From the NCBI GenBank assembly GCA_965223845.1, contig CBDCXR010000004.1:32001-96000 (forward strand): a stretch of 64,000 bases of DNA, read 5' to 3'. The position numbers and the translations under genes are program-made. The stretch is from Planctomycetota bacterium (GTDB lineage Bacteria > Planctomycetota > UBA8108 > SXIK01). Shown here piece by piece: positions 1-64,000 of the stretch. Position 1 is the first letter of the stretch. Each line of letters starts with the position of its first letter. The notes under the pieces are model-generated. The model searched no databases, had not been told where the DNA came from, and worked only from the letters and a program-made list of their open reading frames with translations.

Positions 1-2
1 TT

Positions 3-179
3 CCCAGCGGCGCGCCCGACTTTCCGTTCTGTTCCGAGCGGTGTCGGCTCGTGGATCTCGGTCGCTGGTTCGATGAAGCGTACCGAGTCTCGCGTCCGGT
101 CATCCCGTCCTTCTACGACGAGTCGCTCTCGGCTGACCTCGATCTCGAACTCGGGGACGGGAGCGACGAGGAAGATTGA
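3..179 (+). CDS. yacG: DNA gyrase inhibitor YacG, 3' part (5'-truncated by window edge)
   Basis: Manual translation from nt 3 gives PSGAPDFPFCSERCRLVDLGRWFDEAYRV...EED*; PFCSxRCxxxDLGxW is the YacG signature. Not in ORF track. Confidence 0.9.
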   Translation, partial: PSGAPDFPFCSERCRLVDLGRWFDEAYRVSRPVIPSFYDESLSADLDLELGDGSDEED

Positions 180-285
180 CGGGGCGTAAGCCCGGATGAG
201 AGCGAGGCGGCGACCGAGCGTTCGGTCGCCGCCTCGCTTCGTGTCCGTCGTCTCCCGGGAGGAGACGAGTTCGGACGATACCGTC

Positions 286-885
286 TTAGCGGACGAGTCC
301 CTTCGGAAGACCGGTGTCTTCGTCGAAGAGGCTTTCTTCTTTGTTGCGGAAGATTACGGAGCCGTCCGACCCGAGCACGTTGACGCCACCGGGGTGGCCG
401 TCGCGCGGCTCACCGTCGTCCTCGTACTTATCGTAGTACTTGTCCGAGGAGAGCGAGCGGTTCTTCGCGGTGCTCTTCATCGGGCGCGAGGTCCACGAGT
501 AGTTGTTCGTGTACTCGTCGAGGACGAACTTGCCGTCCTCATCCGCGTCCGCGGCGATCGCGCCACCGGACGAGCAGGTGAACATCTCCGGCTTGAAGTC
601 ATCGGGGAAGAACTCGACGAGCTTCTGCAGCGACTCGTGCGCCGCCGGGTCGCGTCCCGTTGCGATCGGGAACTTCTGCGTACGCGTTCTCTGCGCGTAG
701 AGGAGACACTGCGCGTAGATGTTCTTCAGGTTGTTGGCGCAAGCGACCTTGAACGCCTCCTCGCGACCACTCGAAAGCGACGGCAGGAGCACGCCCGCGA
801 TGATCCCGATGATCGCGATCACAACGAGCAGCTCGATGAGGGTAAACCCCTTGGACTTGGACTGGCGAAGACGCCCTCGAATCAT
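286..885 (-). CDS. Prepilin-type N-terminal cleavage/methylation protein with H-X9-DG motif (DUF1559-like pseudopilin)
   Basis: [27 protein letters not shown]-terminus, CxNNLK motif, and [14 protein letters not shown] near the C-terminus. Confidence 0.9.
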
Positions 886-1269
886 CGGAACCTCCTGTGC
901 GGGAAGCGAATTCTGGAATTCTGAGCTAGAGTTTCGAACTGCGGGTTCGGATCGCGGTGCGCGTAACCGCGTCTCTCGATCTCGCGCCGGGTAGCCGCGG
1001 TCATCGCGACCGCGTGACCGCCGTCGTCACTCGGAAGACGGGTCGAACGAGCGGTTGGTTGCAGTTTGGTTGAGGTCGAACCGAAGCACCGCTGGCCCTG
1101 GCGGGCGCCCCACGGGCGGCCCCGGTGCGTCTGGCCCGATTCGGCTCGCGGCCGGGAGTCGCGTGCGGCCGAGCGTCTCTCGGTCGGCAGCCTTCGCGTC
1201 GTCGTAGTCGCGTCCGAGGAGAGACCCGGGAAGCTCGATTCGTTCGAAGCGATGACCTCGGTACTGTTT

Positions 1270-1298
1270 ATCGTAGCAGGTGCCGATGGCACCGACAA
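1270..1298 (-). promoter_or_regulatory. Putative sigma70 promoter pointing to the pseudopilin gene, with a palindrome over the spacer
   Basis: Minus strand TTGTCG-17bp-TACGAT with extended TG; palindrome GGTGCC-N3-GGCACC at 1279-1293. Confidence 0.45.
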
Positions 1299-1511
1299 TA
1301 GCGTCCCTCGCTCGGCGGATCAGCGAGCGGTGTACGGTCGTCGTTGGTGTCGGTTCACCGGTCCCGAGCGGCGGCCCGACCGCCTGCCGCGAAACGATCG
1401 CGGTAGCCGCCCGATTTGGTATCAAAGTTGCGCCGATCGCACCGGCCGAGGCCGGAAACGGGAGCGCGAACTCGAGGGCGCGGTCGACCCCTTCCGGTGG
1501 AACGCGGAGTT

Positions 1512-1540
1512 TTGACAAATTCCCGCGGGATGCCTACAAT
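1512..1540 (+). promoter_or_regulatory. Putative sigma70 promoter
   Basis: TTGACA (1512-1517), 17-bp spacer, TACAAT (1535-1540). Confidence 0.7.
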
Positions 1541-1798
1541 TGCCGGGTCGCTCGCACGCGTTTAGCGCCGGGTCGACCGAGTGGGCGCTAAGCTCGCGCA
1601 GAATTCCGAGTTACCTCAAGTTACCTTCCTCGATCTCCCCGCCCTTTTCGCGCGACCGGTCGCCCACTTCGACCGCCCTTCGCCGCGGACCGCGATCGCT
1701 CATCGCAGCGGGTTACCTCATACGCCAGTACTCGCTGCTCCGAGAGAGCGAAGTCTCGACTTCGGGCGGCGCGCGCAGACCAACTAAGGAATGAGGCC

Positions 1799-2488
1799 AT
1801 GTTCCACGGTTCCTTCCCGAGATTCACCGCCGTCGCCGCCGTGGCGGCTTTCGTCATCGCGAGCTCCCCGGCGGCCGCGCAGGAAGAATCCGCCGGCGAG
1901 AATCCCTACTGGGTGATCGAGTTCAAGCCCGAGTCGCTCCGCTTCGTGTCGCCAAAGGCCGGCGCCGGAGAGGGGAAGGTCTACTGGTATCTCGTCTACA
2001 CGCTCGAGAACAAGTCCGGCGAGGACCGCGAGGTGTACGTGAATATCTCGGCGAAGATCGACGGCAAGAAGAGCTACACCGATCTCTTCCTTCCGGCGGC
2101 CGAACGTGCCGCTGAACGGCGTGAGAGCCGGCCCCTCTGGGGGAAGACCGACCAGTTCAAGGAACAGCTCAAGCTCCAGCGGGATCCGAAGGATCCGAAG
2201 TATCAGTACACGACCCTGAAGAGCGGCGAGAAGCGTCGTTGCGTCGCGGTCTTCAATCGCGTCGACCCGAATGTGACCACCGTCGAGATCGAGATCGCGG
2301 GACTCTCGAACGAGATTCGCGAGGAGGACGACCCCGACAGTGGCGAGCGCCGGCTCGTCCAGCGCGTCCGGAAGCTGGCCTACGAGAGGAAGGGTGACGA
2401 GTTCGCGATTCCCCTCGATCGCTTTCGGTTCAAGGGCGCGCGGTGGGCGACGCGGGCGATCCCGTATCCACGTCCGGAGGGGAACTGA
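1799..2488 (+). CDS. Secreted hypothetical protein
   Basis: Signal peptide (AVAAVAAFVIASSPAAAQ), KVYWYLVYTLEN motif, host-like codon usage, AAGGA/GAGG RBS upstream. Confidence 0.8.
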   Translation: MFHGSFPRFTAVAAVAAFVIASSPAAAQEESAGENPYWVIEFKPESLRFVSPKAGAGEGKVYWYLVYTLENKSGEDREVYVNISAKIDGKKSYTDLFLPAAERAAERRESRPLWGKTDQFKEQLKLQRDPKDPKYQYTTLKSGEKRRCVAVFNRVDPNVTTVEIEIAGLSNEIREEDDPDSGERRLVQRVRKLAYERKGDEFAIPLDRFRFKGARWATRAIPYPRPEGN

Positions 2489-2803
2489 GACGCGACCCGA
2501 CCGGCGACAACGGCGGTCCCGCGCGACGGATGAACTCGATCAGGAGATTCGTCCGCCGTGCGCCGATCCCGTACCGGCAACCGGCACGGTTCGGGGAGAA
2601 CGAGATTCTTGGGGAGGAAAGACGGCCGGGCGTCGGGGGATGAACATCCGGGGGACAAGGATTAGGCGGATCGACGGTGAGCACGTCGTCTTTCGTGCGG
2701 GTCCGGAGGGAGGGCGCGCGACGCGCGCCGACTTCGATTCCGCCCGCCGGGCGGCTCGAGTCGCCCGCGGTTCCCACGAGAAGCGGTGAAGCGGAGCTAG
2801 ATC

Positions 2804-3085
2804 TTGAACGACCCGCGGGGGGCGCCGGGAGTCCACGTCGAGTTCGTTGACTCGCTCGCCCAGGAAGAGAAAGACCTCCTGGTTTTACGGAAGATCCTCT
2901 ACGAGGGGTCCTGGGATGACATGAAGCGGGACTTGCGCTCCCGCCGCAGCGGAAAGCCGTTTATCTTTAAGCTCAACACGCGAATTGACGAAGATCTGGA
3001 GAGAATCGAGAAGCTCGAGGACTATGAGCAGCAGCACAAGATAAACCTCCTCGCGTATCTCGAAGATAAGCCCGTCGACGCCTGA
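2804..3085 (+). CDS. Small hypothetical protein (93 aa)
   Basis: Globular-looking sequence (LYEGSWDDMKRDL..GKPFIFKL..RIDEDLERIEKL); GGAG RBS before the TTG. Confidence 0.75.
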   Translation: MNDPRGAPGVHVEFVDSLAQEEKDLLVLRKILYEGSWDDMKRDLRSRRSGKPFIFKLNTRIDEDLERIEKLEDYEQQHKINLLAYLEDKPVDA

Positions 3086-3370
3086 TCGAAGCCCGACTCC
3101 CGCTCAGCGGTGTTCCGCCGCCGGAGGGGAGATCGATCGCTCCGGTCGCTTCTCGGGGTCTCACACATCTGAAATTCCATTCCATCCGAGGGTCACGCCA
3201 GAGACCGCCGCTCCGATATTGCTCGGGGCAGAGCGGTTTCGGTTGTCGATCCGCGCTCTTCCTCCAGTGAATCAGCCGCGTTCGCGCCGGACTCGGGCCC
3301 TGTCCCACCCGGCGGGATTCGTCCCCGAACGGTCGAGTCCGACGCGCGTCTTCCAACAAAGGAGTATTGC

Positions 3371-4627
3371 ATGAACGTGCGGGCGCTATTTCTTCCGGTC
3401 GCCTTTGTTGCGGCAGCCCAGCTGATCGGCTGCCAGGCGCAGCAGAGTGGCCCGACGGAGTCTTCGACCGCGCGCGCCCGGCGCGCCTCGCCGCGGATCT
3501 CCGACGAGATTCTCGCGCAGCACGGCCTCCAGACGCTCTGGTACAACGGCCCCGATCGCGGCGAGCACAAGGTGTTCAACGCCTGGGTGCTCGACGAGGC
3601 ACTCTTCGTCGCGACGCAGCCGGTCTCGGGCAAGCCGGGAAAGCTGAAGAGCATCAACAAGAAGGACGGGATGCCGAACTGGTACTACGAGATCGGCGCG
3701 CCGCTCCAGCACGCCCCGTCGGTGTACCGGTACGCGACGCTCGGTCCCGGCAGCGATCACGAGGTGTACATCTCGCTCGACGACACGGTGCACTGCATCG
3801 GACTCGAGCACGGTCAGCTCCTGTGGAAGAAAACCGCTCCCTACGGCGTGTCGACGCAGGTGGTCGCCGACGCGGACCGGTACTTCGCCGGATCGGAGAG
3901 CGGACAGATCTTCGCTGCGCGCAAGGACAGCGCGGTCGTCGACTGGCAGCATCGAACCGGCGCGTACGTCGAGGCCGACCCGGTGATCGCCGGGACGAGC
4001 CTGTTCGCGGGTTCGACCGACGGTGTGCTCTACGCGCTGTCGCGAACCGCCGGTTACTACCAGGGCTCCTCGTGGCAGTTCCCGACCGGCGCTCGCATCA
4101 CCGCCTCCCCCGTCGTCTTCTCGCAGTGGGTGCTCGCGGGCTCCGCAGACTACAAGCTCTACTGCCTTTCGGCCTCGAACGGCACGAAGCTCTGGGATTT
4201 CCTCGCCGAGGCGCCGATCCTCGAGTCTCCGGTCGTCTACAGCTTTCGCCCCAACCAGGAGTTCGCCTTCTGCATCGGCGTCGACAGCGACCGCGGTCGC
4301 GAGGTGCGCACGCTGTTCGCCGTCCGGCTGCGCGGACGTCGCGGTGAGCGCGGTGGAATCGACGAGTGGCGCTTCGAAGGCGTCTCTCGAGTCGTTTCGT
4401 TGGGGGCGAAGAACCTGTACGTCCTCAGCGACGCGAGCACGACCGGAGATCGTGCGATCGTCGCGCTCGACGTGCTCTCGGGCGAGGAGCGTTTCCGCGT
4501 TCCTGTCGACCCGGGCTTTCTGTTCGTGCCCACGAACGGCGCGGACTTCGGTCGGAACCGCGCGGAGCGGGGAAGGATCTACCTCGTCGGGCACGACGGG
4601 ACGATCCAAACCATCGCCGAGAAATAA
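3371..4627 (+). CDS. PQQ-like beta-propeller lipoprotein (BamB-like)
   Basis: Lipobox-like LIGC; repeated GSxDGxLYAL / GxxLW blades; AAGGAG RBS. Confidence 0.85.
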   Translation: MNVRALFLPVAFVAAAQLIGCQAQQSGPTESSTARARRASPRISDEILAQHGLQTLWYNGPDRGEHKVFNAWVLDEALFVATQPVSGKPGKLKSINKKDGMPNWYYEIGAPLQHAPSVYRYATLGPGSDHEVYISLDDTVHCIGLEHGQLLWKKTAPYGVSTQVVADADRYFAGSESGQIFAARKDSAVVDWQHRTGAYVEADPVIAGTSLFAGSTDGVLYALSRTAGYYQGSSWQFPTGARITASPVVFSQWVLAGSADYKLYCLSASNGTKLWDFLAEAPILESPVVYSFRPNQEFAFCIGVDSDRGREVRTLFAVRLRGRRGERGGIDEWRFEGVSRVVSLGAKNLYVLSDASTTGDRAIVALDVLSGEERFRVPVDPGFLFVPTNGADFGRNRAERGRIYLVGHDGTIQTIAEK

Positions 4628-4835
4628 CGCGAGCCGCATCGCTCTCTGCGATGCTGATTCCGCGGGCCACGAAGCCGTCGATCGAGATGCGATCGGCGGC
4701 TTCGTCGTTTTACCGCCGGCGGTCGAGCGACTCGTCGGAGCGGCGCTCGGGCCGCGCCCGGCGCCGGGCGGGCCGTTGCGGGCGGGCCCTAATCGGTCGA
4801 GAATGTCGATCGAACCGATTCGCCGCGGAGACCGC

Positions 4836-6290
4836 ATGCATTTCATCGATCGCTTCGATCGCGACGTGAGCCCGCTTCTCGCCGACGCGTCCCGCGTGCT
4901 CGTCGGCGTTTCGGGTGGGGCGGATTCGATCGCGCTCCTCTCCCTCCTCTCGGAGTGGGCGAGTTCGCGCTCTCGGCCGCTCGCTCTCCTCGTCGGGCAC
5001 GTCCACCACGGGCTTCGCGGCGCGGCCGCCGACGTTGACGCCGCATTCGTCGCGGGCGTCGCGGCCGGGCTCGGCTGTCCGTTTCTCGAGTTCCGCGGCG
5101 ATGCGCGGCTGCTCGCGAAGGAGCTCGGTGCGTCACCCGAGGATGCCGCGCGCGAGCTTCGTCACCGCGCGTTCGAGGCGTGGATTCGCGCCGAGCGCGT
5201 CGACGCGCTCGCGCTCGCGCATCACCGCGACGACCAGGCGGAGACCGTTCTCTTGAGAGCGATCCGCGGCGCGGGGATCGACGGCCTCGCCGGTATGTCT
5301 CGACGGCGCGAGTTCGGACGCGGCACGAACGCCTTCGTCGTTCGCCCTCTCTTCGACTGGGCTAGAGCGGAGGTCGAAGCCTACCTTCGCGACCGCGGCC
5401 TCTCGTGGAGGGAAGACGCGACGAACGCGAGCGACGCGATCCCTCGCAATCGAATCCGCCGGCGCGTCCTTCCGGAGCTCGAGCAGGCCCAACCCGGTGC
5501 GACCCGTTCGCTCGTGCGGCTGGCGGAGTTCGCGCGAGAGACAGCGCGCGATCTCGACGAGCTCGCGGAGGGCGCGGTGCGGAGCTTCGTTCGCCCTTCG
5601 CCTCGTGGCTCGAGCCTGCCGGTCAATGCGCTTCTCGCCTTGCCGGACAGTCTCGCGCGAAGAGTTTTGGAACAGCTCGCCGTCGCCGCCGGGGGAGATC
5701 CTTCGTCGTCCGTGCGCCGGGGTGCGGCGGCCGCGCTGCGCGTTCTCCGCCGAGCGGCAGCGCCGCTCTCGGCCGTGCTCGCTCTCGGGTCACGCGTCGA
5801 CGTACATGTTCGCTACGACCACTTGTACGTGCGTCCGAGACCGGATGGCGCGTCGAGGCTCACCGCTGCGACGCGGTCGATCGATCGCGCCGGGCGAGGG
5901 AGCGCGCGCTGGCGGGACTGGCACGTGAGCGTCCAGCCTCTTGCTCCAGGCGAAGAGTCCGTCGCCATCGCGCCATCTCGCCTCCGGGACGGCATTGTCG
6001 AGCGGTTCGACGCCGACACGATCGGCGCGCTCGGACCGCTGACCCTGCGTGGGCGACGCGCGGGCGATGTATTTCGCGCTCTCGGCGCTCCGGGGCGACA
6101 GAAGCTCAAGGAATTCCTGCGCAGTCAGCGCATTCCGCCGTGCGATCGCGACACGGTGCCGCTCCTCGTCGCAGGCGACACGATCGTGTGGGTCGTCGGG
6201 TGCCGTATCGGGCACGCGGCGCGCTGCCGGCCCGAGACGAAGAGCGTGCTCGCAGTCGAGGCGCACCGCGAGGGCGGTCCGAGTTCGTAG
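4836..6290 (+). CDS. tilS: tRNA(Ile)-lysidine synthetase
   Basis: VGVSGGADS PP-loop, HVHHGLR, AHHRDDQAET, DATN, RNRIR and TilS C-terminal QKLKEFL...PLL...IVWVVG. Start 4836 or 4803, not 4023. Confidence 0.95.
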   Translation: MHFIDRFDRDVSPLLADASRVLVGVSGGADSIALLSLLSEWASSRSRPLALLVGHVHHGLRGAAADVDAAFVAGVAAGLGCPFLEFRGDARLLAKELGASPEDAARELRHRAFEAWIRAERVDALALAHHRDDQAETVLLRAIRGAGIDGLAGMSRRREFGRGTNAFVVRPLFDWARAEVEAYLRDRGLSWREDATNASDAIPRNRIRRRVLPELEQAQPGATRSLVRLAEFARETARDLDELAEGAVRSFVRPSPRGSSLPVNALLALPDSLARRVLEQLAVAAGGDPSSSVRRGAAAALRVLRRAAAPLSAVLALGSRVDVHVRYDHLYVRPRPDGASRLTAATRSIDRAGRGSARWRDWHVSVQPLAPGEESVAIAPSRLRDGIVERFDADTIGALGPLTLRGRRAGDVFRALGAPGRQKLKEFLRSQRIPPCDRDTVPLLVAGDTIVWVVGCRIGHAARCRPETKSVLAVEAHREGGPSS

Positions 6291-6356
6291 TGACCTTCCC
6301 GAGTGCGGTGCCGACGAGAATGCGTCGCGCACTTCATCGGTGGAATCTCGGTCGAC

Positions 6357-8144
6357 CTAGCTCCCTTCCGCCTCCTTGAGCTTCCGCTCGAACCACGCGA
6401 CCCACAGGTTTCCCAGGGCGGCGGCGCTCCCGATCCCGTAGTGCTTTTCTAGCGCAGCCTCGACGTCCGCGGCGGGCTCGCTCAGAGACTCGCTGAAGCG
6501 GAGCCACGTCGCCGTCCCTCGCCTCGCGACGAGGTATTCGACGAGCGAGGCGCTCTGCGCGTAGAAGAGGTTGATCCGCCCGCCGGGGTAGGTTTCGGCG
6601 GCCAGGATGCGCTCGACGCGCAGGAGGGAGCGCTCGCGGAGCGCTTGCTGTGCGATTCGCCGGAAACGTCTCTGAGAGAACTCGGGCTCGCACCATACGG
6701 CGAATCCTTCGTTCAGCCAGAGGGGGAGCGCACGCGGGTATCCGAGCCGGTGTTGGAGGAGCGCGTGCGCGATTTCGTGGGGCAAGATCTCCGTGAGGAG
6801 CCCGTCCTGTTCGAGATAGCAGACGATGCGATTCTCGCTCAGCGAGCCGAGGCGCCGGACGACTTCGTGTGAGCCTCCGGCCCAGGCGACGTTGCCGTCG
6901 GCGCGGAGGTACTCCGCCCTCGTCGTGTAGAGATCGATTCCGATGCGAACGCGTGGGTGAGTCGTGCAGCCGAGGCGACGAAAGATCTCTCGGTACGCCT
7001 GTTCGGCGACGTCCGCGAGCTCGCGGACGGAAGCGAGGGGAGCGCGGTGCGAGATCTCGAAGCGGCGCGATCGGTAGCGTCCCTTCTCCACCGATTCGCC
7101 CGCGCGCTCGGCGGGCCTAGCGCCGGCGAGCGCACGTTCCGCACCGCGCCGGAGGTCGCGCACCGCCGCGACGAGGTCGCGCGGTCGCCGGGCGCCGCTG
7201 ATCGCGAGGTACTCTTCTGCCGCCGTGCGCTCCTCACCCAGCCCCTCGAGCCCGAGGGCGAGGAAGTAGCGAAGCCGGCGATCCCCCGGGGCGATGTCGA
7301 GAGCGCGCCGAGCCTCGGCGTGAAGCTCGGCGAACTTGCCGTCGCTCGCGAGCGGAGTGAGCGAGGGGATCGCGGCGTGGACGTATCGCGTTCGAATCGT
7401 AGCGGCGAGCTCCGGCTCGATCGACGCGGCGGCTTGGTAGCTCTCGATCGCGCGCTTCCAGTCCGATCCCGCGAGGGCGCGGTCTCCGCGCTGCACGTAG
7501 GCCGCGGCGAGATGGCCGCCGATCTCGCTCCGACGGTCGCGCCCCTGGTCGTAGAGACGCCCGAGGCGCACGATGGCGCCCTCGACGTTTCCCGCTTCGA
7601 GATCCGCGACGGCTCGGCGCTCGTCTCGACGCCTCGCGGTGACGATCTCGTCGAGCGTCTTCCGCTCCGCGATGACGGCTTGCTGCCGCGAGGGGTCCGT
7701 CGACGGATCGCGGCTGAGCTCGTCGAGGAGGGCTCGCGATTCGGTGAGACGGCCGATGTCGCGAAGATAGCTCGCCTGGTAGCGCCGAGCGGCGAAGAGT
7801 CCGGCCGCGGCGGGCTCCGATGTCGGTTCGCGGTCGAGCACGGATCGGTAGGCGGCGATCGCCTCGGCGTAGTCGCCTCGCTGGAGGCATTTGTCGGCCT
7901 CTTCGAGGAGATACTGGCCACGGTTCTGCCGCTCGATGCGCTCGATGCGCTTCCGCTGAATCTCGAGCGTTCCGCCGGGAAAGCGCACGACGATCCGGCG
8001 GCTGTTCTCAGCGAGAATCTCGCCGTGCACCTCGTTGCCGTTTTTGAGAACGATCACGTCCGCCGAGGAGCCGCCCGTCGCGCCGCAGGCGATCGCCGCG
8101 ACGAGCGCGATCCGGATCGAGAGTTCGCTTGGGGTGAGTCGCAT
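6357..8144 (-). CDS. Secreted TPR protein with C-terminal peptidase MA-like (zincin) domain
   Basis: Signal peptide, DVIVLKNG domain, TPR-like helices, HEIAH and WLNEGFA zincin motifs. Start taken at MRLTPSEL. Confidence 0.85.
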   Translation of the reverse strand: MRLTPSELSIRIALVAAIACGATGGSSADVIVLKNGNEVHGEILAENSRRIVVRFPGGTLEIQRKRIERIERQNRGQYLLEEADKCLQRGDYAEAIAAYRSVLDREPTSEPAAAGLFAARRYQASYLRDIGRLTESRALLDELSRDPSTDPSRQQAVIAERKTLDEIVTARRRDERRAVADLEAGNVEGAIVRLGRLYDQGRDRRSEIGGHLAAAYVQRGDRALAGSDWKRAIESYQAAASIEPELAATIRTRYVHAAIPSLTPLASDGKFAELHAEARRALDIAPGDRRLRYFLALGLEGLGEERTAAEEYLAISGARRPRDLVAAVRDLRRGAERALAGARPAERAGESVEKGRYRSRRFEISHRAPLASVRELADVAEQAYREIFRRLGCTTHPRVRIGIDLYTTRAEYLRADGNVAWAGGSHEVVRRLGSLSENRIVCYLEQDGLLTEILPHEIAHALLQHRLGYPRALPLWLNEGFAVWCEPEFSQRRFRRIAQQALRERSLLRVERILAAETYPGGRINLFYAQSASLVEYLVARRGTATWLRFSESLSEPAADVEAALEKHYGIGSAAALGNLWVAWFERKLKEAEGS

Positions 8145-8421
8145 CGAGTGTCCGGGATGCCTCGGGGAGTTCGAGGGTTTCGTCGGGAGAGCCATCTTCT
8201 CGTATCGGACGCAGGCGACCCCGGACTTCGTTCTTCCGGTAACGGCGTTTGAGTCTGGCGAGCGTCCCGTTCTCCATTCCGTTCGCGACAAACTGCATTT
8301 TTCTCTTTTCTCTCCCTCCTCGGACGGTGACGGTGGGCCGTCGGACCTGGTCGCAAACGGGGCCGCGATCGGGATGCCGGCCGCCCGGAGTTCGACCCTC
8401 GCTTAGCTTCGCCACTCTTTC

Positions 8422-9342
8422 ATGTCCGAAACCCAGCCGGGACGCGTCGTCCACAAGTCGAAGAATCAGGTTCGCGTCGACACAGCGGAGGGAGTCCTCG
8501 TCTGCTCGCTCCGCGGACGCTTCCGCGCGACCGGGGCGCGGCGCTCGCCGGTCGTCGTCGGTGATCGCGTGCTCGTCACTCCGACCACCGTGGGAGAGGG
8601 CGTCCTCGAGGAGATCCTGCCGCGATCGTCTCAGCTCACGCGCCGCACCGCCGGCAAGAAGGAGGTCATCGTCGCGGCAAACATGGAGCGGCTGATCGTC
8701 GTCCTTTCGGCGCGAGACCCCGGACCCCGATGGTCCGCGGCCGACCGCGTCATCGCCGCCGCTCACAGTCAAGGACTCGAGCCCGGCCTCGTCGTCAACA
8801 AGTGGGACCTCGTGCGGCACGATGGAGAGGCGGCGGCGGAGATCGCCGGTCGGCTCGCGATCTACGAGAGTCTCGACTACGCGGTGTTTCCGCTGAGCGC
8901 CCTCGACGGCGATGGGCTCGAGCCGCTCCGCGCGTGGCTCCGCGGTCGAGCCACGGTGTTCGCCGGTCACTCGGGAGTCGGGAAATCGACCCTTCTCAAT
9001 GCGCTCGACCCTGCGATCGCGGCCCAGACCGGCGCGGTGAGTACGCGAACGGGCAAAGGGAAGCACACGACGACCGCGGTCACGCTCTACTCTCTCCCGG
9101 CGGGGACGTACGTCGCCGACACGCCGGGGTTTCGCGAGTTTGCGCTCTGGGGCCTCGAGCCGGCTGAGGTCGGCCGCTACTACTCGGAGTTTCGCGCTCA
9201 CATCGGTCGCTGTCGCTTCGGCGACTGTCTCCACCGCGGCGAGCCGAACTGCGCGGTCCGGGCCGCCGTCGCGTCTGGGGAGATTTCTAAGTTTAGATAC
9301 GAAAGCTACTTACAGGTGGTTTCGGAGCTGGCCGACGGATGA
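8422..9342 (+). CDS. rsgA: Ribosome small subunit-dependent GTPase A
   Basis: Circularly permuted GTPase motifs NKWD, GHSGVGKST, GKHTTT, DTPG, plus CRFGDCLHRGEPNCAV Zn site. Confidence 0.97.
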   Translation: MSETQPGRVVHKSKNQVRVDTAEGVLVCSLRGRFRATGARRSPVVVGDRVLVTPTTVGEGVLEEILPRSSQLTRRTAGKKEVIVAANMERLIVVLSARDPGPRWSAADRVIAAAHSQGLEPGLVVNKWDLVRHDGEAAAEIAGRLAIYESLDYAVFPLSALDGDGLEPLRAWLRGRATVFAGHSGVGKSTLLNALDPAIAAQTGAVSTRTGKGKHTTTAVTLYSLPAGTYVADTPGFREFALWGLEPAEVGRYYSEFRAHIGRCRFGDCLHRGEPNCAVRAAVASGEISKFRYESYLQVVSELADG

Positions 9343-9531
9343 CGGGACGAACGCCGGCGGGGGTGGGAGAGTTCCGGTGCAGGTTCTGCCCGCGGCGTCC
9401 GTCTCTCTCATGGGGAAGGCGGTCGTTCGACGGCTCGCCGCCGGCGGCCGTCCCGCGGGCCCGCCGTGCGACCCGAACGCTCGGGATTCGCCCGGCCGGG
9501 CGCGCGGATTCTTCTGCGATTCGCCGCCGCC

Positions 9532-10134
9532 ATGGATGAGATCGAGGATCAGGTGCACGTCGCGTCGGCCAGGGCCGGGGAGCGCCGCGCATTCGAAGCG
9601 CTCGTCCGGAAATACACCCGCTTGGCGGGCGCGATCGCGTTTGGCGTTCTCGGTGACTACCAGCGAGCGGAGGATGTCGCCCAGGAGGCTTTTCTCAAAG
9701 CGTTTCAGTCCCTGCGACAGCTCCGCGACGGCAAGCGATTCAAGGCGTGGTTTTCGGGTATCGTCCGCTCGATCGCGATCGACCACCGCCGAGCGCGCGC
9801 CTCGCGTCTCCGTGCGGAGCAAGCCGAGCCGGTGATCGCCCGAGCGGGTCGCTCGTCGCCGAGCGCCGAAGAGACGCGGATCCACGAAGAGTCCCTCGAG
9901 GAGGTGCGAGGGTGCATCGCCGAGTTGCCGGAGGCCGACCGTACGGTCGTCGTCCTCAAACACCTAGAAGGACTTTCTTATCAGGAGATCGCCGAGTTGC
10001 TCGATGCGAGTGTGAGTGCGGTAGAATCCCGCCTCTTCCGAGCGCGGCGTGCGCTGCGCGAGCGCCTGGGCGCGCGTTCGCCCGGGGGCGAGAGCGGAGG
10101 CGCATCGCCGGACGACGGGCGGTCTCGACGATGA
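9532..10134 (+). CDS. ECF RNA polymerase sigma factor
   Basis: AEDVAQEAFLKAF (region 2); EGLSYQEIAELL...AVESRLFRAR (region 4). Confidence 0.93.
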   Translation: MDEIEDQVHVASARAGERRAFEALVRKYTRLAGAIAFGVLGDYQRAEDVAQEAFLKAFQSLRQLRDGKRFKAWFSGIVRSIAIDHRRARASRLRAEQAEPVIARAGRSSPSAEETRIHEESLEEVRGCIAELPEADRTVVVLKHLEGLSYQEIAELLDASVSAVESRLFRARRALRERLGARSPGGESGGASPDDGRSRR

Positions 10135-10239
10135 ACGCGGAAACACGAAAGTGCGAACTCGAGCGCTCGCGGAGCGGGCGATTTACGGCGGTGGGTCAGA
10201 AACGGCGTCTCGCCGGGACGACCGAGGAGTGAGCTGAGC

Positions 10240-11337
10240 GTGGACGAGCAACCTAGGGTGAATTGCCGCGAAGTCGAAGAACGCCTCTGGCGCTACGTGG
10301 ATCGCGAGTTGCCGGTCGGCGAGCTCACCGCGGTGAGCGAGCACATCGACGACTGCTCGGAGTGCCGTCAGCTCTATCACGAGCAGGCTCGGGACGCGAA
10401 CCGTTGTCGCCGCGCCTTGGCAGAGAGCGCGCTCGGCCCGGCCGCATCCGACCGGATCCTCGGCGCCCTCGAGGGGGCGGGCGTCATCGGGACGACCGCT
10501 TCGCGAGTGTCGGGCCGGCGTGTGCGGGCGCGCTGGGCGATTGCGGCGCTCGTTCCGCTGGCGGTCGGCGTCCTCGCCTGGATGTTTTCGGGAGATCCGC
10601 CTCGACGGCGCCCGCCGCTCGGACTCGCCGAGTCCGCCGACGGGGTCGTCTGCGAGCGCGTGGACGGATCACTCGTCGACCTCTCCCGCCCGCTCGAGGT
10701 TCGGGCCGGCGATCTCTACTCGGTGCCGGAAGGAGTGGAGCTGCGCGTTCGACTCGAGAGCTCGGCCGGCGACGAGAACGCGCTCGTTGCGGTCCACGGC
10801 CCCGCGGAGTTCGAGCTCGAGACGGCCAGCGCTCCCGATCGCTTCTTCGCCATCCTCCACTCGGGAGTCGTCGATTCGACCGTTCGCCCGCGCGTCCGGG
10901 GGGAACCCTTCGAGATTCGCACGAACCTCGCGCTCGCGCGAGTCGTCGGGACGCGGTTTACGCTCGCAACGTTCACCGAGGCGGAGACGACGCTCGAGGT
11001 GAGCAGCGGCCAGGTGGAGTTTATCCCGCTGGGCGACGGGACCGAGGGGCGCGTCGAGCGCGTGACGCGCGAGTCGGGGCCGCGCGTTTTCCGCCAGCGC
11101 GTCGCCAGCGCGGTCGCGGATTCGCCGGGTGCCGTCGCGAGAACGGACGGCGGCGGCGGGGACCGATCGGAAGCGACGGCGAGCGACTCGGCGGCGGTCG
11201 GAGCTCCCGAACCGGGCGAGGCATCGCTCGACTCGGTCGGAGCCGGCGCGTTCGATGCCGGCGCGCGCGGTGGAGCATCCGGCACGCGTCCGCTCCTCGA
11301 TCAGCCGGTCGATCCGCGGCTCGATTCCGACGAGTAG
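10240..11337 (+). CDS. Anti-sigma factor with zf-HC2, TM and FecR-like domain
   Basis: HIDDCSEC, one TM helix, FEIRT..ARVVGTRF..TTLEVSSGQVEF; directly after the ECF sigma gene. Confidence 0.88.
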   Translation: MDEQPRVNCREVEERLWRYVDRELPVGELTAVSEHIDDCSECRQLYHEQARDANRCRRALAESALGPAASDRILGALEGAGVIGTTASRVSGRRVRARWAIAALVPLAVGVLAWMFSGDPPRRRPPLGLAESADGVVCERVDGSLVDLSRPLEVRAGDLYSVPEGVELRVRLESSAGDENALVAVHGPAEFELETASAPDRFFAILHSGVVDSTVRPRVRGEPFEIRTNLALARVVGTRFTLATFTEAETTLEVSSGQVEFIPLGDGTEGRVERVTRESGPRVFRQRVASAVADSPGAVARTDGGGGDRSEATASDSAAVGAPEPGEASLDSVGAGAFDAGARGGASGTRPLLDQPVDPRLDSDE

Positions 11338-11354
11338 CGCCCTGCGGAACCGAC

Positions 11355-12434
11355 TCAGCGCGATTTCTTCGCCGGGCGCTTCCTGCGCCCTGTCTCGCGC
11401 GGCTGAAAGACGAGGACGCCGTCGAAGAAGTAGTAGTAGCGGCTCTCGCCGTAGACCCACTGGTCGAACTCGTCGCCCTCGTGAGCCTTGCGGTAGACGA
11501 ACTCGGGGAATCCGAGAGCGAGGCACACCTCCTGGCGATTCATGCCGACGACGACGCTCCGCTTTTCGGCGAGGCTGCGGTACTCGCGCTCGGTTCGATT
11601 GCGGAGGAGCGCGACCGCGTCGCGGTTCTTGCTGCTGAAGATGCGCAGAGCTTCCGTGTAGTGGCGCTCTCGCGGCGACATCCACTCGCCGTCGTGAAGC
11701 ACGAAGCCCTCGAGCTCGCGGTGTTCCTCGCGCGTGACCCAGCGGCCGCGGTACTCGCGGCAGCCCCACCTCTCGAGCCGCGAGACGAGCGCCGGATCGC
11801 CGCCGTGAGACGAGGCGATCTTTTGCACGAGATCCCGGCACAGCGCCGAGTCTTGCGAGAGCGTGTAGATTCGGTCGACGACGGCGAGCGTTTCGGTGAG
11901 CGCGTCGGCGTCCGCGCTTAGAGTCTCCACGGCGGCGGTAAACGCCTTCCGGGAGAGTGTGAGGAGCCTTTCGTCGCCGCCGGCCGAGCGAGCTTCTGCG
12001 ATGCGTCGACCGAGGTCGATGAATCGTGGCGGGGCTGGACGCGGCATCGCTTCGAGCATTCCGTCTAGCTCGTGAGTAAAGAGCTCGAGGTCACCGGGCG
12101 CGCGGGCCAGGCGATCGACGCGGACGGCGATGCCGTCGATCGATCGCTCGATGCGTCCTTCGAGCGTCAAGTTGTCTTTCTTGGGAGTGAAGTCGAGGAG
12201 AGCTTGCTGGTGCGCCTTCTCGAGTGTGAACGTGAGGTCGCAGTCGAAAAGATGGAGTTGATCGTCGATGAGCTCTCGGTACTTGCCGGTGACGCGAACG
12301 CGTTCGCCGAGCTCGAACGACGCATGATTGAGCTCGGCGCAGCGAAGTCCGAGCTCGACGTCGTTCGCGACGCCGGTCGAACCGGCGGCGGACGTGCAGA
12401 GAAGAACGAGGATGATCGGGGATCGGCGCATCAT
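11355..12434 (-). CDS. Secreted hypothetical protein
   Basis: ATG overlaps the upstream TGA (ATGA); signal peptide; C-terminal GMNRQEVCLALGFP...QWVY (SmpA/BamE-like). Confidence 0.8.
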   Translation of the reverse strand: MMRRSPIILVLLCTSAAGSTGVANDVELGLRCAELNHASFELGERVRVTGKYRELIDDQLHLFDCDLTFTLEKAHQQALLDFTPKKDNLTLEGRIERSIDGIAVRVDRLARAPGDLELFTHELDGMLEAMPRPAPPRFIDLGRRIAEARSAGGDERLLTLSRKAFTAAVETLSADADALTETLAVVDRIYTLSQDSALCRDLVQKIASSHGGDPALVSRLERWGCREYRGRWVTREEHRELEGFVLHDGEWMSPRERHYTEALRIFSSKNRDAVALLRNRTEREYRSLAEKRSVVVGMNRQEVCLALGFPEFVYRKAHEGDEFDQWVYGESRYYYFFDGVLVFQPRETGRRKRPAKKSR

Positions 12435-15400
12435 AGGAGATCGAAGACGAGGAAGCGGCCGTTCGCGCTGGGAACGTAGATTTGGCGACGATAGACGAGG
12501 GGGGAAGAACGAATGGGTGTTCCGGTGTCGAAGGTCCAGAGCGTCTCGAGCGAGTCGGCATCGAGAGCGAAGAGACGCCCGCCATCGACGCACGCGTAGA
12601 GAACTTCTTCGTGGAGGGTGAGACCGGCGATGGGCGTCTTATCGATCGTGCGGTCATCCCGAATCGCGCCGGTTTTCGGATCGAGCTCGACGATGCGACC
12701 TCGAGCTGTCCCGGCGTGCACCGTGTCGCCGACCGCGATGAGCGGGGCGCTCACGGGCGATTCGAGCGGTGTCGACCAGAGCGGCCGACGATTCCCCGAA
12801 TCGAGAGAGAGGCCCTGGATGCGACCGTCGTTGCCGGCGACGACGACGATCGAGGAGACGACGACGGGCGAGTGATCGACACTCGCGCGGACGTCGACGC
12901 GCTTCTCGAGCGACTTGCTCGGTAGGTGAAAGAAGTAGACGCCGTTGTCCGAGCTCGCGGCGATGAGCTTCGAGCCGTAGAACACCGGGCTCGCCTTGAT
13001 CGAGTTCTCCGTCGCGAACGTGGCGGCGATCGTCTTGGCGCGATTGTCGATGAGGGAAATCGACCCGCGCGTGGTGCCGATCGCGACCCAACGACCGTCG
13101 GCCGAGATCGCGGGGGCAGCGAGGACGCTGCCGTCGAGTCGGACCACCCAGCGCGATTTCTTGTTGAGAGTGGAGATCGCCGTCGCCTCGCCGGCAACGG
13201 TGGCGAGGTACACCTCGCTACCGTGAACAGCGAGATCAGAGACGCGATCGCCGAACCGTCCCACGGTCCTCTTCCAGTCGGCGGTCTTTCCGCGCGCGGG
13301 ATCGATCCCGTAGAGGTTGCCGTCGCGCGAAACCGCGATCAGCCGGTTCTTTGCGATCAGCGGCTGCTGTTCGAGTGCGATGGCGGGATGGAACTCGCGG
13401 CTCGGAGTTCGCTCGAGACGGATCACGACATCGACCTGGTCGACGAGCTCGAGGGTCATTCTTACCGTCTTACATCCCTTGAGCGCCGCCGTGATCTCGA
13501 GCTCTTCGCCCGGGAGGTACTGCACGATCCAAGGGGTCTCGCGGCGGCTCTCTTCCACTCGGGTCTCCTCCGCGACCGTGACCGATCTCTTTACGAGGAG
13601 ACTGGCGCCGGGGGGGGAGGAGGAGATCCTGAGCGGCAGTGGGAGCTCCGCGGCTTCGGCGATGCTCGTGAACTGCGTGCGCATTGCGGTGGCTAAGTCG
13701 TGAGCCGCCTGAAGTTCCCCGTCTCTCAGGAGGACCTCGAGCTGCTCGACGCCGGCACGGAACTCCTCCCGTCGACGCCGTCGTTCTTCGTTCTGCTGTT
13801 CGATGCGGCCCCGCTCCGCGTGCTTGACGGTCGCGACTCGCGCGGCCTCGAACGCGGAGATGCGCTCGATTGCGGCGTGAGCGTCGGCGGCGCGCGTGCT
13901 GAGGCTGTATCTCTGGATCACTTCCTCGTAGCGCTCTTTTGCTTCGCTGAAGTCGAGAGAGATCCGCGAGACTTCTTCCAGGCGCATCGCGGCGTTGTAG
14001 AGCTCGCGCGCCTTCCACTCGTAGACGATCGGGACGAGAAGAAGTACCGCGGCGATCGAGCCGCTGATCGCGAGGATCTTGAGCCGGCGCTTCTTCCGAG
14101 CCTCGAGCTGGTCGATCTTCGCCTGAGTCGCGCTGATCCGCTGCTTGAGCTCGACGTTCTTCGGCGCCAGATTCTGAAGAATGCGCAGGATCTTCAGCAG
14201 ATCCCGGTGCTTCCCCTGCTCTTCGAGCGCTGCCGCCACGCTCTCGAAGTACTCCGCCGCTTTCTCGATCTCGTCGGCCTTCTGGTAGAGCGTGCCGATC
14301 TCGATCATCAAGTTGAGATCGTCGGGGTCGAGCTCGATCACGGCGCTCAGCACGGCGGCCGCCTCGTCGAGCTGGCCGTCGCGCTGGAGCCGCCGTGCGA
14401 GACCGGTCGCAACCGTCGAGCTGCGCTCGACGTCGCGGCGAGAGAGCACGTGGTCGTAGAGCGCGCGGAGCTGATCGACGCTCAGCAGTCGTTCGGAGGC
14501 GGTGAGCTGATCGGCCAGCTTGTCGGCGAGATCGCTCGACGGGTCGTCGCGAGTGAGCTCGAAGGCGCGGAAGAGACACTCGCGTGATTCGTCGTCCTTG
14601 TCTGCCTCAGCGAGCGAATGGCCGAGACGGACCCAGATCCGCGGATCGTTCGGGGCCAGTCGCGAAGCGAAGCGGAGAAAGCGAGTCGCGGCGTTGCCGG
14701 TTCGAGCGCGCTGGTGCGCCTCGGCGCCGGCCAGGCATTCTTCGACCGTGAGCGGCCGGATCGATCCCTCGGTGAGGCGATCGACGAGGCACTTGCACAG
14801 CTCGAAGCGCGTGCCGTAGTAGAACTCCTCGAGGTCGCGGACGGAGCGTTCGCCGTCGATCTTTTCGAAGAAGGAGGCGTTGAGCTCGTCCCCCGACTGC
14901 TCTGGGGTTCCCGTCGCGACGAGGATGACGTCGAACGTCGGGATGTGCTGGCGGATGACTTGCCACTCGTCGACGCGCCGGAGCCCCTCCATGATGACGC
15001 TGTTCGTGTTGACCGCGGCCGAGGTCGTCTTCTGCAGGTCGTCGAAGAGCTCTTCCGGGCAGTGGTCGATCTCGAACTCGAAGTGTCCAGAAGTCCAGAG
15101 GAAGAGGTCGAAGATCTCTTCCTGGATTTTCATCGTCAGCGCGCGATCGATGTCCTCCTTCGTGACCAGTCCCTTGCGGAGAAGGGCGAGACCGATCGAT
15201 CCGTGCGTCAGCTCTTCCCGCGTGCGGATCTCGGATAGATCGTCCGCGGTGATGAGCTGCATGCGAACGAGAGCCGGGCCGACTTGAAGCTCTTCCGGCT
15301 TGCCGGTGGAGAATTTGCGGATGTTGCCCTGGGCGAAGTAGATCAGCCGCTGGTCACCCTCCGGCCCGACGAGCTTGAGGGTGCCGGTGTGGTTGTTGAT

Positions 15401-15457
15401 GGCGAGCGACTGCAGAATCTCGCCGAGGCTGAAGCTGGAAAGGTCGCCCTTGAGCAT
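12431..15457 (-). CDS. DUF4388 + MshEN-like + TPR + TM + PEGA-like + PQQ beta-propeller protein
   Basis: MLKGDLSSFSLGEILQSL..TGTL, LFLWTSGHFEF, IMEGLRRVDEW (DUF4388); ISSSPPGA (PEGA-like); C-terminal propeller blades. Confidence 0.88.
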   Translation of the reverse strand: MLKGDLSSFSLGEILQSLAINNHTGTLKLVGPEGDQRLIYFAQGNIRKFSTGKPEELQVGPALVRMQLITADDLSEIRTREELTHGSIGLALLRKGLVTKEDIDRALTMKIQEEIFDLFLWTSGHFEFEIDHCPEELFDDLQKTTSAAVNTNSVIMEGLRRVDEWQVIRQHIPTFDVILVATGTPEQSGDELNASFFEKIDGERSVRDLEEFYYGTRFELCKCLVDRLTEGSIRPLTVEECLAGAEAHQRARTGNAATRFLRFASRLAPNDPRIWVRLGHSLAEADKDDESRECLFRAFELTRDDPSSDLADKLADQLTASERLLSVDQLRALYDHVLSRRDVERSSTVATGLARRLQRDGQLDEAAAVLSAVIELDPDDLNLMIEIGTLYQKADEIEKAAEYFESVAAALEEQGKHRDLLKILRILQNLAPKNVELKQRISATQAKIDQLEARKKRRLKILAISGSIAAVLLLVPIVYEWKARELYNAAMRLEEVSRISLDFSEAKERYEEVIQRYSLSTRAADAHAAIERISAFEAARVATVKHAERGRIEQQNEERRRRREEFRAGVEQLEVLLRDGELQAAHDLATAMRTQFTSIAEAAELPLPLRISSSPPGASLLVKRSVTVAEETRVEESRRETPWIVQYLPGEELEITAALKGCKTVRMTLELVDQVDVVIRLERTPSREFHPAIALEQQPLIAKNRLIAVSRDGNLYGIDPARGKTADWKRTVGRFGDRVSDLAVHGSEVYLATVAGEATAISTLNKKSRWVVRLDGSVLAAPAISADGRWVAIGTTRGSISLIDNRAKTIAATFATENSIKASPVFYGSKLIAASSDNGVYFFHLPSKSLEKRVDVRASVDHSPVVVSSIVVVAGNDGRIQGLSLDSGNRRPLWSTPLESPVSAPLIAVGDTVHAGTARGRIVELDPKTGAIRDDRTIDKTPIAGLTLHEEVLYACVDGGRLFALDADSLETLWTFDTGTPIRSSPLVYRRQIYVPSANGRFLVFDLL

Positions 15458-16071
15458 GGTCCGTTCGCAACTCGAGCGTGCCGATGGCAGCCAAACGAGT
15501 CGTCGCGATCGACGCCGACTCGACCGAGCGCCGTGTCGACGGTCCGCTCGATCGTACGTCTGCCTCAAGCGCGCCGATCGCTGCCGAAGGCGCTCCGGGA
15601 TGAGCTTTGGATCTAAATCGGGAAGGTGAATCCGTGACGGTAGTTCCCGCGACGGATCGCCCTTTCGCGAGACTGCACGAGGCAATTCGCTGTGCGCGAG
15701 CCCCTACGCTGTGAATATCGTCGGCGGCTCGGGGATTCCTTGTCGGGAAACCGAAAGACGACTTATCGGCACGGTGATCTCTGTGGCTGTCGCCGTCGGG
15801 ACTCGGAGAGGCTTGCTCGCACCGACGCAGCGAACTACGCATTTGTTCGTGAGTTTCGCCGGCGTCCCGCGGAACTTCTTCGGAACGCATGCGGACTCTT
15901 CATGCGTTTCTGCTACCGCGCGCGGCGTCGGCAACTGGTGAGAATGCCCCGTTCAACTCACGAGCATCGGGCCGACTTGTCCCTCGGGTCCCGGGCATCG
16001 TAGGTTTGGATACGGACCGACAGCGGGTTCGTCAGCATTTTGAAGTTCGCGATCCACTGGGGCGTCTCTCG

Positions 16072-16638
16072 ATGTCACGTTTCGACGAGAATCTCTTCCG
16101 CCGCATTGCCGTTTACAACAATTACATCAGCAAAGCGCAGCTCGAAGAGTGCCTGCGCGAGCAGCAGGACTGCGGTGGCAAGCGACCCCTGTCCGAGATC
16201 CTCCAGGAGAAGGGATATCTCGCGGAGGAACAGCTCGCTTCGATCCTCGACGTTCGGCGAAAGAAACTCCGCAAGTATCTGCGGAGCCCGAAGGAGGCGC
16301 AGGAGAGTGATCGGACCTTCGGGCAGATCGCACTCAACGAAGGACTCGTCGACCTCGAACAGCTCGAGGACGCCCTTCTAGAGCAAGAGCGGCTCGCGCG
16401 CCTCAATCTGCGGTTCCGCGTCGGCGAGATCCTCGTCGCGAAGAAGATCCTCTCCGCCGAGGACGTCCTCGCGGTTCTCTCGAAGCAGGGAAAGAGGATC
16501 CTTGTTTGTCCGGCGTGCGAGAGTCACTTCAACGTCGCCGAGTTCGAGGAATCTGCGTCGTATCGGTGCGCGAAGTGTGAAGAGCGACTGGAAGTGCCGA
16601 AATACCTCGACTCGGTCGCAGTCGACGCGGTGCTGTGA
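16072..16638 (+). CDS. MshEN-like repeat protein with C-terminal Zn ribbon
   Basis: Four (R/F)(L/V)GxILxxxGxxxxxQLxxxLxxQ-like repeats, then CPAC..CAKC. Confidence 0.8.
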   Translation: MSRFDENLFRRIAVYNNYISKAQLEECLREQQDCGGKRPLSEILQEKGYLAEEQLASILDVRRKKLRKYLRSPKEAQESDRTFGQIALNEGLVDLEQLEDALLEQERLARLNLRFRVGEILVAKKILSAEDVLAVLSKQGKRILVCPACESHFNVAEFEESASYRCAKCEERLEVPKYLDSVAVDAVL

Positions 16639-16683
16639 TCAGGACGATGCCGCGCGGAAGCGGACGGTGAACGGAGCAGTCGG

Positions 16684-17496
16684 ATGACGGAGTCCCAGCG
16701 AGAAGTCGACCTGATCGATGCCCTCGTTCAGAGCGGTGTCGTCGCCGAGGCCCAGCTGAAGGCGGCCTACGACTACCAGCGCTCCCTCGGCGGAGAAATC
16801 CCCGAGATTCTAGTGAAGCTCGGAATGATCCGTCGCTCGAAGCTCGACGCCGTCGTCTCGGCGGTCGAATCCGGTTCCAGCGTCGACGGGCTCGGCTCGG
16901 ATTCTTCGGATCGACGCCTGGACCCCGGACAGATCGACTTCTCTGAGCTCAAGGTGCATCACCGTATCCTCGACAAGCTACCCGGGGAGCTCGTCGACGA
17001 GTTTCTTCTCGTCCTCTACTTCCCGCTCGCGAAGCTCGATTCGAGGCGGTTGATTCTCGGACACGGCCGCGAGGTGAGCGATGAGCTCGTCGAGGCCGCG
17101 CGGAAGAAACTAAACGTCGACATGTACTCGCTCGAGCTGCCGCCCGCGGTGGCGGCCTCGTCGCTGATCGAGTATCTGGACCGCGCGGGAAAACCCATCT
17201 CGGATGAGCTGCGATCGCTCGCCGCGTCGTCGGCATCGCCCCCGGCCTCCGAGGACGCTGCGACGGGGAGGCTCGACCCGTCGCCGACGCCCTCAACGGC
17301 GCTCGACGCGAGTGCCGACGAGTCCGAAGCCCCGTCCGGTTCACTCGCAGACTCCGACCCGGACGCGTTTTCGTTCGACGGGCAGGGCGAGATCGTCACC
17401 GTCGCGCTGATCCATCTGCTCGCGAAGAAGAAGCTGATCCGGCGCGAGGAGCTCGATGTCGAGGTCGAGCTAGAGCGACGCCGTCGTCGTCGCTAG
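16684..17496 (+). CDS. GspE/PilB N-terminal (MshEN-like) domain protein without ATPase
   Basis: LIDALVQSGVVAEAQLKAAYDYQRSLGGEIPEILVKLGMI; C-terminal ALIHLLAKKKLIRREEL. Confidence 0.75.
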   Translation: MTESQREVDLIDALVQSGVVAEAQLKAAYDYQRSLGGEIPEILVKLGMIRRSKLDAVVSAVESGSSVDGLGSDSSDRRLDPGQIDFSELKVHHRILDKLPGELVDEFLLVLYFPLAKLDSRRLILGHGREVSDELVEAARKKLNVDMYSLELPPAVAASSLIEYLDRAGKPISDELRSLAASSASPPASEDAATGRLDPSPTPSTALDASADESEAPSGSLADSDPDAFSFDGQGEIVTVALIHLLAKKKLIRREELDVEVELERRRRRR

Positions 17497-17571
17497 TCGT
17501 CACACCGGCGAACCCGGTCGCGCACGTCGCGGCGAAGAGCGGGAAACCGGACGGTGAGTCCGGGTGGCGAC

Positions 17572-18099
17572 TCAGCCGCCGAACGACTCCAGCGCTCGCC
17601 GGAGGGCGATCCAAAGCGCGCAGCAACCCGCGAAGGTGAGGCCGACGACCGCGAGCCAGAGGACCAGCCGAACCCAGCGGCGGCTGCGGCGAAGTCGACG
17701 CGCGAGGAACGGCTCGCGCCGGAGCTCGGCGAGCGATCGGGCGACGCCGATCTCGAGACGATCGTCGAGAGCGGCATCGATCGACGCGAATCCGGTGGTG
17801 AGAGAGCGATCGAGAGCCGCGATCTGCATCGCGTGCTCGCGACACGACGGACACTCGGAGACGTGCTCGAGCGCCGAGGCGAGTCGTGCGGATTCCTCGG
17901 CCCGGTGACTCTCGGCGAGCGGAGGAGCTGGGCTTTCCTCGAATCCCAGGGCGTCCGCAGTGACGGCGTCGAGCTCGGTCTCCCCACGGAGCGAGGGTGC
18001 GTCGTCACTGACGCTGACGAGGGTGGCGCCATCGCTCGCCCAATGGGCGAGAAGCTCACCCTGGGCCCAATCGCACTTCGCGGCAGTTTCGTCCGTCAT
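17572..18099 (-). CDS. Zinc-finger anti-sigma factor
   Basis: HVSECPSC (HxxxCxxC), C-terminal TM helix, downstream of an ECF sigma gene. Confidence 0.75.
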   Translation of the reverse strand: MTDETAAKCDWAQGELLAHWASDGATLVSVSDDAPSLRGETELDAVTADALGFEESPAPPLAESHRAEESARLASALEHVSECPSCREHAMQIAALDRSLTTGFASIDAALDDRLEIGVARSLAELRREPFLARRLRRSRRWVRLVLWLAVVGLTFAGCCALWIALRRALESFGG

Positions 18100-18208
18100 C
18101 GGTCGCGCCCTCTCGGGCTGTAGGAGTCCTTCTCGAAGAAAGAGCGTCTCTCAGGAGTTTCGTCTGAAGTCGGTCGAGTCATTCGGAAACAGAAAACCAT
18201 CGGAACGA

Positions 18209-18814
18209 TCAGTCGGAGTCGGCGCGCACCGACTCCGGTGGTTGAGGGAGGGTTTCGCGCAGCTTGGCGAGCGCGCGGAAGAGTCGATTGCGAATGGTGC
18301 CCTCCGGTTCTCCGAGGTGCTGCGCCATGGCGCGTCCGTCCATTCCGTGGAGATACTTGAGCGTGATCACCTCGCGATAGCGTTCCGGGAGCCCGTCGAG
18401 GAGGCGGAGAACCTGCTCGAACTCTTCGCTGGTTTCGACCTCCTCGACGAAGCCGGGCCGCGACGCCCCGATCGCACCGGCGTCGGAAACCGCATCGATC
18501 GAAAGCATGGATTTACGGCCGCGCAGATGGTCGGTCGCGACGTTGCGAGCGATCTGAAGCAGCCAACCGAGAAACGCGGTGGGCTCGTTGAGCCGCCCGA
18601 GCGAGCGGAACGCTCGTTCGAACGTCTCTTGAGCCACGTCTTCGGCCTCGCGGAGATCACCGAGCTTCTGCAGCGCGAGTACGGTGAGCCCCTTCCAGTG
18701 CTTGCGAACGAGCCGTTCGTAAGCTTCTTCGACCGCTGCTCGAGTTCTGCTGGCACGGATTGTCTCGACGAGCCGGCCGTCTTCCAGGTGCTCAGCTCTG
18801 TCGCTCACCTTCAT
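18209..18814 (-). CDS. ECF RNA polymerase sigma factor
   Basis: AEDVAQETFERAF, FLGWLLQIARN, GTIRNRLFRA. Confidence 0.92.
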   Translation of the reverse strand: MKVSDRAEHLEDGRLVETIRASRTRAAVEEAYERLVRKHWKGLTVLALQKLGDLREAEDVAQETFERAFRSLGRLNEPTAFLGWLLQIARNVATDHLRGRKSMLSIDAVSDAGAIGASRPGFVEEVETSEEFEQVLRLLDGLPERYREVITLKYLHGMDGRAMAQHLGEPEGTIRNRLFRALAKLRETLPQPPESVRADSD

Positions 18815-18991
18815 GAATTCCCGTTCGTGTCGGGCTCGTCTCACCCGCGGACGGCCGCGAGGGGGAACCGTCTCAATTCTGGACACGGTCGGCGCCGGGC
18901 GCCTTCGCGCCAGAGCGCGAACATCCGGTCCACCCCCATCTTACGACGGATCCTCTGCCCTGCGCGTTGCGGTCGAGGAGGTCGCCGTCGT

Positions 18992-19020
18992 TTGACAGCG
19001 TCCGAGGAGCCACGTATTCT
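18992..19020 (+). promoter_or_regulatory. Putative sigma70 promoter
   Basis: TTGACA-17bp-TATTCT about 120 bp before ATG 19144. Confidence 0.6.
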
Positions 19021-19143
19021 TCTTCGGCTCCGCGGGCGCGGAGGCGCGTAAATATTTATTCGGAAGGTGGTTGTGACGATCCCGAGCGTCGAATCCGGGG
19101 CCGCTCAACTGAAGAGAAACCGGCGACCGTGGAGGTCCCTCGC

Positions 19144-20061
19144 ATGACGGACGAACATCGAGATCAGCTTCGCGACGAGGCGAACCCTCACGAAGACGAC
19201 GAGGAGATGACCATCATCCTCGAGGACGAGGCGGGTAGCTTCTCCGACAGCGTGACGCAGACCGTCCCGGTCTTCGAGGAGAGCGAGGACACGGAAGAGG
19301 TGTTCGTGCTCCTCCCCGACGGAGACGCCGCGGACATTCCGCTCGCCGCCACCGAGGAGGTCGAGCTCACGCAACCGCTCGAGGGGAGCCCTCATCTCCA
19401 GACCGCTTTCGACGCAGCGACGGCGCCCTCCGCGGGCGCCGGACTCCGCCGGGACAATCCCGCCGAGTTCGGCGAGACCTCGCCGATGCAGACCGAGCAT
19501 CTCGAGTTCACCGTCGACGAGCCCACGGAAGCCTGCTTCGTCGCGGAGGAGCCGACCGATCCCGTCGGGCCTGGCGATCTCGAAAGCTTGGCGACTCAGG
19601 TCGCCGACGAGTTCATCGCCGACGATTCGTTCATCGCCGAAGACGGCGAGTACGACGATACCGAGGTCCACCAGACCTTCGAACCGGCGGACGAGGACGG
19701 CTTCGCCGCGACGCCGTCCCGTTCGCGGCGGAAGCGCGGTTCCTTTGCGAAAAGGTTCGCGCTCGTGGCGGCCGCGCTGGTCGTCGGTGTCGGGAGTGCG
19801 GTGTACTTCGTCCCGGAGTACTGCGGACCTCTCCCGGGATACGTTGATTCGGTCGCCGCGATGCTCGGCTTCGCGTCTGAAGACGACGCCGGCGGAACCG
19901 CGATCGTGGGTCCGGCGGTGCCGCCGCCGGTCGATGATCCGACGGTGGCCGTCGATCCCGTCGATCCCGATGAGAATCCAGCGGAGGTCGCGCTCGCGAC
20001 GTTCCGAAATCGTGTGCGCGATTCGATCGAGTGGGGCTTTCGCTCGAGCGATTCGCCCTAG
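19144..20061 (+). CDS. Acidic, largely disordered single-pass membrane protein
   Basis: GGAGG RBS; very D/E-rich N-terminus, basic patch, then one TM helix (FALVAAALVVGVGSAVYFV). Confidence 0.8.
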   Translation: MTDEHRDQLRDEANPHEDDEEMTIILEDEAGSFSDSVTQTVPVFEESEDTEEVFVLLPDGDAADIPLAATEEVELTQPLEGSPHLQTAFDAATAPSAGAGLRRDNPAEFGETSPMQTEHLEFTVDEPTEACFVAEEPTDPVGPGDLESLATQVADEFIADDSFIAEDGEYDDTEVHQTFEPADEDGFAATPSRSRRKRGSFAKRFALVAAALVVGVGSAVYFVPEYCGPLPGYVDSVAAMLGFASEDDAGGTAIVGPAVPPPVDDPTVAVDPVDPDENPAEVALATFRNRVRDSIEWGFRSSDSP

Positions 20062-20290
20062 GAGCTGCCCCCGGTTCTCACTCGGAACAACGAGCGTCGC
20101 ACGATCGACGCTCGTGTGACGTCGGTCTTCGTGTCGTTCCTTCGGATTCTTCGGCCCCGTTTTGACCGAGAAGACGAGGCGAGATTACGCCGAAGAAAGA
20201 GAAGGGACCGGGTCGAGCTCGATCCCGCGCTCGGCGCGAGCTCCCGCCTGAACGAGAACCGAGAGACTACGGGGACGAGGTGAACCAGAA

Positions 20291-21892
20291 ATGAACAAGA
20301 GATCCTTCGCTCTCTGCGCGCGAGTTGCTGTTGTTGCTGCGACCGCCGTCGGCGTAAGCCCGGCGCTCGAAGCCGGCAGCATCTTCATGAAGAACGGCTA
20401 CATCATTCAGGGCAACATCGTCGATCGCGACGAGGACGCGCTGATCCTGGGGTGGCCGAACGGCAAGGTCGCGATTGCGCACCGCTTTGTCGACTCGGTG
20501 ATCTACGAACCGGGCGAGGAGGAGCGTATCCAGAGGCTCGCGGAGGAGCGTCTCGCGAGTGCGGACGAGTCTGCGGAGACCGCGGAGCTGTCCGTTCTCT
20601 CGACGGAGGACGACACCGAGCTTCCGGCCAACCTCGAGAGCTTCATGCGCGAGTACAAGCTCGATCCGATTCGAAGCTTTACGCGCGAGGATCCGGAGCC
20701 GGATTCCGCGGTGGTGTCGATCGGCGGAGACGAGCTCGATCCCGAAGCCCACCTCGTTGAAGGTCCGCGGCTCGGAGAGCGACGTTCGTTCCCCCGGCTC
20801 GTCTGTACGGTTCAGCCGCCGCTCGGCTGGGAAGAGCGAGGGCAGGACGACTTCGTCGCGTTCTACGAGAGTGCGGACGACGCCGACGGCTTCCGGGCGA
20901 GCTTCAACATCGCTCGCGTCGAGCGGAACTCCGTTGAGCCCGGCGAGTTCGTCGAGCTCGTCAAGACCGAACAAGCGAGCCAGTTCACCGATTACGAGTT
21001 TCTCTTCGAATCGTCGGTCGAAGTCGGCGGCGAACCGGCCGTTCGCATCGCCGGCCGCGGCACTCACGGCGCGATCGCAGCGATGGTCGAGCAGACCGTC
21101 GTCGTGAAGGACGAGCACGTCTGGCTGGTCTCGGTCTTCACTCCCGTCGATGCTGACGAAGAGCGTACCGAGTCGGTGCGGAGTGCGCTGGACGCCGCGC
21201 TGGCGACCCTCGCGTTTGCGGACTCGGACGATGTCGAGACCTCCGAAGCGCCGGGCGACAACGAGTCGGAACTCGGAATCGATGACTCCTCTCCGTGGGG
21301 TGAGGTCGATTCGGGTTCGGACGCGGAGACGGAGTTCGGCGCGGGAAGCGACGAAGAGATGGTGACCGAGCCCGATTCCGTCGACTTCCCCGCGGACGAC
21401 GAGCAGCCGACCGAAGATTCCTCTCCGGCATCGCCCGAATCTTTCGAGATCGACCCCGTCACGGAAGACACCGAGGCGCCGATCGGAGAATTCGGGACCG
21501 AGCTCGAGGGCGAAGTCGAGCCCGCGGAACTGCCCGAGGTGGAGTTCGACAGCGAGACTCCTCCGGAAGTCTCCGGCGAGAGCGAATCGCTCCCCGAGGT
21601 CGAGTTCGATTTCGAGGGCGAGTCCGACGCTGCCGACGAAGATTCGTCTGTGGAGTTCGACTTCGAGAGCGAGTCCGACGCTGCCGACGAAGATTCGTCG
21701 ACAGAGCTCGAATTCGAGGTCGATGGGCCGCCCGAGCCCGCGGATTCCCCGGAGGTCGACTTCGACGCGAATGAGACGGAGTCGCTTCCCGAGGTCGAGA
21801 TCGAGTTCGACGACGCTTCCGAGTCGGTCGAGCTCCCCGAGGTCGAGTTCGAGCTCGAAGCGGCGGAGGCCGGATCCGGCTCCGCTGAGTAG
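20291..21892 (+). CDS. Secreted protein with central PsbP/DcrB-like region and acidic repeat tail
   Basis: Signal peptide, SIFMKNGYIIQGNIV domain, VQPPLGWE; C-terminal LPEVEF(D/E) repeats. Confidence 0.8.
   Translation: MNKRSFALCARVAVVAATAVGVSPALEAGSIFMKNGYIIQGNIVDRDEDALILGWPNGKVAIAHRFVDSVIYEPGEEERIQRLAEERLASADESAETAELSVLSTEDDTELPANLESFMREYKLDPIRSFTREDPEPDSAVVSIGGDELDPEAHLVEGPRLGERRSFPRLVCTVQPPLGWEERGQDDFVAFYESADDADGFRASFNIARVERNSVEPGEFVELVKTEQASQFTDYEFLFESSVEVGGEPAVRIAGRGTHGAIAAMVEQTVVVKDEHVWLVSVFTPVDADEERTESVRSALDAALATLAFADSDDVETSEAPGDNESELGIDDSSPWGEVDSGSDAETEFGAGSDEEMVTEPDSVDFPADDEQPTEDSSPASPESFEIDPVTEDTEAPIGEFGTELEGEVEPAELPEVEFDSETPPEVSGESESLPEVEFDFEGESDAADEDSSVEFDFESESDAADEDSSTELEFEVDGPPEPADSPEVDFDANETESLPEVEIEFDDASESVELPEVEFELEAAEAGSGSAE
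21599..21700 (+). repeat. Intragenic 51-bp tandem duplication (2 copies)
   Basis: Units 21599-21649 and 21650-21700 both encode VEFDFE(G/S)ESDAADEDSS. Confidence 0.9.
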
Positions 21893-21920
21893 CGCGGTTC
21901 CCCGCAGAATTCGAGAAAGC

Positions 21921-21960
21921 ACCGGGTGGTGCGTCCCGAGCGGACGGGCCACCCGGTTTT
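21921..21960 (+). terminator. Rho-independent terminator
   Basis: ACCGGGTGG...CCACCCGGT stem followed by a T run, 29 nt after the stop. Confidence 0.65.
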
Positions 21961-22237
21961 CGATGGCACCGCGGCGCGGGAATCGCCGCGCGGCTCGGAG
22001 AGCCAGGGAAGGCGATCATCCCGCCCTCCGACGGGCCGGACGCTGGCGGACTTCGAGACCCCGCGATTCCAGCGCGGCCTCGACATTCTCGATCGCCGGG
22101 CGGTCGCGAAGAGATTCGGGTCGGTCGCACCGCGGCGGCGCGGCCAAACTCGCGTTAAGGTTAATGACCGGGAGTGCCGATAAGTACCGGTGTCGACCGA
22201 TCTCTACCCGCTTCTCCGTGAGTTCCGCTCGCCCGCG

Positions 22238-22816
22238 ATGCGCACTTTTCCTCTCCTCGTCGCCGTCCTCATTTCCCTCGTCTTCGCGAACGGCTGCGCG
22301 CTCACGCGCTATCCGATCGACGCGTCGGCGGTCGAGCGCGCGCGGCACGGTCTGAGTCAGTCGGACGAGCGCGATCGGTACTACGCACTGGATGAGTGGG
22401 ACGACGACGATACGAAGGAGGAGCTTCCCGAGCGGGGCTCGGTGTTCGTCGGCGAGCTCCTCGCGATTTTTCCCGGCATGTTCGTCCATGGTCTCGGCCA
22501 TCTCTACGCTGGCGACAAGCAAACGTTTCGGCGGCTGAGCCGGATGGGCCAATTCGGATACTTGCTCCTCGGCGTCGGCGGCGGGACGATCGCCGGGGCG
22601 TATCTGATCGACGACAAGGAAGTCCTCGGCGACGACTTCAGCCAGCCGGTTGCCTACGGCCTCTACGCGACCGGCGGCGCGGCCGCCGGTGGGGGGCTCG
22701 TCTACTTTCTCTCCGCGTGGATCTACGACATCGTGGACACCCCTCGCGCCGTCCGCTCCCGCGGGCGGCCGCCGGCGCGGACTCCGTTCGTTGATTCACT
22801 CGACGTCTTCGACTAA
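22238..22816 (+). CDS. Putative membrane lipoprotein
   Basis: Lipobox-like ANGC; FPGMFVHGLGHLYAGD (TM2-like); Gly-rich hydrophobic segments. Confidence 0.75.
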   Translation: MRTFPLLVAVLISLVFANGCALTRYPIDASAVERARHGLSQSDERDRYYALDEWDDDDTKEELPERGSVFVGELLAIFPGMFVHGLGHLYAGDKQTFRRLSRMGQFGYLLLGVGGGTIAGAYLIDDKEVLGDDFSQPVAYGLYATGGAAAGGGLVYFLSAWIYDIVDTPRAVRSRGRPPARTPFVDSLDVFD

Positions 22817-23489
22817 CGGGCAGTCGGCGCGAACTCGACACCGTCGGGCAAGCGGGCCGGATGCACTCGCCCACCGCACTTGCGGAGTGGGCCGTGTTCG
22901 CACTCCGAATCCGGTGCGGAACGCAGGGTTCGCATCGCTCGCGATCCCCTCGAATTCCCCGCTCGGAAGAGCCCGGCGACCGGGCCGCCACGAGCGAGAA
23001 TTCCGGCCACTCCGGCCGGGGAATCCCGTACAATCGCTCCCGGTCTCGGGGGGCCGCCCCCTCAACCGCGGGTAACGGGTTAGGCTCCAGCTAGGTTTCT
23101 CCCCGATGTTCGGGTCTCGGCTCGTCCGGACGTGATCGAACACGCTCCGGATCGCCGCGCATTGGCTTCGCTACGGCGAATCGTGCGCGTGAGGTCGTTG
23201 GCTCTGCGGAGGGAAGAGTCCTCGCTGCATCGACTCGCGAAGCCTTCCACCGGTCGAATCCCTGTTGACCCAAGATTCCGGAGCGCCGACGCCGCGCTGA
23301 ACGAGCGCCGTCTCCTCGCCCCCGTGGCGGGCAACCGGCGTGGTCGAACGCGGAAACGCCGCTGGCTCCGGTCTCAACCTCTTCCGATTCCTCCGGCCGA
23401 TCCGTTCCCAATCACTAGAGTTCGCCGGCGGGTGCATCTACGCCTGCCGCGCGCGACGCACGAAACAGCCCCGTCAGACGAGGAGAGTC

Positions 23490-25643
23490 ATGGGGTCGAA
23501 TCGAGCGCGTGCCTCGAGCCGAGCGGCCGAGACGCGACGAAGGGAGACATCGCTCGTGAGTGCCCCGCGACAGAGCGGGGACGCTCAGCTAGCTTCCGAG
23601 GAAGCGCGAAGCACTTGCTCGAGAGCTAGCATCGTTCGGGGATGGAGCGCGTGCGCTCTCGCGCTCTCGTTCGCCGGCGCGGTCGCGACGGCCGCGGAGG
23701 AGTCGTGCGCCGGAGAGACCTGGCGATCGCGGCCCCTAGCGGCGGTCGCCGCGACCGAGCTCGCCCTTTCCGTCGATGCCGGCGGGAATCTGCACGCCGC
23801 TCTCACGGACGGCGAGGGGCTCGACGGAAAGCTCGTCGGACCGAGCAGCGGTCACGACTGGAGCCTCGCCGAGAGCGATGCCGTCTCGGCGCCGGCGCTC
23901 GTATCCGGCGCGCTCGGACGGACCCATCTCGCGTATTGTCGCGGTGCGGTCGGCGAAGGGCGGATCGTCGTGGCCTCGAACGCGGGTGGCTCCTTTCGCG
24001 AGGTGAGCGTGCTCGCCGCACCGGCGGGCGCGGACGATCGCGCGCCGGTCGTTCGCGTCGATGAACGCGGAACGCTCCACGTCGCATGGGAGCGAACGCT
24101 CGTCGACGGCACCGTCGAAGTTTGGCGCTGGGACTCGGCGACGGAAACGAATCGGCGGTTCGTCGAAGGCACGCGTCCGGCGTTCGCGTTCGACGAGCGG
24201 GGGCGCGGCCATTTCGTTTGGTTTCGCGGCGCGTCGATCGTTTACGCGCCGTCGTCCTCGCCCGCGGCGGACGAGGGCGAGGAGATCGTCGTCGACGCGA
24301 CCGTCGACCCCGGTCGCGCAGACATTGCCGTCGACGCAACCGACTCGATCGCGATCGGATACCGGAGCGGAGATGCGCTCTTCCTCGCGGTGCGCGACCC
24401 GGAGACGGGGGAGTTGGATCCCGAGCTGCTCGTTCCGGATGGAGTCGAGTGGTTCGCGCTGCGGACGTCGCGGGGAAGGGTCGTCGTCGCCTATCTGCGC
24501 GCGGGTGAGCTGCGCCTTTACGACGGCGAGTTCGGCGACCGGCGCGCGGAATTCGGCGGTGGCGGGATGACCGCTGCGGTGGCGGTCGACGGGACCGGTG
24601 GGGTTCACGCGCTCGTCACGAGGGACGACGAGATCCGCTACGGGACGAATGCGTGCGCGCCTCGCGCCGAGTTCTCGGCGGAGAGCATCTCGGGCTCGGC
24701 GCCGTTCGAAGTCGCGTTCAGCGCGGAGGCGAGCCCGGCCGTCGCGAGGTACGAATGGGACTTCGGGGACGGGAGCACCGGTTCGGGCGCGAGCCCCCGG
24801 CACGTCTACCGCGAGCCGGGGACGTACGACGTCGAGCTGCGCGTCTTCGGAATCGGCGGCAGTAAGGACACCCGTCGCCGCGGAGGTTACATCTCCGTCG
24901 ACCGTGCCCCGTTCCTCGTCTCGATCCCGTCTCAGATCGTCGCGCCCGGAGAGGAAGACATCTGGGTGCCGATCGAAGCCGATCACGCTGAGCCGATCCA
25001 GGGATTTCAGCTCGGCATCGAATTCGATCCCGCGGTGCTCATCTTCCGGTCCACCGATCTTCGCTACACCCGCGTCCAGAAGCTCGAGCCGGAGTTCTAC
25101 GCCGCCGAGGTCGTCGACGGACGGGTCCGGATCGGCTGCATCTTCGACTGGAGTCTCCCTTTCGACGGGCGCGAGCTAGCCGCGGGCGTGGGCCATCGTC
25201 TCGACCATCTCCGCTTCGACGTTCGGCCGGAGGTGCTGCCGGGCTCGACCACCGAAATCGCCTTTCTTCCGAACACGCCCGGTGTCGCCGAAAACGTGTT
25301 CGCCATCGAGAACGGGCTCTCCGTGCAGCCGGAACTCGGCCCGAGCTCGATTCGTTTCGTCGACGCTGACGCTTCGCCATCATTCCTTCGCGGCGATGCG
25401 GACTTGAGCGGCCGCGTCAACCTCAACGACGCGATCGTCATTCTCAAGTACCTCTTCGCGGGCGGTTTGACGCCGGACTGTCTCGACGCGTACGACGTAA
25501 ATGACGCCGGCGTCGTCGACGTCAGCTCGGCCATCAGCGTGCTCAACTTCTTGTTCTTGGGTCGAAACGCACCGCGCATGCCCTTTCCCCGTGCGGGGCG
25601 CGATCCGACGGATGATTCATTGGGGGAGTGTCGAACGCGGTAG
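23490..25643 (+). CDS. Surface protein: propeller-like repeats + PKD + cohesin-like + dockerin-like
   Basis: YEWDFGDG (PKD); IQGFQLGIEFDPAVL (cohesin-like); FLRGDADLSGRVNLNDA..CLDAYDVNDAGVVDVS (dockerin). AGGAG RBS at 23481; start uncertain. Confidence 0.85.
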   Translation: MGSNRARASSRAAETRRRETSLVSAPRQSGDAQLASEEARSTCSRASIVRGWSACALALSFAGAVATAAEESCAGETWRSRPLAAVAATELALSVDAGGNLHAALTDGEGLDGKLVGPSSGHDWSLAESDAVSAPALVSGALGRTHLAYCRGAVGEGRIVVASNAGGSFREVSVLAAPAGADDRAPVVRVDERGTLHVAWERTLVDGTVEVWRWDSATETNRRFVEGTRPAFAFDERGRGHFVWFRGASIVYAPSSSPAADEGEEIVVDATVDPGRADIAVDATDSIAIGYRSGDALFLAVRDPETGELDPELLVPDGVEWFALRTSRGRVVVAYLRAGELRLYDGEFGDRRAEFGGGGMTAAVAVDGTGGVHALVTRDDEIRYGTNACAPRAEFSAESISGSAPFEVAFSAEASPAVARYEWDFGDGSTGSGASPRHVYREPGTYDVELRVFGIGGSKDTRRRGGYISVDRAPFLVSIPSQIVAPGEEDIWVPIEADHAEPIQGFQLGIEFDPAVLIFRSTDLRYTRVQKLEPEFYAAEVVDGRVRIGCIFDWSLPFDGRELAAGVGHRLDHLRFDVRPEVLPGSTTEIAFLPNTPGVAENVFAIENGLSVQPELGPSSIRFVDADASPSFLRGDADLSGRVNLNDAIVILKYLFAGGLTPDCLDAYDVNDAGVVDVSSAISVLNFLFLGRNAPRMPFPRAGRDPTDDSLGECRTR

Positions 25644-25684
25644 CTCGCGCGGCTCGCGATCGACGCAGCTAGGAGAAACACCGG

Positions 25685-27772
25685 ATGAGTGGAAGCAACG
25701 CTCGTGCGAAACGAAGCGGGCGGCTGGCGGGTGTGTGGCTAGCTTTTTTCGTCGCCGCGGCGTTGAGTGCGGCGAGGGCGCAAGACGATCCGTGTGATGG
25801 AGCGTGGCAGGAGCGCGCGATCGAGATCGTCGGCGGACAGGCGACGCAGACCGCGCTCGCTCTCGACGTTTCGAACAATGCCTATCTCGCGAGCGTCGTC
25901 GGCGGACGCATCGTCGTCCATGTGATCAGTCCGCGCGACACCTTCGAGGTCCCGATCGTCCATCCGGAGGAGGGAGTCCAAGCCGACCCGTCGTTCGCGA
26001 CGAATGGGCTCGGCGTCACCTTTCTCGCCTACAGCCATCTCGGCGCGGACGAGCCTCACATCGGACGCGATATCATTCTCGCGCGGAACGGCGGGAACGG
26101 GTTTCAGTTCTTGCGCAACGTTTCCGACAATCGCCTCGACGATTACGCGGCGCAGCTCGCCCTCGGCGGCTCGGGTGAACCACACCTCGTCTGGGCGCAG
26201 CGAGTCGGTGACTCGACGCGCGTCCTCTACTGGACAGAAGCGATCGAGACGTCGAGCGTCGTCGCCACGGAGGGAAACTACCCGAGTCTCGCGATCGATC
26301 GCGACCAGCGCATCCACGTTGCGTTTTCTCGGGGGAACGACGTCGTCTACTCATCCGGGGACGGGAACGAGTTCTCGACTCCAGTCCCCGTCACGCAGTC
26401 GCTCTTGATTCCCGAATCGAGCGTCTCCGTCGCGGTCGATCGCGACGGTGCGGTCTTGATCGCCTACGAGAGCCACCACAGCCTCTACGTGTCGGTGGCG
26501 GCCGACGGCCGTCGTTTCGCTCCGCCTCGTCTTCTCGATGCCGGAGGGGTGCTCGACCCGCTGCTCCGTCTCAAGCGCGATGACCGGGTAGTCATCGGCT
26601 ACGCGAAGAACGGCGACTTCTACTCGATCCTCGGCAACTCGGCGTCGTTCGATCCGCCGATTCGACTGCAGGAATCGTCCGCGGTCGAGAGCTTCCCCAG
26701 CCTCGACCTCGATCTAAACGGCAGCCTCCACGGCGGCTACATCCGCGATTCGGTCGTCTACTACGGGAACAACGCTTGCGCGCCGACGATCGATTTCACC
26801 GCTACTCCGACGACCGGACGCGTTCCGCTCGAGGTCTCCTTCACGGATCTTTCGAGCGGGGGAATCGAGCGCTGGGAGTGGGACTTCGGTGACGGCAATC
26901 GCTCCGGCCTGAAGAATCCCGTTCACACCTACAACGACACGGGAGTCTTCGACGTCACTCTGCGCGCCTACGGCGCCGGTGGGGTCGTGAGCGAGCGCAC
27001 CATCGAAGGGCTCATCGCCGTTCAGAATCCACTTCACAGCATGCGCATCCCGGACCAGCAGGTCCTTCCCGGCGCCGAGGATGTCTGGTTCCCGGTAATC
27101 GCGACTTCCGTCGATAAGATCCAGGGGTTTCAAACCGCGGCGACGTACGACCCGAACTTTCTTACCTTGAACGGATACAACTTTTCGCTGACGGCGCTCG
27201 AGACGAATCGAATCGATCCGGACTTCGTTCAGCTCAACGACTTTGGAACCTATCTCGAGTTCGGTACCATCTTCGAGACACAGCAGCCGTTCGAAGATCT
27301 CAAGCTGCCTCCGATTCGTGAGCAGCGTCTCGTGCACTTCGTGTTCGATGTCCCGAACGGCGCTCCTCAGGGTGAGACGACTCGCGTTGAGCTGATCAAC
27401 AACGCGAAGATTACGCGGATCTTCAATATCTTCATCGTCGACGGGCGCAATCGCATCCCGGCGATCAAGGGGGCGAACGTCAAAGTGCGCGTCGTCGAGC
27501 CGCCCTTTCCGAGTCGCTTCGTCCGCGGCGACTTCAATTCCGACGGCACGGTGAACGTGGCCGATGGCATCGGGATCCTCAATTATCTGTTCCAGGGAAC
27601 GGTAGACCCCGAGTGCTTCGACGGCGCCGACTCGGACGATTCGGGCCGCGTCGACATCACCGATGCGATTCTGCTCCTCAACTTCCTTTTCGTCGGGACG
27701 GCGCCGCCGAGTGTGCCGTATCCGAACGACGGGCTCGATCCGACCGAGGACGAGCTCGGCGAGTGCTTTTGA
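25685..27772 (+). CDS. Paralogous surface protein: propeller-like + PKD + cohesin-like + dockerin-like
   Basis: Signal peptide; WEWDFGDG; IQGFQTAATYDPNFL; FVRGDFNSDGTVNVADG..CFDGADSDDSGRVDITDA. Confidence 0.88.
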   Translation: MSGSNARAKRSGRLAGVWLAFFVAAALSAARAQDDPCDGAWQERAIEIVGGQATQTALALDVSNNAYLASVVGGRIVVHVISPRDTFEVPIVHPEEGVQADPSFATNGLGVTFLAYSHLGADEPHIGRDIILARNGGNGFQFLRNVSDNRLDDYAAQLALGGSGEPHLVWAQRVGDSTRVLYWTEAIETSSVVATEGNYPSLAIDRDQRIHVAFSRGNDVVYSSGDGNEFSTPVPVTQSLLIPESSVSVAVDRDGAVLIAYESHHSLYVSVAADGRRFAPPRLLDAGGVLDPLLRLKRDDRVVIGYAKNGDFYSILGNSASFDPPIRLQESSAVESFPSLDLDLNGSLHGGYIRDSVVYYGNNACAPTIDFTATPTTGRVPLEVSFTDLSSGGIERWEWDFGDGNRSGLKNPVHTYNDTGVFDVTLRAYGAGGVVSERTIEGLIAVQNPLHSMRIPDQQVLPGAEDVWFPVIATSVDKIQGFQTAATYDPNFLTLNGYNFSLTALETNRIDPDFVQLNDFGTYLEFGTIFETQQPFEDLKLPPIREQRLVHFVFDVPNGAPQGETTRVELINNAKITRIFNIFIVDGRNRIPAIKGANVKVRVVEPPFPSRFVRGDFNSDGTVNVADGIGILNYLFQGTVDPECFDGADSDDSGRVDITDAILLLNFLFVGTAPPSVPYPNDGLDPTEDELGECF

Positions 27773-27862
27773 AACTCGCGCGGCGCACGTAGTCTGGACG
27801 GAACGCGTTGCCCGCTTCCGGGCCGGAACTTCCGTCGAGCCGTCTGCCGAAAGGGGGAAGTC

Positions 27863-28864
27863 ATGAGAGAGATATCGTTCGCACGCAGTCGCTGGTTCGT
27901 CGCCGGAGCGCTCTTCGCCCTCGTCGCTTGCGCGATCCTAGCGAGAGGATGGGAGCGGCTCGTCGGCGAGCCGGATCAGATCGCGAGAGTCGCAGACGCA
28001 GCGGCTCCACCGCCGGCGAATCTCGCGGACACCGGCGACGGCAAGCTCCGCATCATCGTCTTCGGAGCGCATCCCGACGACTGCGAGATCAAGGCGGGAG
28101 GCGTCGCCGCGAAGTGGGCGGCGCTCGGACACCACGTCAAGTTCGTCTCACTCACGAATGGTGACATCGGGCACTGGGCGATGGCGGGTGGGCCGCTCGC
28201 GCAGCGCCGGCTGCGCGAGGTCGAAGCCTGCGCCGAGATTCTCGGTATCGAGACGGAGGTTCTCGACATCCACGACGGCGAGCTGCTCCCGACGCTCGAA
28301 AATCGACGCGCGGTGACCCGTCTCATTCGGCGGTGGCGGGCCGACATCGTTCTCTGTCACCGTCCGAACGACTATCACCCGGACCACCGCAACGTAGGTG
28401 TCCTCGTGCAGGATGCCGCCTACATGGTGACGGTGCCGTTTTTCTGTCCCGATACGCCTCACCTCACCAGCAATCCCGTTTTCCTCTACCTCCTCGACGG
28501 CTTTCGCAAACCGAATCCCTTCAGCGCGGACATCGCCGTCGGAATCGACGACGTCGTCGAGAAGAAGCTCGCGTGCATGGCCGCTCTCGAGTCGCAGTTC
28601 TACGAAGGTGGCTGCAATGGCTCCGCCGCCCTCGTGCCGGCCGACGCAGCGGGAAGGGAGGCGCGGCGAACGCACGTTCGCGAGCGGTTCGCGATGCGGT
28701 TTGCCTCCTGGGCGGAGACGCACCGTGAGCGGCTCGCCGAGCGGTACGGCCGCGAACGCGCGAGCGAGATTCGTTACGCCGAAGCGTTCGAGATCTGCGA
28801 GTACGGTCGTCGACCGTCGGAAGCGGAGATCCGCCGACTCTTTCCGTTCTTTCCGGCGCAGTAG
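27863..28864 (+). CDS. PIG-L/LmbE family deacetylase
   Basis: FGAHPDDCE, TNGDIG, DYHPDH, YAEAFE. Confidence 0.92.
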   Translation: MREISFARSRWFVAGALFALVACAILARGWERLVGEPDQIARVADAAAPPPANLADTGDGKLRIIVFGAHPDDCEIKAGGVAAKWAALGHHVKFVSLTNGDIGHWAMAGGPLAQRRLREVEACAEILGIETEVLDIHDGELLPTLENRRAVTRLIRRWRADIVLCHRPNDYHPDHRNVGVLVQDAAYMVTVPFFCPDTPHLTSNPVFLYLLDGFRKPNPFSADIAVGIDDVVEKKLACMAALESQFYEGGCNGSAALVPADAAGREARRTHVRERFAMRFASWAETHRERLAERYGRERASEIRYAEAFEICEYGRRPSEAEIRRLFPFFPAQ

Positions 28865-28889
28865 ATGGCGCTCGCGCGGCATTCGGCGA

Positions 28890-30347
28890 TCACCGAGGCG
28901 AGCGGTTCGCCGCGCCTCGACCTTCGGCGGCGCGTGGGGGCGTGATCGGCGGGACGAGCTCGCGGAGCTTCGCCCAGTCGAACGCGATTTGGCGGAGGAT
29001 GCGCAAATAGGAGAGCCGAAGCTCGCGGTGGTCGCGCTGGATCGGAATGACTTCAGCGAGCGAAATCGCGCCCGCGGCGTACCGCCGATTCGTCGCGTCG
29101 ACGATCTCACCCGAACGGGGCATCAGCTCGTCGCGATAGATCGCCGCCGTTTCGAGTGCTTCGGCGAGCTTCCAGTAGAGGGAGCGCAGCGACGTCGCGA
29201 GCGTAGCCTCGGTCGCGCTGCGCGCAGCTCGCGCGGCTCGCGCGTCCGCTCGAGCCTCCGCCAAATCTCCCTGCCGGCGATCGAAGAGCGGCAGCTCGAT
29301 CCCGACGCCGATGTCGAAGGCTTCGTCGTTCGTTTCGCCGAGGTGACGGTAGAAGAAACCGAGCTCGAGATCGGGAATTCGCGCCGCCTCTGCGAGCTCG
29401 ATTCGCGCTTCGCTCACGTCGATCTCCGCGACCGCCGACTGGATGAGTGGGCTCGCCTCGACGGCTTTCAGTACGGCTCCGAGCTCGGGAAGCGAGAGAG
29501 ACTCGGCGAGCTCACCGTCGAGAGCGATCCCCTCGAGGGATGCGTCTCCGGCCCCGAATCCGCCGAGCGTGCCGACGAGCTCAACGAGCGCGCGCCGGTA
29601 CGACGTCTCGGCGCGGCGAAGCGAAAGGCGGGCGAAGGCCGCCTCGAGCTCGGCACGAGCTCCTTGGTCGCGGGCGACGTCGCCCGCCGCCACGCGATTC
29701 GCGGTGATCGAAGCCGCCTCGCGCGTTCCTTCGAGGAGCTCGCGCTCGATCGCGAGCGCATCGCGGGCGAAGAGAGCAGCAGCAAACGCTCCGCGAACGC
29801 TCCGTTCGACGTCACGCATCGAATGCGCGAGCTCGGCGAGGAGCTGACGGTGCCGCGCGTCCTCGACCGCCTCCGCTCGACTCAGTCGACCGGAGAGGGG
29901 AACGGTCTGGACGATTCCGATCGGGTACTCCGCGTCGCCCGCCGTCTTCCCGCGAAAGCGCGCGCCTTCGATCGTCGTCGAAAGCACCGGATTGGGCAGC
30001 GTTCCGACTTGAAGCTTCCGCCCGAGCGCGGCCTCGATGTGGGCTCGCGCACGAACGAGCTCGGGACGCCGATCGAACGCGATCGCCGCGGCTCGCTCGA
30101 GCGTCAGGGGGACGGCGAAGAGCTGTTCGTCGACCGCCGCGGTGGTGGAATCGTCCGCGACCGTGTCGTTCACCGCGGTCGTCACGTCGCCGCGAGCGAT
30201 GTCGTTTTGAGAATCCGTCGTCTCGCCCGACGATGGGGGGCGAAGCGGTTCTAATTCCGGCGGAAACGCGGTGCAGCCAGCGATCGCGAGCGCGCCGGCG
30301 ACGCCGAGCGGGAAGCGGAGCGGAGAGCCTCGTTGACGTCTGTTCAT
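28890..30347 (-). CDS. TolC/CzcC family outer-membrane efflux lipoprotein
   Basis: IAGC lipobox, LPNPVLS, IPDLELG, ELPLFDRRQG; ATG overlaps the upstream RND stop (ATGA). Confidence 0.9.
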   Translation of the reverse strand: MNRRQRGSPLRFPLGVAGALAIAGCTAFPPELEPLRPPSSGETTDSQNDIARGDVTTAVNDTVADDSTTAAVDEQLFAVPLTLERAAAIAFDRRPELVRARAHIEAALGRKLQVGTLPNPVLSTTIEGARFRGKTAGDAEYPIGIVQTVPLSGRLSRAEAVEDARHRQLLAELAHSMRDVERSVRGAFAAALFARDALAIERELLEGTREAASITANRVAAGDVARDQGARAELEAAFARLSLRRAETSYRRALVELVGTLGGFGAGDASLEGIALDGELAESLSLPELGAVLKAVEASPLIQSAVAEIDVSEARIELAEAARIPDLELGFFYRHLGETNDEAFDIGVGIELPLFDRRQGDLAEARADARAARAARSATEATLATSLRSLYWKLAEALETAAIYRDELMPRSGEIVDATNRRYAAGAISLAEVIPIQRDHRELRLSYLRILRQIAFDWAKLRELVPPITPPRAAEGRGAANRSPR

Positions 30348-33300
30348 GACTCTTCTCCCGCCGAAGTCCTCCGAGTTTGAGCAGTGCCGAAGCGCAGGAA
30401 GAGCGCGGGCACGACGACCATGTTGAGGAAGGTCGCGCTCACGAGTCCGCAGAGGATCACGGCGGCCATCGGTGTTTGAATCTCGTTTCCGGGCTTGTTC
30501 GCTGCGATCACGATGGGCACGAGCGCGAGCGCCGTCCCGATCGCCGTCATGAGAATGGGAAGCAGTCGCTCGACCGATCCGCGATACACGGCTTCCCGGA
30601 AGTCGTCGACTCCTTCCTGTCGCTGGAGATGGCGAACGTGCGAGACGAGCATGATGCCGTTTCGCGTCGCGATCCCGAAGACCGTGATGAACCCGATCAT
30701 CGATGCGACGGAGAGCGTTCCACCACTCAGGAAGACTCCCCCGACCGCGCCGATGAGGGCGAGCGGGAGATTTGTCATCACGAAGAGCGCATCTCGCACC
30801 GACGCGAACGCGAGGTGGAGCAAGAACCCGATCGCGATGACGACGAGTCCTCCGAGTACGAGGAGAATCGCGCCGGCTTCCTCCGCGCTTTCGAACTGCC
30901 CGCTGTACTCGACGCGGTAAGACGGGTAGCTGCGGATGATCGGCTCGACGCGCGCTCGGATCCCGGCGACCACCGAGGTGATGTCGCGACCGGCGATGTT
31001 CGCTTGGACGACGATCTTGCGCTCGACGTTCTCCCGACTGACGGCGTTCGGACCCTTGTCCCTCTGAATCGACGCCACGGTGGCGAGCGGAACTCGCACG
31101 CCGGAGGAGGTGTCGATGAGCAGTCGACCGAGGTTCTCGATCGACCATTCCTCGCGTGCGCGAAGTTTGACGACGACCGCAAAGGACGCTCGCCCCTCGA
31201 GAACCTGCGTCACGGTGAGACCTTGGACGGCAGCCTCGAGCGCCGCGGAGACATCCTGAACGGTGACGCCGTAGCGCGCGAGCGCCTCTCGATCGTAGTC
31301 GATCGAGAGCACTGGGACGTCGCTCTGCTGCTCGAGCGCGAGATCGACGACCCCTTCGATCGATTCCATTTCGACGCGAATGCGCTCGCCGACGCGCCTC
31401 AGTTCGTAGAGGTCCGGGCCGAAGATCTTCACCGCGAGGTTCGCTCTCGTTCCGGAGAGCATGTGGTCGATACGGTGCGAGATCGGCTGGCCGATTTCGA
31501 TGTTCGTCCCCGGAATCTGTGCGAGATCGCTTCGCAGCGCGGCGAGAAACTCGGTTTTCGATCGCTCCCCGAGGGTAAACGGGACGTCGATCTCCGCACC
31601 GTTCGTCCCTTGGGCGTGCTCGTCGAGCTCCGCACGACCGGTCCGCCGGGTCGTCGTCGTTACTTCTGGTTGCGCGAGGATTCTCTTCTCGACCCAGCGC
31701 CCGAGCGCGTCCGACTCGCGGAGACTGATTCCGGGAAGAGTCGTCGCGTTGATCGTGAGCGCGCCTTCGTTGAAGTCCGGAAGGAACGTTCGGCCGAAGA
31801 GAGCGAGTTGCACTGCCGCAGCGAGGAAGAGCGCGAGAGCGGGACCGGTGACGAGAAGGGGATGGCGGAGAATCCATCGGAGACACACGCCGTAGGTGTT
31901 CTTGAGCGTGCGCGCCAGCCGGGGCTCGCGCGGGTCGCGGACGCTTCGGCTGGATGGAAGAAGGATCAAGCAGAGCGCGGGCGTGACGGTGAGCGCCACG
32001 ACGAGCGAGGCTGAGATCGACACCACGTAGGCGATCCCGAGCGGTTCGAGCAAGCGACTCTCGACGCCGGGGAGGAAGAAGACCGGCACGAACACGACGA
32101 TGACGATGAACGTCGCGAACGTGATGGAGCTTCGGATTTCTTTGCTCGCGAGAAAAACGACGGTGAGGGCGCTGCGTCGCTCCGGCGGCGGCCGAGCCGA
32201 ATTCTCACGCAGGCGGCGGATGACGTTTTCGACGTCGATCACGGCGTCGTCGACCAAGGCTCCGATCGCGATCGCCATCCCGCCGAGCGTCATCGTGTTG
32301 ATCGTCGCGCCGAAGGCCTCGAGCACGATGACCGCCGCGACGAGAGACAGCGGAATCGCAGTGAGAGTGATCGCCGTCGCGCGGAGATTCGCGAGGAAGA
32401 GAAGCATGATCACGACGACGAGGATTCCACCGTCGCGAAGGGCGTGGGTCACGTTTTTGACTGCGCGCGCGATGAAATCGCTTTGGCGAAAGATGTTGCG
32501 CTCGAGAACGATTCCGTCGAGACGCGTCTCGATGCCATCGAGGACTCGATCGATCTCTCTCGTCACCTCGAGAGTGTTCGCCTGTGGCTGCTTCATCACG
32601 GTGAGAACGACGGCGGATTCGCCGCGAATCGAGCCCACGCCGCGCTTCGGAGCGGAACCGATGACGACTCGACCTAGATCCCGGACTCGTATGGGGACGC
32701 TACCGGCCTCCCGAATCACCACGCTGCCGATGTCGTCCACCGTGCGAAAGCGACCTCGACCAGACACGATGTACTCCGAGCCGGCGGTGTTCAAAAACCC
32801 GGCCGACACGTTGCGATTGTCGCTCTGGAGCGCTGCACGAACGGCGTCGAGCGAGACGTCGTAGCTCGTGAGCTTCGCCGTCTCGAGCACGACTTGGTAC
32901 TGCTTCAGATCGCCACCGATCACGGCGACTTGGGCGACGCCGGGAACGGAGAGCAGTCGGCGCCGGAGCTGCGTCTCTGCGTAGGTGCGCAGTTCTTCCG
33001 CCCGCTCGGAACTCGCCTCCCCGTCTTCTGCCCGGAGGCCGAGGAGCAAGATCTCTCCCATGATCGACGTCACGGGGGCGAGCACGGGGTGGACGCCTTC
33101 GGGAAGCTGCTCCGCGGCGAGGGCGAGGCGTTCACTCACGATGATCCGTGCGTCCCTTTGATTCTCATCCCATTCGAATTCGGCCCAGACGATCGACAGG
33201 CCCGGTACGGTCGAGGAGCGAACGCGGCGCACGCCGGACGCGCCGTTGAGGGCGGTTTCGATGGGGAACGTGACCTGCTGCTCGAGGTCGAGTGGCGCCA

Positions 33301-33466
33301 TCCCGTGCGCTTCGGTGAGGACGGTCACGGTGGGCGCAGTCAGATCGGGAAACACGTCGACGGGAAGTCGAAACGCGGTGCGGGCACCGATGGCACAGGC
33401 GACCACAGCGGCGGAAACAACGATCGCGCGGTGACGGAGAGACCAGCGAATGAGGTGATCGATCAT
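30344..33466 (-). CDS. CusA/CzcA family heavy-metal RND permease
   Basis: LPVDVFPDLTAP, GMAIAIGALVDDAVIDVEN, ERLLPILMTA; 1040 aa. Confidence 0.95.
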   Translation of the reverse strand: MIDHLIRWSLRHRAIVVSAAVVACAIGARTAFRLPVDVFPDLTAPTVTVLTEAHGMAPLDLEQQVTFPIETALNGASGVRRVRSSTVPGLSIVWAEFEWDENQRDARIIVSERLALAAEQLPEGVHPVLAPVTSIMGEILLLGLRAEDGEASSERAEELRTYAETQLRRRLLSVPGVAQVAVIGGDLKQYQVVLETAKLTSYDVSLDAVRAALQSDNRNVSAGFLNTAGSEYIVSGRGRFRTVDDIGSVVIREAGSVPIRVRDLGRVVIGSAPKRGVGSIRGESAVVLTVMKQPQANTLEVTREIDRVLDGIETRLDGIVLERNIFRQSDFIARAVKNVTHALRDGGILVVVIMLLFLANLRATAITLTAIPLSLVAAVIVLEAFGATINTMTLGGMAIAIGALVDDAVIDVENVIRRLRENSARPPPERRSALTVVFLASKEIRSSITFATFIVIVVFVPVFFLPGVESRLLEPLGIAYVVSISASLVVALTVTPALCLILLPSSRSVRDPREPRLARTLKNTYGVCLRWILRHPLLVTGPALALFLAAAVQLALFGRTFLPDFNEGALTINATTLPGISLRESDALGRWVEKRILAQPEVTTTTRRTGRAELDEHAQGTNGAEIDVPFTLGERSKTEFLAALRSDLAQIPGTNIEIGQPISHRIDHMLSGTRANLAVKIFGPDLYELRRVGERIRVEMESIEGVVDLALEQQSDVPVLSIDYDREALARYGVTVQDVSAALEAAVQGLTVTQVLEGRASFAVVVKLRAREEWSIENLGRLLIDTSSGVRVPLATVASIQRDKGPNAVSRENVERKIVVQANIAGRDITSVVAGIRARVEPIIRSYPSYRVEYSGQFESAEEAGAILLVLGGLVVIAIGFLLHLAFASVRDALFVMTNLPLALIGAVGGVFLSGGTLSVASMIGFITVFGIATRNGIMLVSHVRHLQRQEGVDDFREAVYRGSVERLLPILMTAIGTALALVPIVIAANKPGNEIQTPMAAVILCGLVSATFLNMVVVPALFLRFGTAQTRRTSAGEES

Positions 33467-33480
33467 CGTCGCGGCCGCAC

Positions 33481-35115
33481 TCAGTGAGAGTGCCCGTGCG
33501 AGGGAACGCTGGTCGCGAGGGACGCGAGCCGGATCGTCCAGGCGTCGGTGCTCGCCACGCGCTCCCCTTCTGCGACTCCGCGCTTCACCTCGACGTATCC
33601 GCCGTCGCGGCGACCGAGCACGACGGGACGACGCTCGAAGGTCTCGCCCGCGAGCTGTACGAACGCGACGTAACGGCCGTCCTCTTCGACGAGCGCCGAC
33701 TCCGGAATCGCGATGGCCTCGGCGGGTTCGTCGATCTCGATGGCGACCTCCACCGCGAGTCCGATGCGAAGGAATCCCTCGCCGTTCTCGACCTCGTAGA
33801 CGAGGGGGACCGTGCGCGTCGAGGCGTCGACCTCGAGTCCCGCGTACACGAGCGAAAGCGGAGCTCGTTTCCCGGATGGGAGCTCGATGCTCGCCCTCGG
33901 CGCGACGCCGAGCTCGGTGATCGAGCTCTCGGGGACGCGTGCCTCGACCTGAACTCGCGACCCGTCGAGGACGGCGAAAATCGAGCTCGCCGGGCCGACG
34001 TGTTCTCCGGGCGAGCGGTGGACCTCGACGACGGTACCGGAAATCGGCGCTGCGATCGGGACCGGGGCGAAATTCGCGTCGCCCGCCTTCTCGTCGCTCG
34101 CGCGGTAGGTTTCGACGAAGCGTCGCGCGCTTTCGTACGCGCCTCGGATGCTCTTCGCCGCGTCACGGGCCCGCTCGGCGGCCTCGACCGCGAACTGCGC
34201 CTGCTCGTGCTCCCGCGGAGACGACGCACCGGTCTTCGCGAGCTCGGCAACGCGCGCCAAGGTCTTCTTGGCGAGCTCGAGTTTCGCTTGTGCTTGCTGC
34301 TCCGCTGCGTCGGCTTCGGCGATCTTCGTGGCGAGCTCCAGTACATCGGAGCTCGGGAGTGTCGGCTGGACGAGCGCGAGCGGCTCTCCCGCGGCGACCG
34401 AGCGACCGCGGGCGGGAAACGGCGTTTCGGCCGATGCGATGAGTCGCCCGGCGACCGGAGAGGAAAGCGTGACGCGTCGGCCAGGGATCGCACGCACACG
34501 GCCCGGATAGACACGACTGCTCCGAAGTTGTCGTTTCGCCGCGGACTCCGTTCGCATCGCGAGAGGCCACTGCTGCTCCTTGAGGAACGATACGCCCTCG
34601 ACCTCGTCGGGAGGCTCGGCGTTCCATGCGTCTTGTTCGTTCGTGTAGACGACGACGTCTGGAAGGCGAAGACGGACCTCGCCGCTCTCAGACGGGATTC
34701 GGAGTGACGCTTGCCACGAACCCGCCGACGGAAAACGGATCGACGGAAGATAGATCCCGTCTCGGACTACGTTTTCCGCCGTGTGCTCGAAGGACTCGCC
34801 GGACGAGCTCGTAAACTCGAAGGTCACGGCGCCCTCGCGGCGCGGCTCTCCCGTAGCGAGCTCCGAGACGTGCGTGATGAATTCGACGGGATTTTTCGCG
34901 ACGGGATACTCGTGCTCGATGAACGCTTCGTAGCCGTGCGACCAAATCGTGAACTGCGCGGCGTGCGGCTCGGCATGCGAGCCCGCTTCGTCCGCGGAAT
35001 GGGGGTGTGGATGTGGATGCGGATGCGAATGCGACGACGAATGGTCGCGAAGGTCGCAACCGGCTGAGCCGATCGCGATCGCTGCGAGAACGAGCGTCGC
35101 GGGGGATACGTTCAT
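33481..35115 (-). CDS. RND periplasmic adaptor (CzcB-like) with His-rich N-terminus
   Basis: SAGC lipobox, HSHPHPHPHPH, FLKEQQW, APISGTV, IPESAL, C-terminal HGHSH. Confidence 0.92.
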   Translation of the reverse strand: MNVSPATLVLAAIAIGSAGCDLRDHSSSHSHPHPHPHPHSADEAGSHAEPHAAQFTIWSHGYEAFIEHEYPVAKNPVEFITHVSELATGEPRREGAVTFEFTSSSGESFEHTAENVVRDGIYLPSIRFPSAGSWQASLRIPSESGEVRLRLPDVVVYTNEQDAWNAEPPDEVEGVSFLKEQQWPLAMRTESAAKRQLRSSRVYPGRVRAIPGRRVTLSSPVAGRLIASAETPFPARGRSVAAGEPLALVQPTLPSSDVLELATKIAEADAAEQQAQAKLELAKKTLARVAELAKTGASSPREHEQAQFAVEAAERARDAAKSIRGAYESARRFVETYRASDEKAGDANFAPVPIAAPISGTVVEVHRSPGEHVGPASSIFAVLDGSRVQVEARVPESSITELGVAPRASIELPSGKRAPLSLVYAGLEVDASTRTVPLVYEVENGEGFLRIGLAVEVAIEIDEPAEAIAIPESALVEEDGRYVAFVQLAGETFERRPVVLGRRDGGYVEVKRGVAEGERVASTDAWTIRLASLATSVPSHGHSH

Positions 35116-35387
35116 GATGGAGTCTCCGGGCGGTCGGCCCCAAGCGGGCGACGGAGGCGGAGTGGACGGCAGCGGGGACGTCGACCACGCCATCGATAGA
35201 AAGGCGTGCCGGTCGAAATCGGCCCGCGGACGACGCGGGAACGCTCTGGACGCTGTTTCGAGATCCCGGCTTCGTCGACCCGGGCTTGATGATCGACTCC
35301 GCGAGACCGGCTTTCGTCGTCCTCACTCGATGGGAGGATCGGACACGCTCGGCCCACGGCCCACGGAGCAAGACTCGAAACAGCGTC

Positions 35388-35882
35388 TTAGCGTGCGGGG
35401 GGACCGCGAGGCGCGGTGCCGGCGCGTACTCGCTGTCGATGTCGAGGTCCGGGCGGCGACGTGGAGACTCGCGCGCGCGCGTCCGGCGGCGAATCGGCCG
35501 TGACGCCGGAGATCGCGTCGCCCGGCGGAGCGGGCACTTTCTCGGTCGCCGAGATTCCGCTCAGGGCGGCGTGCCGTTCGCGGCAGGGTGCGCCGCCTCC
35601 GTGTCCGCAGTGATGGTGGTCACCGCAGAGCTGCTCCTCGTTTGGATCCGCAAGATGAGCACACGCATGACCGAGCGGCGCGCCGACCGGCTCGGCCGCG
35701 AGCTCGAACGCAGAGTGAGGAACCCACTCTCCGCCCATTCCGTGGTGGGGCTCGGCGATCAGGTGAAGCGGCGTCCAGATTCCGTAGAGCCAAGCGAACG
35801 CGACCGCGATGCCACGAGCGAGCAGGGCTCGAGGACGGGAGCGATCGGCTGGCGAGATCGGGCGGGGACGCGAACGAGTCAT
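35388..35882 (-). CDS. His/Cys-rich leader protein ending in RGPP (DUF2946-like)
   Basis: Hydrophobic N-segment ending PLH, HACAH..CGDHHHCGH..C, C-terminal APRGPPAR*; upstream of the metal efflux operon. Confidence 0.65.
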   Translation of the reverse strand: MTRSRPRPISPADRSRPRALLARGIAVAFAWLYGIWTPLHLIAEPHHGMGGEWVPHSAFELAAEPVGAPLGHACAHLADPNEEQLCGDHHHCGHGGGAPCRERHAALSGISATEKVPAPPGDAISGVTADSPPDARARVSTSPPGPRHRQRVRAGTAPRGPPAR

Positions 35883-36060
35883 ACGGATACTGTACCGCCA
35901 GCTCGCCCGATTCGGAACGAGGAACGCAGCCGCAACGTCCGGTAAGCCCCTAGAGGAGATGTGACGAGCTGAGCTCGTGCTCGCGCGAGAGTCCGCCGCA
36001 CGCGACCGTGGGTCGATTGAGTGGTGTCGAGACCGGCCTTCAACCTCGCATGGCCGGCGC

Positions 36061-37434
36061 TCAGAACAGCTCGTCGATGACTTCGCCGCGATCGATCGCC
36101 GGGCGGGGGCGTCCGGAGCGATCGAGAAAGTGGAGCGAAGGATCCACGCCGAGGACGCGGTAGATCGTCGCGTGGAGATCGCCGGGGGTGATCGGTCGCT
36201 CGACGGGACGTTCGCCTCGCGCATCCGTCGCGCCGACGATGCGCCCCCCCTGGACCCCGCCGCCGCCGAGGAGACAGAACATCGCGTTTCCCCAGTGATC
36301 GCGACCCGGTGTTCCGTTTCCGCTGCCGTTGTTCATCTTCGGCGTGCGCGAAAACTCTCCGCAGAGAACGACGAGCACCCTTTCGAGAAGCCCAGTGGCG
36401 GCAAGGTCCTCGAACAGAGCGGACACGGGGCGATCGACACGTGGCAGATGGCGGTTCATTCCCGCCTCGAGGTTCCAGTGGTGATCCCAGCCGCCGAAGT
36501 GGACCGTGACGAACGTCGAGCCGGCCTCCACGAGTCGCCGCGCGAGGAGGACGCTCTGCCCCCAAGTGTGGCGACCGTAACGATCGCGGACCCGCGAATC
36601 CTCCGTTTCGATGTCGAAGGCTCTCCGTGCGGCGGGGCCGCAGACGAGCTCGAACGCTTGCTGCTGAAAGCGGTCGAGAGTTTCGAACGCGCCGGAGGTT
36701 TCGACTTCGCGTTCGAGTCGGTCCAGTCGCGCACGGAGCTCTCGACGATCGGACAAGCGCTCGACGCTCCGCGCGCCGTTCGTCGCGAGGTTTTGAACCG
36801 TGAAACCTCTACGGTTCGGGTCGCCGCCCGTTTGAAACGGGTCGTGATGCACACCGAGATAGTTTCCGCCGAAGTACCCGGGGCGGATGCCGATGCTCGA
36901 CGCGACCGGAACTGAGACGTACGGCGGCATTCCGGCGCGCCGCGCACCGCAGACCTTCGTCGCGATCGAGCCGATGGACGGACTCTTTCCTGCCGTGTCG
37001 CCGCCGCTCGCGCCGCCTCTTCCCGTGAGAATGTGATGCCCGCCGGTGAAGTGATCGCCCGAGCCGTGGTGAAGGGAGCGAACGATCGAAAACTTGTCCG
37101 CGCACTTCGCCTGAAGCGGGAACAGCTCGGAGATTTCGATCCCGGAAACGTTGGTCGGAATCGGTCGCCAGATCCCGCGATACTCGCGCGGGGCGTCCGG
37201 CTTCATGTCGTAGAGATCGAGATGGCTCGGGCCGCCGTCGAGCCAGAGGAGGATCACCGAAGTGTCCTTCCTCTCGCCGGGTGAGGCGGTCCGGAGTCGC
37301 GACTCTTCGCGTGCGCGAAGGATGTCGGCGAGACCGACGCTGGCCATTCCGGCCACGCCGATCTGTACGAAGCTGCGGCGGCTGAAACCGTCGCAATACG
37401 TGCCGGTTGCGGTTCCCGCGTCGACTCGAAACAT
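36061..37434 (-). CDS. DUF1501 family protein
   Basis: SRRSF twin-Arg, LWLDGGPSHLDLYDMKP, LARRLVEAG, GEFSRTP, GRDHW. Confidence 0.95.
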   Translation of the reverse strand: MFRVDAGTATGTYCDGFSRRSFVQIGVAGMASVGLADILRAREESRLRTASPGERKDTSVILLWLDGGPSHLDLYDMKPDAPREYRGIWRPIPTNVSGIEISELFPLQAKCADKFSIVRSLHHGSGDHFTGGHHILTGRGGASGGDTAGKSPSIGSIATKVCGARRAGMPPYVSVPVASSIGIRPGYFGGNYLGVHHDPFQTGGDPNRRGFTVQNLATNGARSVERLSDRRELRARLDRLEREVETSGAFETLDRFQQQAFELVCGPAARRAFDIETEDSRVRDRYGRHTWGQSVLLARRLVEAGSTFVTVHFGGWDHHWNLEAGMNRHLPRVDRPVSALFEDLAATGLLERVLVVLCGEFSRTPKMNNGSGNGTPGRDHWGNAMFCLLGGGGVQGGRIVGATDARGERPVERPITPGDLHATIYRVLGVDPSLHFLDRSGRPRPAIDRGEVIDELF

Positions 37435-37587
37435 GGCAGAGTCTCCGGACGAACTCGGGCAGTCGCTCCGATCTCGGAGTCCAGCTTGTGCGCCGGAATT
37501 GTACGTAGCCGCCCGCCCGGCCGGCAACGAGTGTTTTCTCGCGGGGCGGCGGTTCCGCGAACCCGCCGCGATGACGGCGGGTGGATT

Positions 37588-39057
37588 TCAGCGATCGCCG
37601 CTGCGTTCGTCGCCGTCTGCCGATCGGCCGTAGAGCCGCACTTCGTCGAAGTCCCCGGTGTCGTCGAAGCTACCCACTCCGACGCGCCCGGCCAGAAACG
37701 TCTTGTCGACGGCCGACATCACGGGGCGCGACATGTCGTCGAAGTAGACATCGATCCGGCCATCGCTCACGGAGCGATGAATCCGAACGCGATGCCACGC
37801 GTCATCCCAGTCGATTCCCATCGTCCGTTCGCGCGCGATCGTCTTCCGCGGCTTGTCGTTCACGAGAAAGATCGAATTCGCGTGATCGTCGCCGCGCTTC
37901 CCGAGATGAACGTAGTAGAACTTCGAGGGCCCCTGATAGCCGAAGAACAGACAGAGATCCCGATGCGGGTAGTCGGGAATCGTCGATCGAATCGTGACGT
38001 CGAGGGCGAAATCCCCGACCGCGACATCCTTAAGCAGGGCGATGTGAAACGGCGATCGCACCTTCGGCCGGTACGAGTTCTTCTTCTCGAAGAGGCGGAG
38101 GAATCGTCGGTTCTTCGATCCGTCGAGCCGCCAGGAAGTCTCGTCCGTAAACTCCCAGCGCGCGTGTCCCGACTCAAAGTCGTCGATCGCGACGAGAGGG
38201 AGCGGTCCAGCGCGGAGGTACCGGTCGAAGAACGCGTACGTCTCCGCCTCGGTCTTCGCGCGGCGTTCGCCACCCCAGCCGTGGTCGGCTCCCTCGATGA
38301 GCTCGAGTCGATGAGGCACGCCGATGCGGTCGAGCTCGCGGTGGAACATCGTCGCCTGCTCGACGGGGACGATGCGATCTTTCGTACCGTGAAACGTGAG
38401 CACTGGTGCGTCGCCGCGAGAGAGATGGGTCACCGGCGAGAAGTCCCAGTACGTGGATTTCTTCTCCGCGTAGGATCCACCGGCCAGAAACTCGATCAGT
38501 CGGCGCGATCCCTCGGGCCATCCTTCGGGGCCGCGCATGTCGGTCGGGCCGAAGACGTTGACGACGGCCTGAACGGTCGATCGCGGACGCTCTTCGCGAT
38601 CGGAGAGAACGCCGAGCATGAGAGAGAGGTGGCCTCCGGCGGATGCTCCCGTGACGCCGATCCGCGCGGGGTCTCCTCCGAATTCGCTCGCGTGCGAGCG
38701 CACCCACTCGATCGCCGAGCGGACGTCCTCGAGCTGCGCCGGCCACTGCGCGATCTCCGAGAGACGGTACGTCACCGTCGCGGCGACGTACCCGCGTCGC
38801 GCGAGTTTCCTGACGACTTCTCCGTAATGCTGGCGCTCACCCATTCTCCAACCCCCGCCGTGAATGCAAACGACGATCGGCCGCGGGAGGTCTCCGATTT
38901 TCGGATGCGCGATATCGAGTTGCAGCTCGAGGTCACCGCGTTTCGCGTAGGTGAGATTCGGCCGTTCGACGATCGCGTTCGTCGCGTCGCCCGCGACCGC
39001 GGACGCGGCGATCAAGAGAACGCCCGGGAGCGAGTAAGCGGGGGAACGGCGGCGCAT
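37588..39057 (-). CDS. Alpha/beta hydrolase (BD-FAE-like) fused to a DUF1080-like beta-sandwich
   Basis: HGGGW, GASAGGH, HGTKD, GADHG; C-terminal WHRVRI...GRVGVGSFDD. Confidence 0.88.
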   Translation of the reverse strand: MRRRSPAYSLPGVLLIAASAVAGDATNAIVERPNLTYAKRGDLELQLDIAHPKIGDLPRPIVVCIHGGGWRMGERQHYGEVVRKLARRGYVAATVTYRLSEIAQWPAQLEDVRSAIEWVRSHASEFGGDPARIGVTGASAGGHLSLMLGVLSDREERPRSTVQAVVNVFGPTDMRGPEGWPEGSRRLIEFLAGGSYAEKKSTYWDFSPVTHLSRGDAPVLTFHGTKDRIVPVEQATMFHRELDRIGVPHRLELIEGADHGWGGERRAKTEAETYAFFDRYLRAGPLPLVAIDDFESGHARWEFTDETSWRLDGSKNRRFLRLFEKKNSYRPKVRSPFHIALLKDVAVGDFALDVTIRSTIPDYPHRDLCLFFGYQGPSKFYYVHLGKRGDDHANSIFLVNDKPRKTIARERTMGIDWDDAWHRVRIHRSVSDGRIDVYFDDMSRPVMSAVDKTFLAGRVGVGSFDDTGDFDEVRLYGRSADGDERSGDR

Positions 39058-39254
39058 CGTGTCTCTCCGTGGTGGATTCGGCGTCATGGGTGGGGATCTC
39101 GCTGAATGATAGCCAAACTCGAGCGAAGATCCTCGCGAGGAAACGTCGCGGGTGAGGATCTTCGCTCTCGGAATCGGGTAGGATGGAGCCTGCACCGTCG
39201 TCCGTGGGGGCGTCGGGCACTCGACAAAGCGTTCCCGAGGGACCTCCGAGCGGA

Positions 39255-40985
39255 ATGAGAGCGTCTACCTTCGTCTCCACCGGACTCCTACTCGGCGCCG
39301 GATTCGCCGCCGGGTTCGTCGTCCGCGACATCGTCTCACGTCCTGCGGTTGTCGACGAACCCTCGTCGCCGCAAGTGAAGATCGACGAAGCGCAGCTTCA
39401 GGCGGGGGCTGAGGTCGCGCGTGCGCTCGTGGCGTCCCTCCGGGGGGACGCGTCCGAGGAGGACGGGTCGGGCGATTCTTACCACCGCCGCGAACGCACG
39501 CGCGCGGAGGCGTTCGCCGCGCTACAGGGCGCGCTCGCCGATGGCGATGAGCGCCGTGTGCGCGAGGCTCTCCACGATCTCTCGCGCGGCGGCGGCGAGC
39601 GACTCTCGAGCGAAGAGCTGGCGGCGCTCGGCGGACTCCTTCGCGAATTCGACTCGCATCACCTGCGGGATCTTTCTCGGGCGATCGTGATGAGCGGCGG
39701 TGAGGAAGGCGTCGACATCGTGATGGCGTTCGCGCACGACGCCGGACTCTCTCTCGAGGCACGCATGCACGCTCTCGAGGGACTCATGCACGTACCGCCC
39801 GAACACGCGGGGAATCTTCTTCCGGCGCTCTCGGACTTTCTCGAGAGCGGAGCGCCGCCGCGCCTCGAGCACACCGCAGCGCGCGCGATCGGCGAGCTCG
39901 CCGGCGACCGCGCGTCGAGCGTCCTTCTCGGGCTCCTCTCCGAGCGCCCGGGCGTGCGCCCGGAGGTCGTGTTCGACGCTCTGGGTGATGTCGGAGGAAT
40001 CGGCGACGCGGAGACGCTCGCCGGCATGCTCGGGGGGGAGTGGAGTCGGCGGGAGAAGTCATCGCTTCTCCACGCCGTCGGTCAGATCGCAGCCCGAAGC
40101 GAGAACGCGGAGGTCCTCCTCGATATGATGCGCGAGCCTCCCGGCGGAGTTTCACGGTCGATGGTTGCCGAAGCGATCGAGCGTTCCGCTCATCACCTCG
40201 ATGCCGAGTTTCTGAAGGAGGCATTGCTCGAGGCGTCGGCGGACGGTCGCGCGCAGCAGAGGATCGCTCGTGCGCTCATGGAAAATGCCGGCAACGTCGG
40301 ACTCGAGATCCTGCTCGAGGTCTCGGGCCGCGCGGACTACGAGCTCGACGGTCGCGCTCTCGCCCGCGCGCTCGGCGATGGGGCCGGCGGCGAGGCGGTG
40401 CCCGTGATGATGGACCTGCTGCGAAAGGGAGGCGACGCGGGCACGCTCGAGTCGCTCGCACGCGGCGTGTTTCGACGCGGCGGGCGAGAGAGCGTCGAGA
40501 GCCTCGTCCGGCTCCTCGAGGGAGGGACTGCGGCGCAGCGTCGCGCGGTCGCGCACGGCCTAGGTGAAGCGGACGCGTCGGCTCTCGGAATGGATCGCCT
40601 CGTCGAGGCTCTCCGAACGGAGGGCGATCGCGATGTGCGCTCTGGGCTTGCGCGGTCGATCAGCCGCCTCTACGGGGGAGCGGGATTCGACGAGGTCGCG
40701 GGAGTCCTGCGTTCTCCCGACCTCGATCGCGAGCACCGTCACGCGATGATGTGGGGGCTCGAGGAAGCCCTTCGTCGCGACGTTCCGGCGGCGCGCGAGC
40801 TCTTCGTCGATCTCGCGGCAAACAATGCCGCGCCGGACATTCGGCGACACGCCGTCGAAATCATCGCACACGCGCACGACGCGACTTTCGTACCCCAGCT
40901 CGAACGCCTGCTGGAGCGGGAATCACATCCTCACGTGCGCGAACAAATCGTCGAAGCGATTCGACGGCTCAGGGACGACGAGTAG
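39255..40985 (+). CDS. HEAT-repeat protein with N-terminal membrane anchor
   Basis: N-terminal TM; repeated helical units (e.g. LVEALRTEGDRDVRSGLARSI). Confidence 0.8.
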   Translation: MRASTFVSTGLLLGAGFAAGFVVRDIVSRPAVVDEPSSPQVKIDEAQLQAGAEVARALVASLRGDASEEDGSGDSYHRRERTRAEAFAALQGALADGDERRVREALHDLSRGGGERLSSEELAALGGLLREFDSHHLRDLSRAIVMSGGEEGVDIVMAFAHDAGLSLEARMHALEGLMHVPPEHAGNLLPALSDFLESGAPPRLEHTAARAIGELAGDRASSVLLGLLSERPGVRPEVVFDALGDVGGIGDAETLAGMLGGEWSRREKSSLLHAVGQIAARSENAEVLLDMMREPPGGVSRSMVAEAIERSAHHLDAEFLKEALLEASADGRAQQRIARALMENAGNVGLEILLEVSGRADYELDGRALARALGDGAGGEAVPVMMDLLRKGGDAGTLESLARGVFRRGGRESVESLVRLLEGGTAAQRRAVAHGLGEADASALGMDRLVEALRTEGDRDVRSGLARSISRLYGGAGFDEVAGVLRSPDLDREHRHAMMWGLEEALRRDVPAARELFVDLAANNAAPDIRRHAVEIIAHAHDATFVPQLERLLERESHPHVREQIVEAIRRLRDDE

Positions 40986-42021
40986 CCTCCGGAGCACGAT
41001 CGCGTCGCGGGCGATCCGCTTTCTCGGCGACAGCGTGCCGAACCCATTTCCGAAGCTCGTTGCGCGCGGGGCTGGGGCGGAGGATCCACGCGTCGTTGTG
41101 ATTGCGAAATCCTGTCGTCCGGAAGCGGATCTTCAGCTCGATGCCGGCAGCCTCGAGATAGTTGCGCGTCGCTTCGAGCGAGATGCGGCGGTTCGAGGAG
41201 TTTTCGTGGAGGACGAACTGCGGCCGGTTTCCGAGTCGGCGGAGCCTCTCGAGCGCTGAGTTTCGATCGGCGCCGGGGTACGGCCAACTCTCGGCGACAC
41301 CGTCGTAGTGACTGTACGGAACGAACGCTCGCCAGATGCGCGCGATGTCGTCGTCGTAGAGTCCGATGAAGTTGCAGGCGATCGCGCCGCGCGAAAACCC
41401 CGTGAGGATGACTCGTTCCGGATCGCCGCCGTAGCGAGCGCAGATCCAGGGCACCGTCTTCTTGGCGTAGCGGACGGTGGGGCGGGCGTCGTACTCGGGC
41501 GGCGTTCCCCACCAGGATCGTACGTTCTTCTCGCCCGCGGCGTCGAGATACGGAAGGCAGAGCCAGAGATAGCCCTCGCCGGCGGAGATTCCGTACCCGA
41601 GTTTGCTCCCTTCGACGAGACCCGTGCTCACGTCGCCGAAGGCATTCCGGTAGGGACCGTTTCCGGCGAGCTCGACGATGACGGGGAAGCGCCGTCCAGG
41701 CTTCCAATCGGTGGGTAGATAGAGGACGTGGTAAACGCCCGTCGTCCGCCAATCGGGATGGGTTTCCTTCACTCGTTCGCCGGCGGCGGGGGTTCCCTCC
41801 GAGAGTCCGGGAACCGTTAGGTCCGCGGGGACCGAGCGAAGATCGAGAGCGCCCCCCCGGCGTTCGTCGCTCTTTGCGGCGGCGCCGAACGCCGCCAACG
41901 CGATCGCGGCGGCGATGGATGGAATCGTCCACCCTCGAAGCGAAGGGATCGCGGAGCGCTCGACCGACCCGGTCGCCCGTCCACGCGTGCCATCGCCTCC
42001 GCCGTCGCCGGTCGCCATCAT
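40969..42021 (-). CDS. Secreted alpha/beta-hydrolase-fold protein
   Basis: LYLPTDW, GFSRGA nucleophile elbow, HNDAW; ATG overlaps the upstream TGA. Start uncertain. Confidence 0.8.
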   Translation of the reverse strand: MMATGDGGGDGTRGRATGSVERSAIPSLRGWTIPSIAAAIALAAFGAAAKSDERRGGALDLRSVPADLTVPGLSEGTPAAGERVKETHPDWRTTGVYHVLYLPTDWKPGRRFPVIVELAGNGPYRNAFGDVSTGLVEGSKLGYGISAGEGYLWLCLPYLDAAGEKNVRSWWGTPPEYDARPTVRYAKKTVPWICARYGGDPERVILTGFSRGAIACNFIGLYDDDIARIWRAFVPYSHYDGVAESWPYPGADRNSALERLRRLGNRPQFVLHENSSNRRISLEATRNYLEAAGIELKIRFRTTGFRNHNDAWILRPSPARNELRKWVRHAVAEKADRPRRDRAPEATRRP

Positions 42022-42155
42022 TCGCGTCCGGTTAACGTCGTCGCCGCATCGACGAAGCAAAGCTGATTCCCGAAGGGATTTTCGCCGCCGTAGAATCGGG
42101 CTGCGTCGGCGATGTCGGAAACGGGGAGAATCACACCGAAGAGATGCGGGGCCAT
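42018..42155 (-). pseudogene. Internally deleted VOC/glyoxalase gene (45 aa)
   Basis: MAPHLFGVILPVSDIADAARFY (VOC N-terminus) joined directly to NPFGNQLCFVD (VOC C-terminus); GAGGA RBS. Confidence 0.7.
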
Positions 42156-42169
42156 CGAATCCTCGCGGA

Positions 42170-43726
42170 CTAGCGAACTACACGCGAAAGTTCGCCGGTG
42201 AGTTTCGAATCTTCCAGGGTTCCGTCGAAGCGCATCGGCACTTTGCGCGCGCCGAACTCGAACGTCACTTCGAACGTGAGTCGGTGGCTGTCCAGGCGGA
42301 CGCTCCGCAGTGCGAGTGAGTCTCCCTCGGACGTCGTCCAAGTGCCGGAGCCGTCCGCTGCAAACTCGAGCTTCATGGTGCGGGATCCGAGACTGAGCGC
42401 CCAGCGGCCGTGAAGTCCCTCGCCCGGCGTTTCTCGCGTCCCCGAAATGCGTCGGCGGAAGCTGCGGGGCGGAGGGCGCTTCACCCAGTCCGCGTCGTAC
42501 GCAAAAATGAACGCCGGGGCCACGCGCGGGGAGTTCGGCTTGGCGAGACGAATCACGAAACCGAGAGGGCTCGTCTCCGGTTCTCTCCAGCGTCCGTTGT
42601 GGCGGGTGCGTCCCCATCTTCGACCGAGCGCGACGATCTCGAAAGCCTCGAAGGCCGATCGATCGAGATCGTAGGTCGCGCTACCGCGGAGCTGAGTCGC
42701 GATGCCGTGGGCGCCATCTCGGCGACGACCTTGCGAGTCGGACTTCGTGCGACCGGAGAATTCGATCGTGACGCGGTTTTCTGCTCGTGCGGTGACGACG
42801 GCCTCGATGCTCGACTCGGCTACTTCGGGCGCACGGTACGCTGTCGTCTGACCGCGCACGGTGTCGACGAGGTGAAAGCGCGCGAGGCGTGCGATGAGTT
42901 TCTCGGGGATCGGGTACGATGCGCCGACCATCGGATCCGGCGGGATCCATCGACGTGCCTCCTCGCGCGAGAACCAGATCTTGTCTTGGTTCCACTTCAC
43001 TTCGGACGGCGCCTCCGGTCTGCACGCGAAGGGAAGATCGCGCGTCAGCATCGTCAAGACGAGGCCGTCCTCGGGGTAGCTGTGCTCCCAGCGATGCGTT
43101 GGGCGCACGTTAGTATCGGCGTCGAGGTATCTCTTCTCTTCGGGGAGATCTCGCCACGCGGCGAGCGCCTGCTCGAGCATCGCGAGAACTCGCTCCGGTC
43201 GGGTCGAGTTGATCGACGCGAGAAACGTCCCGCTCGGTGCGCAGACGTAGATTCCTTGGCGTGTCGACCCCGGCTGACCGCCGTAGTGTCCCTCCTCGGC
43301 CATGGCGCGAAAGAGGGCACACTCGGGATCCGTGCCGCGCTGGAGTCGCCACACTTCGTCGGCGGCGGTGACGAAGTGCTTCGCCATTTCGATCACGCGT
43401 TCGTTGGACCAGACGGACCGTCGGCCAGTTACCCCGTTGTTTCATGTGCAGCCCAGTGGATGGCCGTTCATGACCCAGAGGAGGAGCGGCTTCCGCGCGG
43501 AGCTCGCGGCGGCGATTCCCTCGTGGAACGTGACGTGCCACGGAATCTGTTCCCAGGCGAGCTCCCCTTCGGCCGGAAGGATGTGATCCCGCCACGCGGC
43601 GTAGTTCTCCGCCGTAAGGTCGATCGGCGCGCTGCGTTCGTCGGCTCGATCGGCCGGAGTCTCGCCGCAGATCGAGGGGGCTCCGGCGAGCGCGATCAAA
43701 AGAGCAAGCGCTCGGCGGCCTTGCAT
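42170..43726 (-). CDS. Putative exported thioredoxin-fold selenoprotein (in-frame TGA at 43444-43442), SelN-like
   Basis: ORFs 43442-43741 and 42170-43396 share a frame; read-through gives KPLLLWVMNGHPLGCT-U-NNGVTGRRSVWSNERVIEMAKHF, 518 aa; signal peptide; SECIS-like hairpin follows the TGA. Confidence 0.8.
43407..43426 (-). promoter_or_regulatory. Candidate bacterial SECIS element
   Basis: GGCCGAC-[GGTCC]-GTC(T)GGTC starting 16 nt after the UGA; loop starts with GG and the stem has a bulged U. Confidence 0.7.
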
Positions 43727-43913
43727 GGTCAAGTCTCCCATCGCTCACGGTTCGTGGTTTCGCGGGCGCCGCGAACCTTGCGCCGGAAGAACCGCGGCCG
43801 ACGCGGAAACGGTCGCTGGCGGGCGTGAGCGCGCACCCGAGCGCTGCATCTTAGACCCCCCAGCTCTCCCGGTCGTATCGGAATCCGAAGAAACGCCGGA
43901 GCTTCGAGCGCGA

Positions 43914-46900
43914 TCAGACCGGTTTTCGCCGGAAGAAGAGGTCGAAGAGAACCGGGCACAGGACGAGCGTCAAGACCGTCGCGAAGCCCAGACCGAACAT
44001 CATCGCGTTCGCCATCGAGCTCCACATCCCGCCGCCGGAAACCGCGAGCGGGAGGAGGCCGATGATCGTGGTGATGGTGGTCATCAAAATCGGTCGCAGC
44101 CGGGATTTCGCGGCGACGATGATCGCCTCGCGTTGATCGACCTGCTCTCGCAGTTGGTGGTCGATCTCGTCGATGAGAAGGATCGCATTGTTCACGATGA
44201 TCCCGAGAAGCGCGATGATCCCGAGGAGCGTCATGAATCCGAACGACGACCCCGTGGCGAGAAGTCCGGGCGTGATCCCGCAGAGCATGGGCGGGATCGT
44301 CAGTACGACGATGAGGAATCGCCGGATGCTGTTGAACTGAGCGATCAAGATCAGGGATAGGAAGGCGAAGGAGATCGGAAATACGGAGCCGATGTTCCCC
44401 TGCGCCTCGGCGCTCTCTTCCTGTTCGCCTCCGTACTCGATGCGATAGCCGTCCGGCCAGTCCGTGCGCGCGAGGAGCGCTGAGAGGCGCGGGCGGATGT
44501 CGGCGAGGGCGGCACTCGCGAAGCGACCTGTCACCTGCGCCTTGATCGTCATCGTCCTGAGCGTGTCTTCGCGAAGAATCGAACCGGGGAGCGTCACGAG
44601 CGATACCTCGGCGACCTGACTCATCGGAACCGTCGAGCCGTCGGAGCGAATCACGGGAACGTCGCTGATCCGCTCCGGATGCTCGCGAAAGCTCGCGTAC
44701 GGCCGAAGAATGATCGGGATCGCTTTGTCGTCTTCGCGAAAGCTGCTGACCGTCAGACCGCGGTACTGCAGAGCGAGAGTAGACGCGATGTCGCGCGTCG
44801 AGAGACCGAGGCGAGCCGAACGGACCGAGTCCGGATCGACCGCGAGTTGCTTGACCCACGGCCCCCAGTCGTCACGGATCTCGACGACACCTTCGACTTC
44901 GCGAAGCTGCGCCCCGATGCGATCTCGGCACTCGTAAATCTGGTTCAAGTCTTCGCCGTAGAGACGAATCTGAATCGGGTCACCGACCGGTGGACCGTTT
45001 TCGAGGGCTTTCGCGGCGACGCGTGCGTCCGGAAACGCATTGCGAGCGTGATCGCCGATTCTTCGCGTGATTCTGCGTATCTCGGTGGGATCGCCCGTCG
45101 TCGTAAGTACCGACAAGAAGGCGTAGTTCGGGTTCGCAGGCTCGGGATTGAGCGAGAGGTACCAGCGCGGCCCGCCGTTCCCGATCCACGTCGAAACACT
45201 CTCGATCTCGTTGCCGAATTCGTTCTTCAACCAGGCCTCGAACTCGGAGACCCTCGCTTCCGTGACGGCGATGTCGCGACCGAGCGGAAGCTCGAAGTCG
45301 ACGACGAACTGCCCTCGTTCGTTGGGCGGAAAGAAGATCGTCGGGACGAACCTGAACCCTGCGCCGGCGGCGATCGTCAGGGCGAGGATGGCGCCGAGGA
45401 AGATCGGCTTTCGCCGCAACGCGAAGCGGAGAGATCGTTCGTAGGTCGGAAGTCCGCGCTCGAGCGCGCGTCCGATGAACGTATCCCGCTCGAGCGGCTT
45501 GAGAAAGTAGTAACAAAAGAGCGGAATCACGCTCAGAGAGAGAAGCCAGGAGGCGAGTAGCGTGAGCGTGACGACCGCAAAGAGGCTGTACGTGAACTCG
45601 CTCACCGCTCCCGGGGCGAGCGCGATCGGAGAGAACGCCGCCACTGTCGTGCAGCTCGCCGCGAGAAGTGGAATCGCGAGCGAGCCGACCGCCTCGGTGC
45701 ACGCGGTTCGCCGATCCTCGCCTCGTCCGAGACGAACCAGAATCTGCTCGCTGACGACGACCGCGTTGTCGACGAGCAGGCCGAGAGCGATGATCAGCGC
45801 GGCGATCGACATCATCTCGAGCTGAACATCGAGGACCGGCATGAACGCGAAGCAAAGGAGCACCGCGGACGGAACGAGCATCGCCACGACGAGCGCGATT
45901 CTCCAGCCCGCGAACAGGAGCATCACGAAAGCCACGAATCCGAACGCCTGCCCGAGGTTGATCACGAAATCACGAATCGACTTCGCGACGTATTTCGGTT
46001 GGAAAAACACCGTTTCGATGTCGAGGCCGAGCGGAAGCTCGCTCTGAATCTGTTCGAGTCGGTTGGCGACTCGCTCGCCGACTTCCGTGACGATGCCTCC
46101 TTTCACCATCGACACCGCCAGGCAGATCACGCGCTCTCCGTCGTAGTGTGCGATCGATCGCGGCGGATCTTCGTAGTCGCGTCTCACGTCTGCGAAATCG
46201 GAGAGGACGACAGAGCTTTGCTCTCCCGGCATCGCGAGTCGGTAGCTCCGGAGCTCGTCGAGGCTTTCGAACTCTCCGAGCGTCGCCACGTCGACTCGCT
46301 CCTCGCCGATCGTCATCGTGCCGCTGGACGCCACGGCATTCTGGTCCTGAATGCTGTAGACGAGTCCGAGCGGAGAGATCGAGCGAGCGCTGAATTCCGA
46401 CGTGGAGAACTCGATGTAGATGCGCTCGTCGAGCACTCCGTGGAATTCGACTTTCGCGACGTCCTTCATCTCGAGGAGGTCATCGCGAATTCCTTCGGCG
46501 TAGTCGAGGAGCTCGCGGGCGGTGAACCCATCGCCTCGGAGCGCGTAGATGTAAGGAAAAACGTCTCCGAACTCGTCGTCGACGCGCGGAACGCCGGCGC
46601 CGTCCGGAAGCTCCGTCGCGGCGACCTTGTTTCGGAGCCGTTGCCAGACGGGCTCGAGCTCGAAGAGATGCTCTTCGAGCTCGACGGAGATGATGGAGAA
46701 GCCGTTTCGAGAGGTGGACTTGACCTCTTTCACTTCCTCCATCTGACGCACTGCCTGCTCGAGAGGCTCCGTGACCTCCTGCTCGACCTGCACGGCGGTT
46801 CGACCGGCGTACGAAGTCAGGATCTGCGCGGTGCGGATCGTGAACTCCGGATACTCGAGGCGTCCGATCGAGAAGTACGTGGAGATCCCGACCGAGAGAA

Positions 46901-46961
46901 GAACCGCGTAGAGAACCAGGGTGGTGCGGTTGTATCGGAGCGAGAGGCGTGCGAGGTTCAT
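43914..46961 (-). CDS. RND efflux permease (AcrB/AcrD/AcrF family)
   Basis: GRLEYPEFTIR, ALIIALGLLVDNAVVVSE, RLRPILMTT. Confidence 0.95.
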   Translation of the reverse strand: MNLARLSLRYNRTTLVLYAVLLSVGISTYFSIGRLEYPEFTIRTAQILTSYAGRTAVQVEQEVTEPLEQAVRQMEEVKEVKSTSRNGFSIISVELEEHLFELEPVWQRLRNKVAATELPDGAGVPRVDDEFGDVFPYIYALRGDGFTARELLDYAEGIRDDLLEMKDVAKVEFHGVLDERIYIEFSTSEFSARSISPLGLVYSIQDQNAVASSGTMTIGEERVDVATLGEFESLDELRSYRLAMPGEQSSVVLSDFADVRRDYEDPPRSIAHYDGERVICLAVSMVKGGIVTEVGERVANRLEQIQSELPLGLDIETVFFQPKYVAKSIRDFVINLGQAFGFVAFVMLLFAGWRIALVVAMLVPSAVLLCFAFMPVLDVQLEMMSIAALIIALGLLVDNAVVVSEQILVRLGRGEDRRTACTEAVGSLAIPLLAASCTTVAAFSPIALAPGAVSEFTYSLFAVVTLTLLASWLLSLSVIPLFCYYFLKPLERDTFIGRALERGLPTYERSLRFALRRKPIFLGAILALTIAAGAGFRFVPTIFFPPNERGQFVVDFELPLGRDIAVTEARVSEFEAWLKNEFGNEIESVSTWIGNGGPRWYLSLNPEPANPNYAFLSVLTTTGDPTEIRRITRRIGDHARNAFPDARVAAKALENGPPVGDPIQIRLYGEDLNQIYECRDRIGAQLREVEGVVEIRDDWGPWVKQLAVDPDSVRSARLGLSTRDIASTLALQYRGLTVSSFREDDKAIPIILRPYASFREHPERISDVPVIRSDGSTVPMSQVAEVSLVTLPGSILREDTLRTMTIKAQVTGRFASAALADIRPRLSALLARTDWPDGYRIEYGGEQEESAEAQGNIGSVFPISFAFLSLILIAQFNSIRRFLIVVLTIPPMLCGITPGLLATGSSFGFMTLLGIIALLGIIVNNAILLIDEIDHQLREQVDQREAIIVAAKSRLRPILMTTITTIIGLLPLAVSGGGMWSSMANAMMFGLGFATVLTLVLCPVLFDLFFRRKPV

Positions 46962-46968
46962 GCGCGAG

Positions 46969-48009
46969 TCACTCGTAGCGAACCGTCATTCCCGGTTCGA
47001 CTCGATGCACGCCGCGCGAGACGATACGCGTGCCTGGCTCGAGTCCCGATCGAATTTCGACTCTTCCCCCGCTCCGCAGCTCGCCGGTGGTGATGATTCG
47101 CTTCGAGAGCGTCCCGGTGCCCGCTCCCGTCGGTTCGAGAACCCAGACGTAGCGTTCGCCGTCGGGGGCGCCGACGACGCACACTGACGGCACTGCCGTC
47201 GTCGGGCCTTCCGGGTTGGGAAGCTCGATCGTCGCCTCGCCATCGAGTCCCGCGCGAAGATCTTCGTCGTCACTCTTGAGCGAGAGCGTGATCGCGTAAG
47301 TGGTGTCAGCCGACGCACGAGTCGCGATCTTGAAGACCGCTGCGGCGTACACTTCGCCATTGTCGCCGCCGAGACGAACCTCGGCGGAATCGCCGATCTT
47401 GAGAAGGCCGACGACGTCTCGAGGAACGCCGATCTCCATTTCCATCTGTCCCTCGCCCTGGACTCGGAGGACGGGCGTCCCTGCGGTGACGACCTCCTGC
47501 CGCTCTCGGAGCACTTCGGCGACGAAGCCCGGATAGGGCATGGTCAGCACGCCATCGTCGACGCGCTTCTTTGCGGTGCGGAGCGCGGCCGCCGCCGAGC
47601 TCTGTGTCGCGATCGCGCTGTCGAGCTGCGCCTTGCTCGCGTTTCCGCGTTCGAAGAGCTGTTGGACTCGCTTGAGCTCTTGTTCGGCGCGCGTCGACTC
47701 GGCCTCGGCTCGAGTGAGGTCCGATCGATACGTCGAAACGTCGAGGCGGGCGAGTTCGGCATCCTTCTCGTACCGGCGACCGCGCACGGCGATGAGCTCG
47801 ATGATGCGTCCGCCGACTTCGAATCCGAGCTCGGCCGAGTCCGCCGCGCTCGTAACGCCCGAGAAACTTCGCACGATCTTCGGCGACGGCGGAGCAACTT
47901 CATGAGTGATCACTAAGCGCGGTGGGGCGGGCTCGATCGGCGGCGGCTCACAAGCGACGAGGGCGACAGTCCCGAGCAGAAGGAACATCGTTTCGATCCG
48001 TCGATTCAT
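46969..48009 (-). CDS. RND periplasmic adaptor lipoprotein
   Basis: LVAC lipobox, LGFEVGGRI, hairpin helices, LTMPYPG; ATG overlaps the upstream stop. Confidence 0.92.
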   Translation of the reverse strand: MNRRIETMFLLLGTVALVACEPPPIEPAPPRLVITHEVAPPSPKIVRSFSGVTSAADSAELGFEVGGRIIELIAVRGRRYEKDAELARLDVSTYRSDLTRAEAESTRAEQELKRVQQLFERGNASKAQLDSAIATQSSAAAALRTAKKRVDDGVLTMPYPGFVAEVLRERQEVVTAGTPVLRVQGEGQMEMEIGVPRDVVGLLKIGDSAEVRLGGDNGEVYAAAVFKIATRASADTTYAITLSLKSDDEDLRAGLDGEATIELPNPEGPTTAVPSVCVVGAPDGERYVWVLEPTGAGTGTLSKRIITTGELRSGGRVEIRSGLEPGTRIVSRGVHRVEPGMTVRYE

Positions 48010-50429
48010 CGCGTCGACTCCAGATAGATGCGCAGCCGTTCCGCCCAGGCGGCTTTCTCTTCGAAAGATTTGGAAAACTCGAACCACGCGATGGCGCGCT
48101 GCATCGAAACGATGTCGCGGAGGTACTGGTAGCCTGCGAGCGCTTCGTTCTGCTTCTGCGTGAGAAGCTCACCTTGCGCGTCGAGAAGGTCGAGAATGGT
48201 GGCCGCTCCCTGCTGGTATTTCGCCTGGACGGCTTCGAAGTTGTCGCTCGCGGCCTGCAGGGCCCGGCGGCTGAAGAGCATCGCCGGATGGCTCGCGCCG
48301 ATGCCGTGTCCCGCTGCGAGCGCTCGCTGTTCGATGAGAAGCAGTGCGCGGTCGCGCTGGGCCGAAAGTCGATCGCGGACGCTTCGAATCTGTCCGGATT
48401 CTGCGCTTCGCTTGCCGTCGAAGAGCGGGATCACGAAGGCCACACCGACGCTCCATTCGTTCTGAGAATCGGACGGAATCTGGTGCGCGCCCTGAAGAAC
48501 TCGCTGGAATCCGCCGATCGCGCTGATTTCGGGGACGAAGTTCCGACGGCGGCGCTCCCGGAGGAGAACTCCCTGGGCGGCGATGGTCTTCTCGAAGGCC
48601 TGGATCTCCGGAGCGCGGTCGCGCGACTCCGAGCGGAGAAACTCGATGAAGCGGCGAAAGCTGGCGAGATCGTTCACGAGCGTCGAGAGAGGCTCGTTCA
48701 TGAAATAGAAGTCGTCGTCCTCGAGCCGGATGTCGCGGAGGTTCCAGTATCGTCCGCGCTCGACGCCCAGCGCCACGTTGAGCGTGACTCGGGCGGTCCG
48801 CCGAGTCGAATCGCGCCGGAAGAGATTCGAGCTCGCTTGCGCGAGACTCGCTTCCCAGCGAAAGATTTCGACTGCCTCACCGGCGCCGACGTCCCGCCTT
48901 AGCTTGGCGAGTTGAAGGTTGTTCTCAATGAGTTGAAGGTTCTCCTTCTCGATCGCATAGAGAGCTTCGGCGGAAAGTACATCGAGGAATGCGAGCGCCG
49001 CGGCTTCGATCGTATCGAGCCGGACGGACTCCTCGTCGAGCCGCGCCGCCTCGGCCGTGAGGCGTTGAGCTTTGATCTGACTTCCCAGTCGATCGCTGAA
49101 GAGCAACTGCCGAATCTCGACCCCGAGCGATAGCGAGTGCGCGTGAACGGGCGTCAAGGCCGGAGAGATCACTTCCGTCACTCCGGACGCCGCCGATTGC
49201 CCCGTGACGTCGAGGTTCGGGAGGTAGTTCGCACGAACGACTCTCGCCGCTTGTTCTTCGGCGCGCGCTTGCGCGATCGCGGCGGCGACGTCTGGGTGCA
49301 TCCGCTCGCCGATCTCCATGGCCCGCTCGAGCGAGATCTCTTCGGCGTCCGGATGGAGAGCCTCCTCGAAGAGGAATCGCGCGGCGAGCGACGTCTCGTA
49401 GTCTGGTGACCAGCCGAGTGCGGTCGCGGTCTTCATGTTGATGACGAGCTGATCGTCCGCGCGAAGGAGGACGGGAAGAAGCTCGGTCGGCACTCCCGAG
49501 AGGATTTGATGCAAATTGAGCGCGATGCGGCGGAAGAGAGCCGATCTGTTGTCGCTCGCCAGTCCAGCGAACGCTCCGATCTCTACGTCACGGACACCCA
49601 AAATGGAGAGGGACTGAATTCCCTTCTCGCTCAGCGCCGCGAACAGCCGCGCGCGAAACTCAGGCTCGACGCCCGATAGAATCGGGACGTACACCGCCTT
49701 TGCGTCGGCCGGTAGTGCGGCGACCGACTCCTCTGCCGTATCGCCGCGGGGGAACGCCAGGAGCTCGACTCCGAGCTTGGTAGCGAGAGCGTCGATCTGC
49801 GGGCGATAGATTCCTTCGAGCGCTTGAAACGCAAATCGATCGACGATCGCGTAGACCGCATCGGCGCCGGAGAGCTGGACGAGCCGCTCGAGGTCGGCCT
49901 CGATGCGCCGAGGGCTTTGGATGAACGTGTAGTTGGGAGTGGTCGATCCGCCTTCGGGGGAGATTCGATCGCCACTCACGTCGATGAATTCGACCGCGCC
50001 GCCGACGATCGGTTTCGTGCGGTCCTCGACCGGGAGCTCTGCGGCGCGGTAGGTGGAGACGAAGCCCGCGGTGTAGATGACGGAGACGTCGGGAGCCTGA
50101 AGCGCTTCACGAAGCACGGCCTCGACGCGATCCGGATCCCCGTTCGCGTTGAACGTATCGCGAAGCTCGTAGCGGTACTGGTCGGCAGCGAGCGCGTCGA
50201 GCTCCGCGCGAAACCCTCTGATGACGGCATCGAAATACGGCGAATCCCGGTCTCGGACGACCGCGATGACGTTCGTGGCGAGGTCTGCCGGCTCGGCCTC
50301 TGCGTCGTCCGCCTGCGCGAAGAGAGCGGCACGATTCGTGAGCGGAACTAGCGGGGAGAGACCGAGCGAGAAAAACGCGATCAACCATAACGACGCGAGC
50401 TGTCGAGATGTTCGCACGGTACGCTCCAT
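48006..50429 (-). CDS. TolC family protein with N-terminal ABC substrate-binding-like domain
   Basis: N-half ends in LVINMKTATALG (ABC_sub_bind-like); C-half TolC repeats (YLPNLDV, FVPEISA, KYQQGAATILDLLDAQ). Confidence 0.88.
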   Translation of the reverse strand: MERTVRTSRQLASLWLIAFFSLGLSPLVPLTNRAALFAQADDAEAEPADLATNVIAVVRDRDSPYFDAVIRGFRAELDALAADQYRYELRDTFNANGDPDRVEAVLREALQAPDVSVIYTAGFVSTYRAAELPVEDRTKPIVGGAVEFIDVSGDRISPEGGSTTPNYTFIQSPRRIEADLERLVQLSGADAVYAIVDRFAFQALEGIYRPQIDALATKLGVELLAFPRGDTAEESVAALPADAKAVYVPILSGVEPEFRARLFAALSEKGIQSLSILGVRDVEIGAFAGLASDNRSALFRRIALNLHQILSGVPTELLPVLLRADDQLVINMKTATALGWSPDYETSLAARFLFEEALHPDAEEISLERAMEIGERMHPDVAAAIAQARAEEQAARVVRANYLPNLDVTGQSAASGVTEVISPALTPVHAHSLSLGVEIRQLLFSDRLGSQIKAQRLTAEAARLDEESVRLDTIEAAALAFLDVLSAEALYAIEKENLQLIENNLQLAKLRRDVGAGEAVEIFRWEASLAQASSNLFRRDSTRRTARVTLNVALGVERGRYWNLRDIRLEDDDFYFMNEPLSTLVNDLASFRRFIEFLRSESRDRAPEIQAFEKTIAAQGVLLRERRRRNFVPEISAIGGFQRVLQGAHQIPSDSQNEWSVGVAFVIPLFDGKRSAESGQIRSVRDRLSAQRDRALLLIEQRALAAGHGIGASHPAMLFSRRALQAASDNFEAVQAKYQQGAATILDLLDAQGELLTQKQNEALAGYQYLRDIVSMQRAIAWFEFSKSFEEKAAWAERLRIYLESTR

Positions 50430-51070
50430 GATCCTAGCCCGGACAGTATCAGAATTCGGTTCTACCCGAGACACCGCGTCGAGTTCTACCCGGGATCGCG
50501 AGAGTGAACTCACGTGAACGCGAACCGAGGTGATCGGTTCTCGAGAGATCGATCCAGCCGCGATCGTGAATCGCCCGTGAAGGACAATTGAACTGGCGTC
50601 CATCCGAGTCAGGGGTGCGAAGCTCGAACTGGGTGGGACGAATGGGAGGGTAGGTCGATCCCACGCCGAAGTTGGCGACGTTATCGGAGCGTCACGCCTC
50701 GCGTACGGACTCGACTTAGCGCTGCGCGTCGAACAGCGGGAGCGAACCGTCGCTAGCGAAAGCGGTCAGGGGAAGAGTGCGTCTCGTTCGATTTCGCCGT
50801 GGCGCGGAGACGATGAGCAACTCTCTTCGAAAGCTGCTCGATGAAACGTCGGCGCCTGTGCGTTCTAACCGCCGGAGAGTCGAGAGTCGCCGGGGGTTGA
50901 GAGACCTAGGCCGAGCGGCTCGCTGAAGAAGAGGGCCCGAAACGGTGATAGGATCGGTCGACGAGCGAGACGGCCGGCGAGTCCGACGGATTGAACTCGC
51001 ACCGTCGAATCAAGCGGGTTGAAAGTGCGGCGCGGTTGATCCTCCCGTTCCCCGTCGAGAGAGCACGATC

Positions 51071-51760
51071 ATGGAACACGAAAACACCCGTCCGATGCCA
51101 GAAGATCAGCTCGAGGAGATCGAACGGAAACTCAAGGCGGCGGAGTTGGCCAAGCTCGAGGCAGAGACGGATGCCATCCGCCGGAACAAGCCGATGACCC
51201 TGACCGTGCTTTTCGGTTTTCTCGGCGCGTTTAGCGGGTTCGGCGCCTGGATGATCAACGAATTCAAGCAGTACAGCGAGGGGCACATGGCGCTGAGAGA
51301 AGTCGAAGAGCTCGAGCAAGAGAAGAACAGCCTCCAGGGCGAAGTCACCATGATCCTCGGCCTCAAGGCTCACTACCGAGAAGAGGCGGAGCGTTTGCGG
51401 CGCGAGACGACCGAGAAGCAAGACGTGATCGACAAGGCTTATCTCAAAGCACTCTTCGCGAAGTCCGAGGCGCTCTACGCGTTTAAGCACGTGGAAGTGC
51501 TGGAGGACCCGGAAGCTCGCGCAAGGGTCGCCGAAGACATGCTGAAAGTTGCGCGGGAAGCGATCTCCGACCTCGGCGACGCGCTTCCGCTCATTCCCGC
51601 ATCGGATTGGGCTCGAGATATGCGGTACGCTCCGTCCGGAGCATTCGGCGGCAACAGCTACATCTTGTATTACGAAAAGGATGACAAACGTCGCTACTAC
51701 GACGTGAAAGAGCAGCGTTTTCTGACCGACGAGGAAGAGAAGCTGATTCGCGTGCCCTGA
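51071..51760 (+). CDS. Single-pass membrane protein with coiled coil
   Basis: Heptad-rich segments either side of one TM (LTVLFGFLGAFSGFGAWMI). Confidence 0.75.
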   Translation: MEHENTRPMPEDQLEEIERKLKAAELAKLEAETDAIRRNKPMTLTVLFGFLGAFSGFGAWMINEFKQYSEGHMALREVEELEQEKNSLQGEVTMILGLKAHYREEAERLRRETTEKQDVIDKAYLKALFAKSEALYAFKHVEVLEDPEARARVAEDMLKVAREAISDLGDALPLIPASDWARDMRYAPSGAFGGNSYILYYEKDDKRRYYDVKEQRFLTDEEEKLIRVP

Positions 51761-51785
51761 CGCGAAGTTCTACGTTCTCGCCGCC

Positions 51786-52718
51786 ATGACTAACGAGGAA
51801 GAGCACAACCTACCTCCGATTCTCCCCGTGGGTACGGCCGTCGTCAGCACGGTCGAAATTGCGGAGCGCGCGGGGAAGCCGGTATACCCTCGCGGCTCGG
51901 TCGGAATGATCACTCGGGCGCCGAGCGACCCGGATCATCGCTACCGCGTGCGATTCCCCGGCGGACAGGAAGCTTCCCTTAGACGAGCGGATCTAGTCGT
52001 CCTCAAGCACTTCCAGCGCGAGGGGATGAATCTCGATCCCATGGCGGAACACGACCTCTACCGCCATGTGATCTATCAGTGCGTCATCGGATCTCGCGCG
52101 TACGGTCTGGACCACGACGGTTCGGATATCGATCGTCGTGGTATCTACCTCCCGCCCGCTCACCTCGAGTGGTCTCTCTACGGTGTACCCGAGCAACTAG
52201 AAAACAACGAGACGGAGGAATGCTACTGGGAGATGGAGAAGTTCTTGAAGCTCGCGCTCAGGGCGAACCCGAACGTTCTCGAAGTCCTGTATTCGCCCAT
52301 CGTCGAGAAGGCAACGCCGCTCGCTCGAGAGCTCCTGGATCAGAAGAACATCTTTCTTTCCCGTCTCGTCTATCAAACGTACAACGGCTACGTCCTATCG
52401 CAGTTCAAGAAGCTCGGTCAGGACCTTAGGAATCGGGGCACGATCAAGTGGAAGCATGCGATGCATCTGATTCGACTCCTGCTGTCGGGAATCACCATTC
52501 TTCGCGAAGGATTCGTGCCCGTTCAGGTCGCCCAGTACCGTGAGAGATTGCTTGCGATTCGCGACGGGGAGACGCCGTGGAGCGAAGTCGATGCTTGGCG
52601 CTTGAAGCTGCACCAAGAATTCGACGCCACATACGAAACGACCGATCTTCCAACTCATCCGGACTACGAGAGTGCGAACGCGTTTCTCGTAAAGGCGCGG
52701 AGGTCGATGGTGACGTGA
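51786..52718 (+). CDS. RlaP/YcgL-like Pol-beta nucleotidyltransferase with extra N-terminal beta domain
   Basis: IGSRAYGL..SDIDRRG, KFLKLALRANPNVLEVL, KHAMHLIRLL. Confidence 0.9.
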   Translation: MTNEEEHNLPPILPVGTAVVSTVEIAERAGKPVYPRGSVGMITRAPSDPDHRYRVRFPGGQEASLRRADLVVLKHFQREGMNLDPMAEHDLYRHVIYQCVIGSRAYGLDHDGSDIDRRGIYLPPAHLEWSLYGVPEQLENNETEECYWEMEKFLKLALRANPNVLEVLYSPIVEKATPLARELLDQKNIFLSRLVYQTYNGYVLSQFKKLGQDLRNRGTIKWKHAMHLIRLLLSGITILREGFVPVQVAQYRERLLAIRDGETPWSEVDAWRLKLHQEFDATYETTDLPTHPDYESANAFLVKARRSMVT

Positions 52719-53485
52719 ACGAGCTCGACCCGCGCCTTCAAAAGATCACCGAGAGTCAGCCGTATCCGCTGGTGTTCGCCACGGTCAGCGGCGCTCACCT
52801 CTACGGTTTCGCATCGGCGGATTCCGACTGGGATCTACGCGGCGTTCACGTCCTCCCGATCGAAACCGTGGCGAGTCTGAACGAACGCCGGGAGACGATC
52901 GAGGACTCCCCCGAGGTGACGAGCGACGGATTCGAGCTGGACCTGGTGACGCACGACATCGAAAAGTTTATGCGTCTTATGCTCAAGAGGAACGGCTACG
53001 TTTTGGAGCAAGTGTTTTCGCCGCTGATTGTCGCCACTACTCCGGAACACGAAGAGCTCAAGACGCTCGGAAAGGACTGCATCACTCGGCACCACGCGCA
53101 CCACTACTTGGGTTTCGCGAGAACGCAGTGGGGGCTCTTTCTCAAGGACACGCCGAGGAGGGTCAAGCCGCTTCTCTACGTGTACCGGGTGCTCCTCACG
53201 GGAATCCACCTCATGCGCACGGGGCGCATCGAAGCGAACATCGCGGAGGCCAACGAAGAACTCCAGCTTCCGTACATCGCCGAACTCGTCGAACGCAAAG
53301 TGAACGGAAAAGAAAAGGAGGAGCTGGTCGACGAGGATCTCGCCTTCCACCAGCGCGAGTACGAACGATTGGTTCAGGTTCTAAATGAGGAGCGAGATCG
53401 GTCGGCGCTGCCGGAGAAATCTTCCTCCAGAGCGGGGCTCAACGATCTGCTCCTTCGCTTGAGGCTCGAAGGGTTTTCGCGATAG
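52715..53485 (+). CDS. Second RlaP/YcgL-like nucleotidyltransferase
   Basis: GTGA overlap; SGAHLYGFASADSDWDLRG, NGYVLEQ, KPLLYVYRVLLTGIHL. Confidence 0.9.
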   Translation: MNELDPRLQKITESQPYPLVFATVSGAHLYGFASADSDWDLRGVHVLPIETVASLNERRETIEDSPEVTSDGFELDLVTHDIEKFMRLMLKRNGYVLEQVFSPLIVATTPEHEELKTLGKDCITRHHAHHYLGFARTQWGLFLKDTPRRVKPLLYVYRVLLTGIHLMRTGRIEANIAEANEELQLPYIAELVERKVNGKEKEELVDEDLAFHQREYERLVQVLNEERDRSALPEKSSSRAGLNDLLLRLRLEGFSR

Positions 53486-53722
53486 CGCCCTCGCTTTCCG
53501 TGGCTTTGCGAGCGGAGTCGCTACCGAACAAATCGGATCGAGCCCCTCGACTCCTACGCGCTCCGGACACGGGAGTCGAGTGTCGGCACGTCGGCGAAGT
53601 CGTCGCAAACGATCAGAACGGCAGGAAAGGCTGTTCGATCGCCACGGCTACGATCAGGGTTGATTCGAAGCGAGGAAGCCGGTCTGGGAGATCTCGCCAG
53701 ACCTCCCAGACCGATTGGGCGA

Positions 53723-54658
53723 CTACGGCTGAACGCCACCGCCGTCGCCGTCTGGGCCACCCTCACCGCCCATGCCTTGCTGAGAATCAACGAGCGCCTC
53801 TGCGAGTAGATAGGCGAGTCGTTGGAGTGCGAGACAGTGCGGCAGAAGCCCCATGGCAGCCGCGACCAGGGCATTGGCGATTCGGGCGGCGTTCCTCGCG
53901 GCGGCTTGAGCCTGCGCCATTCTCTGGAGCGCGTTCCCGATCGCGTTCTGTGCCTGCGGGGAAAGGATCACACCGTTCTGACCGGGTAGGACGCCAAACG
54001 GCGGAGCGCCCGGTGGGGGCGGAGCGGGAGGGGCCGCCTGTATCTGCTGAAACACGGTATTCCCGAGCGCCATGGACGCTCCGTAGAGTGCTTGGGCTGC
54101 CATCGCGAGGATCGTGTACGCCAGGGTCAGAAGGCGGATGACCATGAGCAGGCAACGCTTTGCGGCCTCGAGCAGTCCTGCGATGAGGAGAAGAAGGAGG
54201 AGCTTCTCGAGGAGTAGGCGTTTTTGCTCTGCAGCGTACGAGGCGCTCTTGCCTTCCGTTGTGCTGCTCTCGACGAGCTCATCGACCTCGGCTCGAAGCT
54301 TATGCTCCATCCTCCAAGCATCTCGCAGCACTCGCGTGACGTCGTCGGCGACCGCCTGTCCTTTTTCGAGTTGGCTTCGCGCGTCCGCCATTTTGAGATC
54401 GAGATCCTCGTCACCGCTCGCCGTCACGGTGAACTGGCTTAGGGCGGATTTCACACGCTCCAGCTCCTCGATCTCGATTCCTCCGAGCGTTTCGGCTCGG
54501 CACTCCTCGGTGAGCTCGGCAATGGTGACTTGCTCAAGCGGCTCGTCTGCGCCGATAGAGAAGCCCGCAGTCTTTGCGTGCTGAGCGGCCAGCGCGTCGA
54601 CACGCTTTCGCAGTTCATCCGCGCGCTTCCGAAGTTCCTCGATCGTCAATCTCGCCAT
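53723..54658 (-). CDS. Hypothetical coiled-coil protein with long hydrophobic helices
   Basis: 311 aa from MARLTIEEL; heptad N-half, Leu/Ala-rich C-half, Pro-rich linker. Confidence 0.65.
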   Translation of the reverse strand: MARLTIEELRKRADELRKRVDALAAQHAKTAGFSIGADEPLEQVTIAELTEECRAETLGGIEIEELERVKSALSQFTVTASGDEDLDLKMADARSQLEKGQAVADDVTRVLRDAWRMEHKLRAEVDELVESSTTEGKSASYAAEQKRLLLEKLLLLLLIAGLLEAAKRCLLMVIRLLTLAYTILAMAAQALYGASMALGNTVFQQIQAAPPAPPPPGAPPFGVLPGQNGVILSPQAQNAIGNALQRMAQAQAAARNAARIANALVAAAMGLLPHCLALQRLAYLLAEALVDSQQGMGGEGGPDGDGGGVQP

Positions 54659-55199
54659 CGAAATAGCCCCCGAAAAGAGTTTGGTTCTCGTTGCGATCGG
54701 AGTTGCCGACGGCGGCCTCGATCGCGCCCACACATACGCAAGATTCGAACGGACAGCAGACCGAACGGTCCGAAGACCCGGTTTCGACCCACATCGATCG
54801 TTGCGGCGCCGTCGATACGTGGAATCCACGCCGATCGACGAGCGCGTTCTTCGACGAAACCGAATCTCTGCGCCAACCTGCACGAAGCACGAATGCAGGT
54901 GCTCAGCTTGAGGATCGAGTCCGTTTACGAGAGAGCGTGCGCGCGGGACGAGGACAAACTCCCCATGCACCGCGACCGCAACTCACTCTCGCGTGAGTGG
55001 ATCAACCCAGAACTGCTCCCGTATCCACACTGCTCTTGCCGATTGGCCCCACAAATCGGACGATTCTATGCAGCTCAGCTGACCTGAGCTTTTCACCTAA
55101 TCCGCATGGTAGGTCGGAGCGGACTACGATCAAGCGTTTTCTCGACCGAAGAGCCGGTTTCCGTTCGGCGCCCGCCGAGCTCGCTACGGCGGAGCTCGC

Positions 55200-55238
55200 A
55201 AAAAGAAAGAAGGACTCGCGGAACCCGCAAGTCCTTCT
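55200..55238 (-). terminator. Terminator hairpin after the displaced tRNA 3' fragment
   Basis: AGAAGGACT...AGTCCTTCT inverted repeat with a minus-strand U-rich tail. Confidence 0.75.
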
Positions 55239-55244
55239 CAGTTC

Positions 55245-55289
55245 TGGTCGGGGTGACAGGATTTGAACCTACGACCTCCTGCTCCCAAA
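55245..55289 (-). repeat. att site: 45-bp duplication of the tRNA-Pro 3' half
   Basis: Identical to 58636-58680; runs from the 7-nt anticodon loop (TTTGGGA) to CCA. Confidence 0.95.
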
Positions 55290-55408
55290 AAAGCGAAGTG
55301 GGTTTCCGCAACTGCAAGCGAGACCACACAACTCACGTTCCCTTAGGTGCTCATAATCCACCTTGTTCCATCTACGTTCCGGTCTGTCTCGGGTCTGTCT
55401 CGCTGACT

Positions 55409-55430
55409 GGTGGACCCATTGGTGGACCCA
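55409..55430 (+). repeat. Putative integrase arm-type sites, left end
   Basis: GGTGGACCCA at 55409 and 55421 (12-bp period); same motif at the right end. Confidence 0.7.
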
Positions 55431-55846
55431 ATCGAGCAGGCTATACTTGCTCGGGCTCAACGACGAAGCCCCTGCCGGCTCCCGGAACGTCAGCGGCAGC
55501 GAACCCCGCTACCGTGCCCCGTTCCGCCACCGCATCTCCGTCGAGGTCTGGGATGGCTGTCTTGATCGCCAACCGATACGTGGTCCGCAGTCCCTTCAAA
55601 CGATTGGTGTGCACGTGGCTCTGCGGGCTACCGCCGGACGACAGAGCGCTGAATCGCACGCCAAAGCAGCCGAAACCCGAGCTGGTACCAAGCCAATAGG
55701 CGTCCACCTTCCCGAGGATGCTCCAGCCGACATAGCCGGCTCTGCTTCTCTGGTCGAACGAGCCAACGGAGTTGGCAGCTTGGAGTGGAAGGGGACTCCT
55801 CGTTCCTGGAGGGCGACGGCAGAGACGGAGAGAGACTCCTCGTGGG

Positions 55847-56728
55847 CTACGTGGCGGGCAGGGAATCAGCCGAGGACTCGCACCCGTAGTGATTTCGATG
55901 GTACTTGAGGTGCCCTTTGCTCACGGAGTGTCCCTTGGCGGTTCTGAGTCTGCCGCCCAGACCGACTAAGGTCAGGTCATCCGCAATCGTGAAAGCACCC
56001 GTATCGAACAAGATGTGGTGGTTCGGGCACAGGCAGAGCACATTGTCTTCCGTGTCCGCCCCGTCGTGCGGCGAACCCAGCGAGCGGATGTGAGCGGCTT
56101 CAGCGTAGTACCCTGCGGGAGTTTCGAGGCGAACTCCGCAGACCTGGCAACGATACCCGTGGGCTTCCTTGACGTTCTTCGCAACTCGGACATCTCGAAC
56201 GATGCGAAGCGTACTGCTTTCCCGTCGAGCCGTTGGTCTTGCCTCTGATTCTGGCTGCCAGGGTGCGGCAGAATCGTCAACTCGGCGAAGACGATAACGC
56301 CAAACACGGAACCCCGACCGTCCCTGTTCGTGCCAGAAGTCCTCTACCGTGTAGAGCCCGTCGTATCGAAAGCCCTCGGCGGGTGCGTACTCGGAGTCGA
56401 GCCGGGAACCTCGGACAACTCGGACGGGTGCGCCTGTGGTCTTGTTTCTGGCAAGAGCGAGGTTCTGACGCTCAAGGGTCTGGTCGGCGACCTGCTTACG
56501 TGTCTGCGGGTCGTTCCCACCGTGTCCCGTGTAGATAATGATGTCGCCGCTGTCGATGTCGTCTTCATAACCGCCTGAGACGACAATGGAATCGGCACCC
56601 TCAAAGGCTGAGCCAGAGATGCCAGCCTGGACAGGAGCATGAATGCCAGCCTTGGCTAACGCTGCTCGGTCAGAGAACCTGCTTCCGACAGGTACCGAAT
56701 CTAAGTGTCCGAAGATCCTATCAGCCAC
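55847..56728 (-). CDS. SRA/YDG-HNH modification-dependent (type IV) restriction endonuclease, TagI-like architecture
   Basis: SRA: AGISG..ADSIVVSGGYEDD..IIYTGHGG..PVRVVRG..FRYDGLY; HNH: CQVCG..EAAHI..DNVLCLCPNHHILFD. Confidence 0.95.
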   Translation of the reverse strand: MADRIFGHLDSVPVGSRFSDRAALAKAGIHAPVQAGISGSAFEGADSIVVSGGYEDDIDSGDIIIYTGHGGNDPQTRKQVADQTLERQNLALARNKTTGAPVRVVRGSRLDSEYAPAEGFRYDGLYTVEDFWHEQGRSGFRVWRYRLRRVDDSAAPWQPESEARPTARRESSTLRIVRDVRVAKNVKEAHGYRCQVCGVRLETPAGYYAEAAHIRSLGSPHDGADTEDNVLCLCPNHHILFDTGAFTIADDLTLVGLGGRLRTAKGHSVSKGHLKYHRNHYGCESSADSLPAT

Positions 56729-57333
56729 CGAAGAACCCCGTCAGGACAGGCATGAAGTCCTTTACCTTTCCTGCCAAGTCGGTCACTTGCCCTAAGAGCG
56801 TGGACACCCTCTCTATCAGCGGCTTGACCACTGCGGGCTTTTGCTGTTCCTTCGGCGACGCTGCCTGGGTCGCTATTGCGGACAGAAGGTCGATTACGTC
56901 CTTCCTGGTTTGCTCGTCAATCTCTTTCCTGTCAACGACCGCCTGGGTCAGTTCTCGAATAGCACGGCTGGCTTCCTGGTCACCTTGGTTCTTGAGTACC
57001 GTGACGGCGGAATCGAGAGTCTGAACCGCGCCGGTGTTGATTGTCCCGACGGTGCTTCTATCGACCCGGATGTTGTGCAATGTCCCCTACGTGTTGATAG
57101 ATGGCTCGGGGTCGCTGTGGATAAACCGGAGCGGAACGTGGCACCCCCATTATGTCTTCCATCTCGGCACGAAGGGCATTGATGTTCCGTTCGAGCCCTT
57201 CAGTGTGACGTGCTTGAATCTCGGAGATCTTGGCGTAGCAGTGGAGGCAGAGGGGCACCTCATGCATCTGCCCGTCGTCTCCTGGAACGGACAGCGAGTA
57301 CATCGGCGGATTCTGGCACTGGTAGCAGCGCAC
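56721..57333 (-). pseudogene. Zn-finger + helical-domain protein split by a +1 frameshift near 57085
   Basis: 5' part (GTG 57333 or ATG 57345) RCYQC..PLCLHC; 3' part LHNIRVDRSTVGTINTG..FFGG. Removing one G from GTAGGGGACA fuses them. Could be two genes or a sequencing error. Confidence 0.65.
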
Positions 57334-57334
57334 G

Positions 57335-57472
57335 CTATTTCTCATCCGTTGGCTTCGGCGGTGGAGGCGTCGGCGGCGGATTCCGAATGGTCGGCGGACT
57401 CTTCGGCACCGGCTGACCGATGAGGGGTTCGGGGTGCGTGTCTGTTGTCGTCGGCTCGGGCTGATCGGACAT
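57335..57472 (-). CDS. Pro-rich micropeptide P4 (45 aa)
   Basis: MSDQPEPTTTDTHPEPLIGQPVPKSPPTIRNPPPTPPPPKPTDEK*; ATG overlaps the P3 stop (TGATG). Confidence 0.7.
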   Translation of the reverse strand: MSDQPEPTTTDTHPEPLIGQPVPKSPPTIRNPPPTPPPPKPTDEK

Positions 57473-57603
57473 CACTTCTTCTCGTCTTGAGGACTTGGCG
57501 TCGGTCTTTCTGTTTGCGGCGGCGATGGCGGTTGGCGAATCGCCGTTCTCGGGACGAGCTGACCAAGCGGCTTATTCCCGCCGGGAAGGCTACGGAGTTG
57601 CCT
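57472..57603 (-). other. Pro-rich peptide unit P3 (no start codon; in frame after the P2 stop)
   Basis: RQLRSLPGGNKPLGQLVPRTAIRQPPSPPQTERPTPSPQDEKK*; most similar to P4. Confidence 0.5.
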
Positions 57604-57714
57604 TCACTTACCCTTCGGCTGTGAATCCGGCTTCTGAATGACAGGCGACGGCTTGGGCGGCTTCTGCCCTTCTTCAAGCGGTTGTGGCTTGGGCTTCTTG
57701 GATTCGTCCGACAT
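57604..57714 (-). CDS. Pro-rich micropeptide P2 (36 aa)
   Basis: MSDESKKPKPQPLEEGQKPPKPSPVIQKPDSQPKGK*; GAGG RBS overlapping the P1 stop. Confidence 0.7.
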   Translation of the reverse strand: MSDESKKPKPQPLEEGQKPPKPSPVIQKPDSQPKGK

Positions 57715-57720
57715 CTTGCC

Positions 57721-57858
57721 TCACTTACTCTCTGACGGCTTGTCAGTCGAAGGCGGTTTCGGCGTCTCGCCTGACGAAGACGGCGTAGTCAACGGCGGCG
57801 GCTTCGGCGGCTTCTGCCCCCGCTCCTCGTACGGCGTCGGCTCCGGCTTCTCGGACAT
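57721..57858 (-). CDS. Pro-rich micropeptide P1 (45 aa)
   Basis: MSEKPEPTPYEERGQKPPKPPPLTTPSSSGETPKPPSTDKPSESK*; GAGGA RBS overlapping the upstream stop. Confidence 0.72.
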   Translation of the reverse strand: MSEKPEPTPYEERGQKPPKPPPLTTPSSSGETPKPPSTDKPSESK

Positions 57859-57866
57859 CGCATTCC

Positions 57867-58286
57867 TCACTTCAAGTTGATGACAACGAACGTCAGTACG
57901 AGGAGCACCCCAACGACCAGGAGGATTCCGCCGGCACCGTTGCACCACCCTGTAATCCCGCCCCATCTACCACCGGTCTGCGGCTTGCCAGCGTCAAACT
58001 CGTCAAGTGCTCGCTCGTTCGCCTTTCCCGCTGCGAAGAAAGACAGCAAGACAAGCCCCATACTGAGAGCGAGAGCGCCCCACCCCACACTCAGTATCCA
58101 GGACTGAGTAACGGGCGCCTTGCCCACAACATCCTTGACGAAGGCGAAGGAGATACCGAGAGCACCGCCCGAGAGAGTCAGTGAGGTCTTGTCGTACGAC
58201 CGCCACGATTCCTGAACGGTTGCTTGCAGGAGCTTCCGGTGCTCGTCAGTCAGCCGGTTTACTCGTTCCTCGTGCGACTCTGTCAC
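57867..58286 (-). CDS. 3-TM hypothetical membrane protein
   Basis: YDKTSLTLSGGALGISFAFV plus two more hydrophobic helices; AAGGGG RBS before the GTG. Confidence 0.85.
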   Translation of the reverse strand: MTESHEERVNRLTDEHRKLLQATVQESWRSYDKTSLTLSGGALGISFAFVKDVVGKAPVTQSWILSVGWGALALSMGLVLLSFFAAGKANERALDEFDAGKPQTGGRWGGITGWCNGAGGILLVVGVLLVLTFVVINLK

Positions 58287-58330
58287 TTCTGAGCCCCTTT
58301 TCTCTCCACGGACTCAACAATACACTGAAC

Positions 58331-58358
58331 ATCGTAGCCCAAGCTGAAGACAGGTCAA
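58331..58358 (-). promoter_or_regulatory. Putative sigma70 promoter of the island operon
   Basis: Minus strand TTGACC-16bp-TACGAT, 45 nt before GTG 58286. Confidence 0.6.
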
Positions 58359-58553
58359 ACGGAAGTCCGCAGAGCGGCAAGCCGCCTGCGCCGGGAATGA
58401 GAAAGAGAGCCTCGGTCGTGCCGTACGCTGGCTCTTGCCGGCGTCGGGGCTCAACCCGGCACCGTTGAACGGTCGGACGCTGTGGAGGGGCTTCAGGAGG
58501 GACTGATCAGCTCACCGCATCAGCCCCCGCACCCCCGCACTTGTCCATCTAAG

Positions 58554-58586
58554 TGTGGATTCAAGGTGGACCCAGCAGTGGACACA
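58554..58586 (+). repeat. Putative integrase arm-type sites, right end
   Basis: TGTGGATTCA (58554), GGTGGACCCA (58565), AGTGGACACA (58577). Confidence 0.7.
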
Positions 58587-58591
58587 GCAAC

Positions 58592-58627
58592 AAAAAGAAG
58601 GACTCACGGGATTGCCGTAAGTCCTTC
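58592..58627 (-). terminator. Terminator after tRNA-Pro
   Basis: GAAGGACT...AGTCCTTC inverted repeat and a U5 tail on the minus strand. Confidence 0.8.
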
Positions 58628-58635
58628 ATTCATAA

Positions 58636-58713
58636 TGGTCGGGGTGACAGGATTTGAACCTACGACCTCCTGCTCCCAAAGCAGGCGCTCTAGCCAAGCT
58701 GAGCTACACCCCG
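58636..58713 (-). tRNA. tRNA-Pro (TGG)
   Basis: CGGGGTGTAGCTCAGCTTGGCTAGAGCG-CCTGC-TTTGGGA-GCAGG-AGGTCGTAGGTTCAAATCCTGTCACCCCGACCA folds as a cloverleaf with encoded CCA. Confidence 0.97.
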
Positions 58714-58746
58714 TCATTCTCGATGCGTTCTGAGCGAAGCCCGATG

Positions 58747-58775
58747 ATTGTGCGGCCCGAAGGGGGCCGGGTCAA
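58747..58775 (-). promoter_or_regulatory. Putative tRNA promoter
   Basis: Minus strand TTGACC-17bp-CACAAT. Confidence 0.6.
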
Positions 58776-59001
58776 GTCGTCGGGCCGGGCGCCGACGTGG
58801 GTCGCCCGATGGAGTGTTTTCTGCTCCCTCGGCTCCTCCCGCATTCCTTCGATCCTCAACGGAACGCCGGCGACGAATCCGGCGGTTCGATCGAACGAGC
58901 ACTCGATGGCTTTCTTCGCGTTCTTCTCTTTCCTGCGTACGATGGGAAGGCCGTCCCACTTGCTCTTTCCTTAGATCTCGTTTCCGTTTTCGTGAGTTGT
59001 G

Positions 59002-60819
59002 ATGAGTCTCGACGCGCTTCTTCTTCGCTTCGCTCTTCTCTCGACGGTCGTTGCGAGTGGAGCGACGGGACTCGATCTCGCAGCACAGCTCGACGAATCC
59101 GCGTCGATCGGCGAAGCTCCTAGCGGGGCGAAGTCCAAACCTTCGCGTACTCTCGTCTACAAGACGGTCGGCGATGTCGAGCTCCGCCTTCACGTCTTCG
59201 ATCCGCCGGGACTCGCTCCGGGTGATCGCCGCGCCGCCATCGTTTTCTTCCACGGCGGCTCCTGGGTCGGCGGCGACCCGAACCAGTTCTATCCTCAGTG
59301 CCGCCATCTCGCCTCGCGCGGAATGGTCGCGATCTCCGCGGAGTACCGCCTGAAGAGCCGTCACGGGACCACTCCGTTCGACTGCGTTCGCGACGGCAAG
59401 TCGGCACTTCGCTGGGTGCGCGCGCACGCGGCGGAGCTCGGGATCGATCCGGAGCGAATTGCCGCGGGTGGGGGATCCGCCGGCGGACACGTCGCAGCGG
59501 CGGTTGCGACGGTGGCGGGACTCGACGAGCACGGCGAGGACCGTTCGGTTTCTTGCGTGCCCGCGGCGCTCGCTCTCTTCAATCCGGTCTACGACAACGG
59601 ACCGGGCGGGTGGGGTCACGCGAAGGTCCGCGACCGCTACTGGGAGATCTCGCCGCTCCACAACGTCCGACGGGGAATCCCTCCCGCAATCGTGTTCTTT
59701 GGGACCAAGGATCGACTCGTTCCCGTGCGCACGGCGAAGAACTTCCAGCGCGCGATGCTCGACGCGGGAAGTCGGAGCGAGCTCGTCCTCTTCGACGGCG
59801 AAGGCCACGGTTTTTTCAATCCCGGACGGGGAAACGGGCGCGGGTATCCGGAAACACTTGCGGCGCTCGACCGTTTCCTCACGTCGCTCGGCTTCCTCGA
59901 CCCATCGCCCGACGGAGACGCCGAGCTTGACGGACATGATCCACTGTCTCCCGATCTTCCGGGCGTCGTCATCGCCGACAATCGCGCATACGGTTCGCTC
60001 CATCGCGCGGGATACAACGGCGTCTCCGAGCTCCTGGATGCCACGGGACGAAATCTCTTCGTGCCGTTCTACGCCGGGCTCAATTTCGAGCACATCTTTA
60101 GCGGCGACCATACGACGTATGCGTGGAGCATCTTCGAGCCGCGGCGATTCCCGATGCGTCTCGTTCGCACTTCGACGAATGTTCTCGAGCTGCGCCAGCC
60201 GCGCACCGAGAACTGGCCGCTCCGAACGACGATGACGTTCACCGCGGCCGCTTCTGACTCGATTGATCTGGTCGTGCGCTGCGTCCCGCTCCGCGACGCC
60301 TGGGCGAAACACGGCTACATCGGCCTCTTCTTCGCGTCTTACATCGACTCGCCCAGCGATCGATCGATCCACTTCATCGGTCGGTCGCGTCCCGGTCGCG
60401 GCGATTCGGCGCCGCGGTGGATCACTCACCTCTCACCGAATCACGGCACGACATCGTCCCACCGACCGGCCGGGAGCAACTGGGATCCGCCGCTCGACCC
60501 GGGCTTCGAGATCAGTCTCGCTGCGGGCCACTCGGATTACGAGTACACCGCGCCGTTCTACTTCGGCGTCTCTCACGGGAAGGCGATCGTCTTCCTCTTC
60601 GAGAAGCCGGCGGGCGACGACGAGCTTCGGTTCGCCCAGTCACCTACGGGCGGCGGCCGAACGAACCCGGCCTGGGACTTCGTCTTCTACAAGCGCGACT
60701 ATCGTGTCGGCGAGGAGTTTTCGTTTCGCATGCGCCTTGTGATTCGCGAATTCACGAATCGCGCGGACATCGCCCGCCTTTACGAAGAGTGGTCCGGCCA
60801 GCGCGTCGAGGTGCGCTAG
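59002..60819 (+). CDS. Secreted alpha/beta hydrolase (BD-FAE-like) fused to a beta-rich C-terminal domain
   Basis: HGGSW, GGSAGGH, GTKD, GEGHGFFN; second domain begins GYNGVSEL..FYAGLNFEH. Confidence 0.88.
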   Translation: MSLDALLLRFALLSTVVASGATGLDLAAQLDESASIGEAPSGAKSKPSRTLVYKTVGDVELRLHVFDPPGLAPGDRRAAIVFFHGGSWVGGDPNQFYPQCRHLASRGMVAISAEYRLKSRHGTTPFDCVRDGKSALRWVRAHAAELGIDPERIAAGGGSAGGHVAAAVATVAGLDEHGEDRSVSCVPAALALFNPVYDNGPGGWGHAKVRDRYWEISPLHNVRRGIPPAIVFFGTKDRLVPVRTAKNFQRAMLDAGSRSELVLFDGEGHGFFNPGRGNGRGYPETLAALDRFLTSLGFLDPSPDGDAELDGHDPLSPDLPGVVIADNRAYGSLHRAGYNGVSELLDATGRNLFVPFYAGLNFEHIFSGDHTTYAWSIFEPRRFPMRLVRTSTNVLELRQPRTENWPLRTTMTFTAAASDSIDLVVRCVPLRDAWAKHGYIGLFFASYIDSPSDRSIHFIGRSRPGRGDSAPRWITHLSPNHGTTSSHRPAGSNWDPPLDPGFEISLAAGHSDYEYTAPFYFGVSHGKAIVFLFEKPAGDDELRFAQSPTGGGRTNPAWDFVFYKRDYRVGEEFSFRMRLVIREFTNRADIARLYEEWSGQRVEVR

Positions 60820-60850
60820 CTTCGACGAGAGCTGGGGAAGCGCGCCTCGG

Positions 60851-62674
60851 CTACCGCCGAGCTCCCACCGCTGCCGTGTCGAGCTCGTTCGCGCGCTCGC
60901 CATAAATTTGCGCTCCGCTCGCGTCGCCCGCTCGGTCGAGCACGATCGAGTAGGCGCGATAGACGGCCGCATAGAACTGCGCCGCGACGATCTCGCCCGC
61001 GGACCCCGGCGGTCGCTTCGCTCCGATCTCGTCGAGCCCCGCGGGGCGAATCTCGAGCGACTCGCGGAGAAGCGCGACTGCGCTGTGCCAATCTCCCGCG
61101 CCCGTGAGTTCTTTGAGCCGCCGGTCGTAGTAGCCGCGATAGGCGATGACATAGTCTTCCGCGCGAACGAGAGGCTCGTCGGCCGGTCTCGATGGCGGGA
61201 TCGCCGCTCCGAGAAACACGGTTGCCGCGACGGTTCCGATGCCGAGCGCGATTCTCTTCTCGGCGAACCAACGAACGATCTGAGTCGCGGCGAGCGCCGC
61301 GAACGGAATGAGAGCCGCCGCGAACGGCGCACGGAATCGCGCGAGCACGTAGAACCCGAGGAGCGTCGCTGCGTGAAGGGCGAGGAGGAGTAGGAGCGGT
61401 CCGGTTCCTCGGCGTCTCGCGCCGAGAACGAGCCCTACGATTCCGAGCGGGCCGACGACGAAAAACGTAAACGGCAGGAATCGAAGGACGATCGAGTGCA
61501 ATCGGTAGTAGTAGAAGTTGACGTTATTCGGCTGCTCGTGCGAATCCCACATGAGGCGCAGCTTCTTTCCGAGCTGATCGGCGTAACTCCACACGCTGTC
61601 GTGCGTCTTCAGCGTCGCGATCGCCGTTGCCCCCAGGTGACCGTCCGACTGTGCGAGGACGCGCGCGAGATGCTTCGCCTCCGGATAGAACCCTCGCTCG
61701 GGTTCGAACTCCCCGGCGTTCGCCGCTGCGAACGCCACTCCACCGACGCTCGAAAGGCTGAATGGGGAGACGCCGACGGTTGCATTTCGCGCAGCGACAG
61801 GGAGTAGCGCCGCCGCGAATCCGATGCCGAGTGCGCCGATGAGTCTTACGGTGACGCGCGGCTGCTCTCGCCCGCGGATCGACGCGATCACCGCCGCCCC
61901 GAGAGGAAGCACGAGAAGGGTCGGTTTGAGAGTCACGGCAGCGCCGCACGCGAGCCCAGTGAAAAGCCAACACCGGACCGTTCGTTTCTCGAGCGCGAGA
62001 GTGATCAGATAAACGACGGCGAGCCCCGCGAAGGTGATCATCGAGGAACGGATCATCACCCCCTCGAAGAAGAGAATCGGGCCGCAGAGCGCGAAGAAGA
62101 GTCCCGCGACGATGCCCGTCAGCTCGCCGAAAAGACGTCGCGCGAGGAGATAAGCGAGAAGGGTCGAGACGACACCGAGCAGCATCTGCGCCGCGAACAC
62201 CCACTGGCGATCGGTCCCGACGAGCGACTCGGTGATCGCGACGAAATACGGATAGAGCGGCGCTTGATGGAATCGTTTCCCGCCGTGCCAGCGATCCCAG
62301 ACGGCTTCCGACGCGCTCGCGAGATCTTCTCGCTCAGCCGCGATGTCCGCGGCCCGCGCTTCCTCTTCCGGATACGCGCGAAAGTACTCCTCCGCGACGG
62401 CTGCGTGCCAACCGAAGTGCGGGTGAAGAGCGCGGTCGAGCAGCCAGTCGCCGCCGCTCAGTCGATTCGCCCAGTCCGCGAAGAAACGCATGTCCGTTTC
62501 GGGGCACCGATCGAACTCGCGACACGGCGAGTTTGCGATCTCGGCGAAGTACGCTCCGCGAACGATCGCCGCAAGCGCGATGAGAATGAGCACCGAGCTC
62601 CTTCGGTGGCGCTCGAGCCATCGGTCGACGGAGCCGAGCCCCCGTGCGCGCGGAGGTGGCGCCTCGCCGGACAT
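60851..62674 (-). CDS. ArnT/PMT-like GT-C membrane glycosyltransferase
   Basis: FHQAPLYPYF, many TM helices, FYVLARFRAP. Confidence 0.88.
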   Translation of the reverse strand: MSGEAPPPRARGLGSVDRWLERHRRSSVLILIALAAIVRGAYFAEIANSPCREFDRCPETDMRFFADWANRLSGGDWLLDRALHPHFGWHAAVAEEYFRAYPEEEARAADIAAEREDLASASEAVWDRWHGGKRFHQAPLYPYFVAITESLVGTDRQWVFAAQMLLGVVSTLLAYLLARRLFGELTGIVAGLFFALCGPILFFEGVMIRSSMITFAGLAVVYLITLALEKRTVRCWLFTGLACGAAVTLKPTLLVLPLGAAVIASIRGREQPRVTVRLIGALGIGFAAALLPVAARNATVGVSPFSLSSVGGVAFAAANAGEFEPERGFYPEAKHLARVLAQSDGHLGATAIATLKTHDSVWSYADQLGKKLRLMWDSHEQPNNVNFYYYRLHSIVLRFLPFTFFVVGPLGIVGLVLGARRRGTGPLLLLLALHAATLLGFYVLARFRAPFAAALIPFAALAATQIVRWFAEKRIALGIGTVAATVFLGAAIPPSRPADEPLVRAEDYVIAYRGYYDRRLKELTGAGDWHSAVALLRESLEIRPAGLDEIGAKRPPGSAGEIVAAQFYAAVYRAYSIVLDRAGDASGAQIYGERANELDTAAVGARR

Positions 62675-62697
62675 CGGTTTCTCGCCCGGGAGAGTGT

Positions 62698-63999
62698 TCA
62701 GATGCGCCTCCCGCTGCCCTGCGCTACGGTGATCGTTCGATCGATTCCCGCTGCGGTGAACTCCTCGCGTGAGCCGTCCGGCCACACGACGATCAGTCGT
62801 TCGACGCGCGTCGCGTCGCCGAGACCGAAATGCGCGATCGGCTCACTCGCCGACTGAAAGCTGTGCGCGGTGACGATCGGCCGCGTTTGCCGGGTACCGT
62901 CGTGCTCGATCGACACGCTGGCACCGAGTGCATCACGTGCTCCGACTCGCGCGCGAACGCGGAGCCAATGCGATCCACTCGGGGCGTCGGTACTAAAGAC
63001 CCTGAGTCGGTCGCCGATGCTCGTCGTCACGAGATCGAGATCGCCGTCCGCGTCGAGGTCGCCGAACGCGAGGGTCCGACTGACCTCGGCGCCGCGCGTG
63101 AACGCTCCACCGCGCTCGGGCGAATGGAGAAACCTGCCGTTCGCCTGAAGGAAGAGTTGGTCGGGCTCGGCGTAGGCGTTCCAGAACGATCCTTCGTCGG
63201 CCTCAGCGTGCACCGTTCCTCGCGCCACGCGACCGTTGACGGCGACGAGGTCGAGATCGCCGTCGTGATCGAAGTCGAAGAAGCCGCATCCCCAAGCGGT
63301 GTAGGGGAGACTTTTCGCACCGACGCCCGACGTCGCCGAGACGTCGTCGAAGCGCACCGCACCTTCGTCGAGATCGCTTCGATAGAGCGTGTTCGTCTGA
63401 TCGAATCGGTGGGTGACGAGAAGATCGAAATGTCCGTCCCGATTGATGTCACCGATCGCGACGCCCATTCCCGCCTCGGCCTGACTCCCTCCGTTCACCG
63501 CGACACCGCGCTCGAACGCTTCGTCGGCGAACGTGTCATCGCCTCGGTTCACGTAGAGCTGATTCGGCTTCATGTCGTTCGCGACGTAGATGTCGACCCA
63601 GCCGTCGCCGGTGAGATCGACGCAGACGACTCCGAGCCCCGGCGCGGCGCGAGTGATTCCCGCCGCCGCCGAAACGTCGATGAATCCATCGGCACCGTCA
63701 TTTCGGTAGAGACGATCGACGAGATCGACGAACTTCTCCGGCCCGCAGTAGTCCGGCGGCTCGTCGAGGCTCACCCGGCAGACCGGCCGCGGATCCGGAA
63801 CTACGTACCGTGTTACATAGAGATCGAGATCGCCGTCGCGATCGTAGTCGAAGAAGGCAGCGGAAGAGCTCCATGCACTGCCGGCGATCTCTCCGAACCC
63901 CGTCCGCGGGGTGAACGAACCGTCGCCGCGATTCTCGTACAAACGATCCACGCCGAGGTTCGCGATGAATACATCCACGTCGCCGTCGTCGTCGATGTC
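62698..63999 (-). CDS. CRTAC1 family protein (FG-GAP repeats + ASPIC/UnbV), 5'-truncated by window edge
   Basis: Repeated DxDxDGDLD, AGMGVAIGD, HFGLG..VVWPDG. Confidence 0.93.
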   Translation of the reverse strand, partial: DIDDDGDVDVFIANLGVDRLYENRGDGSFTPRTGFGEIAGSAWSSSAAFFDYDRDGDLDLYVTRYVVPDPRPVCRVSLDEPPDYCGPEKFVDLVDRLYRNDGADGFIDVSAAAGITRAAPGLGVVCVDLTGDGWVDIYVANDMKPNQLYVNRGDDTFADEAFERGVAVNGGSQAEAGMGVAIGDINRDGHFDLLVTHRFDQTNTLYRSDLDEGAVRFDDVSATSGVGAKSLPYTAWGCGFFDFDHDGDLDLVAVNGRVARGTVHAEADEGSFWNAYAEPDQLFLQANGRFLHSPERGGAFTRGAEVSRTLAFGDLDADGDLDLVTTSIGDRLRVFSTDAPSGSHWLRVRARVGARDALGASVSIEHDGTRQTRPIVTAHSFQSASEPIAHFGLGDATRVERLIVVWPDGSREEFTAAGIDRTITVAQGSGRRI

Positions 64000-64000
64000 T

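What the first reader, a model, noticed from the sequence alone, without database searches (positions are those of the whole stretch)
57335..57858. Hidden tandem array of four related Pro-rich micropeptides with a GQxxP(K/R) core
Seen: the ~520 bp between the 3-TM gene and the Zn-finger gene is tiled by four units: P1 MSEKPEPTPYEER-GQKPPK-PPP..SESK, P2 MSDESKKPKPQPLEE-GQKPPK-PSP..PKGK, P3 ..NKPL-GQLVPR-TAIRQPPSPP..DEKK and P4 MSDQPEPT..EPLI-GQPVPK-SPPTIRNPPP..DEK. P1, P2 and P4 start MS(D/E), all four end in K, and the starts are coupled to the previous stop (GAGG RBS over the TGA, or TGATG). DNA identity between units is only patchy while the peptide pattern is kept. Inference: a diversifying peptide cassette under protein-level selection (leader/core-like layout, two subtypes P1/P2 and P3/P4) acting as ligands, decoys, antitoxins or protease baits for the neighbouring membrane protein. 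I know no described system with this layout.
Basis: partly seen in the sequence, partly recalled or inferred. Interest (0 to 1): 0.85.

Follow-up and report, generated by a model that had tools for sequence, protein, structure and literature searches.

The report
Tandem proline-rich microproteins with membrane partner
Three intact copies and one start-less copy of a tiny proline-rich protein gene sit directly behind a three-helix membrane-protein gene, and the same unannotated pairing recurs in about a hundred unrelated bacteria, which points to an undescribed two-part membrane module.

Summary
On the minus strand, 57335-57858 carries P1, P2 and P4, each with its own ATG. P3 has the motif but no start codon and lies in frame directly after P2's TGA.

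The array is not a local oddity. The upstream 139-aa membrane protein belongs to a large family absent from Pfam and NCBIfam (5,854 clusters at 50% identity). In 74 of 88 fetched loci with enough downstream DNA, a G-x(1-4)-Pro-run motif follows it within 400 nt; about 0.11 hits per locus are expected by chance. It appears as a separate ORF, as an ORF overlapping the membrane gene's 3' end in the +1 frame, or rarely fused in frame. In 8 of 11 related pairs the peptide frame gives dN/dS 0.09-0.19, while the other frames give about 1 or more. No other neighbouring gene is conserved.

The window has the largest array seen: four motifs against at most three in 63 non-redundant loci.

Function is inferred, not shown. 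My best guess is a co-expressed cytoplasmic partner or regulator of a mobile membrane effector.

Weak points: family profiles do not recognise P3 or P4, there is no expression data, and a topology paradox remains.

The parts
58636..58713 (-). tRNA-Pro (TGG). Its 3' 45 nt (58636-58680) are repeated exactly at 55245-55289, bounding a 3.4-kb islet.
   Evidence: ARAGORN; Rfam tRNA at 66.3 bits; direct repeat D1 at 100% over 45 nt; the tRNA terminator hairpin 58627-58597 is also duplicated at 55239-55207.
55245..55289 (-). Distal copy of the tRNA-Pro 3' half; far boundary of the islet.
   Evidence: Public-run contigs of 3,404-3,406 nt laid over 57000-58400 match the islet's length.
58331..58358 (-). 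Sigma-70-like promoter match upstream of the membrane gene (weak evidence).
   Evidence: 9 of 12 hexamer positions match. One site was found against 0.9 expected in shuffles, so this is not significant on its own.
57867..58286 (-). 139-aa membrane protein: N-terminal amphipathic helix, a conserved LSGGALGISFAF segment and two strongly hydrophobic helices. It is the conserved partner gene.
   Evidence: Only sub-threshold hits, or none, in Pfam, NCBIfam and PADLOC.
57721..57858 (-). P1: 45-aa proline-rich microprotein, intact ORF with ATG and a Shine-Dalgarno-like GAGGA.
   Evidence: GC by codon position is 0.52/0.63/0.80. The family profile ranks its segment 96th of 177,166 six-frame segments in the genome.
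57604..57714 (-). P2: 36-aa proline-rich microprotein, intact ORF. It is the unit closest to the family consensus (PLEEGQKPPKP).
   Evidence: Ranked 69th of 177,166. It is the only unit found in the public protein collection by exact look-up.
57472..57603 (-). P3: 43 codons with the motif but no start codon, in frame after P2's TGA. It is either a decayed unit or a read-through extension of P2.
   Evidence: Similar to P4 at p 0.0195. Not recognised by either family profile.
57335..57472 (-). P4: 45-aa proline-rich microprotein, ATG within TGATG. Its last 11 nt overlap the Zn-ribbon gene's start.
   Evidence: Its N-terminal DNA patch is 88% identical to P1's. Not recognised by the family profiles.
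57058..57345 (-). 95-aa CxxC...CxxC Zn-ribbon-like protein. It lies in the same operon-like run but is not part of the conserved module.
   Evidence: Only sub-threshold Pfam hits; no homologue found; absent from the other loci.
56721..57080 (-). 119-aa helical protein overlapping the Zn-ribbon gene's end. It gives a weak match to a PADLOC candidate-system protein.
   Evidence: PDC-M14B at E 1.9e-6; no PHROG match.
55847..56728 (-). SRA/SAD-HNH nuclease (methyl-directed type IV restriction-like). Last gene of the islet.
   Evidence: Pfam SAD_SRA at 3.5e-50 and HNH_2 at 1.5e-12; weak PADLOC mREase_IV, HNH and ZorE matches.

Best explanation
What it is (about 0.85 likely): a tandem array of paralogous genes for small, hydrophilic, proline-rich proteins. 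P1, P2 and P4 are intact. P3 is a start-less fourth unit. The array is this genome's expanded version of a widespread, almost never annotated microprotein. Across 68 non-redundant examples that microprotein is 22-72 aa, about 34% proline and usually cationic, with the core motif [basic/acidic]-G-[Y, less often Q/H/F/R]-x-(V/I/P)-P-rich. It is always encoded immediately behind one particular uncharacterised membrane-protein family, or overlapping that gene's 3' end. Membrane gene plus microprotein form a self-contained two-gene cassette that moves between genomes.

How it works (inferred, about 0.3 likely):
- The two genes are co-transcribed and translationally coupled.
- The membrane protein sits N-terminus in, C-terminus out.
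- The microprotein has no export signal and a net positive charge, so it stays in the cytoplasm as an extended polyproline-type chain.
- There it docks on the acidic N-terminal helix or the cytoplasmic loop of its partner and regulates, probably restrains, a membrane-perturbing activity. This resembles the effector/antidote or effector/sensor pairs of addiction and defence modules.
- The long proline runs would make the microprotein's synthesis unusually dependent on translation capacity (EF-P), which could serve as the sensing step.
- In this window, whole-unit duplication produced several variant partners for one membrane protein.

Shown: co-occurrence, position, purifying selection, patchy distribution and topology of the fused members. 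Inferred: binding, the compartment in which the free peptide acts, regulation and biological role.

The confidence figure of 0.4 is for identity and mechanism taken together.
For: Linkage:
- 74 of 88 loci with at least 250 nt downstream carry the G-x(1-4)-Pro-run motif on the coding strand within -10 to +400 nt of the membrane gene's core end. Background is 0.11 hits per locus.
- Most of the 14 misses carry variant peptides seen by eye, for example low-GC forms with KRGYNIPPRP or KKGQNVPKKP.
- Among 63 non-redundant loci, 56 pass a broader regular expression.
- All 4 other carriers found in the same phylum have the peptide.
- 56 of 68 peptides start within -10 to +40 nt of the core end.

Protein-level selection:
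- Peptide-frame dN/dS is 0.09-0.19 in 8 of the 11 pairs tested.
- The shifted frames, including the membrane gene's own overlapping tail frame, give 0.96 or more in all but the two low-GC pairs.
- The membrane core of the same pairs gives 0.03-0.12.
- The motif persists from 32% to 68% GC.

Autonomy and mobility:
- No other gene cluster is shared by more than 2 loci.
- No Pfam family occurs in more than 2 of 108 nearest neighbours.
- 5 of 401 sampled genomes of the phylum carry the family, and none of 40 relatives shares the islet beyond its tRNA.

Conflict-type surroundings:
- An SRA-HNH nuclease in the same islet.
- A complete Pycsar pair directly upstream in L031.
- A BrxL-like ATPase on a viral contig.
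- Restriction-modification, AbiEi and DrmD matches among neighbours.
- A VapC toxin gene nearby on a plasmid.

Topology:
- The loop between helices 2 and 3 averages 4.5 K+R.
- Three family members carry a C-terminal OmpA/MotB-like peptidoglycan-binding domain: TssL1 4b62 at E 2e-4, and fold hits to MotB, TssL, OprF, OmpA and Pal at probability about 1.0.

Peptide properties:
- 62 of 68 are net positive (median +5) and 0 of 68 has a hydrophobic run.
- The membrane protein's N-terminal segment averages a net charge of -3.2.

Window units:
- Each intact unit has its own ATG, an MS(D/E) start (24 of 68 family peptides start M[STA][DE]) and ends in K (38 of 68 do).
Against: - Family profiles built without the window do not single out the units. 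The 19-position core profile lists none of the four among 3,098 hits. The full-length profile gives only E about 10 for P2 and P1 and nothing for P3 or P4.
- Against the four same-phylum peptides, 0 of 16 pairs beat composition shuffles at p<0.01. Membership therefore rests on position, composition and a short motif.
- P1 (net charge 0) and P4 (-2) are not cationic, and P2 and P3 lack a PPP run.
- One related pair (L100/L102) shows 6 non-synonymous and 0 synonymous changes in the peptide.
- Topology paradox: in-frame fusions would place the motif in the periplasm. These are 5 of 153 family proteins plus loci L079, L105 and L118. The free peptide, in contrast, has no export signal.
- Long proline runs are a poor design for an antidote that must be made in excess.
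- Enrichment of defence genes among neighbours was not measured against a baseline.
- 0 of 45 other loci have a tRNA nearby, so the islet context is particular to this genome.
- There is no expression or binding evidence of any kind.
Confidence: 0.4

Rival explanations
1. Envelope role. The proline-rich segment works on the periplasmic side of the membrane protein as a spacer or cell-wall contact. It is supplied in cis as a C-terminal tail in some genomes and in trans, exported through or with its partner, in others. The module is then an envelope-anchoring or envelope-sensing device rather than a conflict system.
For: - The C-terminus is periplasmic in the members fused to an OmpA/MotB-like domain.
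- In-frame membrane-protein/peptide fusions exist, including L118, which has two motifs and no internal ATG.
- In different members the peptidoglycan-binding domain and the proline-rich tail occupy the same position after helix 3.
Against: - 0 of 68 peptides has a signal-like hydrophobic run, and 62 of 68 are net positive, which disfavours export.
- Fusions are rare (5 of 153), and 4 of those 5 keep an internal Met or Met-led N-terminal start, so the free peptide may still be made.
- In proteobacterial loci the periplasmic tail is an unselected shadow frame with dN/dS 0.96-2.5. Arbitrary tails are therefore tolerated, and fusions need not be functional.
Confidence: 0.2
2. The microproteins are the active, translation-targeting half of the module. 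They are cationic proline-rich peptides acting on the ribosome or chaperones, in the way animal proline-rich antimicrobial peptides do. The membrane protein would serve as exporter, importer or immunity factor.
For: - Family composition: median 34% proline, median net charge +5, an aromatic residue followed by a proline-rich stretch with basic residues.
- The general properties and ribosome-tunnel mechanism of such animal peptides are taken from passages of PMC11484942.
- The motif-level likeness to insect peptides is my recollection only and was not tested.
Against: - No sequence similarity to any solved chain of 20 or more residues: 0 hits at E<=10 for the family profile and for two single peptides.
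- No signal or pro-region.
- The window's own P1 and P4 are not cationic.
- According to the passages read, such peptides are described from animals.
Confidence: 0.1
3. The act of translating the proline-rich ORFs matters rather than the peptide product. The ORFs would be stalling-prone elements that set mRNA stability or the expression of flanking genes as a function of EF-P or translation status.
For: - 58 of 68 peptides contain PPP and 43 contain PPPPP.
- Tight coupling or overlap with the membrane gene.
- In the window, P4 overlaps the start of the next gene.
Against: - Conserved non-proline positions: Gly followed by Tyr in 43 of 82 motifs, M[STA][DE] starts and basic ends.
- Purifying selection acts over the whole peptide.
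- Downstream genes are not conserved, so there is no common regulated target.
- P2 and P3 have no PPP run.
Confidence: 0.08
4. These are not separate genes. The region would be the decayed remains of one longer proline-rich gene or tail, or chance ORFs in GC-rich DNA.
For: - P1, P2 and P3 lie in one frame separated only by TGA codons, and P3 has no start.
- Single ORFs with two or three motifs exist elsewhere, for example L011, L022 and L027.
- The family profiles do not significantly recognise the units.
- Only P2 is in the public protein collection by exact look-up.
Against: - P1, P2 and P4 each have an ATG, the family-typical MS(D/E) start, a size within the family range, and (P1, P2) a GAGG 4-5 nt upstream.
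- Arrays of two separate ORFs occur in L013, L056, L061, L075 and L120.
- Third-position GC is raised in P1, P2 and P4 (0.80, 0.68, 0.72).
- The position directly behind the only family membrane gene in the genome is the position occupied in 74 of 88 loci.
Confidence: 0.05

Closest known systems
Phage spanin pair Rz/Rz1 (gene architecture only; recalled knowledge)
   Same: A small proline-rich partner is encoded behind a membrane-protein gene, overlapping it, or embedded in its +1 frame. Separate, overlapping and fused arrangements all occur, as here.
   Different: - The peptides here have no lipoprotein signal or lipobox Cys. 0 of 68 has a hydrophobic run and 1 of 68 has a Cys. P1-P4 have no Cys.
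- The partner has three hydrophobic helices and almost no periplasmic part.
- There is no lysis cassette. 0 hits in 50,697 phage records and 2 loci in IMG/VR.
Two-gene toxin-antitoxin or abortive-infection cassettes with a membrane effector
   Same: An autonomous, tightly coupled two-gene unit with patchy, island-associated distribution. Defence and addiction genes are among its neighbours.
   Different: - No homology to any PADLOC model. The best hit is E 0.0025 over 21 residues, in 1 of 24 members.
- The small partner is a polyproline peptide with no DNA-binding fold.
- Toxicity and neutralisation are untested.
Small transmembrane defence effectors (Pycsar PycTM, PF18967)
   Same: A helical membrane protein of about 140-160 aa. 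The language-model search named a PycTM cluster as the nearest named one at score 0.81, which the tool treats as a lead only. In L031 the module lies next to a Pycsar pair.
   Different: - 0 of 24 members hit PF18967.
- Profile comparison with L031's own PycTM gives probability 0.7%.
- That Pycsar system already has its own effector.
- No cyclase is linked in the other loci (one search shows PycC in 1 of 108 neighbours).
Animal proline-rich antimicrobial peptides (oncocin, apidaecin and Bac7 classes)
   Same: Short, cationic, proline-rich and unstructured (class description from PMC11484942, passages read).
   Different: - These are bacterial, made without signal or pro-region, and genetically tied to a membrane protein.
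- No detectable sequence similarity to solved chains.
- Ribosome binding is untested.
MotB/TssL/ZorB-type peptidoglycan-anchored inner-membrane proteins
   Same: Three family members (P0072, P0101, P0108) end in an OmpA/MotB-like periplasmic domain.
   Different: The window's protein and most of the family lack that domain. They have three hydrophobic helices rather than one, and no MotA/ZorA-like partner gene is linked.

Membership tests
o-spanin (Rz1-like) | N-terminal lipoprotein signal with lipobox cysteine | tested here: not met
   P1-P4 contain no Cys and no hydrophobic segment. In the family, 0 of 68 peptides has a hydrophobic run and 1 of 68 has a Cys. The definition of the feature is recalled.
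o-spanin (Rz1-like) | Phage lysis-cassette context (holin, endolysin, i-spanin) | tested here: not met
   No match in 50,697 phage records. No lysis-type family appears among the 25 families listed for the 108 neighbours.
Pycsar effector PycTM (PF18967) | Match to the family model, or profile similarity to a bona fide member | tested here: not met
   0 of 24 members match at E<=0.01. hhalign against L031's PycTM gives probability 0.7%.
Toxin-antitoxin / abortive-infection module | Self-contained co-oriented gene pair with sporadic, mobile distribution | tested here: met
   5 of 401 genomes of the phylum carry it; the islet is absent from 40 relatives.
Toxin-antitoxin / abortive-infection module | One product is toxic and the other neutralises it | not testable with these tools
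   Needs expression experiments.
RiPP or bacteriocin precursor cassette | Linked maturation, export or immunity enzymes beside the precursor genes | tested here: not met
   The only conserved neighbour is the 3-helix membrane protein. No Pfam family occurs in more than 2 of 108 neighbours.
Proline-rich antimicrobial peptides | Cationic, proline-rich short peptide | tested here: inconclusive
   The family is positive in 62 of 68 cases. In the window, P1 has net charge 0, P4 has -2, and P2 and P3 are positive.
Proline-rich antimicrobial peptides | Sequence relation to known members, or binding in the ribosomal exit tunnel | tested here: not met
   0 PDB chains at E<=10. Chains under 20 residues are not in that library, and binding itself is not testable here.
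The membrane-protein family itself (unnamed) | Full-length profile match including LSGGALGISFAF and the invariant Asn in the last helix | tested here: met
   The window protein scores 172 bits, E 6.1e-46, against the profile. Invariant columns are listed.
The linked microprotein family (unnamed) | Position within about 40 nt after the membrane gene's core, 22-72 aa, hydrophilic, G-x-Pro-run motif | tested here: met
   P1 meets all criteria. P2 and P4 meet all except position, because they follow in tandem.
The linked microprotein family (unnamed) | Significant profile or pairwise similarity to members from other genomes | tested here: not met
   The core profile finds none of the units. The full-length profile gives E about 10 for P1 and P2 and nothing for P3 or P4. 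0 of 16 pairs reach p<0.01.

The most novel reading that the evidence does not exclude
The membrane protein and its polyproline microprotein form a new class of two-component conflict module. A peptide that the ribosome can only make with EF-P's help would act as a live read-out of translation capacity. While it is made, it holds a membrane-perturbing three-helix effector in check. When infection or stress cuts its synthesis, the effector fires. The window's four-unit array would then be a diversified set of such sensors or antidotes for one effector.
Probability: 0.12. Interest if true: 0.9.

Novelty: categorically new. Interest (0 to 1): 0.72.

Why it matters
If the reading is right, a membrane-protein family with thousands of sequence clusters always travels with a microprotein gene that annotation pipelines miss. 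In proteobacteria they mis-read it as an Ala/Thr/Ser-rich 'tail' of the membrane protein.

This matters in three ways:
- It adds a clear, testable case of a conserved out-of-frame overlapping gene.
- It describes a hydrophilic polyproline microprotein, a type not among the small-protein regulators I know or could find.
- It identifies a compact mobile two-gene cassette that often lies beside defence genes.

It also corrects existing annotations. The long C-terminal tails of many database entries are shadow frames.

The functional class is still open. If experiments show an ordinary toxin-antitoxin pair, the novelty falls to 'new variant of a known kind'.

Tried and rejected
- Co-folding of the membrane protein (alignment A1) with P2 (alignment A2) returned 'no answer', score 0.00 against a mark of 0.32. 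I use it neither for nor against binding.
- The sequencing-run search listed no RNA holder, so nothing can be said about expression.
- The fold search with the membrane-protein model (pLDDT 82.9) found no match at E<=0.001. The NINJ1 and MAPEG-like rows are chance-level.
- The language-model atlas gave unnamed clusters for the membrane protein, with a PycTM cluster at 0.81 as a lead. That lead was then rejected. It gave no usable hit for P1.
- PADLOC and PHROGs gave nothing significant for the membrane protein or the Zn-ribbon protein.
- The Zn-ribbon protein has no homologue in the word-indexed search.
- Reading the islet as an integrated element with its own integrase was rejected. No integrase-like ORF lies between the repeats, and the 415-aa ORF outside them has no Pfam match.
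- The idea that the module generally sits at tRNA genes was rejected: 0 of 45 loci.
- TGA recoding was considered only as read-through of P2 into P3. The read-through form is not in the protein collection, and nothing else suggests recoding.
- The core-motif profile, the full-length profile and the pairwise shuffles against same-phylum peptides failed to show sequence-level homology of the window units. This is reported as evidence against.
- Supplementary files of papers were not consulted.
- Six literature searches found no description of this gene pair. I read only the search listings and abstract starts from them, plus passages of PMC11484942.
Full report
**The sequence itself.** All genes here are on the minus strand.
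- A GTG-started 139-aa membrane-protein gene (57867-58286) ends in TGA.
- Five bases after a GAGGA that overlaps that stop, P1 starts (57858-57721, 45 aa).
- P1's TGA overlaps a GAGG, and four bases later P2 starts (57714-57604, 36 aa).
- The codon directly after P2's TGA opens P3 (57603-57472, 43 codons). P3 has the motif but no ATG, GTG or TTG before it.
- P3's TGA shares its A with the ATG of P4 (57472-57335, 45 aa).
- P4's last 11 nt overlap the ATG of a 95-aa Zn-ribbon-like gene (57345-57058).
- That gene overlaps a 119-aa helical protein gene, which in turn overlaps an SRA-HNH nuclease gene (55847-56728; SAD_SRA 3.5e-50, HNH_2 1.5e-12).
- P1, P2, P3 and the Zn-ribbon gene share one frame. 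P4 and the membrane gene use the other two.
- All four units carry G-Q-x-x-P-(K/R) and end in K.
- Third-position GC is raised in P1, P2 and P4 (0.80, 0.68, 0.72) but not in P3 (0.57).

I add that P3 cannot start on its own.

**Are the units related beyond composition?** Shuffling one partner 2000 times gives the following:
- P1-P2: z 5.7, 0 of 2000 shuffles reach the real score.
- P1-P4: p 0.0145.
- P3-P4: p 0.0195.
- The other three pairs are not significant.

DNA similarity is confined to a 26-nt patch at 92% (P1/P2 core) and a 25-nt patch at 88% (P1/P4 start). Mean column identity is 57%.

The motif GQ..P[KR] occurs 246 times in the six-frame translation of the genome, or 0.008 per 524 nt. 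Three or more copies within 524 nt occur only here. The motif was read off these same units, so this test is post hoc.

Contigs from four public DNA runs (two samples, one study, possibly the source) are identical over 57000-58400.

**Setting.** A tRNA-Pro gene (58636-58713) lies upstream. Its 3' 45 nt recur exactly at 55245-55289, and its terminator hairpin recurs imperfectly beside that copy. The eight reading frames thus fill a 3.4-kb islet.
- 40 relatives lack the islet apart from the tRNA.
- The genome has no second copy of the membrane gene; the next best tblastn hit has E 0.53.
- No strong terminator was seen inside the run of genes.

**The membrane protein is a large unnamed family.**
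- A word-indexed search gave 66 proteins.
- A full profile search gave 5,854 clusters at 50% identity with E<=1e-3, of which 3,644 have E<=1e-10 and 427 have E<=1e-30.
- None of 24 aligned members reaches a Pfam, NCBIfam or PADLOC threshold.
- AlphaFold2 gives four helices at mean pLDDT 82.9, with no PDB fold match at E<=0.001.
- The alignment shows an invariant LSGGALG, plus W69, S75, N116 and G126.
- Hydropathy shows two strong helices and one marginal helix.

**The partner peptide is nearly universal.** I fetched 23 loci from species genomes, 2 from viral contigs and 80 of 100 matches from metagenomes.
- Of 88 loci with at least 250 nt downstream, 74 have a G-x(1-4)-Pro-run motif on the coding strand within -10 to +400 nt of the core end. 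Background in the same loci is 0.11 per locus.
- Most of the 14 misses have variants that the expression did not cover. These include low-GC forms and forms without Gly.
- L032 and L033 have broken membrane genes. L103 shows none. Among all 105 loci, L057 and L107 also show none.
- After clustering the membrane proteins at 85% identity (80 clusters), 56 of 63 loci with at least 450 nt downstream are positive.
- All four other carriers in the window's phylum have the peptide.

Across 68 non-redundant peptides:
- Length is 22-72 aa (median 49.5), with median 34% Pro, 20% K+R and 8% D+E.
- 62 are net positive, none has a hydrophobic run and one has a Cys.
- 58 contain PPP.
- 56 start within -10 to +40 nt of the core end.
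- Gly is followed by Tyr in 43 of 82 motifs, and less often by K, R, F, A, L, H or Q.
- GQ forms like the window's occur in L017, L049, L053, L074, L087, L101 and L104.

**Architectures.** The peptide is a separate ORF in any frame in most loci. In many proteobacterial loci it starts about 17 nt after the conserved core, inside the membrane gene, in the +1 frame, and runs to about the same end.

The long Ala/Thr/Ser-rich 'tails' of database proteins are the shifted reading of that ORF. For example, the conserved 'NDRQK' in the tails corresponds to the peptide's start.

Of 153 family proteins with the signature, 59 have tails of 25 aa or more, and only 5 carry the motif in frame. L079, L105 and L118 are further in-frame cases.

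The peptide ORF is not annotated in the RefSeq plasmid examined. By exact look-up, 9 of 10 tested peptides are absent from the 15-billion-protein collection; P2 is the exception.

**Selection.** I tested eleven related pairs.
- In eight pairs, Nei-Gojobori dN/dS in the peptide frame is 0.09-0.19.
- In two more pairs, synonymous sites are saturated, with pN 0.22-0.23 against pS 0.81-0.86.
- The shifted frames give 0.96 or more in all but the two low-GC pairs. This includes the membrane gene's overlapping tail frame at 0.96-2.48.
- One low-GC pair (L100/L102) goes the other way, with 6 non-synonymous and 0 synonymous changes. Another (L101/L104) has a single change.
- The membrane core of the same pairs gives 0.03-0.12.

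The peptide is therefore a protein-coding gene under constraint, and the overlapping tail is not constrained.

**Copy number.** Among the 63 non-redundant loci, 35 have one motif, 20 have two and 1 has three. Two separate tandem ORFs occur in L013, L056, L061, L075 and L120. With four motifs in three or four reading units, the window is the largest array seen.

P2 followed by P3 resembles the two-motif single ORFs found elsewhere. P3 may therefore be the severed second half of such an ORF, or a read-through product. I cannot tell which.

**Does sequence alone place the window's units in the family?** Only weakly.
- A 19-position core profile built from the other loci lists none of them among 3,098 hits in the genome.
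- A full-length profile ranks P2's segment 69th and P1's 96th of 177,166 segments, at E about 10. It does not find P3 or P4.
- Against the four same-phylum peptides, no pair reaches p<0.01.

The assignment rests on position behind the genome's only family member, size, composition, the MS(D/E) start (24 of 68 family peptides start M[STA][DE]), the final K (38 of 68) and the short motif.

**Context and distribution.**
- Apart from the membrane gene and its antisense shadows, no ORF cluster is shared by more than 2 of 24 loci.
- No Pfam family occurs in more than 2 of 108 nearest neighbours.
- The neighbours include type I and IIG restriction enzymes, methyltransferases, AbiEi, DrmD, a PLD-helicase, a STAND NTPase and a TIR domain, alongside housekeeping genes.
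- In L031 a complete Pycsar pair (PycTM 3e-14, PycC 1.4e-101) lies directly upstream. The family is nevertheless unrelated to PycTM.
- A viral contig carries the module near a BrxL-like ATPase.
- A plasmid carries it near a vapC gene.
- Only 5 of 401 sampled genomes of the phylum have the family.
- No phage record has it.
- No tRNA lies near it in 45 other loci.

This is the pattern of a mobile accessory cassette, and it is compatible with a defence or addiction role. I did not measure enrichment against a baseline.

**Topology.**
- The loop between the two strong helices is the most basic segment, averaging 4.5 K+R. The N-terminal segment averages net -3.2.
- Three members (P0072, P0101, P0108) continue after the last helix into a domain that matches the peptidoglycan-binding domain of TssL1 (E 2e-4) and MotS.
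- The AlphaFold2 model of that domain (whole-protein pLDDT 67.2) hits MotB, TssL, OprF, OmpA and Pal domains at probability about 1.0, E 0.0045-0.07, with none at or below 0.001. Pfam OmpA alone reaches only E 0.043.
- Such domains are periplasmic (established knowledge), so the family's C-terminus faces out and its N-terminus faces in.

This creates a paradox. The free peptides look cytoplasmic, because they have no signal and are cationic. A fused motif, however, would be periplasmic. Arbitrary shadow tails are tolerated at that end, and 4 of the 5 in-frame fusion proteins keep an internal Met or Met-led N-terminal start. I therefore treat the fusions as weak evidence and prefer a cytoplasmic peptide. 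The envelope reading remains a serious rival.

**Mechanism and verdict.** The gene pair is real, conserved and undescribed as far as my searches reach. The window shows its most expanded form.

The most likely working model is a co-expressed cytoplasmic polyproline partner that regulates a membrane effector. It is an inference from anatomy and context, and I put it at about 0.3.

Rivals are an envelope spacer or anchor (0.2), a translation-targeting peptide (0.1), a translation-act element (0.08) and decay or chance (0.05). The remainder is unassigned.

The co-folding job gave no verdict and no RNA data were available. Both are listed only under what was tried.

Noticed in passing
window 55245-58713: A 3.4-kb islet at tRNA-Pro is bounded by an exact 45-nt repeat of the tRNA 3' half plus a duplicated terminator hairpin. 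No integrase lies between the repeats. The islet is absent from 40 relatives. The public-run contigs laid over 57000-58400 are 3,404-3,406 nt long, which matches the islet's length.
   Followed up: partly
window 55847-56728 (-): An SRA/SAD-HNH nuclease, the domain pair of methyl-directed type IV restriction enzymes, is the last gene of the same tightly packed gene run.
   Followed up: partly
window 56721-57345 (-): A 95-aa Zn-ribbon-like protein with no detectable homologue overlaps a 119-aa helical protein. The C-terminal 88 residues of the helical protein match PADLOC candidate PDC-M14B (E 1.9e-6). This may be a separate small module.
   Followed up: partly
window 51786-53485 (+): Two adjacent, partly overlapping ORFs both match the RlaP nucleotidyltransferase family (8.3e-42 and 8.2e-56).
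   Followed up: no
L012, L014, L015, L025, L028 and database proteins such as P0016, P0039: The annotated Ala/Thr/Ser-rich C-terminal tails of proteobacterial family members are out-of-frame shadows of the conserved +1-frame peptide ORF. They evolve without constraint (dN/dS 0.96-2.5).
   Followed up: yes
L031 2714-4550: A complete Pycsar pair (PycTM, PycC) sits directly upstream of the membrane-gene/peptide module. The membrane gene there is split by a frameshift near residue 100.
   Followed up: partly
P0072, P0101, P0108: A clade of the membrane-protein family is fused at its C-terminus to an OmpA/MotB-like peptidoglycan-binding domain.
   Followed up: yes
L034 and L110, about 4439-4933: On a viral contig the partner is a 164-aa ORF built of long repeats, each ending in G-(D/G)-W-V-P-P-P-S. 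This is an expanded form of the peptide. A P22-type coat gene and a BrxL-like ATPase lie nearby.
   Followed up: partly
L032 3830-4255 and 5472-5888: Two copies of the membrane gene lie in one locus, and the first is truncated.
   Followed up: no
window 57342-57677 (-) and 57638-57880 (+): Long Arg-rich (111 aa) and Gly-rich (80 aa) alternative-frame ORFs cover the array. They are the expected shadows of Pro/Lys codons in GC-rich DNA and have no comparative support.
   Followed up: partly
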